A stretch of 64,000 bases of DNA, from positions 372,001 to 436,000 of the forward strand of contig JBLDXI010000009.1 of the NCBI GenBank assembly GCA_047495785.1. The letters are read 5' to 3'. The position numbers and the translations under genes were made by a program. Source of the DNA: Lepidodermella squamata (Eukaryota; Animalia; Gastrotricha). Of this stretch, positions 1 through 64,000 are shown piece after piece. Under the pieces are notes generated by a model. It saw nothing but the letters and a program-made list of their open reading frames with translations, searched no databases and was not told where the DNA came from. How positions within the stretch are numbered: position 1 is the stretch's first letter; every line of letters starts with the position of its first letter.

Positions 1-2250
1 CGTGGGCATAAAGGCGAGCCAACCCCGTACGGGAACAAATTAGGAAAAGCCTTGATAAAAAATTCGGCGTCACGTTCATTTTGGAAGACGTTCGATGATG
101 TCACACGAAAACGTTTTAGATTTTCGCCGTCTTTGATTTCATCAACTTTTTCGACATCAGGTTGCCGGCCTTGCGATGTGTTGACATCAAATAAACCAGA
201 ATGAGTTTCTAACAATCCACCTTCATCTAAACCGCTATTCACGCGAATCGATTCTGCGCTGATGTCACCCATGATTTCTTCGCCATCATTCAAAATCGTA
301 GTCAAATCCAACCTTTCATCATCTTCAGGTAATGCATTGAGCGCAACATCATCAATGGGAATCATTTTGAACGATTTGTTGTTTTGTTTCAAGAACATCA
401 TGAAGTCACGCACCAATTCTCGCCGAACACGAACGTATTTTTGTTTGGCAATCTAACCATACAAGTCAAATATGAAATAAATCTCCAAAATTTCACAAAT
501 TTTACCTTCATGTCATCGTCAGTAGCATTCGCGAAAACAACAAGGTAATCTTTATCTTCCAAAGCCATGGGCATTTGTGTAGCAGCAGGACCGGGAGTAG
601 CGACAAGAGCAATCGTGTGGCTACGTAATTGTCTGCGTAAATTTCGACCGATTATTTGAATGTTCGCAGCAATTTGAACGAGCGATGTCATCTTTCGTTC
701 CGCCCAAGACAATGACGAAAATTGTTCCGGCAATCTCCCAAACGCCCATCCATTTGCTATTGCCATCACAGGCGGCGTTTTTATGCTAGAAGAGCAAAGC
801 GAGTCGTAACAATGCTTGCAAAACTGCATGGAAGTTCCTTCTGCACTGTTCGAAACGCCTGCAGGATTCAAAGCGAGGCCGGCTAATCGTTCGTCAATAT
901 CCTTCGCGCAGTATTCCTGACGCACACTGCTAGGAATGGAATCGGCCCAACGCAATCGAGACAATCGGTTGTAGATAAACGACTGCTCCAGGATTTTCGT
1001 AATGATGTCTCGTTTTGGTACTAGTTCCTGACAGACAGCGCACACCGTTTCAGTCAAATTATCCGCCGAGAAGAAGTCCTTGATTTTGTTGACTGCATTT
1101 TCTTTCTTGAAATCAGAGATTGCTTCGAACACTCGCATGCTTGAATCGACATCGGCATCGGGTAAATCCTCCGGCTGAACCGTTTCCTATGAATAATTTT
1201 GTTTTCCCTTAAACGTTTCTCCAATTGTTCAAGCTGATTACCTTGACCTCGTATATATCTTCACTATAACAAGGTGTATCCTCGGCAATAAATAAATTGC
1301 GTGATTGAGACTTAGAGCCTGATTGTGCTTTTGGCGTCGTTGTCCCTGTCACTGTAGATTGTGAAGACTGCGGATGTTTTCCTACATAATAGTGAATAGC
1401 GAATGTGTATGCAGCACCATGGAGTAAATAGCCTACTTATTTCAGCGTCAACATCTTCGGCTTTCACCATTAAAGGTGTTTTCTTTATTTGATTCTCTGT
1501 TAGCAAGCCGCGCTCAATCAATCTCTTTGATTGCAAAGCAGATAAATGCAGCAATTCCATTCTTCCAAAGCACTGCTCTTTAAATTTGGACAGGGTTTCA
1601 AAACCGAACAATTTCATGGCAAAACAGGCGTGAAAATAAGCACCGATGCCTTCGACTTCGATTCGATTTGCATCCAATTGATCAATCTATCCGAATAATG
1701 TTAAATCAAGTTATTTTGCACTAAAGCCTACCATTTTCAATTTTAGAGGTGTCAAGCGCATTTCTGGCATAGCCTCTATTCTAGCAGGCCCAGACGGCGT
1801 TGAATGTCCAGTTGCGGATGATGAAGTCATAGGTCTTTTTACAACAAGGCTACCTCCTTCTACAAAACAACCACAGAATTAGAATAATTGTATCAATTAT
1901 AAAATGCATGCCTACCATTGTTAAAATCAAGCTGTCTTTTGCCACCCAAAACAGCTGGGCTTGCAAGGTCGATTCGCACAGGGAGTTTCGGAGGGGTCGA
2001 AAACATGCTTATGTTAACGGTAGGAATAGCCTTTCCGCTGTTCGATGGCAGTTGAACTGGAATTCTTGAAGGACTAGCCATACTAGCTGAAAACAGAGGT
2101 TTGCCAATTGAAGCAGCTTCTGTATTAGACATTTAGTTGAATCCAAACTAAGTAACAAGTAAAGTGTATAAACGTACGTGTAGTACGTGTGGAAACAACT
2201 TTGCGAAACTCAGGACCAGTATGATCACAGCTATTCGACCGCTGATTATT

Positions 2251-2323
2251 TGCTGAAGAAAAAATACTAGTGTCACTAAAAAATCTCCTTACAGCACTTA
2301 CGCCCTGGATTAGACTCGATGTC
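2251..2323 (-). other. 2A/StopGo-like ribosome-skipping motif (CG-DIESNPG|P), last codon split by a 49-nt intron
   Basis: Minus strand reads GAC ATC GAG TCT AAT CCA GGG C|gtaagt...ttttttcttcag|CA AAT AAT (intron 2301-2253). The spliced product is ILVCGDIESNPGPNNQ, matching the consensus D(V/I)ExNPGP. Confidence 0.75.
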
Positions 2324-2605
2324 GCCACAAACCAAAATAGAAAAAGTCACGGTTGATCTGCTAAATCTCCAGCGCAAACAATTACGGAAAACTTCTTTCG
2401 CAGCGAAATGATCAACCGCATCAACCCAATCGCCCCATGGTTCATACAGAGCTTCACTCAATACCTTCTGTCTTCCTTGATACCACGTTGAATCGTTTCT
2501 CAGCAAACTTATAATAACAAAAACCAAAACAGTTGCTGGCAGTCGCTTCATCGGAAATAAACTAGGAAAAAACATAAAATAGAACTCATGCATGTATGGA
2601 TGATG

Positions 2606-2845
2606 TGAATGATGCGTATAGTTATGATCATGGCAGTTTTCACCCAGATCAGGGTTTGGCTGTCGTTTACGGTTGACTTCGGTATCATACGGCTGTACAT
2701 AGGCCGCTGAAAAGCGTTGTTGCCATGAATGATGCGTATAGTTATGATCATGGCAGTTTTCACCCAGATCAGGGTTTGGCTGTCGTTTACGGTTGACTTC
2801 GGTATCATACGGCTGTACATAGGCCGCTGAAAAGCGTTGTTGCCA
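2606..2845. repeat. Perfect 120-bp tandem duplication
   Basis: 2606-2725 is identical to 2726-2845. It duplicates 40 codons in frame within ORF 2887-2276. Confidence 0.97.
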
Positions 2846-3519
2846 AGAACCAGAAACAATTTTGAAATCAGCGCCAGTTCTTGACATTAAAATAATGTTT
2901 AATATTAAAAATTATTTTTTATTCTATAATATAACTTTTTTTAGTATTTTACAACTCCCCCCGGCCGACCAAATTTCCCTGCTTTACATCCGGTTCGGGT
3001 TGTTCCAACCCTCCCGGATTCATAGGAAATACTGGAACGGCTCTAGCCGAGCCGCAATCTGGGTTCGAAGAAACGGGAAATCCACAGGTCCCTGTGCAGC
3101 CTTCGTCTTTTGTCTTTTGAGAGTGAGCTGCTCCCTAGTCGTTGTTTCACGAGGTAGGTAGTTGTGCTCTCAGCTCGCCATGCCCAACCCATACCCCCAA
3201 GCCATCCCCAAAATTGGGAAACCCAACTCCAAATTTCGAGCATTATAGCATTATATTTTTAAACTTTTGAAATCAATTTTTATACTCCATTTCGCCAATA
3301 CCCACCTCAAAAGAATAGATAAGTCCTTGATCAAATGGACCACGGTTCTTGTGCAAAAGGTATATCTCCGATCGATGGCGCAATGACTTTTGCTTGCAAT
3401 CAACGCTGCCATCGTAGGAGCAAGACGCCTTCACGTTCCTCTTTGTGACCGTAGCGTGCTGAGCAAAATATCCATGACTCCTGAGATGCGTGCTCTTACA
3501 CGTCAGAAACGCGTTCTTG

Positions 3520-5212
3520 GGCAATCACGTTGATCCAGTTCTTGCGGCTGCAGTCATGCAGCTCGATGCAGCATTTCGTGGTGCCAAGCAGCGGCACGAG
3601 TATGGTCGCGTTGTAGCCAATCTGCGGCAAGCTGAGGCCCTCTGCACAACTGCGCTACCGTGACGCCTGGGTGCGTCTGCGTATGCTCGAACGGTCCTAT
3701 GGCCTTATCCGACGGCTCTCATTTACCCCCTCAACCGATCTCGCCAACGAGCTGTACCGTTACTATGTACCCTTACTGTGACCTTTCTGTCGACGCTCTT
3801 GTCCGTCAGCAGTGTCTCGAGCTCGAGAATCTTATGTTAATACCGACCCTAATGCCCTCCAGCCTAATGACGTGATTCGCCTACCGGGTACGCAGGAATT
3901 CAGTGTAAGCCAGCGTGTGCCAGCGAGGGCAATTAATAACCTGACGCCTTGCAAGGTTACTGATATCGACGTCTTTTCTAAGCGGGGCGGTGTGCCTTCA
4001 CAGACTTACCTTCGTCTGCTCTACTTTATGTGCCTCGGCAGCCAGTACACCGGATTGGAAGGAGGCAGTCGCCGTGGACCGTCCACGGTGGACGTGCACA
4101 AGTCGGACAAGACGCGTGAACCGGCGTCGTCGCGGCTTCCCATCTCGCTGTTGCCGCCAGATACCACAATACCAAGTCAGATACCATAGTTCGTAACGGC
4201 GTCCAGTTCGTAACTCCCACCGCGTGCAACAGGGCCGCTCGGACAAGCGGAAGATGGTCGGTGTTGGTCTCGATGTGAAGGCCGCCTATGATTTGGTTTG
4301 GTCCACAAGCTTGGCCAGTTGCCCCTGCCGCGTAACCTCACCGGGTGGCTCGCCGATCGAAAGCTCCAGGTGTTGCCGGTTTCCGTAGTCGGCAGGTCCG
4401 ATTACAGTGTGGAGTTCCGCAAGGGCCCCCGCTGTCTCTGCCCCTCTACATTATATACACCAGCGACCGGCTATGCTCCCTGAGTGCCTCTGGAACCTCC
4501 CTGGCCGCCTACGCCGATAATCTGACCTTCGTCGGTACGGGCGCTACTTTCCCGGAGGCCGAAGCGCGCGCTAATAGGCAGAAGTCGACCGCGTCGCCGC
4601 TTGGGCCTGCTATTGGCGCCAGCAATTCAACGCTAAGTTATCGCGTTTTCTCGGCGGCTCCCGGGCACCGCCATACCTGTGTTGCGAATTCTCGGTCTCT
4701 CTTTCGACGAAAAGCTCACCTGAAACCCTCACATCGGTTGCGTCCTCAACCGCTATGGTCGCAATTTGTAGTGTTTTCGCATGGTTGTGCGCCGCCCTAT
4801 GCTGTCGCGTTGGTGCCGTGCTACATTCTCTCGCTCGCTTCATTGCCACATTCTGGTCTGTTGCGTTCGCCATTGCCACCAATACCCAGCTTCGGCGTCT
4901 TGAAGTGCTCCCAACAATTGCCTCCGAGCATTTTTACACGAGCATGGAGCACCGAGCATGGATGACCGTGTTCGGATCTCCACCCTTGAGCTACGCTGTT
5001 GCATGCCCAGCCTACCCAGCCTACACGAGCTACCAGCCTACAAATCGTGTCAAAGCCTCTATGTCGGTAACGCTGCCTCTCGCTACGTCTTTGCCTCTCT
5101 GTGTGAGGATGTGGCGTCTGCCTCTCATGATTTAACGTATTGTTAATTCCTAATGGCTGAACGTTGAAAGACAAATTGCAAAATAAAACAGTATCAGTAT
5201 CAGTATCAGTAT
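3520..5212 (+). mobile_element. Degenerate non-LTR retrotransposon (reverse transcriptase remnant) with tandem-repeat tail; 5' end approximate
   Basis: Frame-broken RT motifs occur in order: 'PISLL', 'LDVKAAYDLVW', 'WLADRKLQV', 'GVPQGPPLS', 'AYADN' (normally YADD). The element ends in AATAAA followed by (CAGTAT)4 at 5189-5212. Confidence 0.8.
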
Positions 5213-7245
5213 CCACGTCGCCACGTCTGAAATTACCTGTGGTGCTGCTAAATTCTCATCTGCCGCCGGGCCCCCTCAAACAATTTACATATGTGATTCC
5301 GTTTTAATTTTCCAATGGCTCCAATGGCTTATATTTCAACTGCGTTCACTTCCGCTGTCAGTGATAAATTTCCGTGCGCCTCACTCACGTCGCAGCGGCA
5401 AGCGCCCATCTGCCTTATGCCTTATGCCACGTCATGCCCGCGCCTTATTCTTGTAGGGTCATTGATTTTGTCGCTTTTGTATTGTTGAACTGTTGAGTTA
5501 TTAAATTTTGAAATTGAGGGTAAAATTGACTTCTTTCGTTCGCATGCCCCTAATCACCGAAGGATCTCCTAGTGCTCTATGATCTTCTTAGCTTGAGGCA
5601 TCTCCTGACCGACTTGGGGCTCGAAATTGGGGCTCAATTGGGAGAAAGGAATAAGTCACAGGAAATAAAACAGGTTATAGTGCGAAGGGGGTGAGACTCA
5701 CCGCTACAGGTCATAGGTGAGGAAGCATCGTTTTCATTCTCATACTCATTTTTTATTTAAAAATGCAATATGTCTTGCAAGATGTCTTCCAAAAATATTC
5801 CTCCATCTGGCGCACACTGATATTGAGAAGAGATAAGATAATCAAGGGTTGTTATCCGCGCATCTGTCCCCTTGCAACAACGTCTTTCCCACCATACTGA
5901 TCTTTCATTGGAGAAAAATATTTCATGGCACCATTAATATGTGCATTATGATATCAATATTTTCGCGATGGGTTGCGCATTTGAATAATGTGATGCATTA
6001 TTACCGAAGAACAGCTTGCATGCATTCTGAGCCGTCACGCCGTTACATTTGTTCAGTGTTCAGTATACACTCACACGATAGAATTCAAGTCTAGCTCTCT
6101 GATTTTAGTGATGAGCGTCATCCGATGGCTGTTGCTCCTGTCCCCTGCGTTAGCATCTAGCTCATTGTCGATGCGCTTGCACTGATTCACTGCTTTTACG
6201 ATTTCTCAAACGCTTAATAAAATTAATTTCTTTTTGCGAAGAGCCTCCTGATCAGAGCAACAGTGATGCAATGTAACATGCCCCCACCGCTTAGGCAAAT
6301 AGTTGGAATCTTCTTCATTGCAACAGCGGAACATAGCTCAGTGGAGGTTGCAAAGCAGGTTGCCTTAAAAGCAACTTTCAATTTTTGCGCGCTAATTTAC
6401 CGCCCATTTTTTTGACACGTAATTTTTATTTACATAAAAATTCTGATTAATAATAAAAATTAATTTTTAATATTGTCACGCCTTACTTTAAGTGAAATCA
6501 AATTTCTGGCTCAGTCCCCGAAAGCTTTTCGGCTTAGGTGTGTGCCGTGCGCGCGCGCGATTCCTAAGTAAGACATCCGGGTTCTTCGAACCCAGATTCA
6601 TAGGCATCTTCCTTTTGGATTTCAGAATCCATGATCGATGAATCAGTCATTCAATTTCAATGATTCACGATAACCGCGCTTGAGTCACACAACCTAACTC
6701 TTTTTAGCTATGCTCTACTATGCTAATCCTTGCTATCAACCAGATCTTCGGAAAGCCGAATTACTTAACATTAATTTGACAAGAGACAAGCTTAGGAAAG
6801 TACCGTCGATGCTGATTTCAAAAGCGCGAAGAAGAGGTAACTTACCACCTTAATTCGGCTCGCCCATCTGTCATATTAGTATGTTTGGCATTGGGCGGAA
6901 GACCGTAGACCTCTGATTCAGCGAATACATGGGTTTCATGAATACAATTCACTATCAAATCTCCTATAGAATGAATCTCTCTGAGCCGAAGCAATAAATG
7001 ATTTTTACAGTTACATAAATTCACCGATGCCTGCTATAACGGCTGAACCAGGTCACGGTAATAGACCGTTTTACCTGCTATTTGAATCTAGATAGAATAC
7101 GCTGAAGAAGCCTGTCTCCTGTCAGTTCCAACGTAGGACGTGGAACTTTAGGTTTCATCGACATTCCTTAGGATAATCCGAAGCTGCGGGCGTAGAGGAT
7201 TGATTTCTTTATTGATGTTCGCCTGCTTTATTTCATAGGCCACAA

Positions 7246-8072
7246 ATGTCTTATTATAACTCAAGTTCATATTCCTCGGCTTCCGGTGCATCTCGTTCGT
7301 ATGTGCCACCTCCGAAAAATCCTTTCGAGGATGATACGAATCCATTCGATGAACCAGCTGCACGACAGCCGACCGAACAAGAACGGCTGCATGATCAAAT
7401 TTTGAGCGTTCAACAAGAGAGTAAATCGTCAACCCAGCGATCTCTTGCATTATTGTATCAATCTGAAGAAGTTGGCACTGCAACGGCTCAGGTATTGACT
7501 TGGTGATGCGCTCGTTAAGATAATATTTTGTTTGTTTGTAGCAATTGATCGAGCAAGGCGAAAAATTGGACAGCATTGAAGGAAAGGTTACTAAAATTGA
7601 TGCCGATTTGAAACAAAGCCAGAAACATATAAATGGGATTAAAAGTGTCTTTGGTGGTATTACCAATTGGTGGCAGTCTAAGAAAGAAAAGAAAAGTGGC
7701 ACAGTCGAAGAGCCTTCCAAAATGCCATCGAACAGTGCTCAGGAAGCTGGCCTGAGATCGGTGATGAAAAAGTCTGAAAGTGAACATTCCACTCTCTCCA
7801 GCCGCACCACCAGCAGCTACCGGCCTCAAACTCAAACAACTTTGGCTGGGACATCTGTGAAAACTGTTATCGAGCAAAATGAATACGAAATAGAAGAAGA
7901 TCTAGGCCAAATGTCCACAATTACGGAAAGGCTAAAATACATGGCGATGGCAATGGGAGAAGAAATCGAAAAACAAAATAGCCAAATTGACAGAATTTCG
8001 ACGAAAGTTGATCGCACCGAAACGACGATGACTGGTCAGAACAAACAGATGAATCGGATTCTCAAGAAGTAA
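7246..8072 (+). CDS. SNAP29: SNAP29-like Qbc-SNARE, copy 1 (exons 7246-7491, 7542-8072; 258 aa)
   Basis: N-terminal NPF motifs (KNPFEDDTNPFDE), first SNARE helix 'STQRSLALLYQSEEVGTATAQQLIEQGEKLD...INGIKSVFGG', second helix 'MGEEIEKQNSQIDRI'; no Cys cluster or TM; 50-nt GT-AG intron. Confidence 0.92.
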
Positions 8073-8768
8073 ATAAATGGCATGCCCGGCCCTAAATTAT
8101 TGCAATTTGCGTTTTCGGATTTCGTTCCTCTCATTTTTAAACAAGAGGAGATCTTACGGCGTTGATAAGTAATATTACAAATGTCATTCCTGTCCAACGT
8201 TATTCAACTAATGCAGATTGCTGTTCTCCGTTGAATGCTGTTGATCGTTGTGACACATTTTTGTTTGAGAAATTGCTCACTTCCGGTGAAAACCGAGCTT
8301 GTGGAACACCGCGTTATCCAGAGGAGGTAGAGTTCTCCACATACGAAAATATTTCGATTGAATAAATCCTTCACCATGAGTTCACCATGAAGATTCTAAC
8401 GTATTGTGACAACGCTTGGATTGTGCCTCTTGCTCTAGAGCTTCACATTTATTGAATAGAGTTCGAATGTCAAGGATGAAGTTATTGCCGCGATCTTATT
8501 CCTAACTCATTAAAGGCTTACTTTGCTGCATTATCACATTATCTGATTGATGTAAATGAGACCTGAACGTCTTCTAAGACGACCAACGTGTATCCAATTT
8601 TATCTCTCCTCGCACTCTGCTGTAATTTTTCCATTCGCCTGAGCAGAAAACACTAAATAAATACGAATATTTAAAAATATTAGTTTTTTACTCGGAATCA
8701 AGCCTAGAAACTGCGATTTCTACATCGGTTTTATGTGATAGAAATTTACAAAACTCTGTCAGAACCCG

Positions 8769-11700
8769 ATGTCGTTATTTTGCGCTCCGCCGACAGCGGC
8801 GTCCTGCGTAACCACATCACCTGCCCAGCAGGCAACGACCGCTACTTCCTCATCGGCAACAAATACTGATAATGTCACCATATGGTTAAGAACGGAACCT
8901 TTCGTCTTCTCTGCGTTGCCTATTGCCCCGCATTCGAAGCTAACCTTTGGGGTTTGTATCTTTTCAAATAAACGAGTGAATTTTGCATATCATTGATATC
9001 TTATGTAGCATATCAAAAAAATCCTGGGTTACCTGCGATCGAAGTCACCTCAGTCGTTTCCGAGGATGAAGTAATTTCTGCGGTTGCATGTTTCAAGCTT
9101 ACTAAATTTGTGCTTTCTTCAGCTTTCAAATGTGGCAGCATATTACCGTTCACAAAATGGCGATTCCGGCTGAATTGGGCCAAATGTAATTTTGATAATC
9201 AAGCCTATTTTGCTTATTTGAATTTTGAATGATCCAGTTACTTCGAAACGTTTCTCCACTATGATTCCAATACCGAATCCACGGTGCCAGACTTGCCGGC
9301 TGGCGATCAAAAGCAACCGTCGCAACAGGCTGCAACATCGGTCGATGCTCGTCGATTCGTAGTATTCCTTATGTTGCAGCATCTTCACAAAATCTCACTT
9401 CGATCTTCTCTGCAAGGCGGCGAAGAGTGGCCGGCCAGGTGCCGATCGCCTGATGTCGACCAGCGTCAGCAGATGTCTAATAGAGTATAGAAAATTGCCT
9501 CTCTCGCGTGACTTTTCTAAATTTATCTTGTAATTTTGCAGTCATTCGATGAGAATGCCCATCAGATATTTTTCCTGAACAATTTGGAGGACATTTTGGT
9601 TGCGCTTCAGGACCCAGTTGGTCCATCGACTTCATCAGGTGGTGATATGAAGAGTCCCCGACCTACTCTGAGCTGGGCTTCAATCCGAGCCCTTGATTTT
9701 GTGCTAAGCGGCTCGCCTGACTCCAACAAGTTTGCTTCGCACTAATCGTATCTGTTTTTTTATTTGAAATAAAATCTTTTTTAAAGGACTATCTTGCCGT
9801 ACAGTCAGTTGTTCAGAAACTGCAATAATGTCGATCAGGGGCCATCTAATGTTGTGCTATCTGAAAACACTTATTTGCTGCGTAACGTCGAATCTTTCAT
9901 TCGATCTCACATGTCACCGAACCCTTTCGGACTCGTGGCCTGTTCACTCAATGGCAAGCGCCTGGTTTGGCCTTTCCAAGGTGAGTTGAGAATATGTTTC
10001 GCTGAAATTGAATGGCATCGCGTCTGCTGGCTTTTATTTCTTACTTTTTGTTTGTTAAATTACAACAATATTTAGCAACAGTTATTATCATGACAACAAA
10101 TCAAATCGCTGATGCACAGAAAACTTTCCTGGTGATATAGTAAATTGACGTCATAAGTTTTCATAAAGAGTTTTGTTAAATTATTTGTCCGCAACTGGGT
10201 CGAAACTGACCACCCAAGGCTGCAAAGCCTTCAGCGAAAGAATGAGGCGGTCAACGAAATTGCGATTTGGCAAGAATGTGGATGTATTGCGCACCAAAAA
10301 CATGACATCCACTGCCGACTGATTATGCGCGAGACAGACGGGAGATTCAAATATGAGAACGATTAGTTAGAATCATGAATTTTGACGATAGTTTTTTTTA
10401 TACAAAAAGTGATAGCAAAAGATTCTCACAGATCGCCAGTCGTTCACACACGCAATCAGTCGCCTTAGAAAAGCAATAATTTTTTTGTAATTTGAGATTT
10501 AACGCTGTAATTAAAATGTCGCGATAAAACAAATGTTAAAAGGAAGATGATAATCATGACATGATCAGCTCCAAAACGGCAGATTTCTTATTTTGAGTTA
10601 TTTTTTTGTTTGTAATGTACAAGAAAAACTGGTGTTGAAGTTATTTGAAGAAAACAGTAACTTTTTTTATAATAATAGCTTGAAAACAGTCGATATGATC
10701 AAAAGTAGCAATGATAATAATTAATAATTAGAATATTCATCAATAATATTTTTATGCTATTTAACTCTTATTAACAAGAATGTTGGTGGCACCCTACGTG
10801 AAGTTAGTGATACTTATTGCGCCACTACTGCCGTCTGTTCGATCTTTTCGTTGCTGGTGGGTTCGACGACGGGGGCCGAAGTGGTTTCTTCACCGTTGAC
10901 TCCGTTTGTCTCAGCAGCAGCAGCAGTAGCTTCATCGTGCGCAGCGTGGCCGTTGCCGTTGCATTTGCCGTTCTCTTGCGCCGGCTCTTCGGTGGTCGCC
11001 GTGGCCAGAAGCGCGGCTCCGTCGAGCATGCCGTTCTCCGCCGGCTTCTCAGCGGCCGCTTTCTCCTCATCAGTCGTCTTCTCGGCGGTGCCGTTAGCTT
11101 CGGTTTTCTGCTTCGGCGATCGGCGCATTCGCCTGCCCAGGGCGCGCAACTGGCTCATGAGGCCCATGCGTTGGAAAGCGGCGCGCATGTTGGCGACAAT
11201 GGCTCGCCGCTTCTTCGACTTGATCGGAGTGCTGGCGGCATTGGGGGCCTCGCCGTTGGCCGGGGTCGTCTCTTCGGTCGCGGCGTGTTCGCAACCGTTG
11301 CCGTTTTCCAGCTTAATATCGCCGTTGGTAGCGCACTCGATTTTCTCGGCTTGAACCTATGATACATAAATTAAGGTAGTAGATACCGATGTGACTTTCG
11401 AGTAAAGGCAGTATTACCTCAGGTGCAATCGCCTGAACGGATTCGGCATTCTCAGCTTGAACTGTCTCGTTAGTCATAATTACGAGGTTCGAGATGGAGA
11501 ATTCAAAATAATAGCTTTAAATCCCTATAAATGCGGAAAATAAGAAACGATTAGGCGAAACGGAAAAAAATAAGCGGCGGCCGGATTGTGTCCAGCCGGG
11601 TTTTTGGTGTATGTTGATTTGTCCCCGGCAATTGTTGATGGATGCTGGTGATGGCATGAAACTTCATCCGCCAAGCCAGAGGATAAATAAATGGCTAGTT

Positions 11701-14700
11701 GATGATGGTAATAATAAATAATAATGCTTGTTTGTGGATGTGTTTATCCAAGATGATAATAATAATAAATGGCTGAAGTGTATGAAGTGAATGGGGATGT
11801 AAATTTTGTAATTAGGCGAAGCGATGGCGACCGATCGTCGTCAGCGCGCCGTCTGTTTGCGGAAACGACTAGTAAGTAGCCGCCCGCCCGCTCGCTCGCT
11901 CCCAGTTCATTTCAGTCCAGTTCAGTGAGGTCGCGCCCGCCAAGTTGTCATGTGTCGATTTCAAGCTGCCGAAAGCATTGATCCGGGCCGGGCGAACGCC
12001 ACGGCGGTCGCGTGCGCCGCGCTTGTTTGCCTGTACTGGTTTGTTGCTGAAATCGAAATGGCGACCAATCGCACATGCCGCTTGGCCACAACCACGCGAA
12101 TAATCACACTAATACGACCGTTGTGTCCGTATATCGATGGCTCCGTGTGCTGGTGACGCGAAAAAGAGAACAAGACACCAAGCGGGCATATGTTTAGCCA
12201 AATCACATGTTTTGCGCGATGATAATAACGCCGATGCATGACGCCCATTGTGTAGTGGTGCCTGGTGCCGAGTCGCCGGGCAACTAAGTTTGTATTCATT
12301 ATACAAAAATCGTGTTGTGAATGAACGAAAGTGACGACGATCGCCGATAGATATGCAATTCAATAAGAGCCACAGCCGCTTCTGCTGCCTGCTGATGCAC
12401 CAGAACTTGGTTCGTCTGGCCGGCTTTGGCACTTGCAAATCGCGTCTCGCGTGATCATAAGTATTCCGTGATTGTTGTTGATTGCTGCTGTTGTTGTTGA
12501 TTGATTGATTGAATGCAGACAACGTCGCCATAGCGCGACGAGCCAAAAAATGAGCGAAAGCAAGCAACAAAAAACATGCGGAGTAACTTGCTCATTTGGC
12601 GGTTAGTGTTCGGATTAAACTTTAATTGCGATGTGTGATGATGATGGGCTGCCGACGTGCCAAGTGTGCTGGCGAAGCAACAGAACGGTGGTGATGATGA
12701 TGATGAAACGTTGACATGTGATGATAATAGAGAAATTTGAAATAGCACAAAGCTGAACGCGTCGTCTGTCGTCAACTTCCCTATCTCTATCTCACTCTCT
12801 CGCTCTTGCTCGCTTGCTGTAGTCCTTTGCTGTAATTGCTGGTGGTGGAATTATTGGAGTTGCTGCTGGCAAACGCGAAATGATAACAGTTGAAAACGAA
12901 AGACAATAAACTGCTGGCGGAATTGACGGAGCATCTGCACGCGCCAGTTAGCAACGACGGATGAATGGAATGGAAGCGCAAGAAAGTGTCATTCGTAAAA
13001 GTACACAGAATTAGAGAGGTAGTAACAGTAGTAATAACACGCAAAATGAATTCTGGCAGCGATGACGACGACAACGACGACGACGAGGAAGTGAATGAAG
13101 GTGCCTAGACCTGCGAGTTTATTTTAATAATATTGGAGCAGCATTTATATGAGGAAAAGCGAAGAAGATGAAGAAGAAGAAGAGCGACGATGACGACTTG
13201 ATGGTAAACACACACATACTGCAAGCTCACGCATAAATAGTACGTATATGCAGAGCAGCGAACAGAGATAGATTGAATCGTCTGTCCGTCTTTGAACAGC
13301 TTCGTTCGTTCACGTTTTCACAAATAAATAGAACAAATAACGTACATACCGATGCGTGGCGCAGGTCGATGCTGTAACTTGCGCTGCGTAACCGTCCATC
13401 GTCTTCTGTCCCGGTTGTAGCGCACGAGCGCGCGCGCATCGGCATAAGCCGCTTCACACACACACACACATACACACCAACAGAACAAGGCGATGAACGC
13501 CAACACTACCTACTCACAACAAACGGCAGTAATAAAAGATGTAGTAATCGCAGTAATAACAAGCCAGTTTCCCTTTCGTTCGTTCGTTCGCTCGCTCGCC
13601 TGCACCTCTCTTCCGGATGACGAAGACGACGGCGATGATGTTGTTGTTATTTGTGAGCGGGATTGTGCTGGAAATAACTTGTTGTCTACTTCTACTTAGC
13701 TAATCGTTAATGTCTGGCCCCAAGTCCTACGTACGAACGTTCGTTCGCTTTAACGCGGGCGGCATCGATTATGCAACGCGTTGCCGTTGCGATACGTCCA
13801 ATATTATTATTAAGCTGGCTACGCGCGCGCGTATGGCTCTAGTCAGTTCCGTATTATTTTTATTATTGGTAGGTATTTGCTTAGAAGATCTCAGCGCTGC
13901 GGGATGATTCGAGTGAACGCGCTGCTCGTTAGTTATATCATTTCCAGCTACACCTTACGAAATATTACCTCACCAAACACCCACTCAACGCTTGCCATTA
14001 ATATGTACCCCGAAACAGCAGTAACAGCAGCAGCGGCAGCAGCAGTGCTTAATAGCGCGTTTATTCAGTTTTTGAACTTCTCATTGAGCGCGCGCGCAAG
14101 CTGCTCGATCATCACCCACCACCCGCCGCTGCCTGCTCCCGCCCGTACGCCCCCGCCCATCGCGCTTCCTATATTAGACACGAGCGGTGAAACAATAACA
14201 ACAACAACATCAACGAGTACTAGCAGTAGTCGTAGACTGGTCGAAGAGCAGATGGCAAACATCTGGAAGTAACTTGGCTGACTGGCAGCATCCCACATAT
14301 ATTAAATCCAAATCCAAAACATACGCGCGCGCGCATCGCAATCGCTTGAGACTTGACCGTGTGCGCTGCGACCGGTTCTACACGTTGCTAAACTGCCAAA
14401 CTGCTTCCTGAAATGTGTGTATGTGCATAAAGCCAGTGGGGCAATTATTTATCTCGCAGCTGACTGCTAAGCCAGATCATCTCATCGCGGCTTAACGAAT
14501 CGGCAGACACCTTAGCGCCGACGGTTCACGCCCTAATAGCAATTAATGCGGCCTGGTATCTATAACAAGCGCTTCCGGGGAAAGTGCCTACCTGTTTGTT
14601 ATTAAAACTGCTTCTGATCGCCGAAACAGAAGTGAGAGTGAAGAAAATATGAGAAATGCTAGTGGCCATCGCCTTCCAAGTTTTTCGATGACTCACGCCA

Positions 14701-16831
14701 TTCCGCAGATGTGATGTGGCGACATGCAAAAAGCATATCGCATCAGCTGTTACGCGCTCCAGGTTGATGACGGGTGCTGGTTGCATTATAATGAAGAAGG
14801 GAAAAAACGAAGCAAAAAATCCAACACACATCGATGGTGGCAAATATGTGAAGTTGAGTAATGACGTGCAGTAAGGCGTTGCGAACTGGTCTGGTGCCGG
14901 CTTAACGGGTTGATTTATTAGGCGGCATTTTAAGGATTTTTATCTTGCCTGGGAAGCAAATATTATTTTACATTATTACTTGTAATATACTTACTATTAT
15001 ACGAACGGTAATTTGTTCAGCAGGCGCAGAAAGGCTTTCACGCACCGCAAACGGTCTCGATCGTTTGGACGATATGCCGCCTGTTAATAACGGCGAAGAG
15101 TGAAGCGGTTACATAAATTTTCCAGTCACTCGATACGCTGCAGTTTTAAGGAAGTTGGCAAAGTTATAACGAACGGGCTATGATGGTTAACTGAGCCAGC
15201 TTAAAACGCCGAAACCGAACACCGCCAGCAGAGAAACAAATAATATTAATAGTAATAATAATCGTATTGATAGGAACAGCTATATAATTTAGCGTTGTCG
15301 CAGCAGTAATAATCCGGAGATGGTGTTACGAAGATAATAAGAATTATTAGCTGGATGTGAATAAATAACGAACTTGCGGGCAATTATTATTGTTATTTGG
15401 TGGAACTGCGCGCGAGGCGGCTTGCGATACTTACGATCGGCAATTACGCGCGAAATCCACTCGAAGAAGCGGAATTCGGGGGACACGCAGGGGTCAGCCA
15501 GCTATTCTAATTCAATAAGCGCGCCGTGTCTGCTGGCGATAAATTGGCTTGCGTTAATTCAATTTGCGCCTAAGACGGCGATCTAATGGCAGCAACTTGA
15601 AAACATATTGTTTGTTTATTAACAGGCGAGGACCGCGAAGCGCGGCTCGAGCGGGGTGGCAAAATTCTGACCAACTCGCACACGGTCTCGGCGGCTGTCA
15701 TGCCGGCCGGCCTTGCTAGCGGCTCTTCCGATTTTTTCAAAGTCGGCAACAAAGTGGTTGCCATTCTACAGGCTCATCGTCAAACACTTGCACGCCAGTC
15801 GACCACCCTTGCAAACTCTATTTTACGAGTAAGTCAATTGGAAAAAATTAAGGTGGATTTTACAATTTGATGAAAATGAGAGAAAAAGTTGTGGATTTGG
15901 TGCCGAAATTAAAATGAAATCGCTGTTATTACAGATTAGCCGCTGTCAACTGGCGTCGATTTACCCGATCGCGCCGCTGCGGGCGTGCGTGGTCGACAAA
16001 TGCCGCTCGACGACGATAGTGTTGGGCGCCATTCAGACGACTCTGTACGTAACCGGCTGCGAAAATGTGTCGATCGCGGCCGCGTGCCGACGCCTCGTCG
16101 TCGTCAACTGCGTCAACTGCACCTTCTACCTGTTGACGCCAACGTCGCCGCTTATCATCGGTAGGTATTTGCCTGATAAATCACGTTGGCACGTGAAAGT
16201 TTTACCATTCACGCACACTTCCATTTAAGGAACCAACGAAGGCATAACTCTGGCGCCGTACAATGTCGTGCACCCGCTGTTATCCGAACAACTCGCTAGC
16301 GTCGGCTTGCCTGCTAAGCCGAACAAGTGGGACGAGTTCCGCCAGCCGTCAGCTGATTGGTCGTCGTCCTCGTCGGGTAACAGCAACGAGTTGACTGGCG
16401 ACCAGCAGCAACCGATCGTCCGGCTCATGGACCCGTCAGAGTTCTGCCTCGGCAGGATTCCGTTCGAACTCGAAGGCCCGGATGGCTCGAGCCGATTGCT
16501 GGTTAAATTACCCGCGGCCTATCAAGCCTCGCTAGATGCCGCTGAAGACCAGTTGGCGAAATGGACGGCGCACGTGCGACGCGTTCTCAGCCGGCCGGAA
16601 CAGCAAGATGAGTTGGAAGCGTTTACGATGCGCCATTTCAAGGAGTGGCTGCTATCGACGGGCCACTCGGTTCAAATCGAAAGTCTCACCGTCAAACCGG
16701 TGCCTGGGTCAAATTCAGCCCCTGCGAATAGTGCTAACGCGGCGTCGGGCAAAGGCGGTCGCCCGGCTAGTGCTAATACAAGCTCATCGGCGCAACAAAG
16801 AGAGCGAGTTGAATTCGTTTCATTGGAATGA
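8769..16831 (+). CDS. TBCCD1: TBCC domain-containing protein 1 (multi-exon; 5.6-kb intron 9981-15625)
   Basis: Spliced motifs follow TBCCD1 order: 'WLRTEPFVFSALPIAPHSKL', 'SVDARRFVVFLMLQHLHKISLRSSLQGGEEWP', 'NPFGLVACSLNGKRLVWP', 'RQTLARQSTTL', TBCC beta-helix 'IYPIAPLRACVVDKCRSTTIVLG...LLTPTSPLI', 'LAPYN...NKWD'. Confidence 0.88.
10814..11477 (-). CDS. Nested Ala/Glu-rich disordered protein (~200 aa) with a central basic segment
   Basis: ATG 11477; exons 11477-11418 and 11356-10814 join in frame across a GT-AG intron. GC-rich coding-like composition; lies antisense inside the large TBCCD1 intron. Confidence 0.75.
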
Positions 16832-17347
16832 ACTGAAATAGATTGAAAACAAAAAAATATGCCATCACCTTAATTACAGATCATCGAAATTATTGTTTTT
16901 GTTCGAGTCTGTTTATTGAGGCGTATTTCCTGTATGTAGCCTAATTTACTTTCAAACAGGCTCGAAATCTGCATGTTACTTCGTATTTTGAGGCAAAAAT
17001 TATGTACCTTATCATTCAATCTCACGGCGATGTTTCGGTTATACTCCGAAACTTCGTCTCTAAACTGGTCTGCCTTCGTTTTTCTTTGATCTATGACAAA
17101 AAGCAGAGGCCATAACAAAAAACTAATCTGCATGCCAAGCCTTTTAATAACCGTTTTTTGCTACATAACCTCTGATGCGTGTGATTGTGGTAACAGGCGT
17201 TTTTTTCGCTTAGCCTGATCCGCCTTATTGAAAATTTGAAATGTGATTCGCGGTATACAATGAAAATTAGTTTGTATTCTTATGTTTTCATAGAACCATT
17301 TTGGAAAGAATAACAATTGGCTTTACCCTCTTGCGTTTTATTAACAA

Positions 17348-18277
17348 ATGAGTGATCAAGCTGATCGGAAGAGGAAAAAAGGCTGGTACAAAGCTGGCGG
17401 GAAGGGAGCGAAGAAGGGTAGACACGGCGAGGGGGGTCCGCGCCGCAAAAGGTACGAACTTCAAGCTGGAATGGTCGGTTTCCTTGCGACGCTGAATGAC
17501 AAGCAGCAAAAACAGGCGACCAGCGAGTTGTTGAACATTTTACCCGACTTTTTACCTGACATCGGGAGTAATGATGAGGCCGGTGCGAAACCTAGCAATA
17601 GTGGGGATGATGACATAACGGCGATGTTGGCGGCCGAAAATGCCACAGCTAGTTTACTTCAATTCTGTGATACAAATGTTCCTAATATCATCTTCATCCG
17701 GCTGCCATCAGAGCATGCTAAAAAAGTCGATCTAAACCTTGTCGCTCAAAAGGTAGATGAGCCGATTTCATCGAAATTACATTGCATTAATGAATGATTT
17801 TAGATTTATGGAAGTGTCGAAACCACTGAATCTAGTTCAATGCCGCGAAATATCAGTCGATACGTCCAGCGATTGGTCCCAGTGACAGCTACATGCCCTG
17901 CCTATATCGACAGGGTGACTAAAGCTTTACAAGATTCTTTGAAAACGTTTTTGGAGTCACTCCCGTCCGAAGATCGGCAATCGATAAAGAATTTCAGCTT
18001 GTGCTTTCGCTCGACGTACAATCAGTCGATAAAAAGCCAAGAAATCGAGGATATTCTCATTTGCCAAATGGCTGAAATTGCGCCGACAATTCGCCATAGC
18101 CGCACGGCTCGCGAAAATGTTCTCGTCATTGGCATTCATATCGTGAAGACGGTGTGTTGCATCAGTTTTCTGCAAAACTTCTTCAAATTCGCCAAATTCA
18201 ACCTGGCCGAATACCAGGCGAAACAAGTGGTTGCAAGTGCAGCGGCTGAATCTCCTGGCGATAATACTGATGACTGA
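17348..18277 (+). CDS. THUMPD1: THUMP domain-containing protein 1 (Tan1-like)
   Basis: Basic N-terminus, 'GMVGFLAT', 'PNIIFIR', 'SRYVQRLVPV', 'IVKTVCCISFLQNFFKFAKFNLAE'; one intron at about 17753-17803. Confidence 0.88.
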
Positions 18278-18345
18278 AATTGTTGAGGTTTCCAAAAATG
18301 AATTAAATTTGAATCAACTTTTGCTTAGGAATTTAAAGTTGGAAA

Positions 18346-21300
18346 ATGTTCAACATTCGGAAATTAGCGACCAATATTGGCGTCTACACGAGTCTGTTGA
18401 CTGCCGGTGACATTATGTGCCAACAACTGGAGATTCGACACGCTAAAAAAGAAGCTGCGAAAACCGGTGTGCAGCCCAAGGCTGAAGAAATCGAATGGAA
18501 TAAGGAGAGAACGGGCGTTTTTCTCAAATCTGGCGTCCCGCTGGCCGTGTTGAACCACTGCTGGTACACCTACTTGGACGCTGTGCTACCTGGCAAAACT
18601 GTAAAAACTGTGATTCGCAAAGTCATCGCCGATCAATTCTGCTTCGCCCCTGTTATGGTGGTATCGTTTTTCTCAGGTGGGTGCTCCATATCTAACTCTA
18701 AGAGAGCTGTGATCGTAAATAAATAATATATATAATTGCATTATAACGACGTTATAATGCGACACAGAAAAAAATCGTTATACACTTTTCTATCGTGCAC
18801 ATTGGGCATTATTATATAGTGTGCACGACGGCCGTGCACGATGAAAATGTCAGTCTCACTTTTGTCAGGCTTTAAAAATCATTTCGGTCGATTTTAAAAA
18901 TAACCGGGCAGAATAAAACGGTTAAATTTTATATCAGCATTATCGGGCTAAGGAGGTCTATGTAATGGATCAGATCATTTATTTACAATTTGTCGCGTTT
19001 AAAATTTAGCTGTGCACGACGGATCTTGCACGACCTAGTAAGGACCAGTAATTAAATCGCCGATAATTACCGCGCCCGTACTCAAACATATATAATATAG
19101 GGAATAGTGCGCGCACCTTGATTGAGGTTATTAGCGCGCGCGGGACGCTGTACTCAAACATGAAGCCGTATTTATTACCTTAAAAATCGGTAAAATCAGA
19201 AATAATATTTCTTGTTTTGAGATTTTAATTTTAATTTTTATTGGACGCGCCTCCTTCGTCGGCGCGAACGCGCTATTTTAATTTCTACCAACTGACCCAT
19301 CCTTCTCATTTCTACATTTTTGATCTATAGCCATCAAGGCCGAGAAGCGTCCAATTGAGTCTGGTTTGTTGCTACTAAAATCGGGAAAATCAGACAAAAT
19401 ATTATTACCTTATTTCGTGTAATTTTTGTTTAATTTTTTGTGGACGCGCCTCCTTCGTCGGCGCGAGTAATATTTTTAAATAATTATTGGGAGCGCTCGG
19501 CGCATTGTTCTTGCGTGTTTGCGGTTTCATTTTAACTCCTTAATTCAATCTGGGACACGCTCCCTGCGGTCGCGTGTTCGTTTTAAATTGGGTCATTTAT
19601 TTTCTCTCGTGGCTACCTCATTTTTTAATCTGGTTTATTTATTGTCTTCAGGGCCATTGCTTGATAATTATAATTGAGATAATAGGTAAAATCAGGAATA
19701 ATTTTTTTTTCTGGACGCGCCCCCCTGCGGTCGGCGCGCATCCCTGTTTTTTCGGGTCATTTATTGTCTCTTTGGCCGCAAAGAAGCGCGTGCGCAATAA
19801 TAGTGACCTGGGTCATTTAATTGTGTCAGGTCAATTATCGGAGCGCGCCTCCCTTCGGTCGGCGCGCACGTGCCATCTTCTGGGTTTCGGTTTTTTACCG
19901 GGTTGGGAATGTGACCCAGGTCATGAAATTATTACGGGAGCGCGCCTCCCTTTGGTCGGCGCGCATATGCCTTTATACAGGGCTTGAGATTTTATTACAG
20001 GTAATGGAATGTGACCTGGGTCACGTTTTTTGGCAGGGCCGGGCGGACGCGGCAGGGGTCTCATTAATTTTACGCGGCAGCCCTATGGAATCCTAGTGGG
20101 CTGCCGCTGCGGCTGTCGTGATCAACAAAAAGGGGTGTTTTCCTCTATTTTCGGAAAAAGTTGAAATTTTCAAAAAGTCGTAGAAAATCAACGGTTTATG
20201 ACAGGGCAATTTGGAAATCAGATTCCAAGAGACAATTTGCGACTGAATATGGAAAAAATTAGCAAGACGTAAGCACACCTCCACAGCGAATAAGCGGCAG
20301 GTCTATTGATGTCTTATCAAATGAAAAATGGGTGTTATTTTCAATAATTGTAATTTTCATATATATTTAAATAAATTTAACCAGAATCAAATGGACGCTT
20401 CTCGGCCTTGATGACTATAGATCAAAAGTGTAGAAAGAGAAGGATGGGTCAGAAAGGCATCCTAGTTATCTATTTTTTTTCGTAATTTGGAATTTGCATA
20501 TTTTACGGCTATTTATAATGGCCTTGTTCCTTCGGTCAATCTCTACAAATTTGAAATGAAATGATGAAAAATAGGTGAAAAAATTTCTCTGGCGCCTTGA
20601 CCTATATTTCGGAATACGCGCGCACTCAGGTAATTAGCGTGGCCGACTATATTATTGCTGTTAATTATGGGCTGAATTTTATATAATTTTTATCTCGCTG
20701 ATTTTTCACTCGATTTTCATCGGGTAAAATTTGTTAGTCTCCGCTTGGCGAATATTATGTGGCTGCAAATTTTCAATTTTTTTAAATTAAAATTGTGAGA
20801 ATTATAGCGTTTTGAAATTTTAAAGTACTGGCATGTGTGAATGACCTAGTGCGTGTGCACGATGGCCTGGTAACAGTCGTGCACACTAATATTAGGCACT
20901 GTGCACGAAAAAAAGTGCTATCATACACTTTTTATTGCTGATGCTATACTATTGCTCATTCTGCTGCTTCAATTACATCCTTTCCTACAATCATTATCAC
21001 TAGTTTCAGCAGATCGTTTTTGATTAACGGGTAAATTGAATCACGACTTTCAAAATAGATGATAGATAGCATGCTATATTCCAGTTTCATGGTTCAAATT
21101 TTACCTTCTAACTGGTATCAAACAGCTTTTTCAGCAGGATTAGAAGCTGGTATAGCCCCTGAGAAATATTTTTCTCCTTCGAAAATTCCACAATCATTCG
21201 ATGACTTAGAAGCTATTGCATCATTTGAAACGCAGCTTTTACGGGGCACTTGCATATTTTGCCAAATTAGGCGTGAGAAGGCAAATTTGCCATTCTGGGG

Positions 21301-22691
21301 AAGACTAGCTTGTTATTTCAGTCAAAATAGGAACACATCAGCGTACAGGTAGCTTGTGGCACAAAATGCGGATTGAAAATTAAGTTAGCTTTTGGTAGTA
21401 TTTGTATCACAATTTTTTTCTCGCACGATAGCTCACGATAGCGCGAGCGATTTATATTAGAGTTATAAGCAAAAAAATAAATTTATAAAAAATTTATTAC
21501 TCTTTCGATCACAGCCCTCTAAGATGGAAGATATATTTTGATTGACTGATTGATTGATTTTTCACAGTGTGTGGAACTTTCGAAGGCAAATCTCCAGCCG
21601 AGTGCTGGCGCGAGATTCGTGAGAAAGGCCTCATAGTCTATGTTGTACGTTGATAACGTTGATTGTTTTGATTGGCGCTACTACCTGTTCGCTGCTTATT
21701 TTTTTACAGTCCGATTGGGCATTGTGGCCGCCCGCTCAGTTTTTCAACTTCTTTTTCATCCCGCCGCAATACCGCATCGGTGAGTTTCTTTTTGTATCGT
21801 ACTGTCTGGGTAAACAAATACCGGCCACAAGCGTGCTATCAACAAACCTGAACGCGCGGTTCAGGTGTTAATGCAGTTTATTAACCGCGGGGCGCCCGGT
21901 TCGGGTTAGCGGCTTCGCCTTATACTATAGTACAACATCATCTTGTTTTCGCTCGGGTGTTACGTGCGCGTGCTCTCAGCGACCGACAGATGTTTTTTGT
22001 GGCTCAATAAACGCGGTCTACATGGCTAAAGTATGCGATTGTTCTTCGGTTTTTTTCAGCGCACGTTATCGCAGCAGCCTTCTCTCTTCTCCTTGCTCTT
22101 TAATGGCCCCACTAATGTGATTTACGATACCTATAATGATAATCATTATTGCCCCGGTTGTTTTTTACCCGCCACTTAACAAACCGCGCGCGCTGTGCTT
22201 GTAGTTGCGTACGCGCGCTCGTCGATGGAAAAACAAGACATTATTATTAGAATTACCTTCGTAAAATGGCTTCACATTTTTCATGATTTGAAAAAAAATT
22301 TACAACTGATCAGCAGCAGCAGTATAGCTCGCGCGCATATCATTTTTATCACAGTAGCCATTATATGCTCGCTAATTTATGCCCGCGTCGCCGCGCGTTA
22401 TTTAGCGACGCATAATTTGGCTCGAAATCCGTCGTTTAAATAATCCAATAATTCGGCTAATGTATTATTTCATTTTCATGCGGCTTTCCTCTCTTCTGTC
22501 TAGTGTACGTCAGCCTGGTGACTCTCGTTTGGAATGTCTTCCTCTCATATGCAAAAGTAGGTTCTCCTCTCGTATTTTATTCCGATGAGTGTATCATTGA
22601 TGGTTAATATAATGTCTATTCCCAGACCGCGCAGTTGAATCTATCGAAAGTTAAATCTTTGGTAGGAATCGCGAGCAACAACGATAAATAA
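18346..22691 (+). CDS. Mpv17/PMP22-family membrane protein, copy 1 (exons 18346-18676, 21568-21644, 21710-21779, 22504-22556, 22626-22691)
   Basis: 'AGDIMCQ', 'HCWYTYLD', 'KVIADQFCFAP', 'DWALWPPAQFFNFFFIPPQYRIVYVSLVTLVWNVFLSY'; exon boundaries match the paralog at 30.6 kb. Confidence 0.9.
18702..21519. mobile_element. Non-autonomous PIF/Harbinger-like TIR element (2818 bp) in Mpv17-like intron 1
   Basis: Left end TAA|GAGAGCTGTGATCGTAA and right end TTTCGATCACAGCCCTC|TAA form an imperfect TIR with a 3-bp TAA target duplication. Removing it leaves a normal ~70-nt intron. No transposase ORF is visible. Confidence 0.8.
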
Positions 22692-22883
22692 TCCAGCCAC
22701 CGCCTCGTGGGACGGACGGCCTGTATAGCAAATCGTATTTGGCCCTGTTTTGTTTCCCGAAGCCTGAGCATCGCCATTTTATTCCCTGCAGTCCACGGCT
22801 GACCCAGCAGCCATTTCTGATTATCAATAGCTTTTGTAGTATTGCATCATCTGCCATCGATCGATTGTTCTCATCCGCCGTGC

Positions 22884-25800
22884 ATGACAAGCCACAAAGT
22901 TTCTTTCGCCAACGACGCGTCGAACCCGCAGCAGCAACAGGTGCCGTCTGCTGCTGCTGCGGCGGCGGCGTCGTCTAACCTCATCTTCAACCTCGGCGGC
23001 ATGTGCATCCGCGACTACCAACTCGCGCTGCATCGCATCGTCTCGGAGCTGAAATCTCGCGAGGACCAGGTTAGCCAGCTTCGAACGTGTCTCGTCGACC
23101 GCGAAGAAGCGATAACCAGCCTCAATGCTGAAATGGACGAACTCAAAAAACAAGTGACGGCGTTGAAACGCGCCGTTGCCGAAGCCCCGGCCGCGGCTTC
23201 TGTCGTCAGCCGGCCTGCCACGCTGATATCGACCCACGATGTCGCCGGAGAGTTGCATCTCAGCTCGCCGACTCTACCGCCATTCCGCAGAAGTTCGCAT
23301 TCGGCCGGCAATGCGTCGACCATGCTGACGCAAAGCCGCCGCGAACGACTTCGTATCGCGTTGGCTAAAAACGACCTACTCGGCCGGTTGGATGTCGAAC
23401 AGGCTGATGGGTTGATATCTCGCATGGTTGAACGCCGAGTTCAGCCGGGTGAAATCATTATCAAGGAAGGCGAACCTGGCGTGCGCATTTTCGTGATGGA
23501 AGACGGCGAGATTGAAATCACGCGCGAGGGCCAATTTCTCGTCCGACTTATGGGCCCGTTGGTGTTCGGAGAGTTGGCTGTCATTTACAATGCGCCGCGA
23601 TCCGCCACCGTTAAGGCGTCCTCTACATGCAAGTTGTGGACGATTGAAAGCAAAACGTTCCACCAATGCATGACTCGCATTCGGCAGCGAACTCTCGGCA
23701 AAATTGCAGCTGATTTGCGGAATATCGGCGTTTTCTCCACCTTGGCAAAAGCCACTTTAGTCTCAATTATCGATGCGGGTGAAGAGGTATGAATTTAGTT
23801 GCAATTATAAAGCTAGAAAACAGAGACGGCCGAGAAAAATCGAAATTTCAGTTTTTTAAGCTGGAATTTTTATTTAAATCATGCGATTTTTTAAATGTAT
23901 TAAAAGTGACAAATTTTCCCCTCAGATTTTCATTTCATTTTCATTGAAGTTCAAAATTTGTTCAAAATTTCTTTTTCTAATTTAATGATGATTTTGGTGT
24001 TCAATTTCAGCTGCGCTTCGACCCTGGCGATCGTGTTTCGATATCGCCAGGAACCTTGTACATTCTATCTGAAGGTCTGCTTCTTTCAACCTCTCACATT
24101 TGCTCGTGCGGGGATTCGACCGAGGGCCATGTGAAGTCCCCTCGAAAAGCCACGTGTCAGTACGAAACGATAGAATTGCGTGCGACAGCGTGTTTCTGCA
24201 CGCAACTGCCGCAGAACGTAGCTGCTGTTTTGTTAGCTCCATGTTCGCCGTCGCCTGATTCAACCGAAATTCGCCTGCTGTCAGCTGGTGATGTTGCAAA
24301 CCTCGAAGCTGCAAAAGAAAATCCGACTAAAGCGACATGCTATCGGCTTGATACCAACTAGTAATACATCATTTTTTGTTCATTTTTTGTATGATTTATG
24401 ATTAAATATTTCAGTGTCCTTCGAGCTCTTGAGAAGAAGGAGCAACCACCGCAAACCTTGTCGCTGAGTGCTGTAGAAATGAACAGTAGGATAAAGCGAA
24501 GCCCGACGCCAGCTCGGGAACCTTCACCAGCCGCCGACAACGGCATGTGCCCGGGTGACCTGTCGATAGTCGCCATGATGCCCTCCCGTGACGCCTTCTC
24601 GCACATGTTCTGCGTGGTGGATGCGAAAGCGGGCACGAGGCGCAATATTGGTCCGCTTTCTGAATCCGACGAATCCACAGCTGCCATGGACAGCAGTACG
24701 TCGAGCAACCGGTCAGGCAAGGCTGGCAGTTACATTGTGCGGTGGGTGCTGCGCCAGAAAGCTGAGGCGGCTGGCGTGGGTGATAGGCTCAACTCGGAAC
24801 GCCAACACTTACTGGCGTGTCAGTCATGTGATTTTATCGTTCGGTGAGTTTCACACATGCATTTTCTCTGCTAGAAACCAAGCTATTTCAGTCTAAATAT
24901 ACCGTATTTGATGAAATGCGTATGCAAAAATTGAATGACACAAATTTCCCGAGAATAGGCTTCTATTCGAGATACGGCTATGCAGGATGGGCTATAGCTA
25001 TAAGAAAAAGAAAGCACGTATGAATTTTTCAGAGCTTATAATGTTGCTATAATCTTAGAAGCCGTCATTGCCTTTCTTTACTCGAAACTCGTACATTCAA
25101 AGTTTGAATATCATCATTATAAGCCAAGACGGTGTTTATCGTCATCGTAGATACTTAGTACTTGAGACGATTCGTCTCAAGTACCAAGTCGTCCTAAGTG
25201 GCTTCAATCAGTCGAAAAAGTTATTCGGTATCTGAATCAGTGTTAATGAGTTTTTTTCCACTCGGCGTTGGTTTTGTCCATCACCGCTGTCTTAGAGCGA
25301 GATCCGAAAACGGCCATAAAATCAGGGTCATGTGTGGCTTTATAACGCTTGATGTGCGGGCTGTATTCAATTGTCTCGGGAAATTTGTTGTTTTGCCCGA
25401 AATCGAGGAGGGCTCTGATCCGTTCTTTCTCCGGAGTGTCGTACGGAGCGTACGGCCGGCCGCCTCCCGAACTTTCGAGCGCCTCGACTGGTGTGTTTGT
25501 GATGGCTGAAGAAGCCGCTTTGAGGGTCGAATCCGGCTTTGAGAGAGTCTTCGAAATCGAAAGGTTGATCGACGAAATACTTGCCGTCGGTGAGAACGCC
25601 ACTGACTTGATCGCTGATCGGCGACTGGAGCAAGAGCTGACAGAGCCAGCCCTTGATCGGCTTTCCGGCAACGCCCAAAGCTTGTCCAGCTTTCCTCCCA
25701 CTTCAGCCAGTGCAATTTTGAGGCTTTTCTCGGAGGAGAAGCAGGCCTAGAAAAGAGTAAAAGTGGTTATAGTGTAGTGAGCAGAGAGGTTTAAATTTCT

Positions 25801-28228
25801 AATACAATCAAAGTTGGAGTTTTTTCCGCATGTCATTGGCGGTGAAAGGGCTCTCAGTGAGTCCCCGATGCTGGCTCAACGCTCATCCTGATTTTAATAC
25901 AAAGCATGACTCACAAAAATGGAAGAATATTACTTTTCACCATCACCATCCGTATAATTGAAGCCATAAACTTCACCTCCATCTGAAGTTCCTCCATCGC
26001 AGACGCCGTAATTCGTCGAAGGATTGAATATCGTTGAACACAATTTTGTGCCACCCTTCGTTCTCGACGAAGGTCATTCGAACGAGCATTGTAGAAATTA
26101 AAAAAAAACTAAAAAATATGTTGAGTTGAAAAGTTCAGATGTGCGATAAAACTGAAAAAATGAAAAATTCGCGTGCCTTTTAAACCCACTACAACAGCCT
26201 TAAGAGGAGCGCCATGTAACTAGAAATACCAGCCCGTAGAAAAATAGTGGATTCACTGGTTCCACTAAATTCTGCTGAATCGCTTGCGGCTGATTCAGAA
26301 ATAAAGGCTTTGGTTTTCCTTAGCTCCGGCTTTTTCGGGTGATTACGCGACGTTTGGAGGCAGCAGGGGTGGTAACTGATTGATTTCGTTGATGTCGATG
26401 GATGCTCTATTATCGGCCCTGATGCTGCGGCATTCTGCTGCGGCGCAATTGAATTCGATGGCGGGGGAATCGCAGGGGGGGAGTCATCGGGAATATTGAC
26501 TTGCTGGGCGCCGTTGTTACTTTTAACTCTGTTCATAGCTACATAATGAGGAACCAAATGATCACGACCGATGTACAGGGTCGTTGGCCCGTTACTAAAG
26601 TGCAATATGTTGCGGTTACGCGAGTCAAAAAGGAATCAAACGGGATCGTCAGCCTTGACCTCCCATCCCAAGCTGTGTTTTGAAACCAACGGCTTCCTGC
26701 TGACTTCCATTAGAATAGCGCAGTTACAACCCATCTACACACGGTGTCATATGAGAGCGGCTTATGATTACCACCTAAAGTACCATCGGTCAATCGTTCC
26801 GATTGTAGTATCCAATCTTCGACAGATTTTTTGCTTGAAGCTTTTGTTCCAGCAGACATCCGGGGTCTGAATGTACCGCCAGGGATGATAGCCGTATAGA
26901 TATTCAATCGCCGTAAAACTGAATTCGTAGATTCACTAATATGACAGCGAAAAGAACCCCACACAAGAAGTCGGGGTTTGGAAATTTGAGCCGAAAGTCC
27001 GGCCTGTCTTACACAACCTCTCATCGGCACTTTGACTTGGTGAACAACTGATTTTGTTGCTCGATAGTAGCATTATATAATTCTACTATCGAAAGAATAG
27101 GATTTGGAAGAACGAAGTTACTGATTCTATTGGTATACATTTTTAATTTCGCGTTTTTCTTTGTTTATAGGCTTATAACCACGATGCAGGACTCGTTTTC
27201 CGTCTATTTCGTACTCGAAACTTGCGTCGGCGGTACCTTAGAAGGTCTGCTTAAAGCCTTGACGACGTCAACTGGCAGTTCGAGCAGCGGCGCATCATCT
27301 TCTTCAAACAGTGCTTTCTCGCTGATAACTTCGATGAAACGGCAAAACCGAACGCTGAGCTCAAGCGGCTCCGTGCTGTCATCGCGAAGCGGTGGCATCG
27401 AAGAAGAGTGGGCGCGCTTCTACCTCGCGTGCACCGTCGAGGGCGTCGATTTCCTCCACGCCAACGGCATCGTCCACCGCAATGTCAGCCCCGCCAGTGT
27501 TTGGATCATGGCGAACGGCTACGCCAAACTGGGCGACTTCTACTGGACGAAGTCGATCGGCGCCCGCAGCCGCACGTTCTCGCTGTGCGGCCCGGTCGAA
27601 CGCCTCGCACCCGAGGTCATGCTGAACAAAGGCCACGGGCTGGCGGCCGACCGCTGGAGCGTCGGCGTGCTGCTCTACGAAATGCTGGTCGGCAAGCCGC
27701 CTTTCCTGCGCGACGACCCGATGCAGACGTGCTCGGCCATCCTGGCCCACGCTGGCGGCAGCTCGTCGTCGAGCGACAACGACACGCTGGAGTTTCCGAG
27801 GCGAGTCGGCAAGGGCGCTCGCGACGCGATTCGCCGCCTCTGCCGGCCGTGCCCGGCCGATCGCATCATGTTCGACGACCTGCGGCAGCACCAGTTCTTC
27901 ATCCAGTCGAGCAGCAACGCCTTCGACTGGCAACTATTCCGCAGCCTGCAAATGGCGCCGCCTTTCGTGCCGAATGTAACATTCCACCTTAATTTTATGA
28001 AAATTTCAATTTTTTTATGCTAATTTCACACAGGTCGCCTCTACAACTGATGTCTGCCACATACCAGGCGCTAAGAAAGTCGTGAATCCGGTTCCGCTGA
28101 CTTCTTTGCACAGTAATGTTGCCGGCCTGAGCCTGGCTAGCCAAGAAAGCGGGATCGATTCGATGCCGCAGAGCTACTCATCGACAGCGTCTGGCCACGG
28201 GGCTTCGAATTGGTGCAAGGACTTCTAG
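22884..28228 (+). CDS. cGMP-dependent protein kinase (PKG)-like protein, predicted pseudokinase
   Basis: Coiled coil, CNB domain 'FGELAVIYNAPRSATVKA', degenerate second CNB, kinase-like 'CDFIVRLITTMQDSFSVYFVLETCVGG', 'APEVMLNKGHGLAADRWSVGVLLYEMLVGKPPF', C-terminal 'WCKDF*'. Exons are approximately 22884-23786, 24011-24360, 24416-24843, 27171-27975 and 28034-28228. Confidence 0.85.
26710..27030 (-). pseudogene. Decayed pogo/Tigger-type DDE transposase fragment in the PKG-like intron
   Basis: 'LLVWGSFRCH...TAIIPGG', then frameshifted 'YIQTPDVCWNKSFKQKI' and 'GGNHKPLSYDTVCRWV'. These resemble pogo DDE_1 motifs (LLVWDSFRxH; QPxDVxxNKPFK). Confidence 0.75.
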
Positions 28229-28953
28229 AAAGAGGCGCCCCCAGCAATAAAACCATCGTCCATCCGTGAAAATATCAGAGTGTTCTTTTCTACTGCTCCT
28301 CGATCCGCGAGCTTTTTCACGCAAAAATTTATAGATAAAATATAATATTAAGTTATGATTACTATTTACTGATATTTGACATTTTGTTGTGCCTTTTGGT
28401 GGAAGATGACATTTGAAGCTAACACCAAATAAAATGAATTGATTTAACGCAAAAATTGGTGGCATTTTTTGGATTTTGGCAACAGGTGTTACTCAGGTGT
28501 GCTGCTGAGATGAAGTTGCTAAGAGGCTGAATCATAAAAACACCAAATCTTCGCTTAATTACGACTGCTACGTGATGAAATTATCTGAGCGTAATAATCA
28601 AAACAGAGGAGGATAATTAATTCACGGCCATTTCGCGAAATGAGAACTTGCTACGATGAATATTATACGTACTACATGTAATGATACTCCGCAGTCAAGT
28701 GGTTCACGCATCGTTGCTCGGAAAATTGCAGCGGTCGAATTTTCATCAAGGTGAGCCGATTCACACGCAGCTGGCATGTCGAGATAAGAAAACTGCTCAA
28801 TTATTCACCCTCGCAGCGATAATTACGAGACCTTTATCATCAGTTGGCTGGCAAAAAAAACCAACTGATTACTTAGACACAATATTTCACAGCCGTTTAC
28901 TTTCAGTGCAAGCTAATTGCTTTATCGTTAGAGTTTAGAGTTTTTTACTCATC

Positions 28954-30038
28954 ATGTCTTACAATTATGATTCGAGTCGGCGAGCTGGAGGTTCATCGGC
29001 GAACCCGTTCGGCGAACCAGAGCGCGAGCCAACCGAGCAGGAACGCGTTGTAAGCCAAATTTTAGATGTTCAGCAGGAAAGCAAAAGCTCGACTCAACGC
29101 TCGCTGGCTTTGCTCTACGAAACCGAACAGATAGGCACGGCCACGGCTGAGGTAAGAAAGATTCCCCCCGGACTATGAGCTTAGATTAGTGAACAATGAC
29201 TTTTTAACACAGCAACTCATCGAGCAAGGAGAGAAACTCGACCGGATAGAGGGTACTGTGAAAAAGATCGATTCTGATTTGAAGCAGAGCCAGAAACATA
29301 TCAACGGTTTGAAAAGCGTTTTCGGCGGGGTGACGAATTGGTGGCAGGCTCGCAAAGAAAAGAAAAATGGCAAAGCCGAGCCAGAAGCGCTACCGGAGAC
29401 AGGTCTCAAGGGTGCTCTAAAACAGCAAGCTCAAAGCTCAGCAGCACAACCGACTCGAGCGGCCCGTGTCGGGGATGACTCGGGCTATTCTGCGGGTAGT
29501 TCGAGAGGAATAACTGGAGGCACGACGGTGCAAAGCGTCCTGGAGCAGAATGAACAGGATATCGAAGAAGACCTCGGTAAGTTCATGGCTTCTCTCTGGA
29601 TTCTATCATTGAGATTCGAAGAGTTCTAGTTTGCGTCCAGTCTGGACAATTAAGGCGAAATTTTCTATTTAAAATTACCTAGTTTAATGTAGTATTTATT
29701 CATTCCTTCCGCGCCAAAAATCTCAATCAGCAGCTGAAGCTGATAATACCCCTTCCCAAACTCAATCTTTACTCATCCCATTTCGATGATAGGAAAATTT
29801 TCCAGTTCACTAACGGCTCGCAAAGATTTACACCCTTGCCTATCATGATCGGTTTTTAATTTGTTATCCAGGTCAAATGGGGGTTTTAACCGATCGGTTG
29901 AAGTTCATGGCCGTTGCGATGGGTGAAGAAATGGACAAGCAGAACGTCGTTATCGATAGGATAAACAACAAAGTGGCAAATACCGACATGACGATGACGA
30001 ATCAAAACAAGCAGATGAACAAAATTCTAAAAAAATGA
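28954..30038 (+). CDS. SNAP29: SNAP29-like SNARE, copy 2 (exons 28954-29151, 29213-29576, 29872-30038)
   Basis: NPF motif; SNARE helices closely similar to copy 1 ('QQESKSSTQRSLALLY', 'DLKQSQKHING'); ends 'KQMNKILKK*'. Confidence 0.92.
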
Positions 30039-30613
30039 TCATCTATCAGTTATTTTTCCCTCCTCTGTAATCCAGTGATTATTGAATTGGAATTCTGCTT
30101 TCCCAACTTGATGATTAGTGCCGCACATAGTAGGTATTGACTTATATACGCGATTTCTTATAAAATATCTTTTCCTCAGCATTTATTTTATGGTAAAATA
30201 TTATAAGAAAGCCAAATTTTAAACTAATAAAAGTTGACAAGTTATGTATTGAAATGCAGCATGCCGTGATTAACCGAGTTGGCCTATTTATCGGCGCCGA
30301 TCACAGCCGCATCAGCTTGCGGTCTGTTTCCACGCAACTTATCGGTCTCGTCAATAATAAATTGCATCAATAAAAAACGCTACACACACACACACACACA
30401 ACCGTCCTATGCGACTGAAATTGCGGCAAAAAATAAGCACTGAAGTATGCGTAATACTATATGCCTACATGATGCCTACTATAGTTTTGAGGCTTTGTAC
30501 ACACAAAAGATTCAAAATGCAACCCATTGGTAATTTATACTAGCTAACGGGTATAAAATTTGTCTATAAGTGTTAACTATCAGTTTGTAGTAAAGCCTAT
30601 TCCCCGCGAGCTA

Positions 30614-31464
30614 ATGATTAAACGGATTGCGGCTAACATTAGCATTTACGCCGGTCTTCTAACGGCAGGTGATGTAGTTTGCCAACATCTCGAGTTCAGG
30701 ACTTCAGGCCTATCTTCAGATGATGCCGTTTGGGATCGGCGGCGAACAGGTAAAGTGATAACTCGTGTAAATTTCACTTTTGTATTCATTCATCAATAAC
30801 TAAAATTCAGGCAATTTCATGCTCGCTGGTTTGCCACTTGGAGCTCTCAGCCACATTTGGTATTCGTATTTAGATCGGCGATTCCCCGGCCGAGCGATTA
30901 GAACCGTTTTAATTAAAGCAGCTGCAGATCAAATTGTTTATACGCCTTTTTTCTACCTGTCTTTTTTCACGGGTAAGCAAATGAAGTCATCCATTCGATT
31001 TAATTAATCTTAATCACTCTCCTGTTTTCAGTTTGTGGCACTTTGGAAGGAAAATCACTGTATGAATGCTGGCTAGAGATCAAACAGAAAGCGCTGCTAG
31101 TTTATGCTGTAATTATAATTATATCTGATTATGATCCTTTCGTTCAACCAATGTATTGAAATACTAGACTGATTCGGTATTTTGGCCACCTGTTCAGCTA
31201 ATGAATTTCTACTACATCAACCCTCGATATCGCGTGTGTATGTTCTTTGCGTCCTAATTTTTTAATAATTCAAAATATTTTTCCGTAATGCCCTTCTTAT
31301 AGTGTGTGTTTCATGTGCAACGCTGTGCTGGAATGTATGGTTAAGCTTCTCAAAGGTAAGTAATTTGCCGTAAAATTATTGGAAAGAATCTAGCTCAACG
31401 TTTGAAATTACAGACGAGCAAGATAAGCTTTCAAACGGTGCAGGATTACTTCGATCGCAAGTAA
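30614..31464 (+). CDS. Mpv17/PMP22-family membrane protein, copy 2 (6 exons)
   Basis: 'AGDVVCQ', 'HIWYSYLD', 'KAAADQ', 'FWPPVQLMNFYYINPRYRV', 'WNVWLSF'; short GT-AG introns. Confidence 0.9.
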
Positions 31465-32529
31465 AATATATTTCAAGAAATTACTCAAGCCGATTCACCT
31501 CAATGCCAGTCATGCTTTCGACCGGTGGTTATATAATTATAATAAAGTAAAGAAGAAGCCAGCAATTTTTTATTTCTTTTTTTATTGTATTTCTTTCAAT
31601 AATTCCCTGTGTTCCATGATGGATGCATGGCTGAATCGAATGACCATCACGAGACATTATATTTTAGCAACAAGAAAATAATAATTATAATATAATAATA
31701 ATAATAATTTACCTGAAACAGAATTGTTGTTAATAAGATTAAACATTTAACATTTTTTGCGTTTTCATGAGAACAATCTGTCGAGAAACAAATATCGGGA
31801 CTTCGGACTAGTATAACGTATTATCAAGAAGCGCGTCAGACAAGTAGATGCATAAAATATAGAAGAGAATATCAATTCGATCTCTTTTTATTGTTTTGCC
31901 AAGGAGTTATACAAAATTATCTCCGAAAACATTGATGATGCCGTAAAAAATCGACAAGCAGCCTGCGACGAAATTTCAATGACGCAAAATAATGAGTGAT
32001 ATATATATGTCTAGGCGTAACGCTTTTTCCGCAACTATCGCAACTACCTATATGAGGTTGGAGCACAAGATTCATTTTCGAATGAGACACACATTGGGTA
32101 CAATAACACATCGACTTTTTCCCAATTTGCATTTTGAATAATAATAATAATGATAATTAAACTCAGGAAAGTTAGTCACCGTGTCTGTACAGCTGAATCG
32201 AGAGTAATAAAATATTTCCATTATATTTTTTCTATAAAAAATAATATACGGCATGCCAAGGTTCAAACTGAAATGAAACGCGATCTTCGAAAACAAAAAT
32301 AAATAATGTGTTACTTTTTCTGTAATCACTGATAACTGATTATCGAATATATTATTGATTTGCCGCGTAATTTCACTTTTGTGAGGTTATCAATATAAAT
32401 TTGGGTTCGACATTATTACACGAGAAAAATAGTTTGTTATGAACCATAATTATTAATGTTAAAAATGCACGAATGTCGTCGAGAGAGAAAACAAAGAAGA
32501 CGAAGAAGCAACATAAAAAATGGGCGCCA

Positions 32530-35500
32530 TCACACGACGGCTTTCGTTGTGACGCCGCTGGGTGACGTGCCAGGCGACGCCGGGCCGATATCGCAGACAC
32601 CAGCCATGTCCACGATGGTAGCCATCTTCTTCGCCTCGCCCGTGCCCGACGCCAGAGTATTGTACTGTTGCTGCAGTTGATTCGTCATTGGGTCAATTGA
32701 ATATTGCTGCGGCGGCGGCAGTGGCGGCGCCGGTGCGTTGACCTGCCAACCGATGGGCACCGCTTCCACCTGCCGGACCACCGGCGCTGTTGAAATGACA
32801 ACACCGCCGTATTTCGCCTTCAAACGCTCCTCACGTCTCCGCCTCCATTGCCGATATTCGGTCAGCAACCACGCATTTTCACCAATCATAGCGATGCCAC
32901 GCTGAAATTACAATTATTGTTCATTGTTCATTAACTAGGCTTGGGCGAGCACGGGATTGACAGGCGTTTTAGCCCTGATAAAATATTACAAACTTACTTG
33001 TCTGAGGGAGCCAGGAGTGGAAGCGAACAGATAAATGGCGTAGATAGGGACACAGCTGATCGATAGGAAAGTGAGACACCATCCGAGGTAGCCTGCCCAT
33101 TCCGGGTACTGAATGTTGCGATAGCTGGTCTCCTTCGGCCGGAAACAAGCCGTCACAAATGAAAACTACAACAAACATCATAACATTATTGAATCGCAAG
33201 TAATGGAAAAATTCTTACCAAAACAATAACCGGAGCAATAAAGCACCAGCAGAATTTCCAGAACGCACCAGGTTCTTTGCCATTCATCATAGCGATGTCC
33301 TTTGAAAATTGCGGTATGCCTGAAACATAAAAATAACATAAAACGGAAATTAATCATGAGTTAGAAGAGTTTGCCCTACCATAAACATAGCACACGCCGA
33401 CACATTCGAGGAAGGCAAGGAAAAGAAGAGGTATTTCTACACCGTACTGATCGTAAAATTCTACTAACAAAATGCCACCCTAAAACAAGGATCGGAATTC
33501 ATCTTCAATATATTTTGAATTGTGAATCAATTCTTACGTAAGTGCAGGTTGGAAGCGCGCCGAAATAAATGTAGATAACAACAGCTAGAACGAAGTATTC
33601 GCGACGTCTGTAAAGCTTGAGGGGAAGGTAATCCAGCAGGCCGGTGATCATCGATTCTAAACCTCCAAACTAGATTAGGGAAAAACATTATTTAAATTAT
33701 GCGATTTTCTAACATTTTAGAGCGTTTACCGTCGTATCGAGGCCTAAATTGATGAGCATGGCGAAAAACAGAACGGCCCAAATCGGGGCACCGGGCAGTG
33801 TCGATATAGCTTCGGGATAGGCGACGAATGTCAAGCCGTGGCCGAAGGTTTCCAACTGATCGACCGTCTTGTTGAGCATGCCCGCGATGTAGCCAAGCGT
33901 TCCGAACACAACAAAGCCAGCCATGATTGAAGTAAACGAACTAATCGCTGTAGTAATTATAGCGTCCCTAGAATTTCAGGAATCCTCAGGTGAGTGTAAA
34001 TATTTTCATAAATTCTGGCATTACGTTAAACAATTGTTGTGAAATTTGTTGTAGCTAGATAACGCTAGTAGGACGCCGAAGCCCGGGCCCAGCTGGAAAA
34101 GCACCTGGCCGGCGGCAACTTGCCAGACGCGCAATTCTAGCAGCGCTTCGAGGTTAGGCGTGAGGTAGTACTGAACGCCGACCCATGAACCAGGCAGCGT
34201 CATGACACGGAAGAAGAGAATGAACAGAACGCCGTAGGGAAACGTTGCTGTAAACCAGACAGCCTTGCCCGATGATTTGACGCCCTTCCATAGCGCGAAA
34301 TAAACGATGACGAAGATGCTGGCAAGGCATAACGAAATCTGCCACTTGATCGGGCCTAAATCGGAGAAGCCGTTCGAACGCTGAAGCTCAAGAACGCCGT
34401 TGCTAAACGATAATGAAATTTCAAATTCATCAATTTCCCAATATGAAGCATTGCTAGAGAAACTCACAAAAAGTATTCCTCTGCTGACGATGTTTGGTTC
34501 ATGAACTGCACTCGAGTGGTACCGCCCTCGATGGCCATACTGCAGATGGCCTCGGCATCGAGGGTTGTAGTCTCCGCGTCCAGAGCCGACTGTTGTGCGC
34601 TGCCCGAGCCAGCCGACTGTCCGCCCAACGAACCGGCTGAGGAAACGCCCAGGTCAGTCCTTAGGAACAAGAACGACTCACCCAGCGGCCGGTTCATGGT
34701 ACTTGTTTCATGTGGCACGCCTGTTTTTGTTGCGTTCAGTTGTCTCGTGCAGTTTTTAATTATTTCTAGCACGTGACTTCAAAATCAATGGGATTAGTTT
34801 GGATTTTTGAATGGAATTCATTTTCACCTGGTGAGCTTTTTCCTGTCTTCGAACGTAACGCAAGAATCGTTCGAGTTCCACGGATTGTCGCAGCTTTCCC
34901 ACGGCAATGTTGTGGAAATTGAAGACAGCAAAATGTACAAGGACCACGCCATTATTGTGTTGTAATACTAAAAGAATTAATATTAACGTTTCGATAATAT
35001 GGCAATTGGTCTTATTACCATGGCGACGACACTTGTAATGAGGCAGATGGCAAAGCCGAGGCCTTTGAACATTGGGCATATTTTATTCCAAATTGTGATA
35101 CAGCCATTCCTGTGGAATTGGCCTAGGCAGAACTCCATGTACATGAGAGGAAGACCGCAGATCAAAATCATGATCAAGTACGGCAGCAGAAAAGCTCCGC
35201 CACCATTGCTAGATGAAGGCATTAAATATGAAAAAATTAGACATAATCTTGGCGAAAATACCTGAAGCAGACAGCCGGGAAGCGCCACACCGCTGAAAGA
35301 TCGACTGCAAAGCCTACAACGGAGAGTAGGAAGTCCACCTTCGAGTCCCACTGCTCTCGCTCGACAACAATCTGCTGTGGGATTTCGACTTTTTTCGACG
35401 AATCGAGGCCGATTTGCGAGACGAGATTGCCGGCGAACTTGACGACGACGTTTTCGAGATCGCCGCGCCGTTGCATTTGGCTGAAGTGCCCGCCGATAAC

Positions 35501-37298
35501 CTCCTTGACGGCCTCGACGAAACCGCCATCGTCATCGTCATCGCCGCGTACATCGCGCACCGAAGGCGAGGATGACTTGCGGCTATGCTCGGCCGTGCTT
35601 GCATTCGACTTGGATTTGAGCAGAGGCTGGGCCTCGCGCGCCTTTATCGGCGTGCCGGGCGTCGAACTCAGCTTGGCTATCGGCGCCGGTGACAAGCGGT
35701 TCGACGGAACTGGCGAGCCGGCGGCCACATCTGAGGATTTATTTGGTGTATCACAGGGACGTTTGTCACTGGCTTTTTTGGTGCCCAAATCACTATCAGC
35801 CATCGCCTGTCATTGAAAATAAAATACAAGAATATGACGGACCTTCTTGTCAATTATGGTTTTATAACGCTATTTATGGACGTAGAATTGACGATTCTAA
35901 TTGACAGAAAAGCTCCTAGGGCAAGCGAATGTATAATCGTAGCGGAACAAAATATCAAATTTTGTAGAGAACAGGCCTTATAATATTATGTTATTCAATA
36001 GTAAGTAGGTCATGATTATATCTTTACTAACAACATCAGCTTATCAATAGAGGGATTCCGAACTTGGCTTTGCAAGCTGTTTGAGCTTTCAACTTCCGAA
36101 AACGGTTTCCAAGTAAAAAAGTTTCACGATGCAACTTGGTACTCGAGGACCAAGAAGGCTTCAGGTTAGCTTTTTATATGAAACGTAACTCTGAGTGTCG
36201 AGTCACTTATGAAAAACATTTTCCCGCTCATTTACAGACTGCGATATTCGAGGGATATTTCGAGATAAAAGCTAGTAAAAAGCTAAATTATTAAATAAAA
36301 TACAGACAAATATGGGCTTTTCTACTACCTTATTCTACCTACTAGTCTACGCAGGTGAAAGATCAGCAGTAAAAAGCTACGCCAGGAAGAGCAAAATCCA
36401 CAAACCAGGATGGAGTTAAGAATTTATGAACTAATGCGCAATTTCGCCGCCAAAGTCTGAATTCGTTCACGCTCAGATATTATTTGTCGTGAAAACAAAC
36501 AAAAAAACGCTGATTCTTTGTTGCGCGCTGAAAAAACAAAAGCACCGACCTGCGCGCGCGATCTGGCGCCGCCGTAGCTCGATCTATCGATCTAGCCTTA
36601 TGTTCATGCGCTGGTCGACACCCCTATCTGTTTGCCTTCACGCAAAACTTCCGCCAGCAGACTATCGTCAGCATCCTGAGTATGCTGGCAACTTTTCAAT
36701 GGATCAGACACATTATTTGATCTCTGACGGATTTAGAAATATAGAGGAAGTGACGATATAGTTTAGTACAATGTAAAAATAAAACCAGCTAATAGGCTTA
36801 TCGCGCATTTGAAAGTATTCTCGTGTCATCATTTTCCCGCTCTCTCACCTGTTTTTTGCTAGGTGTCGATGGGTTATTCGGCTTCGCTGCTTTTGCGGTC
36901 GCGTCTTTGATGGGTGTTGTTTGCTGTGAGATAGTCGTGACGTCGCGCAGGCAGTCACTGGTGGGCAGGTGTTCATCGTAGCCGGCCGTTTCATCGTCGT
37001 CATCTTCGTCAACCTCCGGGTGAGCCTCCGTCGGTGCCGACGCACGAAAATGATGCTGGCCACTTCGGTAAAACTCCGAGTCGTCACCGGCCTGCACTGC
37101 TTGCGTCCGCTTGCGTTTGTAGCCGGCGAGCGGCCCGGGCAGGCTCGTGCTGATGTGCAAGTTTTTCTTGTGCCCGGCCGACGGCTGCGGGCTATCGATG
37201 CCACTTACGGGTGACGTCTCGCCCCCAGCTGCCGATTTCGCGATGTTCGACTTGCCGCTATCAGCCCGGTTCTTATTGTACTTTCCGCGGCTCAGCAT
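32530..37298 (-). CDS. SLC6 monoamine (serotonin-transporter-like) symporter, divergent
   Basis: '[21 protein letters not shown]', '[10 protein letters not shown]', '[22 protein letters not shown]', 'YYNTIMAW', '[19 protein letters not shown]', '[10 protein letters not shown]', 'FVAYPEAI', 'LGLDT'. The upstream exon 37298-36849 splices in frame to 35806; that extension is less certain. Confidence 0.88.
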
Positions 37299-39051
37299 CA
37301 CTTATCACAAAAAAGTATTGTCAGCGTCGAGGGCCGGCTCTATAGTAGACGAATGGCGCAAAAATCATCATTATCATCGAGTATAATAGCCACAACAACA
37401 CCCTGGTGGTTTATAGATATATTTGGCAAGCGTTAATCTGAACCTGATGGAAACAATAACACGCAAGGGCGAGCAACCTCGCTCGGGCTACACCGCAGCG
37501 TAATCGCAGGTGAATATTGTAAGGTGTCATATTATGTAGTTATGTAGACAATCGCGCGGTGTCTGGAGTAAAAAAACTCACCTGAGCGCGGCGGGCGAAA
37601 GCGTCTGGCTAATCGCCACCGATGTATATTTTGCTTACGACAAAAAACCGTTGCAACTCGCAAAAACAACAGAGGCATACTTACAAACACACACACACAC
37701 CGACGAAGAATCAGCACAACGTGGCCGATAATAATAATGATGAGCAGATCGCAGCGCAGGTGGAAAATAACGCACTAATCCGAGCGAGGTATCGCAGCGC
37801 GAAGCCACAGAACCTGGTGCGGCGATAACCTCATCGCTAATTTGCTAGCATCATGAACATTATAATACACTGTTCTTACAAATCGCAGCCATAATAAATC
37901 AAGAAGCAATGTGGGTATAGAGGGAGATGGGAGGGAGAGAACGCAAAAAAACGATGCAGCCGCCATGATAAACTTGCGCGCGCCTGGGCGCAAGTGCCGC
38001 GCGATGAGGTGACCCGCTTGTGTCATATCTTCTTCCACTCGGAATTGCTCGGGCATCAGCTTTTATCGTGGCTGCGAATAATTTACTAGGATGTGCGCGG
38101 CCGACTGCGATGGCATGTGTTTTTTTCTCGCCAGCAGCATCCTGAGCGAAGAGCTCAAACCTCGGCGCTCAGATCGTTGTAATAAATAAATTGCGTATAA
38201 CGATTGCCCTTTCCGTGTCTCGCGTGTCTATAACGCGTGTCTTTTATTTATTAATCAAAATTGCCTTTATATTGATCACTGATTGCAAGTGACAACCCGA
38301 TCGACTTGGCTGAGCGAGCGATTTGACTTTAATCCATCACTTCTGCCTCGCAGACGCGCGGCTGCTGCGGCGCTTTTAATGCGCGACATCGCGGCCGGCG
38401 TTGTTGCCAAGGCGGCAGCGGGCACATAGACAACAATAACGGCGACGTAGAAGCCGGTCGGTCGGGTATGCATGCGGCTACTGCGCCTCCCGCTATCTCT
38501 GTCTCTATCTCATACGATGATACGTTTGCACTGTCGTCTTTTTGCGCGCAATCCCTCGAGGCGGTCGCGCAACCGGCCGCCTCAAAAAAGCTGCCGTTGC
38601 AAGTGACGAGTGGCGCGAAAAAACGCCAAGTCAAACACTAACCGAGTTGATTAAGATCGACGCGCGCGCGGCGTGGCAAAAAAGCCGTGCGCGATATGCC
38701 AAGCGCACGCGCCTCCCAGGGGCAATTTAAAAAAGGCCACTCGAGCGAAACAAAAAATGGTGTCAAATCAGAGCTGTCGATGCCGGCACTCAACGTCACT
38801 TGTCAGCCAGCGTCATCATCATCGCACAAGACAAGTCAAGTGCCGCTTCTCATTGACTTTTAAATTAGCAACAACACGACCGTCTTGTTTTCAAAACAGC
38901 CGAGTTCGCGAAAACTTTCGCACACCGGGACAATGATATTTGGGACAAAAATAAGCAACCCAACATGTGGTGGTGGCATGTATTGCGGCGTTTTATTTCT
39001 CAGCTTCTTGAAAAAAACCAGGGCATGATAGGAAAAATTCTCTTATAAGTT

Positions 39052-40349
39052 TTAGTCATCGTCATCTTCGTTCGCTGTCTTCGGCTTCTCCGACATGGGC
39101 ACGCCACCGCCTGCGGCACCGTCGGGCAAAAGTTGCTCGGCTTGAGTTAGTGTTTGCCGATGGGCACCGTGACCTGCCCCGATTTGATGCTTCGAACCGA
39201 CGCGCAGGGGTTGCTGATTGATGCGCTCGAGCAAGTTCAGCATTTCCGGGTTGACATTAATACCAGAAATCTTCCAAGCAAGATGCTGAAAGTCGGCAAT
39301 TTCCAAGTGATCTCGCTTGAATTCCGGCAGATTTTCCGTATCTTCAGTCCTAATATAATGATCCAAATTGAAATAGAGGGTTAAAACTCCAGATTATAAC
39401 TTACACAAAATTTGGGTAAAGAATTCGTTCGGCCAAAGCACATATCGCAGAGAATAACTGCAGGTCAACTTTGGTTTCTTCTGTAATTTTCGTGACATCA
39501 AGCAGCATCGGCAAATGCTTGTTTCGGTCGAACGTTGTAATAAGAACGTCACCAACGGCCTTTTCAAGCTCCTATTGTCATATAATTCCCTCTTAAAATT
39601 GACATTTCCAGGCAAGTTCCAAGCACATACGTTAAAGCTGATGGCGTTGTTTTTGTTCTTGTTGTTCATAAACACCTTGTTGTAAATCTGCTGCCGCTTG
39701 GGCGTGATTCTCGTGAACGATCTAAGATACTTTTCAGGTGTCATTGCTGATGAGGAACAAAATGTATAAGGTTCAACAACAAACAAAAGGACAGACTCTC
39801 AAGGGAAAGCAAGTCGATGGGCAATTCGTATCTGGCAGCTTGCTCCGACAGAGCTAACCGGCCTCGAAGCCACGGCGTTGATCGGAAACGCTTTAAAAAG
39901 CGAAAGAAAACTCGGTTATTTTACGAATTAGATTTTCTTAAATTCCTTACCTTGAGTTCTTCTTCCAACTCTTTTTTGGACTTTCCCGACGGGCCAGGTT
40001 CAGCTTGTTCGGCTTGCTGGCTTTCCTGTCGATCAGAAGCGTGTTGAAAAATGCTTAGAGCTCGAGCTACTTTCAACGCTTTGCCCCATTTAGACGACAC
40101 TTTAATTTTATGCCCCGGGTGGTCGTGGCTTGAGTTGGCAGCGCAGCCTTGTGGCAAAAATAGTAGGGACGGTACGTTGTCAACCGCGGCCGGTAGTGCA
40201 CTGGCCGACGAGGGGCGCCGCCTCAAGTTGACCCCAGTTGGAATATTCAGAAAAAAGTGGTCATCTTTACTGACGCGTTTACCCTCCCTCCCAGCCGACA
40301 TAGGGCGACTAGGCCGAGTGCTCTTACTCACGGCTTCTCTACTCGCCAT
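39052..40349 (-). CDS. Uncharacterised multi-exon protein
   Basis: ORF pieces 40349-, 39.89-39.80, 39.75-39.63, 39.57-39.40 and 39.35-39.05 kb are bounded by GT-AG sites and read as coherent protein ('SEQAARYELPIDL', 'MTPEKYLRSF', 'ICALAERIL', 'LEIADF'). Confidence 0.7.
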
Positions 40350-41214
40350 GTTTCAACATTTTCAGTTCAAAAACTTTGAGAATCAGGGATAGGGGCATAA
40401 GGCGGGTTTAATAGCTAGCTCGCGTGAGTCATTATAGTATCATTTTATATTATACTTACATCTTTCATGGGCGGTGAAATGTCCATTTTCAGCCTAGGTG
40501 CTGATGTTGCCTTCGAAATTCAGAATCTCTCCAAGATAGTACAAAAAATATCCAGAAGCCAGTAGGGAATTCAGAAAATGTCACGCACTAGTGGGGAATA
40601 AGTTCCTCTAAATTTTTTCTTTTCGTTGATTCAGTAATAAAAAGCAGAGCACTGCTCTTATTTACAGGTTGCGGCTAGTCTATAATATTATACTACACTA
40701 CTGTGATATATCGCGTGAAGGCCAAAACTAACTGTGCATAAAAGGCGCCGTTGTCAAGGACGCCGCTGATCAATAGCGCGCTGCGTTTGTAGTAGTAGTA
40801 CATAAACGCATACAGGTGCCAATAAAATTTCCATCAGTTATATAGCCGTAAACACTGCTACAAACTGCTCCGATAAATTAGCTTACAGGTATGAAAAAAC
40901 CGCAATACAATTAAGTTTTTAGCGGCGCGCACTCGAATAATGATTAATAACTGTTTCGTCGGAGTCGGAATATATAGGCGAAATCGATAGGTAATTGGTT
41001 TTGCGGCGGCAACTTCTTTTTTCCAGCCTAGTTAAAACAAGCCCGAATTTACTTTTCGTTAAAACAAGGCGGCTGGATATTTGCTGAAAGTTCTGGATTC
41101 TATTAAAGGAGTCGGAAAAATTAAACTGACAAACAAATTAAAAAGGACCGATTCCAAATTCCAACTTACAGATTGTCTAAGAGTGAAATTTCCCGACTGA
41201 TTTCGGTTGAAATC

Positions 41215-44237
<3,023 letters not shown>

Positions 44238-44416
44238 GTAAAAATAAGATTCTTATCTCTTTTTAAGAGAGCGTTTGATAGTAAAACTAGCAAAAGCTTT
44301 GAGGTACAACTCCCGACATTCATTTGCATCTGTCATTCAAAATCAATATCTCGTAAGGTTACTTGTTTTAAAATCATTGGGAATAAAGTTGAAATAAATT
44401 GCATGTTTGCTGTTAT

Positions 44417-46584
44417 TTAAACTATAAGGGATTCCAAGAACCGAAGTTGCGGCTCGGCTGTAAGAAATCGAGGCGGCTTGTATTGGTTGATGACGCTATT
44501 GTTTCGCTTGAGGTTGAATTCTCTGAACGCATTGAAGCCTCCCTTCTTTATCGTGAAAACCTAAGGAGAACAGAATTCACTATTACAGGACAATTTTATC
44601 ATTTTAATGGACCTTTGGTGAGATGATCGCGTTTCGGGAGCGATAAACATTGTACACTCCGTTTTGTTCCATTAGCTCCTTCTCCAAAACTTCTGCAACT
44701 TTCGCGGGCAACGGATTGTCATTGCCGTCGGCTTCGACAAATATGACGTAAAATAGATCGGATTCTTTGACTAATAAACATCAAATTAGTTATAAGCAAA
44801 TCAATTGTTTATACAATATTACATCCGCCAGCCCTTTCTGGAAACATCGAAACCCAAACGTTGCTTAAAGTTGTCGTGAATTCATGGAGAGAACCCACTC
44901 CAGCGGCAGCGAGCCCTTTCTTGATAGCAGTCATCATCAAATCTTCGCCGACTTTCTCCCCAGCCAAGTCCAACAGGCTTCCCATCCGCCCGCAATAGCG
45001 CATTTCAGGAGTTTTACCTCTCAAATTGACGCACTCTAGGAGATCGCCGATTCGGTATCGGTAGAACCCAACTATGGTTGTGACTATCAATTCGTATCGT
45101 TTGCCAACTTCAAGCTCCTCCATGAAGTAAATTCTCGGATTCTCAGCATAGATTTCACTTTCTTCGATGAACTCGAACACCGCTTGGTTTGGAGACAACG
45201 TAAACAGAGGCTCATCTGTGCCGAATGGTGTGCACAGCTCACCGAGGTTTACGGAGTAGAAAGTTTCACTAGAGCCAATGCCGCCAGTGAAAAATCGCAC
45301 GTTAGTACCACAGTACCATTGCATGCGGTCTCTTTGAAGTTGGTGAGATCCAGAAACCGCGACGCCCATGTAGGCTGTAATTTAAAGGTTGTACAAAGGC
45401 GCGATGGAGCATCATCTTTCAACTTACTCAACCTGGGCCAAAGGCGACCTACAACTCCTTCAGCTGACTTCTCAAAAGCTGCTTCAATTTCATCAGCTCG
45501 CTCGGGATCCGCAGGAAGCTGACCTTGGCTTAGAATTGATTCTTTTATATCCTGAGGAATAGATGGTGGTCCTGTAATCGTGCCGTTTCGAATGTCATGC
45601 GCGTAGGATCGCCAATGTTTCTCAAGTACGGAAAGCGCCCCGAGAACACTCCCCGGAAAAACTCCCTCGATGCCGATCAAATCGCGATCAGACAATGCAA
45701 AGAGCCACCTCAGGTAAAATTGAGCTTCATCCTCGAAGTAAATTGTGTCGACTTGCTTCGGGTAAACCTTGGCCTGGAAATAAGCTTCATTCTTGAAGCT
45801 CGGCGGATAAACGGAAACAATGCTAATACGATCACCCGCTGGTGTGAACTTCGGCTTTGTGGATATCGCAAGCGATATTGATTTGAGTGGAGATAACCAG
45901 TGAACTGTCTTGAAGCGCTGAGTTACGGCATAGCCAGTCATAGCCATCTTGAGGCCCTTCTTATAAAATGTTGTGCTCGCCGGTAAGAGCTTGGGTTTTC
46001 CTAGATTCATTAAATGTGTTATATTGGCCTGATATTCGAAAGTTTAACATACCCGTCGTTCCACTCGATGAGTTGTACAGTTCGATCGTATCCGATGTTA
46101 TTAGATTAGTTTCGCCGTTGTTGACCATTCGTTCGATGTAAGGCAAATAGGTGGAATATTCAGTCAATGGATGAAGGCTCTGCAAATCTTTGCGAGATTT
46201 GATCTTACCAATATTGTTGGCTCTACCGTATTCAGTGTTTGCATTCATGTTAACAATCTCACGCAATAGCTCCTCTTGTACAGGACCAGGATCCGGCAAT
46301 GATTGCTGCAATTTTTTCAGCTCCTTTTGGCTGAGAATACGCAAGGTCAGATTGTAAAAAGCATGAATGAGAATTCCTCGAATAGATTGATGGCGCTTAG
46401 AGATCGGAACAGTCGCAAGGCGAGCGAGGAAAAGTGCTGCACCCAACAAGACGATTTCGGCCAGTAGCACCACCAATCGGCTCAGAAAGCAACAGCTGCT
46501 GGTGACATTCCACATAAATCTGGCGAACAGCAGAATCGCAACAACAGCGCCTAAAAGACGCGTTGTATAGTGATTGGTTTCCAT
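44417..46584 (-). CDS. GHDC: GH3 domain-containing protein (adenylate-forming GH3 family) with N-terminal TM helices
   Basis: 'NANTEYG', 'PLTEYSTYLPYIERM', 'SSSGTTGKPK', 'FEFI', 'GFYRYRIGD', 'GEKV', 'QYKPPR'; four short introns reconcile the ORF frames. Confidence 0.88.
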
Positions 46585-46983
46585 GAAATTTTGCTTTGAT
46601 CTAGCAACTGATCCTATTCTATTTCGAGTTGACCCTCTTTCTTCTTGTTGTCGTGGACAGATAACAAGAGCTTATCAATAAAAGATTTAGAATGGGTACC
46701 GCATTTTATGCATCACCTTATCGCTTCTTATCTTCCATACTGATATAAGTAACACGAAAATGTCTGAACAATCTTTGGCAATGCAGCGAAGGCGAAATTG
46801 AACTTTGAGCTTGGTACCTTGAACCGCTGTAAATGCGTAATTTCAGCGCTAAATGTCAACAATGTACCGCAATAAAGTATTTGTGCTTTATTTTGCAAGT
46901 TGAACTTAAAAAAGAATGCATAAAACATGAAAAAATCCAGTTTAGAGAGTGTTTTATCTAACTGCAAACATTGTCGGGCTGAC

Positions 46984-49900
46984 TTAGGCCTGAAAAAGAG
47001 AAAATTTTGTTAGAATAAATGATAACATCAACATCTATATGATAAGTACCTGACTGTTATTAACAGGCGTCTCGTTATTTGTGCCGCTATCATCTCTGGA
47101 TTGGGCACCTCTTACGACGAATTCTCGTATAGCAGCAACGGCGTTATTTGGGCTGAGAAAGGCACTGTCCAGTATTCTCAAATTATGCGAATTAGCAGCA
47201 TTAGGTTGAGAAGATGGAGAATCGAATGGGCGATTGGCTGCCAGCAAGTTAAATGCGGACCTCGATGAATTGAACAATGTCTGAGCACTGGAGTTGGCCG
47301 CCATAGCAAGTTGAGATCTGCCATCCATTTGACGCATCAGATGCTCATTGTTAGATAATACAGTAGCTATCGGTACATCAAAGTAGAATCCCCAATTATC
47401 CTCTCGATCAACGTAGTTAGGGATCTGTTCTCCGGAATTGAATGTCGCCAAGGGATTAGATGTGAAATAGCCTCCAATAGCCTGGACGAGATTATGAGCC
47501 GAAAATTTCGTCATTTCGACATTCCCTATCTTAGAGTCTGTTATAGTGACTTCACCCCTTTCAGAGCCTATTATGGTTCTCATCGGCTCGTCAGAGCCAC
47601 CTGTAACCCGGCTCGACATCAGATCTACTCCGTCACGGCCCTGAATTGTAGTGCTTCCACTTTCGGTGGAAATGCCTGAGTCAACGGCTGTCACGGTGCC
47701 CCCAGCTATGATTGAGGTTTGCTGGCCTCCTGCTACATTGGATTTATCCATTGAAATATTATTCGATGCTGTGACATTGAGAGACCGGCCCGAGGTCAAA
47801 TGAGCACCTGAGAGTGTTATATTCTGACCGGATTGAAGACTCGAGTCGGCACTCGGTCCATTAGCCGCTATGACATTGAATGATCGTTCACTGCTCTCCT
47901 GCCATTGACGGCTGTACTCCCACATACCACCAAACCATTTCGTTGTCTGTTGAGTCGTCGTCGTCTTCTCGACATCTTGCATTTTAACGCCACCGGCAGC
48001 TTGAACATTGAAGCCGTCCGCCGCTTTTATATTCGCAGATGTGTTCTGAACTTGATTGCCAGCTCGAACTGCGAAAAATCCATCTGTTTCAACATTAGCA
48101 CCAGCAACTCTTGTTTCCCAAGTGGTTGTAGACGTTTCTCCAAACCAAGTCTTTTCGTCTGTTTTACTGGCTACAGCTTGATAAGAATCAGCCTCCAATC
48201 GGACGTCTCCTTTCGCGGCGTTCACCAAAACATCTCCTCCAGCTTTGACGTTGGTACTTCTGAGAACAATCGATCCATCCTCGCTTTCGATTATAACTCC
48301 CAAATTTCGGGTGACGTTGCGCCTAGTTTCGGTCCCAACACTCTTTTCAACGGCTTCGTATGGTCTACCTCCTCCAGCCTGAACAGAAGTGCTGAGAAGT
48401 GATTGCTCGCTGCCGCCATTCATGCCTTGAATAGAAACATCCCTTTGAGCACTCAGGATTATACCCTTATCACCGGTAAGTTTTGATGCTGTCAAATTCA
48501 CGTTGCCTTGATCGCTTCGAATGCCAACTTGACCATTAGCTGCATCAATCTTCGCTTGATCCAGGCTGACATTGCCTCTTGCATGAATAACGACATCCCC
48601 AGACGCAGAAGCTGCATTCGAGTTGTTATTCATCGTAACGTCACCGCCATTTGACAGGAGAGCCACTCCTTGGAGGCCTGTAACTGAGGCTTGGGACCCG
48701 ATGGTAACGCCACCACTTTTAGCCATAAGAACAGCTTTTCCCGCCTCTGCTGAGACTGAAACGCTGTCGGCAAGATTGACGGCATTGTTTGCAACGAGCC
48801 GAACATCTCCAGTTGTGGCAGAAATATTGGCCTGAACGTCAACTGAGTTGGCGTAAATCCCAATACCATGTTTCATTTGTAGCAGCCGGTCAATGATAAC
48901 GGTCTGGTTCGGAATCTCCAAGTTTAACGCTTGTGTCACCTGCAGCTTCGAATAGCCGTTGGTTCGATAGAGAATGGCTTCAAGATTTTCAAGATTTTTC
49001 TCAGCTCTGATGTCCAACTTTCCGAAAACCTGATCAGCTACAGTATCAAGATTAACAGTATCCGCGTGAACCTGGGCATGAGCAACATTCATCGAACCGC
49101 CCAGGGTTGCTGTAGATGAACCTTGGACTTTCAAATAATCAGCGGTTACCCCTCGAGCGGAAGAAACGTCGCCTTGAATGAAAATTCTCTCAGCCTTGGA
49201 ATCGGATACCGATGCTTGACCTTGAGCCGTCGCAGCAATTTCACGAGTAGCGGACGAGTCTGAGATGAAGGCATTTCCAGAAGAACTGCTGGCGATAATA
49301 CCCGCAGCTTGATTAATCCCTGCCACCCTGGCGCCAGACGCGCCCGATGCGCTCACTGTGGCAGATGACGATGAGTTTGTGATGGAAGCAAAGCCTTTCT
49401 GTGAAATAGCTTCAATTTGCCCACCTTGCTGACGCGTGATGAAGACATTATTGTCAGCAACTGCTTTCAAGCTTTGAGAAGCATCGTTATCGTGGGCAAC
49501 AACTGAGGCCCCCTGCAGCTGAATGTTGCTGGCTTCCAGCCCATGAACATGAAGGTCTGTCTTAGCCGACGCGGAGATGAAATCAGCTTTTGAATCGAAA
49601 ACATTGGCACTGCCGGAATCAGCAGTAACAAGCAGCTTGGATTTCGCAAATGAATCTGATACAAGTGCATTGCCGTTATTTTGAACAATCGCTCTGAAAT
49701 CGCCATAGGCCATGATATTTCGAGCAACAAGATTGTCAGCTGCAAGACGGACATTATCTGCCGCCATTATCTGGCCCGTTGTCTCCAAATATCGAGCACT
49801 TACTATGACATCCATAGCGGCCAGAATTCTGCCATGATTCGTGAAAGAACCTCCAACGTAATCCGCCATGTAAGATCCTGCTGCCAGGACCATGCCGTCA

Positions 49901-52900
49901 TTATGTCCATAGAAGCCACGATCAGTAACACTGAATCCAACTCGAAGCCCTTCGTTCATGGAAAAGATTGACGTTTCGTTGAGTGACGGCAGGAGGTAGT
50001 TTCCAGCCAATAAGTACGCAGCCTTTCCAATATCAACCGCGTCGATTTCATACCCGGTCGGTACCTGCTCCAGGTAAGAGTTATTGAGTACAACGCCTTG
50101 GTGGATTTCCCGCACTCCAGCATCGAAAATTGTGTAAGCTGACACGCAATCCACGACAATTCCAATTATATCGGTCAGCTGAATAGGCATGTCTACGATG
50201 CCATTTTCCCGAATCTGCTGAACCATAGCTTTGATCTTGACAACCAGAGTGAAGAAAGTTTTGAATAACCCAAGCAACATTAGACCAGCCTGAGCAATCA
50301 TGACAGCGGCTCGAGCTTGCGGTGGCAGAATTTGTTGTAGGGTGGTCAACAAACAGTTCACAATATGAACTGGATTTTTGAGGAGCTCTTTGGTCGGAAG
50401 AGTAGGCAAGGCTGCGTGTAGTAGCTCAATCTTGATGATAGCTCTTATGAATCGCGAAAAAGACAAGGTCACGCCGACAAGCAGAAGCGAGATGATTCCG
50501 CTTATGTTCAACAAAGGTGCGTGAATTACACCCAGGTTGACGAAGCACAGACAGGTGACGGAAAAGGTATTCCATGCGAAAATTGCTCCGACGTTGACAG
50601 CTATCACCTGAATCGCCATTTGTATGTTGGCAGATCTTGCCGCGGCAAGAAGATTAGCGAACACCCATGCGTTAACATTAAGCGATCGGCTAGCTTCGAT
50701 GTCCTTTGTCACGGCGAAAATTACAATCTTCGCTTTCACAACTAGGTCCTTGCAGTGAACCTTTCCGCGGATGATGATCATTGGAAAAACAGTCAGCATT
50801 TCCTTGAGGTTTTTACCAAACTGCTTCAATTTGCTCTCTTCTTCTGCAGAGAACTTGTCTGGAGGTTTCTCTCCGTCGCCTGGAGTTTTGACTGGGGCTT
50901 TCTTTCGTTCCAACTTTCCAGCTTTTAAAATTAGGCCCTTCTGACAGTCAATAGCACCTTTCTTGGTTACCTTCAGGGACTTAATCGCATGAACCGACAA
51001 GCTTTGGCAGTTGATATTGCCAGAAATCTTGAACTTTAGTGTAACAACGGCGACGTCACATTCCGCGCATTCAATCAGCCCTTTGATGACCGTTTTGCCA
51101 TCGTCGCACATAAGCATCAAGTTCTTGGTGGCGTCAACAGATATGACGTAGCCATGTAGTTCCAAGCTCTCCATTCCAGCGATAAAAATACTTTGCTTCG
51201 GAGGTTTTTTGGCCAGTGCGGCCTTTTCCATGGCAAGTTTGCTGAGATTCGGCATGAAAGTTTGCACAAATGGGTCTCCGAAAAACGCAGACGCCGCATA
51301 CATAGCAAATTTCTTGCTTTTCTTCAGCTTGGGTTTCTCACATGCAGGGCTCTGGTCTTTTTCGTTATGAGTTGATTCTTTAGAATCACATGATATTGGA
51401 GAGCCAAGTATCAGTCTAGACGTTTCACTGCATAACATGGTTTTGCAGATGATATTGCCGCTTGGTAAAGAAACTGATCCATGGCACTCAAACCGGCCGG
51501 ATTTCATCTTCAAGGTTCCATTGAAACTTGCAAAAGCTCCTTGTTCGACAAATAGAATACTCAGTTCATTGAAAAGAGGAGCTGAGTGGAATAAGGCATG
51601 AAGGCCCTGGCTCAAGCGCAGTTCGGTCACATCCCAAATCACGACTTTTTGAGCTTCGATCGTGTTGACGCTCATTGAAAGACTAGCGACATTTTCCAGA
51701 ACAAGCTCGTGCACAATAAGGCTGCCTGATCCGACAAGACTAATCGACGTATTCGGGGAGGCCGCCAGAATTTTCAGCTGGCCAATAACAACATTGCCGT
51801 TAAAGGCGATCTCCGCAGGTCGCTCTTCATTTGTTCCTCCTAGCACCCCCATTTCGCATTTTCCAAGGAAAACGTCCTTGGTGAACTTCAAGCTAGAACC
51901 AGTCACAAATCGTGCGACTCCCTGTTTGCCCAAGTCAATTGGACAAGATGTGATCAGCTCGCCATCTTTGCATCCGAGTTGAGCAAAAATTAGCAGTGGC
52001 TGCAATTCTTGTCCGAGTTTGATATTCAGCTTCAACCGCGATGAATTGTACGCTTTCACAATTAATCCACGGCTTGATTCCATTGTGCCGCTCACCTTCG
52101 TGTCGCCATGATCATATAGCTCAACGTAAATGCTGTCGGATTTGCTCGTCAGACGGCCGTAGTAGTTGTCCAGCCTTCTGGCTATCACCCGGATCGGGCC
52201 GTCTGATTCGAAATTGCCATCATTAATCACAGTTGCCGCGCAACCGACTGTCAAAGAGCTATGGCCGAGCAAACTTGCGGATTTGAAAAATTCTAGATCT
52301 TCTTTAGCTGCGATGATGAGGTTGTCGGCAGTGAGCCGGCCACTGTTTTTAATCGAGGATCCGCCGCGAATCATTAGGTTTGTTGCCTCGACCCGAGATC
52401 TATTCTTTAGTTCAAGCCCCTTCACAGCACTGATTTCCAGCTGGTCACCAAAGATAGAAGCGTCTTTTTCAAGAGCGAAAGTTCCTGAACATTTCAGCGA
52501 ACTCATCTTCGCCAATCTCATAGTGCATGAAGGATGCAGAGAGATCGCCTCGCCAACATGGAAAACCAGAGACTTGGCTTCCCCGGTAGTGGCGATGGAT
52601 CCTTTTTGATCCCAGTGACCTTCGACTAGCAGGCGAAAGTTCGTTTCCCCTGGCTCAAGGCTGAGAATACTACCCGGTTCTGATTTTAACTCACGGCAAG
52701 ACAGTATAAATAACTTTGTTGAAGAATTAGGACGAGGTGATAGATGAACACGGCTTCCTTTTAAAAGCCGCAGGCAAGAATTTGGAGCGGTAAGTGCATC
52801 CGTAAATTTGGCTTCATTCGATTGAATAATCAACTCAGAATAGCCCGAAGCCTGGGAATTTTTGATAATGGCAGCAGTGAAGGGTCCGTTTAAATGAATC

Positions 52901-54105
52901 GGGCTGCTAAAAGTTAATGCAGCGCCGCTTTTCGCCCGAACCGTCATCTGCTTAGCAGTAACTTTGGCGTTGTACGCAACTCGAACGGCAGATGTTTCAT
53001 AATCGAACTTTTCAACGTTGAAACTACCATCAACGACAGAATCTTCCTCTGATTTAGTAGCCAGCTTCAAGCTGCCATCAGGGCAGATGAATCCAGCAGT
53101 CGAATCTTGCACGAATTGACTGGTTGAAATACTCAACAGGCCAGCCCATTTGAAAACCGATGACCGATTGTGAAAGACGTTCCTTACAGCTAAGGATCCT
53201 CCAAGTCGTATTGATAAATTAGCAGATGGCTCAATGACGAAATCGTTTGCGCTAAAATTATCGATCCTATCCCATAAAAGCTTCCCGGCAAGAGTTGCAC
53301 GACCGACTACAACGCCGGTAACATTACCAGACGACCAGTCGCTCCCAGGACGCAGGTCAAGATTTCCTTCAATGTTCAGATTTGCTGTCATCCCTTTAGC
53401 GGCATTTGGCTGTCTAGTTATGCTACCTGATTTTGACAAGATGAAATGTTGGCATTTTTTCACAACGAATTCCTCGCCGACAGCAATAACGCCGTCAATA
53501 TTCAAATCTTCAACACTTTCGAGTGAGGCTTTTTGGCATGAGATGCGCCCACCCTCAGAGATCTTTATCGATTCAGCCGATCCTATGACAAGTCCGGCAC
53601 AAGTTACAGCAGAATTCTTGAGAAGATGTGTAGGTCCTTCGCTTGAGATTAGATTTAATTTGTTAACAGCGCATGACGATACTTTTAAGGAGGGCGCTGA
53701 GACGGCGAGTCGACTCGAAGGTTCGTTCACAGCAGTTATATGTAAAATTAGAGGAGCCATCTTTGAGCATTCAATTAATAAGTTTAAAGGCGAGGCGCTT
53801 TTCGATTGTAAACACATTTGAACGGTATTCCCGTGTTTGTTTGCTGACCACGCTGCTTTACCCAGTAGTTCCAGCGATGAGTTTGCATAATGTAGTCCGC
53901 TGATAATCTGGCCATTTGCCGCATCGTCCAAATCTACATTGAACTCGGCGTCAATAGGAAAACCAAGTTGTTGCAGCTGAGAAAAGACGAGTTGCCGAGA
54001 GAAGTCGATCGATGCTCTTGAGGCAGATTTTTCGGCTGAATTTGGATTCGGTTCAAAGTTTGGTTTAGGAGGTGGCTTCGGGGGCCCATCTGATTTAGTA
54101 GCCAT
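46984..54105 (-). CDS. Giant filamentous-haemagglutinin/CdiA-like repeat protein (~2350 aa) with a central hydrophobic region
   Basis: 7056-nt uninterrupted exon 54105-47050, plus a probable 60-nt terminal intron and a GCC TAA exon. Beta-helix-like repeats 'IKNSGRLTADNL', 'VINDGNFES', 'LDNYYGRL', and 'GGDVLVNAAKGDVRLEA...KTWFG', 'LQSGQNITLSGAHLTSG'. The ORF is certain; the family call is from motif resemblance. Confidence 0.7.
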
Positions 54106-55007
54106 GACGTTTTTCAGCTTTGCTCTTGTAAATAATGGTTCTACAGAAGTAGGAATTTTATCTGTAATGACTCTGTAGATATCACGGCTGATGAGATTTC
54201 AAATGCATGATGATGAGTTATAGTTGAGAAATAATATGTGTCATCAAATTGCCAGCTGTGATGTGGGGGTACATATATAATGGTATGAATCAGTGCCTGG
54301 CTTATGACTGCTGTAGTTTTTTCATCGGTGTGTGTTGTTTGTTTCAGGTACTGCTGAGGCCGTGTGCTGCAATTCAAAAACATGTCCTTTTGCAAGGGCA
54401 ATGCATAGCATTATACAAAGTATATTGATGTTTGCCACGACCGCACCAACCAGGCTTATATGTATATCTGAGACGGAAAAAAGCACGTGAATAAAGTGCG
54501 TTATAAATGGCGGTGTTTCTCGATGAATCACCAAGACTTGGAACTTTGCCGCATTTTCGGGTGTTAGCCGCTCTCCATTATCTCAGTCTGATAGCGATAA
54601 GAGACGTGATTGAAAAAAAGATAAATTGAAAATTGATTCACATGCGATTCAGATTTCACTAATTCATGTTATTTATTTATCGTCGAGCTAGTTCCATTAC
54701 GCACTCCAGTCACTCTGTTGTTATATTTGGCGCGCTGGCAGGAAATTGTAGAAATGTAATTCGAATCAGAGCAAGTGCATTTCATGGCTATTTACTGGAG
54801 AGTTTAAACGAAATGCGAATTTAGGCTAAATAAGACTTCCGCCCCGAACTGTCAGCTGTGCATGAATAAATCGACCCTAATTCGGTAAACGACGCGATTT
54901 TGCCATGCGCTGTCAAATCTCAGTTGGATATAGTCAAATTGAGTTGGGCGGGCAGCTTTGTCTACCATTTCTGGAATTTAGAGCTGCGTTGGTGCGATAA
55001 GGAAAAT

Positions 55008-56522
55008 ATGCGATTCGCATTGCTAAGCTTTCTGCTATTTGTCAACATTCGTTCGGGTAAAGTTCAAAATGAAGTTGAACAATTGAATTTTAGTTTCACA
55101 CGTCATAGGAATACACGCTGCTTGCCCATCGCTGGACTACGAGGACGACGAAGTGGGAGAAGTGTGGTGGCGCAGTCCTGTTACCGGTTGGAAGCTGGTC
55201 GACAATGATAGAGACTTTTTCGCCGGTCAAAGCGGCCGCATCATCTGCGCGGACGGCCGCGGGAAAGAAGCTAGGTGCACCATCGCGTGGTCCGGCATGA
55301 GTTGGACTCCAGACGATATCACAACTTTCAAATGCTGCGATGGAGGTTAGCCCTATATAATCTGACTATAATCACACAATTAATATTATTTTTTTGCATG
55401 AAGTAAAATGCAGCAACGGAGGAGATTGTTGGCGCGGTATTTGTCGCTGCAAGTTCGGTTGGAGTGGTCCGAAATGCAAAAACTGTACGCTTACATTATC
55501 TTAATTGCCCACGTGATTACCATTCCTAACTCTGTTTCCACCGATGCTCAAACCTCAAACCTGAAAAATTACTTCAAAAAACCTTAATTTCAAAGTGGCA
55601 TTATAATAACGTGTTTGGTATGTCTTTTTTAGTTACCTGCTCTAGCGAATGCCTCAATGGCGGGAAATGTATCGCTCCGAAAACCTGCGAATGTCTCAAA
55701 GGGCAATGGGAAGGCCCATTTTGCAATAAGGGTAATTCGATTGTTTTCATGATTGACTAATCGATGACTATTATATTCGACCATTTGGCGCAGCTATTTG
55801 TATACCCGAGTGCCTGAAAGGTTCGTGTACTGCACCCGGAACCTGCACATGTGACCCCGGTTGGACGGGCGCAACATGTGAAACTCGTGAGTTGACTTTA
55901 TTTATTGCTTGCTTCAATTTTTTTAAGCTAATCAACTGAAATAGCGATATGTTCTCCGCAATGCGATAATGGTGGCCTTTGCACAAGTCCGGACGTTTGC
56001 GAGTGTCAGCGTCAAGAAAATGTTGCTCATTATGAAGGTCCTCTTTGCGAGAAACGTGAGTCCAATTTCCTAAAGAATCAATCAAAATTGCCTTGCTTGG
56101 TAATTTTCAGGGGTCTGCACCCCAGCCTGTGGCAATGACTCGTATTGCGACTCAAATTTCAAATGCAGTTGCTCGCAAGATTCATACGCTCCGTGCCAAA
56201 AAGGTTACATTAAAATTGTCATATTGAAAGTTTCCTATTTCTTAAAATATTTAGAAAGACGAGATGAAGGCGACGCTGACGTGACGAATTCTAGTCCAAC
56301 ATCAATAATAAGCAAAAATCAAAACATCTCAGACGCGCCGAGTAAAATTTACTCATCCTATTTCAATATAATCGATCTGAAATATAAGTAAATGTTGTAG
56401 GCTTCACGACTTTGTCACAATCAGCGCCGATTATCGATTCGCCAAGATATCTATGGTTCCTCTTGGTGGCCGTTGCAACAAGGGCCGATCTACTTCATTT
56501 TCCGAAATCTTCCTCCATCTGA
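55008..56522 (+). CDS. Secreted/anchored sushi-like + ~5 EGF protein without SEA (cluster gene B)
   Basis: Signal '[12 protein letters not shown]', head 'CPSL...[12 protein letters not shown]...IICADGR...C...W...ITTFKCC', EGF exons, hydrophobic C-terminus '[10 protein letters not shown]'. Confidence 0.78.
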
Positions 56523-56820
56523 CTTTTATTATGACATGAAAACCTGTTGTGCAAAATTATGCCACAGTCTAAAAAGTAAAAGCCATTTCCGTGTGAAGAT
56601 TGAGATAAAACGTTAAGCAAGCTGGAGTCGATAAAAAACTCAAAATCTTGCATCATCAAAAGTAAGAGGCTTCAAGCAAGAAAGAATCTAATTTAATTGA
56701 ACGCAAGAGAGTTGGGTGTGGCGCCGCAACTACCAATTATTTACTTATCAATTCAAACATTCGAGAAAGATTTTCGTCGCGGGGTTATTGCAGCATTTTT
56801 TTACCTTTTGCGGCGATAGA

Positions 56821-59800
56821 ATGATTGCACCAATGAACTACGGCTCACTACTAATTTTAGCGATCGCACTTTTACCAGGTAACAATCTCAGCTGGTTGAA
56901 GTTGAATTGAACAGTATAACAGCGAAACTTTTTGTAAGATATTAGCGATAGCTGCAGTGTACTTGATTGGCAAAATGACCAGGTCGGAGTGATATGGTGG
57001 AAATCTCCAGTTACAAGTTACGCGCTTGTCGATAATAGCAATGCATGGAAATACACGCAAACCGCAAAAATAGTGTGTGAAGATGGGCGCTACAAAGAAT
57101 CTTACTGTGGTTGGTCAGACTGGGATGATACCTCCATAACAACATTCAAATGCTGCAACGCAGGTATTTTCATAATTCAAACGCCTATAATTAGTTAGGT
57201 TGCATCAGCTATGTCTCTGTTTTAAGGAATCAACTGCGGGCAATACGGCACCTGCTGGAGAGGCATCTGTAAATGCCAAGCTGGATGGAGCGGCGCGACG
57301 TGCGATCAAGGTATTAGCGGACGAATTATTTGACAATTACTCAATTAGTATCAAGCACAATCATTTTTAAAATTGGCAATTGATTTATTCTGCTACTTCA
57401 GTCAGCTGCACTCCGAATTGTCAAAATGGAGGTAAATGCAATGTGCCCGATAAGTGTTCCTGTAGCAGTAATTATACTGGTCTTTCTTGCGAAACACGTA
57501 AGGCTTATAGAAAACAGCTGAGTAGGAAGTGTACATTTGAATGCATTAATGCAGCTATATGCAATCCGCCTTGCGTCAACGGAGTTTGTTCTAGGCCTGA
57601 TGCCCCCTGTACCTGCGATTCAAAGAACGGGCGAGCGCAATGGTCAGGGCAAACTTGCAATACGCGTAAATTTCAGCTTACCATGGACCATGCATTTGAA
57701 GAAAAATTTGAATTTTTTTATCGACTGCAGCAATTTGCAACTCACCTTGCCAAAATGGAGGTCAGTGCGTCGGACCCGACAAGTGCTCGTGCAGTGCTGG
57801 CTGGACGGGATCTTTTTGCGAAACAGGTATGTAGATCGAAGCACATTTTTAGCATAAGCATTTTAGCCTAAATGCAATCACCCAGCCGTATGCGAACTTG
57901 GCTGCATCAATGGGGATTGCCTGTCTCCTAACAACTGTACATGCAACACGGTGCAGCAACCACCTGGCTGGACTGGTGTCGCCTGTGATGAACGTAAGTT
58001 GGCAACAATGATTGTCACAATATTTTTAAATGATTTCGTTCAGCGATTTGCTTGCAATCTTGCGTCAACGGTGTTTGTTCTTCGCCGGGTACCTGTAGCT
58101 GCAATGCTGTGGGTGGACAAGCGCAGTGGTTAGGCGACACTTGTGAAACGCGTAAGTTTCACATTGGAGTGAAACAGGTGAAGAATTTATCATTATCACA
58201 GCTATTTGTTCTCCTTCCTGTCAAAATGGCGGGCAGTGCGTCGCACCCGACACGTGCTCATGCAGTAGCGGCTGGACTGGATCTTCTTGCGAAACAGGTC
58301 AGCTGATAATGAAGCTCATAGGAAGAAATTGAAACTCTGAATGCATTCATTCAGCCATATGCGAACCTGCTTGCGTTCATGGTACGTGTGATTCGCCTAA
58401 CAATTGCACCTGCGAAACTCCGGGTTGGAGCGGTGCCGCCTGTGACACACGTAAGTCTCAGATTAGTTAGGTCATCATTCACTCAGCACTTTCTTCCAGC
58501 GATATGTGCGCCAGATTGCAAGAATGGCGGCAATTGTACCCAGCCAAACGAATGTACTTGCCCGAAAATTGCTAATATTTCAAACTGGGAAGGAGAGCTG
58601 TGTGAAATTCGTAAGTCTGAGGTCTTAGTTACTAGTACTTCAACTAATGGCTTCTGGTATAGCCGTCTGCGACCCACCTTGTTTGAACGGGGGATCTTGC
58701 GAAGCCAACTTTAAATGCAAATGCCCTTCAAATTTGCAAGGAGCAGTTTGCAATATTCGTGAGTTGATGGCGATAGGTTATATATTCCTCAAATTGAATA
58801 AATTTTTTAGCGCTAATACCGGACATGGCGAGTTCGAGCAATGTACAGCCTCAAGTGAACTCTTATCGTGAGCCATCATCCTACTTTTTTATCAAGCTTC
58901 GAAATTTCTGCTCGGATTGTCGCAGGTATATCGGGGCAGCTGAAAGTTTCAAGTGACATCACTCTGATTCCGGACTCTCTCAGCAACACTACTCTGAAAA
59001 TTGTCGACCAATCAACTTGGGATAATGATTTGAATTTTACTAATACAACCACATTTAAACGTGCGGTTCTTCTATACCAGCGATTGGTAAAAGTTAAAAT
59101 GAAAATTGGAATTGAACTCTAAATGTATTTTTTGCAGATTACAAAAGTCCTGTCCTTCGCCGGGTATGGTGTGGGGACAATTTCTATAACTCGTTTCGAG
59201 CCAAGCACCGTTGCAAGCTATGACGCTGAATTCTTTTCTTGGAACACTTCGTTGTCAAGTGCCGACATCTCCTCGGCCTTGTTATCTGCGGCTACTGTCA
59301 TGTCATCCGGCGAGGACGTGAGTGGCTTCACAGAAAACCTGATCTTAGAATCGGTTAACGCAACCGACATGACGAGAGGCGGCGTGAAAGCTGTCGGTGC
59401 CCTTCCTCCTGGTTCGCAATATTCTGTAGCCCAAACCACGCTATCAGGGATTTTCAGAGTCGACGATAATGTTTCCCTTGACAACATGACCGTTGTATCA
59501 AGCTCTAGCTGGCCGAACGATCTCAACGATCCAAATAGCGAACTGTTCAAAAGATTGGTTAAAATATTTCAGCCAATCGTAAGCTTTCATGCATTGCGCG
59601 AAATCCGTAAAACTCTGATCAACATTTTTCAGATTGAAGCAATTTACCGAGAAGCTGGTTACACCGATTTCACGGTCAAAATAACTGGATTTCGACCTGG
59701 GTCAATAATAGCAGATTATGCGGTAGCGCTTCGAAGTCTAACCCAGCTGACAGAGGATGAAATTGAGAAGAAGGTAGAAGCAGCGCGATCGGTCCTAGAG

Positions 59801-60055
59801 CGAAAGAACGCTTTGCCTAACGGTGAGCAAGTATCACCCGCAACAATTTCCGCAGCGAACATACTAGCCGTAAGAACGAATATAGCAGCGCTGAAGGTTC
59901 CTATTCCTGCTTCGGAAAATGGACCGAATAATGACGGCAAATCGAATAACGGTGATAAACCACAGGGCACGAAAGAAAACACGAGCAACGGGTCGCCGGA
60001 GTCGCATTTTGCTTATGGTTTCATTCTTTTCATTGTAGTTTTCTGTCTCTGGTAG
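56821..60055 (+). CDS. Secreted/anchored sushi-like + ~10 EGF + 2x SEA protein (cluster gene C)
   Basis: Signal 'LLILAIALLP', head 'GVIWWKSPVT...IVCEDGR...ITTFKCC', EGF exons, SEA region closely similar to gene A, tail 'FAYGFILFIVVFCLW*'. Confidence 0.82.
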
Positions 60056-60418
60056 CTAAATCTCCTCCGCCTGAAAAATCTGTCCGCTTTGTTTTCAGCC
60101 AGGCGGGATTCATTTATATTTGTTCACTACTAACGATGTGCAAAAATAAATGCGAATTTTTGAAAAAAATTTGCGAGGTGTCTGCAAACATGGAAATCGC
60201 GAAGAACAGGTAACGATAAGTAAACAAATAAAGTCACCTGATGGGTAAAGGAAAACAATTAGTATTTATGAGTCACTGAGTGAGGTAAAATGCACTCGTG
60301 GTCATGCCAAAATAAGGTCATAACAAAAAAATGGCCCAAGTCATAACTAAGCAATAGGTTCTAAAAATAATGTGATGACGGCTAAATTCCAAGGTGACCT
60401 AATATAGCACTATCGGTT

Positions 60419-63400
60419 ATGAGAATATTCAAGTTTCTGTCATCGCAGTGGATTGAGAAAGCGTTGATCACCCTGGTAATAATAGGTAAAGATCCACCCT
60501 AGATTTCATGAATGTCATTTCAAGAACTGTTAACTATTACCCAGCATTCGGGAATGAATTCTTCGCAACATGCTTATATTCTGAGTGCGAAAGCTTTACA
60601 GCTAACGATACTATCGGGTCGCTTTACACGCGAAATGTTAATTTCTCCCATCACTGGCGGCTGGTACCGACGGGAAGACAGGTGTCAGAGGGCCGAATCA
60701 GAATTATGTGTGCGGATAAAAAGCTGTCACCCGAATCTATTTGCGTTATAAAGCACGGGTTCGAACAAGCCGAATGGTACCCGACGACAATTTTCAACTT
60801 CAGCTGCTGCCAATCTGGTATTTAATGCTTTCTGCTATATCTTCCTTGCTGCAGAAATTCTGTCTATAGTAAAATGCAACTCCCTCAGCTATTGCAGCAA
60901 AGGCCGTTGCAAGTGTATCGATGGATTCTACGGGCCAGACTGCTCGCTGAAAAGTTTTTTCGTTTATTGAATATCGCGATTGCAATTCATTTCTTTAACT
61001 TCTAGTTCCAACTTGCGTGAATGTCACATGCTTGAATGGCGGCTCATGCATCGCCGACGAGGTATGCGCTTGTACCGAAGGTTGGTCTGGGCCCGAGTGC
61101 GAGACAGAGATAAATCCGACTGGCTGGAGTATGATGAACGAATACTCTTTCAGCCGGCCTTTAAACACAGGCAATACTTAATGATCTCTCTCGCCTATTG
61201 GCTCATCTTTTTACATAAATATAGAAAACTGGGATATATCGGAGATTTTCGACTTGAAAACCAAGCGGGCGGTCTCCTTGATTTCCATGTGGTGTAAAAC
61301 GGTACTCATGGCTTTAAAAAATAGTTATTGACTTCCGATTTTTGGCTACCCAGGCTGTTTTGAATCCATCTTGGATTCAAATAAAGGTGAACTTTACCGT
61401 GGCTGACAAATCAATCGCTTATAATGAATTGGTGCAAGTTGGGATATTTCTAACAACAGAAGATGCCATTCAACACCGACCGAAAGGTATTTCCCAGATT
61501 TGTCACAGCATTTGTTCACACCATTTTTGCTAGAAAATGCGACATCATTCGCAGTGGATTCCACTCAGTTCAAGGGATTGGCGTTTTTTCTTGAAGGTGG
61601 ACGAAATTACACCATGCTTTATGCCACAACAGCTTCAACGATGGACTCTTACGGAACTACAACCTTCGCGCCATATGCGACTCTTCCGATCAGTGAAGAA
61701 TGCTCTCGGCAAAATATCAGTTTGGGTACCTCGTTCATGCTTCAAATTCGGCTGTACGATCGCGTGCTAACCGTAAAAGAATCAATATTGGACAAGCTAA
61801 TATAATGAAACCAATGTTTTACAGCTCTTTTACTATCCCAGCCCTTACGTCAGTCGGAGATGTATGGTAAATTACGAAATACCCGAGGACGATGTCTTCA
61901 CGGGTCCTTACTACTTTGTAATCAGTGGCCGTAAAGACGCGACTAGTAAGGCCGTGAAAGTCGATTCCATCGAGTCTTACCTTGGCCCACGTTCGAAACA
62001 AGAGCTGCCAGTTTGCCCAGCATCCAAATTGCACAACAATATGTTAGTCGCATCGGCTCTACAAGTTGAAAGAGGCGAAGCAATGGATGTTCGGTGTCCT
62101 GTCAATTACGAAGCAATATCAAGCCTGCGCAGTAAGGATACTCGGATGAAGGACATAAAAACGGCGCGAGTAAAGTGTACCGGCTTTAATAACGGCAGCT
62201 TTGATGCTGGAATCACCTGCGAGTCTAACCCAGTCGAATGTGATCCGCCCTGCCAAAACGGCGGCGTTTGCTTGGCTTTCGGCAAGCGATCGACTGACTT
62301 CATCTGCCAATGTACCTCGTCCAAATTTCAGCAACCAGATTGCTCTTTCGACAGCTCCTATCTTCCGCTTCAAACGGCGCTGTTCCTACCCCTCTCATTA
62401 AATACCATGTTCGTGACCAATGACAATGCTGAGACGTTCACTTTTATTGACAAATCAGGCGGCGGGAATGTGTACTATACTCGGCTCTCGAGTAATACCT
62501 ACTACACTTTTGATAGGACATTGGTTTCAAAGGACGGTAGGCCAGTCGAAACTGTAACAACTGTATTCACTGGAATTGCCGAGTCGATGCTAAGCGTTGT
62601 TTTCAGTCAGCCACGGCAAAATACAGCAAATAATATCAAAACCACCACATTTGTGTTTTATTTGTTGGTTAATTCTTCAACGGCCGACGAAAAAGGTCTA
62701 TCAATTCCGATCTTGTCGTGGTCAAATGCCGATGATGCCTCAATGGCGACGCTCGTATGGCTCGACTATTCAGGTTACATATCCTTCAGCTTCATCCAAG
62801 CTGATGGCAAGCGTGTTGAATTGAAGAGCCGGCTCGAAATAGACTGCTCAGAATGGACTATGATAGCAATGACATTTGAGCGGAATAGAATCAAGCTAAC
62901 AGTTCCTTATCTCGGCACAATGGAGTTGTTTCAGAATGGCCCCGGGGTACTGCCAACTGAAGTTTATGGCGCCGAGTCGATAACTCTGGGCTACTCCTTA
63001 GTCTTTGATAACTTTACGGATGTTGATCAGTCTCTACGCTTCTCGATCGTCTGTTTCGGAGTGGTCGAGCACCTAATGACTGCAAATGAGTTGACCCGGT
63101 ACGCTGATATTTGTCGGTTCAATCATGGGGGAAGTGCCTTGAAATTTGGCCCTACTGTAGCCTCGACACCTCAGAAGAAAGTTAACGGATCGGACCATGA
63201 ACACGTCAATACGGAAGTTTACAAAGCTGTAAATAACACCGCTTATGGCAGCGATGTAATTCCTATCACTGAGGACGAAAAAACTAGAACCGAGGACATT
63301 TTGGGTGAATAATTTCGCCAATAATTTTCCGGATAATCTAATTTTTTTCATCTTCAGCTCTTGTGGGATATCTTCGTATAGAGGGGGTGATCAAAACTAA

Positions 63401-63983
63401 AAAGGAAGAGCTTGTTACGGATTGGAAAATATGGCCGCGCCAATTGAATGACCTAAATTCGGTCTTGGCAGACAAATACGAGGGAGCGATCTATCCTTCC
63501 GTAAGAGTTTTCCTAATCAGTCACATGTTTTCATCTTTTAAATTTCATAGTTGAAAGAAATCATCCGAACAGCCGGTTTTGGGCGCATACCCGTTGAAAT
63601 AACGGGTTTTCGAGCCGGTCTTATAGTCGATTTTCGCGTGTTCACTAAAGGTGAATACTTCCATCCGTCTCAGCTTGAGGACATTGACTTCGTGATTCGT
63701 AACGTCACTCGAGCTTTGTCAAATACAAAGACAGAGGCAGATCGCTGGCCACAGGTGACTGATATCAGAATTACAAAAATCATCTACGTCGAACGCCACC
63801 AGTTTCACCATGCCGAACAACGAGGTTTTTCATATAAAATGACTTACTCATTTTGGAATGAATAATCAATCAATTTGTTTACCATATTTTACAGTCTCTA
63901 ACGGCACCAGTGTCCGAAATTCATTATTTTGGTTGCTTTTTATATCAGTTGCAAATCGAATATTCGCCCCAGCAATTTGTTGA
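60419..63983 (+). CDS. Secreted/anchored sushi-like + EGF + LamG/pentraxin-like + SEA protein (cluster gene D)
   Basis: Head 'RIRIMCADK...C...W...TTIFNFSCC', EGFs ('CDPPCQNGGVC'), LamG-like 'EWTMIAMTF...ITLG', SEA-like 'VEITGFRAGLIVDF', hydrophobic end 'LFWLLFISVA'. Confidence 0.72.
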
Positions 63984-64000
63984 GCTGATTTAATAAACGT

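Follow-up and report, generated by a model that had tools for sequence, protein, structure and literature searches.

An intron-assembled 2A motif is predicted at the head of a Helitron2-type transposase gene in Lepidodermella squamata

Recoding by 2A (StopGo) sequences has been documented in RNA viruses, in non-LTR retrotransposons and in a small number of cellular genes. The locus described here raises the question of whether a rolling-circle DNA transposon also makes use of such a sequence, and whether the complete motif comes into being only when an intron is removed. The window analyzed, a 64,000-nucleotide stretch of DNA from the gastrotrich L. squamata, had been the subject of an earlier note proposing a splice-assembled 2A in a Helitron gene, an arrangement of which its author knew no description. 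A literature search agreed, in that no paper was found tying 2A to Helitrons or to a natural transposase; according to a recent survey, 2A sequences are seldom found in cellular genomes and, among mobile DNA, are listed only for reverse-transcribing elements. The features of the locus are collected in Table 1.

The gene belongs to a 10.6-kb rolling-circle DNA transposon of the Helitron2 (HLE2) type, of which the genome holds three copies, one on contig C9 (the copy in the window) and two on C54; all three were confirmed by the contigs of the one sequencing run found, which are DNA-like and show no joined exons. HLE2 elements are recognized by terminal inverted repeats, which are short, and by a stem-loop at the 3′ end, behind the right repeat (PMC11417382), and the present element has both. 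Its 3′ end, which lies outside the window at G000:C9:364391, consists of the right inverted repeat (18 nt, exact), a palindrome with a 7-bp stem and TGCAGT, in that order. Rep (HUH) and a PIF1-type helicase are combined in one protein, and DUF6570 is located inside the transposase ORF. Nine long coding blocks from Rep onward gave no Exo_endo_phos match indicative of the APE-type endonuclease of the Helentron variant, and the element was therefore filed as Helitron2-type. Nor did it qualify as a non-LTR retrotransposon, since only DUF6570, Rep and PIF1, and neither RT nor APE, were found downstream of the 2A. As to insertion between T and T, as expected of HLE2 elements, the flanks are mixed: T adjoins the C9 copy on both sides and the 5′ end of the first C54 copy, whose 3′ end is followed by G and by 299 nt of spacer leading to the next copy. 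The element is autonomous and has been active recently, and the earlier assignment to the rolling-circle Rep-helicase transposons is supported.

Table 1. Features of the Helitron2-type element and its gene within the window
Feature	Position	Strand	Remark
Element 5′ end	3003..3023	-	boundaries set by BLAST comparison among the three copies
18-nt terminal inverted repeat	3003-3020	-	exact pairing with subterminal repeat near 3′ end
AT-rich stretch with TATA-like sequence, presumed promoter and 5′ UTR	2888..2960	-	promoter role putative
Variable 5′ part of exon 1	2552..2887	-	contains first ATG, tandem duplication and T-run
Leader common to all three copies	2302..2551	-	identical in the three copies
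2A core codons G-D-I-E-S-N-P-G	2303..2326	-	direct reading of minus strand
Intron 1, 49 nt, GC 0.33, GTAAGT to TTTTTTCTTCAG	2253..2301	-	predicted from sequence
Competing intron, 40 nt, donor GTAAGG after T2293, same acceptor	2253..2292	-	in frame
Exon 2, begins PNNQRSNSCDHTG...	2178..2252	-	spliced model
Intron 2, 58 nt, GTACGT...ACAG	2120..2177	-	spliced model
Exons 3-6 (1916-2119, 1732-1859, 1437-1686, 1242-1381)	within 1187..2119	-	spliced model
Introns 3-6 (56, 45, 55, 55 nt)	within 1187..2119	-	spliced model
Exon 7, DUF6570	506..1186	-	Pfam PF20209, E = 2e-08
Exon 8 start, Rep domain (Helitron_like_N)	1..452	-	Pfam PF14214, E = 2.9e-12

The pattern D[VI]ExNPG, alone or together with C and GTAAGT, was matched once in the window and never in 100 shuffles. 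The codons for GDIESNPG are contiguous in the DNA and are followed by C2302, directly after which stands the donor GTAAGT (2301-2296); a polypyrimidine tract and a CAG acceptor (2255-2253) delimit the other side of the intron. The predicted 49-nt splice would join C2302 to C2252-A2251, giving CCA (Pro) and with it the classical 2A nonamer GDIESNPGP. The Pro codon is split in phase 1 by the intron, so that the nonamer would exist only in correctly spliced mRNA. The class A 2A core, (G/H)D(V/I)ExNPG followed by Pro, is accordingly found only in the 49-nt splice model. With intron 1 retained, the frame reads NPGRKCCKEIF and then stops (ORF 2276..2887). Renewed reading of the minus strand confirmed each of these points of the earlier note, from the end of exon 1 and its donor, through the 49-nt intron, the restart at CA and the completion of Pro, to the product of intron retention. 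The intron also fits the other modeled introns in length and GC content (nine of 45-62 nt and one of 133 nt; GC 0.19-0.40). That a single motif, a perfect adjoining GTAAGT and an acceptor restoring both Pro and an open frame should have met by chance is too strong a coincidence to accept.

A second donor, 9 nt downstream and not mentioned in the earlier note, nevertheless competes with this splice. GTAAGG after T2293 is in frame, shares the acceptor and matches GTAAG; its use would give NPGRKCS, with loss of Pro and destruction of the motif. The protein would then read ...ESNPGRKCSNNQ..., the 2A would be a relic, either decayed or captured, and the leader would be fused to the transposase or weakly released. 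Beyond GTA, the donors of this gene show little conservation (others are GTAGGC, GTAATC and GTAAAA), so that GTAAGG is not obviously weaker and donor strength cannot choose between the two. As guides to minimum intron length, junctions with a unique solution and the spacing from GTAAGT to acceptor were both uninformative. On the other side, no other modeled intron in the Helitron and P-element genes (45-64 nt) is as short as 40 nt, and the 40-nt splice leaves two coincidences unexplained, namely the perfect GTAAGT after NPG and C and the restoration of Pro by the shared acceptor. We regard use of the downstream donor as quite unlikely and infer that GTAAGT is used. Motif and intron are identical in the three copies, which therefore provide no independent conservation.

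The remainder of the gene was modeled by junction-by-junction enumeration. A dynamic-programming gene model was rejected; it was greedy, favored 40-nt introns and overran the real gene end. Ten more short introns were found downstream of intron 1, making 11 in all, and intron 4 is the sole GT-AG solution at its junction. The spliced model, stop-free over at least 2181 aa, runs into DUF6570, Helitron_like_N and, past the window edge, a PIF1 helicase (PF05970; E = 4.5e-06 and 0.0015 in neighboring exons), whereas no recognized domains were found between the 2A and DUF6570 (exons 3-6). In this model, the frame is open from Pro into the downstream protein, as in class A 2As, and the earlier statement that it stays open into the RepHel-type region is upheld, exons 2-8 leading to DUF6570 and Helitron_like_N. 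Downstream of the 2A, the C9 and C54 copies differ by nine synonymous and five non-synonymous changes (dN/dS ∼0.16; binomial P = 0.0009), and changes per base are ∼3-fold higher in introns than in exons (P = 0.04). Judged from these substitutions, the spliced frame is under purifying selection. The 2A of the earlier note, a textbook motif completed only by the predicted splice, is followed by a constrained frame.

Upstream of the motif, the copies diverge. The first ATG (2887-2885) opens an ORF that reaches ...FSILVCGDIESNPG, with the Gly codon at 2305-2303 (minus strand), and from it the earlier note had deduced a His-rich leader of ∼195 aa. This holds for the window copy, but the other two copies have neither the repeat nor the frame. 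The His-rich repeat corresponds to an exact 120-bp tandem duplication (2606-2849) that is absent from both C54 copies. A T-run (2567-2572) is polymorphic, with 6 T in the window copy and 7 T in each C54 copy, where the extra T closes the first-ATG frame by a stop just after the run and other ATGs lead into the 2A frame; contig depths of ∼2:1 back both alleles. The three copies share instead a hydrophobic leader that starts at ATG 2549-2551 (MKRLPATV...), extends for ∼84 aa to NPG and ends in CGDIESNPG and C2302. A hydrophobic segment (∼2501-2557) follows its Met-Lys-Arg, with a Kyte-Doolittle 19-residue peak of 1.74, and may serve membrane targeting. As for origin, the leader matched no Pfam family; neither a paralogue within the genome (E ≤ 1) nor an ESM Atlas neighbor was found, and the exact leader ORF corresponded to no database record. 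The N-terminal half of the leader differs in frame among the copies.

The unconstrained 5′ part of exon 1 bears on a different reading of the locus, in which there are two coding units. Here, exon 1 would be a small upstream ORF ending NPGRKCCKEIF, and translation of the Rep-helicase would begin at the ATG at 2130-2132 (MSNTEAAS...), on this transcript or a shorter one, leaving a 2A-like motif without action on the transposase. This ATG lies in intron 2, in frame with exon 3, and could serve as an independent, leaderless Rep-helicase start. The unspliced ORF 2276..2887 and an ORF starting at 2132 are both present, the part of exon 1 that precedes the T-run clearly lacks frame constraint between copies, and exons 2-3 have no substitutions between copies and hence carry no signal of coding constraint. 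However, a canonical 2A, a perfect donor, a strong acceptor and a restored Pro would all have to coincide. Two units would further require that exon 2 be open by accident, that its only indel (3 nt at 2229-2231, relative to the other copies) happen to be in frame, and that a good intron 2 happen to lead into the frame of exon 3. In the P-element genes of the same genome, moreover, conserved split 2As feed straight into the transposase. A two-unit organization is assigned a low probability.

The reading preferred here is that a spliced mRNA encodes a hydrophobic leader, an intron-assembled 2A and the DUF6570-Rep-PIF1 transposase of a recently active HLE2 element; on the sequence evidence, we consider this probable, if some way from certain. 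One spliced mRNA would specify a short hydrophobic leader ending CGDIESNPG and then the transposase, removal of the 49-nt intron completing the Pro codon and hence GDIESNPGP. The ribosome would skip the peptide bond at Gly-Pro, freeing the leader, and would resume translation to yield a Rep-helicase starting with Pro (PNNQRS...), much as in non-LTR retrotransposons, where 2A parts ORF2 from an N-terminal leader.

StopGo activity of the assembled 2A is likewise predicted from its sequence. The tract upstream of the core, which is hydrophobic and ends in CGD, resembles those of active 2As such as T2A. The residues before GD (RSTVTFSILVC) are hydrophobic, like those of many active 2As, and context matters in published screens. 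Cleavage of ∼99% has been reported for GDIESNPGP in several viruses (PMC8623073). An alternative is that splicing forms NPGP but the product has little StopGo activity in the host, the leader staying in place as a signal anchor or simply an extension at the N terminus. How active a 2A is depends on its upstream tract; many peptides bearing the canonical motif were weak in a large screen, those derived from retroelements or hosts being lowest on average, and some 2A-like sequences of non-LTR elements are inactive (PMC3708506). Set against this are the core residues of the Helitron 2A, all of them canonical, and the retention of canonical cores in multiple mobile-element families of the genome, which suggests selection for activity. 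An inactive 2A seems unlikely.

The earlier note further held that Pro is required and that splicing gates the transposase, and each claim needs qualification. According to a 2026 preprint, many substitutions at the 2A Pro keep >80% activity in cell-free extracts; with Arg in place of Pro in cells, however, the upstream product persists but the downstream product is lost, partly by N-end-rule degradation. Retention of intron 1 does truncate the product, but the gating is non-specific, as retention of any of the 11 introns would do the same.

To place the motif in its genomic setting, D[VI]ExNPG was sought genome-wide, giving 18 matches against 0 in a reversed control. Thirteen are followed directly by Pro, three are the Helitron copies and two appear chance-like. 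The 13 unsplit NPGP sites sit behind hydrophobic leaders; two of the families are non-LTR retrotransposons by Pfam, RT and APE being found in 2A-bearing repeats other than the Helitron. The split of the Helitron (ExNPG + C + GTR) recurred nowhere in the genome beyond chance-level matches. Three families of P-element transposases have a 2A divided at another point, in the pattern GD-intron-(V/I)(E/Q)xNPGP with introns of 53-64 nt, and are only 44-57% identical just behind the motif. The corresponding search pattern, AG-[VI][EQ]xNPGP, gave 11 matches genome-wide versus 0 in the control, and four further candidate sequence types of the kind divided between D and V lie beyond these three families, at C1:4939549, C4:1030187/C16:415168, C9:3393278 and C28:109310. 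As in the Helitron, hydrophobic leader exons and a 2A cut by a short intron precede a DNA transposase. By contrast, the P-element motif is split between D and V (phase 0) and the Helitron motif inside the final Pro codon; the P-element leaders have no detectable similarity to that of the Helitron, and two of the three families have Q instead of the key E. Given that 2As occur also in non-LTR retrotransposons and P-elements, heads composed of leader and 2A are a recurrent design among the mobile elements of this genome.

Conservation among homologous elements, which the earlier note had named as a check, was not observed. A HMMER search with the Rep exon against 1.84 billion representatives returned relatives of 32% identity at best, and a 2A was found in 0 of the best 150, implying that the Helitron 2A is a lineage-specific acquisition. 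Two fragments in this genome that stand closer (39-53% identity) comprise no more than pieces of Rep, and none of the other Helitron families and loci examined in it has a 2A. Apparent ESNPG matches in other Helitron loci are presumably tRNA-derived.

A more speculative proposal, and an improbable one, is that donor choice acts as a transposase dosage switch in a lineage with a general head of membrane leader and 2A. By analogy, the 49-nt splice (NPGP) would give a free, stable, Pro-initial Rep-helicase, and the 40-nt splice (NPGR) would still free the upstream product while the Arg-initial downstream product would be degraded, as in the 2026 study. Such a head may extend across non-LTR retrotransposons (unsplit), P-elements (split between D and V) and the Helitron (split in the Pro codon), and in the DNA transposons, with introns interrupting the motif, the output of transposase would hinge on correct splicing.

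If the preferred reading is correct, a 2A heading a rolling-circle transposase would bring class II elements within the range of StopGo, and the split 2As of the P-element transposases in this genome point the same way. These would be the first natural cases of a recoding signal that exists only in spliced mRNA, and splicing fidelity would be tied to the making of the transposase and perhaps to its place in the cell. For annotation, it follows that motif searches on genomic ORFs overlook splice-assembled 2As.

Comparison with known systems places the element at a meeting point of several. Like the Helitron2 and Helentron elements of the HELIANO paper (PMC11417382), it combines Rep, PIF1 and DUF6570 in one ORF and bears short terminal inverted repeats, the right one followed by a 3′ stem-loop; it differs in having no detected endonuclease domain, and a 2A or leader module is not mentioned among the accessory domains surveyed there. 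Its nonamer, after the predicted splicing, is identical to viral class A 2As such as the iflavirus and cypovirus GDIESNPGP (PMC8623073), but those are contiguous in RNA genomes and need no splicing, and the upstream tract of the Helitron is unrelated to viral ones. The 2As of non-LTR retrotransposons (Heras 2006; Odon et al. 2013, PMC3708506) likewise place D(V/I)ExNPGP near the N terminus of the main ORF and split a leader from the enzyme, whereas here the carrier is a rolling-circle DNA transposon without RT or APE, the gene has introns, and the last codon of the motif is divided. Cellular genes with 2A-like signal sequences (Roulston et al. 2016, PMC4981915) also have, at the N terminus, a short hydrophobic sequence ahead of a 2A. 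The Helitron gene differs from these in its downstream transposase, its longer leader (at least 84 aa), its splice-assembled motif and a signal function that is putative. As with those signals, skipping could decide where the product goes: to the cytosol or nucleus when it occurs, and to a membrane or the secretory route when it does not.

The gene of the Helitron, the rolling-circle element at the start of the window, lies on the minus strand, and direct reading of that strand gives an ORF from an ATG at 2887 that ends ...FSILVCGDIESNPG. The last Gly codon of exon 1 is followed by C2302, a perfect GTAAGT, an AT-rich tract and TTTTTTCTTCAG up to 2253, and the first bases of exon 2 are CA. Splicing out these 49 nt therefore creates CCA (Pro) and the frame gives GDIESNPGP, a classical 2A (StopGo) motif with a reported cleavage of ∼99% (PMC8623073). 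Without splicing, this part is read as NPGRKCCKEIF up to a stop codon. Arg in place of the Pro has been found, in cells, to preserve the upstream product and leave the downstream product scarce, partly through N-end-rule degradation; in cell-free extracts the final Pro is dispensable to a degree, and peptides with a canonical core are not always active (2026 preprint, 10.64898/2026.09.24.754024). The motif, with or without its attached donor, occurred once in the 64-kb window and in none of 100 shuffles, which bears out the description in an earlier note of NPG, C and GTAAGT followed by a Pro-restoring CA.

An alternative donor, GTAAGG, lies 9 nt downstream and would yield an in-frame 40-nt intron and the sequence NPGRKCS. 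Given that donors in this gene are degenerate, donor strength cannot decide between the two. However, a 40-nt intron would be shorter than any other observed, whereas 49 nt is within the range of the Helitron introns, and the perfect GTAAGT abutting NPG and C, together with the Pro-restoring acceptor, would otherwise be left as an unexplained coincidence. These considerations favor the 49-nt splice, which is probably the form used for intron 1.

The gene model was obtained by enumerating GT-AG solutions junction by junction and taking those of best consensus. It contains 11 introns, 10 of 45–62 nt and one of 133 nt, with a GC content of 0.19–0.40 compared with ∼0.45 in exons, and once spliced, the frame opened by the first ATG reaches into the helicase and stays free of stops over at least 2181 aa. 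A rival to this continuous frame is that the Rep-helicase would initiate at an ATG at 2130–2132, within intron 2, the leader ORF being a separate unit. Independent support for the modelled frame is provided by differences downstream of 2A between the copies on contigs C9 (the contig of the window) and C54: 9 synonymous versus 5 non-synonymous changes (dN/dS ∼0.16, binomial P = 0.0009), ∼3-fold more changes per base in introns than in exons (P = 0.04), and a sole exon 2 indel of 3 nt. The substitution pattern implies that selection acted on the modelled protein as the two lineages diverged, and this marks the Helitron as an active autonomous element. Elsewhere in the window, an uninterrupted ORF of 2356 aa is odd where other genes have many short introns; Pfam returned no family for it at E < 1e-4.

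The ∼195-aa His-rich leader described previously was upheld in part. Its hydrophobic stretch is common to all copies, but the His-rich repeat is a perfect tandem duplication of 120 bp that only the C9 copy carries. Two overlapping frames are both open across the duplication, and the frame feeding 2A varies between copies. A run of 6 T in the C9 copy is 7 T in the C54 copies; in the 7-T allele the first-ATG frame stops, and a different upstream frame or an ATG at 2551 reaches 2A. Both alleles were present in the DNA-like contigs of the one public run that a search for this sequence returned, at a depth of ∼2:1, as expected from two C54 copies and one C9 copy. The leader common to the three copies comprises 84 aa, with Met-Lys-Arg, a hydrophobic segment (Kyte-Doolittle peak 1.74) and a CGDIESNPG end, and its definition is looser than first supposed.

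A search of the eukaryotic assembly (121 Mb, 151 contigs), in which the window is G000:C9:372001-436000, revealed three Helitron copies, ∼99.5% identical: that on C9 and two in tandem on C54. The latter are head-to-tail with a 10.8-kb period and a unique 299-nt spacer, which suggests read-through or tandem rolling-circle products. An 18-nt sequence of the 5′ end recurs inverted 26–43 nt from the 3′ end, followed by a stem-loop and then TGCAGT. These termini, together with the DUF6570, Helitron_like_N and PIF1 domains of the protein, fit group 2 Helitron-like elements (PMC11417382). No endonuclease domain was found among nine long coding blocks, from Rep onward, and the element was therefore filed as Helitron2 type. 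Open coding blocks lie 3′ of the helicase, outside the window; they measure 76 and 244 aa, have short introns and gave no Pfam match at E < 0.01.

Among 1.84 billion representatives, the best match to the Rep exon was 32% identical. None of the 150 nearest Rep relatives (top matches) carried a 2A, so conservation of the motif among related RepHel proteins was not borne out, and none was present in the other Helitron families examined in the same genome. The 2A head is thus a lineage-specific acquisition rather than a family trait. One distant family (L037; Rep identity 22%) has an intronless ORF of ∼2180–2400 aa with an ordinary N terminus lacking 2A.

Genome-wide, D[VI]ExNPG matched 18 times, compared with 0 in the reversed control: 13 matches directly precede Pro, three are this Helitron and two are chance-like. 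The 13 unsplit sites lie in repeats, behind hydrophobic leaders. The 2A core of the non-LTR loci L018/L023 has codons nearly identical to those of the Helitron. No APE domain was found in the part examined of L011/L013 and L008/L015/L019, which may represent a non-APE-type retroelement with 2A. Pfam gave no family for L009, the one locus scanned of the DVEMNPGP/DVEHNPGP repeat families.

Locations of the Helitron and of 2A-bearing and other features
Feature	Location	Details
Helitron, C9 copy	window 3023 down to C9:364391	minus; 10.6 kb
Intron 1	window 2253-2301	49 nt
T-run	window 2567-2572	
Tandem duplication	window 2606-2849	
Helitron, C54 pair (L005, L006)	G000:C54:3271108-3292000	
Coding blocks	L004:3056-4018	minus
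Distant Helitron (L037)	G000:C9:1108001-1118000	minus
2356-aa ORF	window 47035-54105	minus
L018/L023, non-LTR	C33, C55	∼440-aa leader with many hydrophobic segments, CGDIESNPGP, Cys-rich PHD-like fingers (by eye), APE endonuclease
L011/L013; L008/L015/L019	C7, C10 (L011/L013)	DIETNPGP or DIEMNPGP; multi-segment hydrophobic leader 5′; C2H2 zinc fingers and reverse transcriptase 3′
L009/L016/L020/L024/L025 and L014, further repeat families		unsplit DVEMNPGP or DVEHNPGP
P-element-type transposase genes	C25, C46 (L056/L057); C66 (L058); C29 (L060); sites on C24, C60	2A cut between D and V
AG-[VI]ExNPGP sites	C1:4939549, C4:1030187, C16:415168, C9:3393278, C28:109310	IESNPGP, VERNPGP, IEANPGP

Split motifs were also observed on P-element-type transposases. 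Three families, sharing only 44–57% identity just 3′ of the motif, each encode ...LLL(Q/R)(C/S)GD, a 53–64-nt intron and (V/I)(E/Q)xNPGP, two of them with Gln for the key Glu (DIQLNPGP, DVQSNPGP). The exons 5′ of the split encode hydrophobic, membrane-like leaders, and at L060, the sole locus with its frame traced, the motif exon continues directly into the transposase ORF. The pattern AG-[VI][EQ]xNPGP gave 11 genome-wide matches and 0 in the control. Taken together, the three diverged families and this count indicate that DNA transposases of this genome carry intron-split 2A heads as a conserved design. By their sequence, the five AG-[VI]ExNPGP sites on C1, C4, C16, C9 and C28 look like the same design.

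The most likely reading of the Helitron gene, held with moderate confidence, is that a splice-assembled functional 2A would set a hydrophobic leader apart from a Rep-helicase that begins with Pro. 2A sequences are known from RNA viruses and from the N-terminal part of ORFs in non-LTR retrotransposons (PMC3708506), and N-terminal signal-like 2A sequences confer dual targeting (PMC4981915). Cellular genomes seldom contain StopGo sequences, and the mobile elements named are reverse-transcribing only (10.64898/2026.09.24.754024). The literature search returned no paper joining a Helitron with 2A-like or NPGP, and the titles and abstracts joining StopGo and transposase described no natural 2A-headed transposase. 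The recoding device itself is known; its form here and the class of host element are new. The P-element motifs are cut between D and V, whereas that of the Helitron is cut inside the Pro codon, and the leaders of the two are unrelated.

Follow-up and report, generated by a model that had tools for sequence, protein, structure and literature searches.

In bacteria, the TpsA exoproteins of the type Vb pathway, CdiA and FhaB among them, are giant and mostly beta-helical rods; in CdiA, an FHA-1 arm, a non-repeat middle, an FHA-2 arm and a variable C-terminal end follow one another (PMC9086364). TpsA cytolysins such as ShlA, HpmA and ExlA are shorter (~1,600 aa) and are exported by TpsB; according to PMC5705979, ExlA is a pore-former bearing Fil_haemagg_2. 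Among animals, the teneurins, membrane receptors of type II, go back to the YD/Rhs polymorphic toxins of bacteria (PMC13018210, PMC3482391) and are a precedent for the adoption by an animal of a giant bacterial polymorphic-toxin scaffold for cell-surface display. No account of animal-encoded Fil_haemagg proteins was found in the literature searched.

Here, I report on a window of 64,000 nucleotides from the gastrotrich Lepidodermella squamata. The evidence supports gene A on it as part of the animal's own genome, as transcribed and as held under purifying selection; it also supports a distant kinship of its product, protein A, with the beta-helix exoproteins of FHA/CdiA type in bacteria, the N half being FHA-1-like and the C half FHA-2-like. 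An initial annotation had read the locus as an FHA/CdiA-like giant protein residing in an animal gene cluster; both kinship and residence stand, and what that account overlooked is a central hydrophobic module. New here are the two paralogs, the very few relatives, this family-specific hydrophobic helical module and the Cys-free C-terminal half.

Like CdiA and FhaB, protein A is predicted to be a giant, mostly beta-helical rod and its parts follow in the order of CdiA, from an FHA-1-like arm through a middle module without repeats and an FHA-2-like arm to a C-terminal end that varies; its FHA-2-like half is nearly or fully devoid of Cys, as in the bacterial proteins P0008 and P0012. Unlike the genes of these exoproteins, gene A belongs to the nuclear DNA of an animal, is followed by an AATAAA signal and probably has an intron of the spliceosomal kind, and neither Sec signal, TPS domain nor TpsB was found for its product. 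Its middle module, a pair of hydrophobic helices, has no known relative, its N arm is Cys-rich, and no RBD, YP domain, VENN pretoxin motif, C-terminal toxin or adjacent immunity gene of the CdiA kind was recognised at the locus. Identity to bacterial members amounts to only ~25-30%, over short stretches. As for the teneurins, they are built on a YD shell from another bacterial system and are broadly conserved in bilaterians, whereas the family of protein A has an FHA beta-helix and is rare and patchy. Protein A also differs from them in having no N-terminal TM anchor; a type II anchor occurs only in paralog C, whose layout, with the N-terminus in the cytosol, a single TM helix, and a stalk and toxin-like tip outside the cell, is that of a teneurin and which, in the manner of a polymorphic toxin tip, ends in a lipase.

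Table 1. Features of gene A and protein A, in positions of the 64,000-nucleotide window
Feature	Position	Strand	Basis or content
Gene A, main or only coding exon	47035..54105	(-)	2356 codons + stop; cDNA-type contigs; synonymous SNPs
aa 1-240, Pro-rich start and variable N-terminal region	53386..54105	(-)	sequence; AlphaFold pLDDT <50
aa ~241-890, N-terminal right-handed beta-helix, FHA-1-like	51436..53385	(-)	AlphaFold, VIA-align, ESM-Atlas, Pfam
aa 891-1100, two charged linkers rich in Lys, further beta segments in between	50806..51435	(-)	16.5% Lys
aa 1101-1240, hydrophobic beta rungs closing the N arm	50386..50805	(-)	42-47% identity to paralog B; pLDDT ~70-80
aa 1241-1375, family-specific helical module	49981..50385	(-)	hydropathy, A/B identity, AlphaFold helices (low confidence)
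aa 1376-2150, C-terminal beta-helix, FHA-2 (Fil_haemagg_2)-like, Cys-free	47656..49980	(-)	Pfam, profile, structure
aa 2151-2356, NWGFYFDVPIA motif, then Ser/Asn/Ala-rich tail	47038..47655	(-)	sequence, paralog comparison
Candidate 60-nt intron GTACTT...TTTTCAG (GT..AG), phase 0 after codon 2352	46990..47049	(-)	sequence only
Candidate terminal mini-exon GCC TAA (two codons), replacing the VLII* ending	46984..46989	(-)	sequence alone
AATAAA polyadenylation-type signal, ~95 nt past the candidate stop	46887..46892	(-)	sequence
Gene A 5' leader	54106..54200	(-)	in-frame stop 31 codons upstream of ATG

Gene A is a single unbroken ORF with an ATG start (Table 1), set in a frame free of stops for 2387 codons, a length with negligible probability by chance. 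The single exon of ~7 kb announced by the initial annotation is thus real, and 46984, the lower coordinate given there, is explained by the candidate intron and mini-exon, the former being in line in size with the profile-verified 52-nt intron of the adjoining GH3 gene. In the 5' leader, 54141 is the last position of an acceptor-like site rich in pyrimidines (...TTCTGTAG). Further upstream (54325-54582) lies a hydrophobic open frame, which has no usable ATG and overlaps a TATA-like promoter stretch; it was considered as a possible anchor exon of gene A.

The motifs quoted at the outset (GGDVLVNAAKGDVRLEAD, DEKTWFGETSTTTWE, QQTTKWFGGMWEY and SGQNITLSGAHL) all occur in the translation, and so does the Pro-rich N-terminal start (MATKSDGPPKPPPKPNFEPNPN). 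The first 60 residues are rich in Pro, Ser and Lys and have no hydrophobic core, in agreement with the reported lack of a signal peptide. The first 240 residues are not conserved with paralog B (6-7% identity), and show a weak collinear match to the frame upstream of it (E 0.06). At the other end, the NWGFYFDVPIA motif is common to paralogs B and C, and the tail shows little conservation and low complexity; no Pfam family was found in aa 2146-2356, up to E 0.1, and the tail is without a recognised enzyme domain.

Of the allelic differences listed for gene A in the DNA run X1, 36 out of 40 fall at the third codon position and 38 out of 40 are synonymous, which indicates purifying selection. Run X2, which carries SMART cDNA adaptor sequences, yielded contigs over 27 of the 30 bins of 49200-55199, the contig depth dropping to 0 at 54200-54399, just upstream of the ATG; assessed as contigs, this run gives neither the strand nor the splicing of the transcript.

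AlphaFold models both arms as beta-helices. The N arm (pLDDT ~90) has the HMW1 TPS domain (Z 21.9) and EtpA (Z 20.3) as its best solved matches in VIA-align, and in the ESM-Atlas it resembles in shape a bacterial Fil_haemagg (PF05594) cluster (TM 0.81); generic beta-helices, such as the autotransporter Vag8 and phage tailspikes, come close to TpsA proteins in score. Along the same line, solved TPS domains superpose on aa ~290-600 with Z 20-22 and generic beta-helices score alike, so that this is evidence at the level of the fold. In the C arm, which contains the Thr-rich KTWFG/TKWFGG motifs, aa 1372-1560 are modelled at pLDDT >90, and TpsA proteins take the first three places among 48,161 solved chains: HxuA (Z 20.4, rmsd 2.3 A), HMW1 (Z 19.2) and FhaB (Z 16.9). 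A Foldseek search of the PDB with both models returned generic beta-solenoids only, none at E <= 0.001. The structure prediction that the initial annotation had proposed as a check came out as a beta-helix, with TpsA proteins as best solved matches.

Between the arms lies the middle module, which by its sequence is family-specific and which was absent from the initial account. It comprises two long hydrophobic helices (~aa 1262-1301 and 1310-1346; pLDDT <50), the hydrophobic windows of the protein being 1181-1224, 1266-1295 and 1303-1331. A/B identity peaks at 39-47% in aa 1101-1400, the best-conserved stretch, and the module shares 53% identity with the metagenomic fragment P0002 and 52% with P0001. 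Its hydrophobicity is only moderate (KD of at most 1.8 in the helices, and of 2.1 in a stretch that the model shows as beta), lower again in paralog B, and missing from the same module of the more distant members P0003 and P0007. Shape and feature searches of the ESM-Atlas with the module gave rows at chance level and no known relative. Another peculiar feature is the distribution of Cys, with 30 in aa 1-1320 (2-3.5% in the N half) and 0 in aa 1321-2356; the pattern is repeated in paralog B and P0001.

Gene A is probably a functional animal gene belonging to a very small eukaryotic family that stems from bacterial TPS exoproteins of the FHA/CdiA kind and encodes a membrane-associated filament. 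Protein A would have lost the parts that serve export in bacteria (Sec signal, TPS domain, TpsB), or never have received them. Reckoning ~19-20 residues and 0.48 nm per rung, protein A would form a rod tens of nm long, with arms of roughly 16-23 nm and 19 nm, tied to or inserted in a membrane via the middle hydrophobic helical pair; it counts against such a membrane model that the two helices, as a hairpin, would put both arms on the same side. The FHA-2-like half and the variable tail may be displayed outside the cell, in contact with microbes or other cells, and extracellular display would be plainer in paralog C, which has a strong single TM helix (type II membrane anchor), an RKRR furin-like site, a stalk and a Lipase_3 tip (23.2 bits, cut-off 22). 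Since protein A has no recognisable enzyme tip, it is more likely an adhesive or membrane-active filament than a toxin carrier.

It is possible, if unlikely, that protein A is instead wholly intracellular, a cytosolic rod whose hydrophobic hairpin tethers it either to the cytosolic side of the plasma membrane or to an organelle, bacterial ancestry having supplied only a stiff beta-helix. The mapped ATG without a signal peptide, preceded by an in-frame stop, the cDNA contig cover that stops near this ATG, a hairpin that would keep both arms on one side, and an N half whose Cys content is possible in cytosolic proteins are all in keeping with this. However, the Cys-free C half (1036 residues), kept in paralog B and P0001, makes a single reducing compartment hard to reconcile, as the beta-helix of the N arm tolerates Cys; paralog C, with its type II anchor and furin-like site, is clearly built for the secretory pathway; and the N-x-S/T sequons of protein A are densest in the last 600 residues, which is weak evidence.

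As another rival reading, protein A would be a pore-forming or membrane-damaging toxin like ShlA, HpmA and ExlA, released by the animal (e.g. from secretory or defensive cells), with the middle module forming the pore in microbial or prey membranes. I consider this quite improbable. Protein A does share the TPS-type beta-helix with these cytolysins, HpmA being among its structural neighbours (Z 12.4) and in the Foldseek list as well, and a membrane-active function would suit the hydrophobic helical pair, its best-conserved part; ExlA, according to PMC5705979, combines Fil_haemagg_2 with pore formation. Yet neither the pore-forming regions of ShlA/ExlA nor any toxin family is matched in sequence, the module is not hydrophobic in P0003 and P0007, and no export signal was found in protein A.

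The kinship of protein A with bacterial FHA/CdiA proteins is supported by Pfam matches of pieces and paralogs, by transitive profile matches and by predicted structure, and these sustain the initial description of an FHA-like N half and a haemagglutinin-like C half. Whole protein A has no match in Pfam, NCBIfam, PDB sequences or a word-indexed protein database; the signal came only from pieces, paralogs and profiles. The suggested test against Pfam haemagglutinin repeats was split in outcome: protein A itself remains below every cut-off, with PF05594 (Fil_haemagg) at aa 558-605 (17.1 bits, E 0.0089; cut-off 21.5 bits) and PF13332 (Fil_haemagg_2) at aa ~1854-1896 (15.1 bits, E 0.025; gathering threshold 22 bits), while paralog B passes the latter at 23.8 and 25.1 bits. 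A profile of A, B and C matches only 19 of 1.84 billion representative proteins. Among these matches are proteins with significant PF13332, namely P0010 (2.8e-11), P0011 (1.5e-11) and P0008 (2.9e-16), and the bacterial TPS-domain protein P0012 (9.5e-12). P0010 (44.3 bits), P0011 (45.2 bits) and P0007 (27.6 bits), all above the PF13332 cut-off, are tied to protein A by the family profile at E 4e-11 to 2e-15. The N-x-G rungs of the N-terminal beta-helix are kept across the family, with invariant N and G columns, and the C arm scores 0.90 in Atlas features. Profile searches of PDB sequences with alignments A1 and A3 gave nothing meaningful, and pattern scans of 185,579 prokaryotic genomes (alignment A1) and of JGI metagenomes (alignment A4) found patterns but no confirmed relative. 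As initially reported, there is no recognisable TPS domain (no PF05860 match up to E = 1, in the whole protein or its pieces) and no TpsB, as no PF03865 (ShlB) match was found in the 121-Mb genome; PF05860 is likewise unmatched genome-wide, and for both families the control genomes are equally silent, which makes these absences weak.

The low Pfam scores of protein A itself, its closest relatives all lying on eukaryote-like contigs, and the simple composition of beta-helix repeats, prone to spurious similarity (a caution voiced in PMC4061105), could be taken to mean that the family is not bacterial at all, but a beta-solenoid family of eukaryotes in which FHA-like repeats arose by convergence, or one that was donor to a few bacteria. 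This is highly improbable, as family members pass the PF13332 cut-off at 24-45 bits, the profile picks up, at E 1e-12 to 1e-7, bacterial proteins in which a TPS or DUF2345 domain is present, and the CdiA part order is retained (FHA-1-like, middle module, FHA-2-like); in the literature searched, moreover, work naming these Pfam families is all on bacteria, and the family in eukaryotes counts only about a dozen clusters. The horizontal origin proposed initially may be read from distribution only, a huge bacterial family standing against a handful of eukaryotic clusters.

Paralogs B and C are located on two further contigs (1.8 and 2.1 Mb), and A, B and C share 22-31% identity; relatives are mostly on eukaryote-like contigs, with one in a Clytia transcript set. 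To judge from these sequences, the acquisition is old and involves a family rather than gene A alone. A frame change in the relative on L009, examined as a possible intron, proved to be a scaffold gap with (TAACCC)n.

Around gene A are an intron-split GH3 gene (downstream) and EGF-like, SEA-like and cNMP-binding/kinase exons; the canonical 52-nt intron of the former agrees with the small exons first described for this region. Cargo of a transposon or virus was ruled out, since the ORF is not flanked by repeats, whether terminal, inverted or tandem, and its neighbours are ordinary animal genes. That gene A is an assembly artefact or a contaminant (DNA of a bacterium, symbiont or virus fused to a contig of the animal), as a 7-kb intronless ORF with bacterial-type repeats among short-exon genes might suggest, has next to no probability given the even X1 word depth (~80-130) over the ORF and 1.1 kb of 5' flank, where a chimeric join was looked for and none found, a GC of 46.8% and GC3 of 45% equal to those of the neighbours' exons, the lack of flanking repeats, the divergent paralogs on two other megabase contigs, one of them with exon-like pieces and an animal-type anchor, and the cDNA cover, AATAAA and intron-like 3' end.

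Beyond a membrane-associated filament, a bolder and rather unlikely reading is that animals own contact-dependent delivery filaments derived from CdiA, a small family of FHA-type rods at the cell surface. Paralog C would bring the anchor, the furin site and the lipase tip, and A and B the membrane-inserting helical module; an animal cell touching a microbe or a foreign cell would damage or probe its membrane, and the Cys-free FHA-2 arm would have kept its bacterial mode of passage, unfolded, through a membrane. Apart from this bolder reading, the teneurins are the textbook animal takeover of a polymorphic-toxin scaffold; a second, independent one, here on the FHA/CdiA beta-helix, the other major scaffold of these toxin systems, would mean that the route from bacterial toxin scaffold to animal protein was used more than once. 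It would also provide a tractable animal system for how a type Vb filament works without an outer-membrane transporter, for what FHA-2 does at membranes, a point not yet settled even for CdiA (PMC9086364), and for whether defence, allorecognition or adhesion in early-branching or small invertebrates draws on filaments of this kind.

The gene is a single unbroken ORF of 2356 codons, set in an open frame of 2387 codons; the 7-kb single exon described in the initial annotation is thus borne out, and all the sequence motifs quoted there are found in the translation (protein A). The earlier lower limit of the gene, 46984, fits a candidate intron near the 3' end, comparable in size to the canonical intron of the adjacent GH3 gene. 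Upstream, an 86-codon frame encodes a very hydrophobic stretch, VGAVVANINILCIMLCIAL (KD 2.47), has no suitable ATG and overlaps a TATA-like stretch; contigs of the cDNA-type run X2 reach 54400-54999 at very low depth only. This frame could be promoter or 5'UTR sequence, or an unrecognised exon.

Features of the protein A region and of its two paralogs (window positions unless a locus is named)
Feature	Position	Strand	Remark
Protein A ORF	47035-54105	minus	ATG start
Cysteine-free C half	47038-50145		aa 1321-2356
Candidate intron, 60 nt, GTACTT...TTTTCAG	46990-47049	minus	from sequence
GCC TAA after candidate intron	46984-46989	minus	from sequence
AATAAA beyond GCC TAA	46887-46892	minus	from sequence
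GH3-family (GHDC-like) gene	44809-46584	minus	directly downstream; three overlapping frame pieces
Canonical 52-nt intron of GH3 gene, GTATGT...TCTAG	46002-46051	minus	one junction between frame pieces
Stretch with two X1 contigs	51820-52114		295 bases
86-codon open frame	54325-54582	minus	upstream of protein A gene
Extra frame of paralog B	L008 7709-8479 (C46)	minus	257 codons
Paralog C	C31 926478-932402 (L007 4478-10000 + L013)	minus	three frame pieces

The proposed likeness to FHA/CdiA proteins holds for profile matches, for paralog B and for the modelled beta-helices, whereas protein A itself falls below the Pfam cut-offs. Whole-protein database searches were blank, and pieces of A matched two haemagglutinin-repeat models below cut-off: PF05594 at aa 558-605 (E 0.0089) and PF13332 at aa ~1854-1896 (E 0.025). 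Paralog B passes the PF13332 cut-off with 23.8 bits, and with 25.1 when the whole genome was scanned. A family profile built from residues 1100-2200 of A together with B and C was scored against 1.84 billion protein representatives, only 19 of which matched at E <= 0.001. Significant PF13332 is carried by the matches P0010 (2.8e-11), P0011 (1.5e-11), P0008 (2.9e-16) and P0007 (3.7e-6), and a TPS domain by P0012 (GBF22684.1, Melainabacteria; 9.5e-12). Language-model features of aa 1480-2200 give a lead, no more, towards clusters of Fil_haemagg_2 (0.90).

AlphaFold predicts confident beta-helices, as had been anticipated, at aa ~240-890 and 1372-1560 (pLDDT about 90). Among 48,161 solved chains, the latter is matched best by three TpsA proteins, namely HxuA at Z 20.4 (181 residues superposed with an rmsd of 2.3 A), HMW1 at Z 19.2 and FhaB at Z 16.9. 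The top solved matches of the N arm are the secretion domains of HMW1 (Z 21.9) and EtpA (Z 20.3), with which an autotransporter ties, tailspikes being close behind; in the ESM-Atlas shape search a Fil_haemagg cluster came first (TM 0.81, 485 residues), followed by TPS-domain clusters. Foldseek E-values on the models were not significant. Pieces, profiles and predicted structure, combined, identify the C arm (aa 1376-2150) as a putative diverged Fil_haemagg_2 region, and the N arm as FHA-1-like at the level of the predicted fold, with weak support in sequence.

Between the arms, the stretch aa ~1100-1400 is the best conserved (39-47% identity to B, where most other stretches have about 16-34%), reaching 52-53% in the metagenomic relatives P0001 and P0002. 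In this middle module, hydrophobic beta rungs are succeeded by a pair of long hydrophobic helices (modelled at low confidence), for which ESM-Atlas shape and feature searches returned no resembling relative; the module is present, yet not hydrophobic, in the distant relatives P0003 and P0007. Protein A has 30 cysteines in aa 1-1320 and none in its last 1036 residues, where about 24 would be expected at the frequency of the N half. The split recurs in paralog B and in P0001, and the bacterial family-profile matches are nearly cysteine-free throughout. Since the N-arm helix holds many cysteines, the beta-helix fold does not itself impose the split. Both the middle module and the cysteine split are new features of the family.

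As for the bacterial parts, no TPS domain was found in protein A or in the genome scan, no ShlB-type partner in the genome scan (control genomes were silent too in both genome-wide scans), and no VENN/pretoxin motif, toxin domain or signal peptide in protein A (the 5' end of the mRNA being unmapped); sequence and Pfam searches thus agree with the initial annotation, which saw no signal peptide, no recognisable TPS domain and no TpsB.

The host genome holds three loci of the family only. Paralog B, a 2198-codon frame, is 28% identical to protein A and collinear with A 257-2162. Just upstream lies an extra beta-rich frame, in a different frame and weakly collinear with A 71-256; at the junction stand just 27 nt, GTAAGT...TTTCAG, either an unusually short intron or a frameshift. 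In paralog C, the N-terminus encoded by the first piece is hydrophilic; the piece also carries a single strong TM helix, KILIAAGVIISALLIASIAIGVVI (KD 2.85), and an RKRR furin-like site. An FHA-like stalk matching A 1723-2008 follows, and the C-terminal part is a class 3 lipase that contains GHSLGG and scores 23.2 bits in Pfam (cut-off 22). Judged from sequence, the arrangement is putatively that of a type II, teneurin-like protein whose tip resembles a toxin; it would show that members of the family can be made for display at the cell surface and for release. In P0001, the C-terminal extension (aa 2002-2441) matches the pre-lipase region of paralog C (27%, E 7.6e-13).

The order of parts in CdiA (FHA-1-like arm, middle module, FHA-2-like arm, variable end) recurs in protein A. 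In CdiA, the middle domains lie at the filament tip, and the target membrane is where FHA-2 acts (PMC9086364). Protein A may form a rod tens of nanometres long, which the hydrophobic helical pair would tie to, or insert into, a membrane, the cysteine-free FHA-2-like half being exposed outside the cell. Weak points of such a membrane rod are the missing export signal, the unmapped 5' end of the mRNA, the low confidence of the modelled helices, and the geometry of a two-helix hairpin, with which the two arms would end up on the same side of the membrane. These points leave room for a purely cytosolic tethered rod, to be set against the putative surface layout of paralog C. A released pore-former like ShlA/ExlA is a further rival, compatible with the hydrophobic helices and, like the membrane rod, facing the missing export signal.

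The nearest relative, P0001 (40% identity over A 874-1642, tblastn), lies on a 15-kb metagenome scaffold adjoining a C2-domain gene. Its ORF is broken at L009 1430-1495 by a 10-N gap, then (TAACCC)n telomere-type repeats, with the motif CTGCGATGG duplicated on both sides; an intron was considered here, and the break looks like a scaffolding artefact instead. P0003 (3952 aa) sits on a 1.6-Mb contig, in a part of it poor in genes, and P0027 is spread in exon-like pieces over nine metagenome contigs. The EukProt set of the hydrozoan Clytia hemisphaerica (contamination of the set being possible) contains the transcript P0010, which has relatives on other contigs at 45-62% identity. A Logan contig (SRR22824300) 62% identical to the Clytia family member has one frame change against the Clytia protein (L012 3230), with two ORFs overlapping by 4 nt; this contig may contain a sequencing error or a genuine frameshift. 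The family is rare, patchy and mostly on eukaryote-like DNA; its internal divergence is deep and it has no close bacterial member. Given how large the bacterial Fil_haemagg families are, this distribution is most economically read as a putative old transfer from bacteria. Convergence, a rival for which the sub-cut-off Pfam scores of protein A speak, has the profile matches of the C arm against it.

That the gene is an artefact is the weakest rival. The window is positions 372001-436000 of contig C9 in a 121-Mb assembly of 151 contigs. Around the ORF lie a GH3-family gene, split and on the same strand, exons of EGF-like and SEA-like type, and a cNMP-binding/kinase gene. Removal of the 52-nt intron joins two GH3 exon pieces at positions 90|91 of the Pfam GH3 profile, restoring its continuity. 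GC (46.8%) and GC3 (45%) of the ORF equal those of neighbouring exons, and terminal or tandem repeats, looked for in its flanks, were not found. Contigs of the DNA-type run X1 cover the ORF and 1.1 kb upstream evenly, with no joints. For X1, 40 allelic differences in the ORF are listed; 36 affect the third base of a codon and 38 leave the amino acid unchanged, hence purifying selection on the frame. At 51820-52114 one X1 contig is identical to the window and another has 21 differences (7%), which suggests two strongly diverged haplotypes; divergence in the rest of the ORF is 1-3%, nearly all synonymous. SMART adaptor sequences, present as loose ends, mark X2 as a cDNA library; its contigs, which carry no information on strand, splicing or exact 5' end, cover 27 of 30 bins of the ORF region and none at 54200-54399, immediately upstream of the ATG. 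The protein A gene is a real animal gene.

Animals are already known to have received toxin domains and the YD/Rhs scaffold (teneurins) by transfer (PMC3482391, PMC13018210); in the literature searched, no report of an animal-encoded FHA/CdiA-type scaffold was found. To the YD/Rhs scaffold of teneurins, the present family would add an animal scaffold of FHA/CdiA type.
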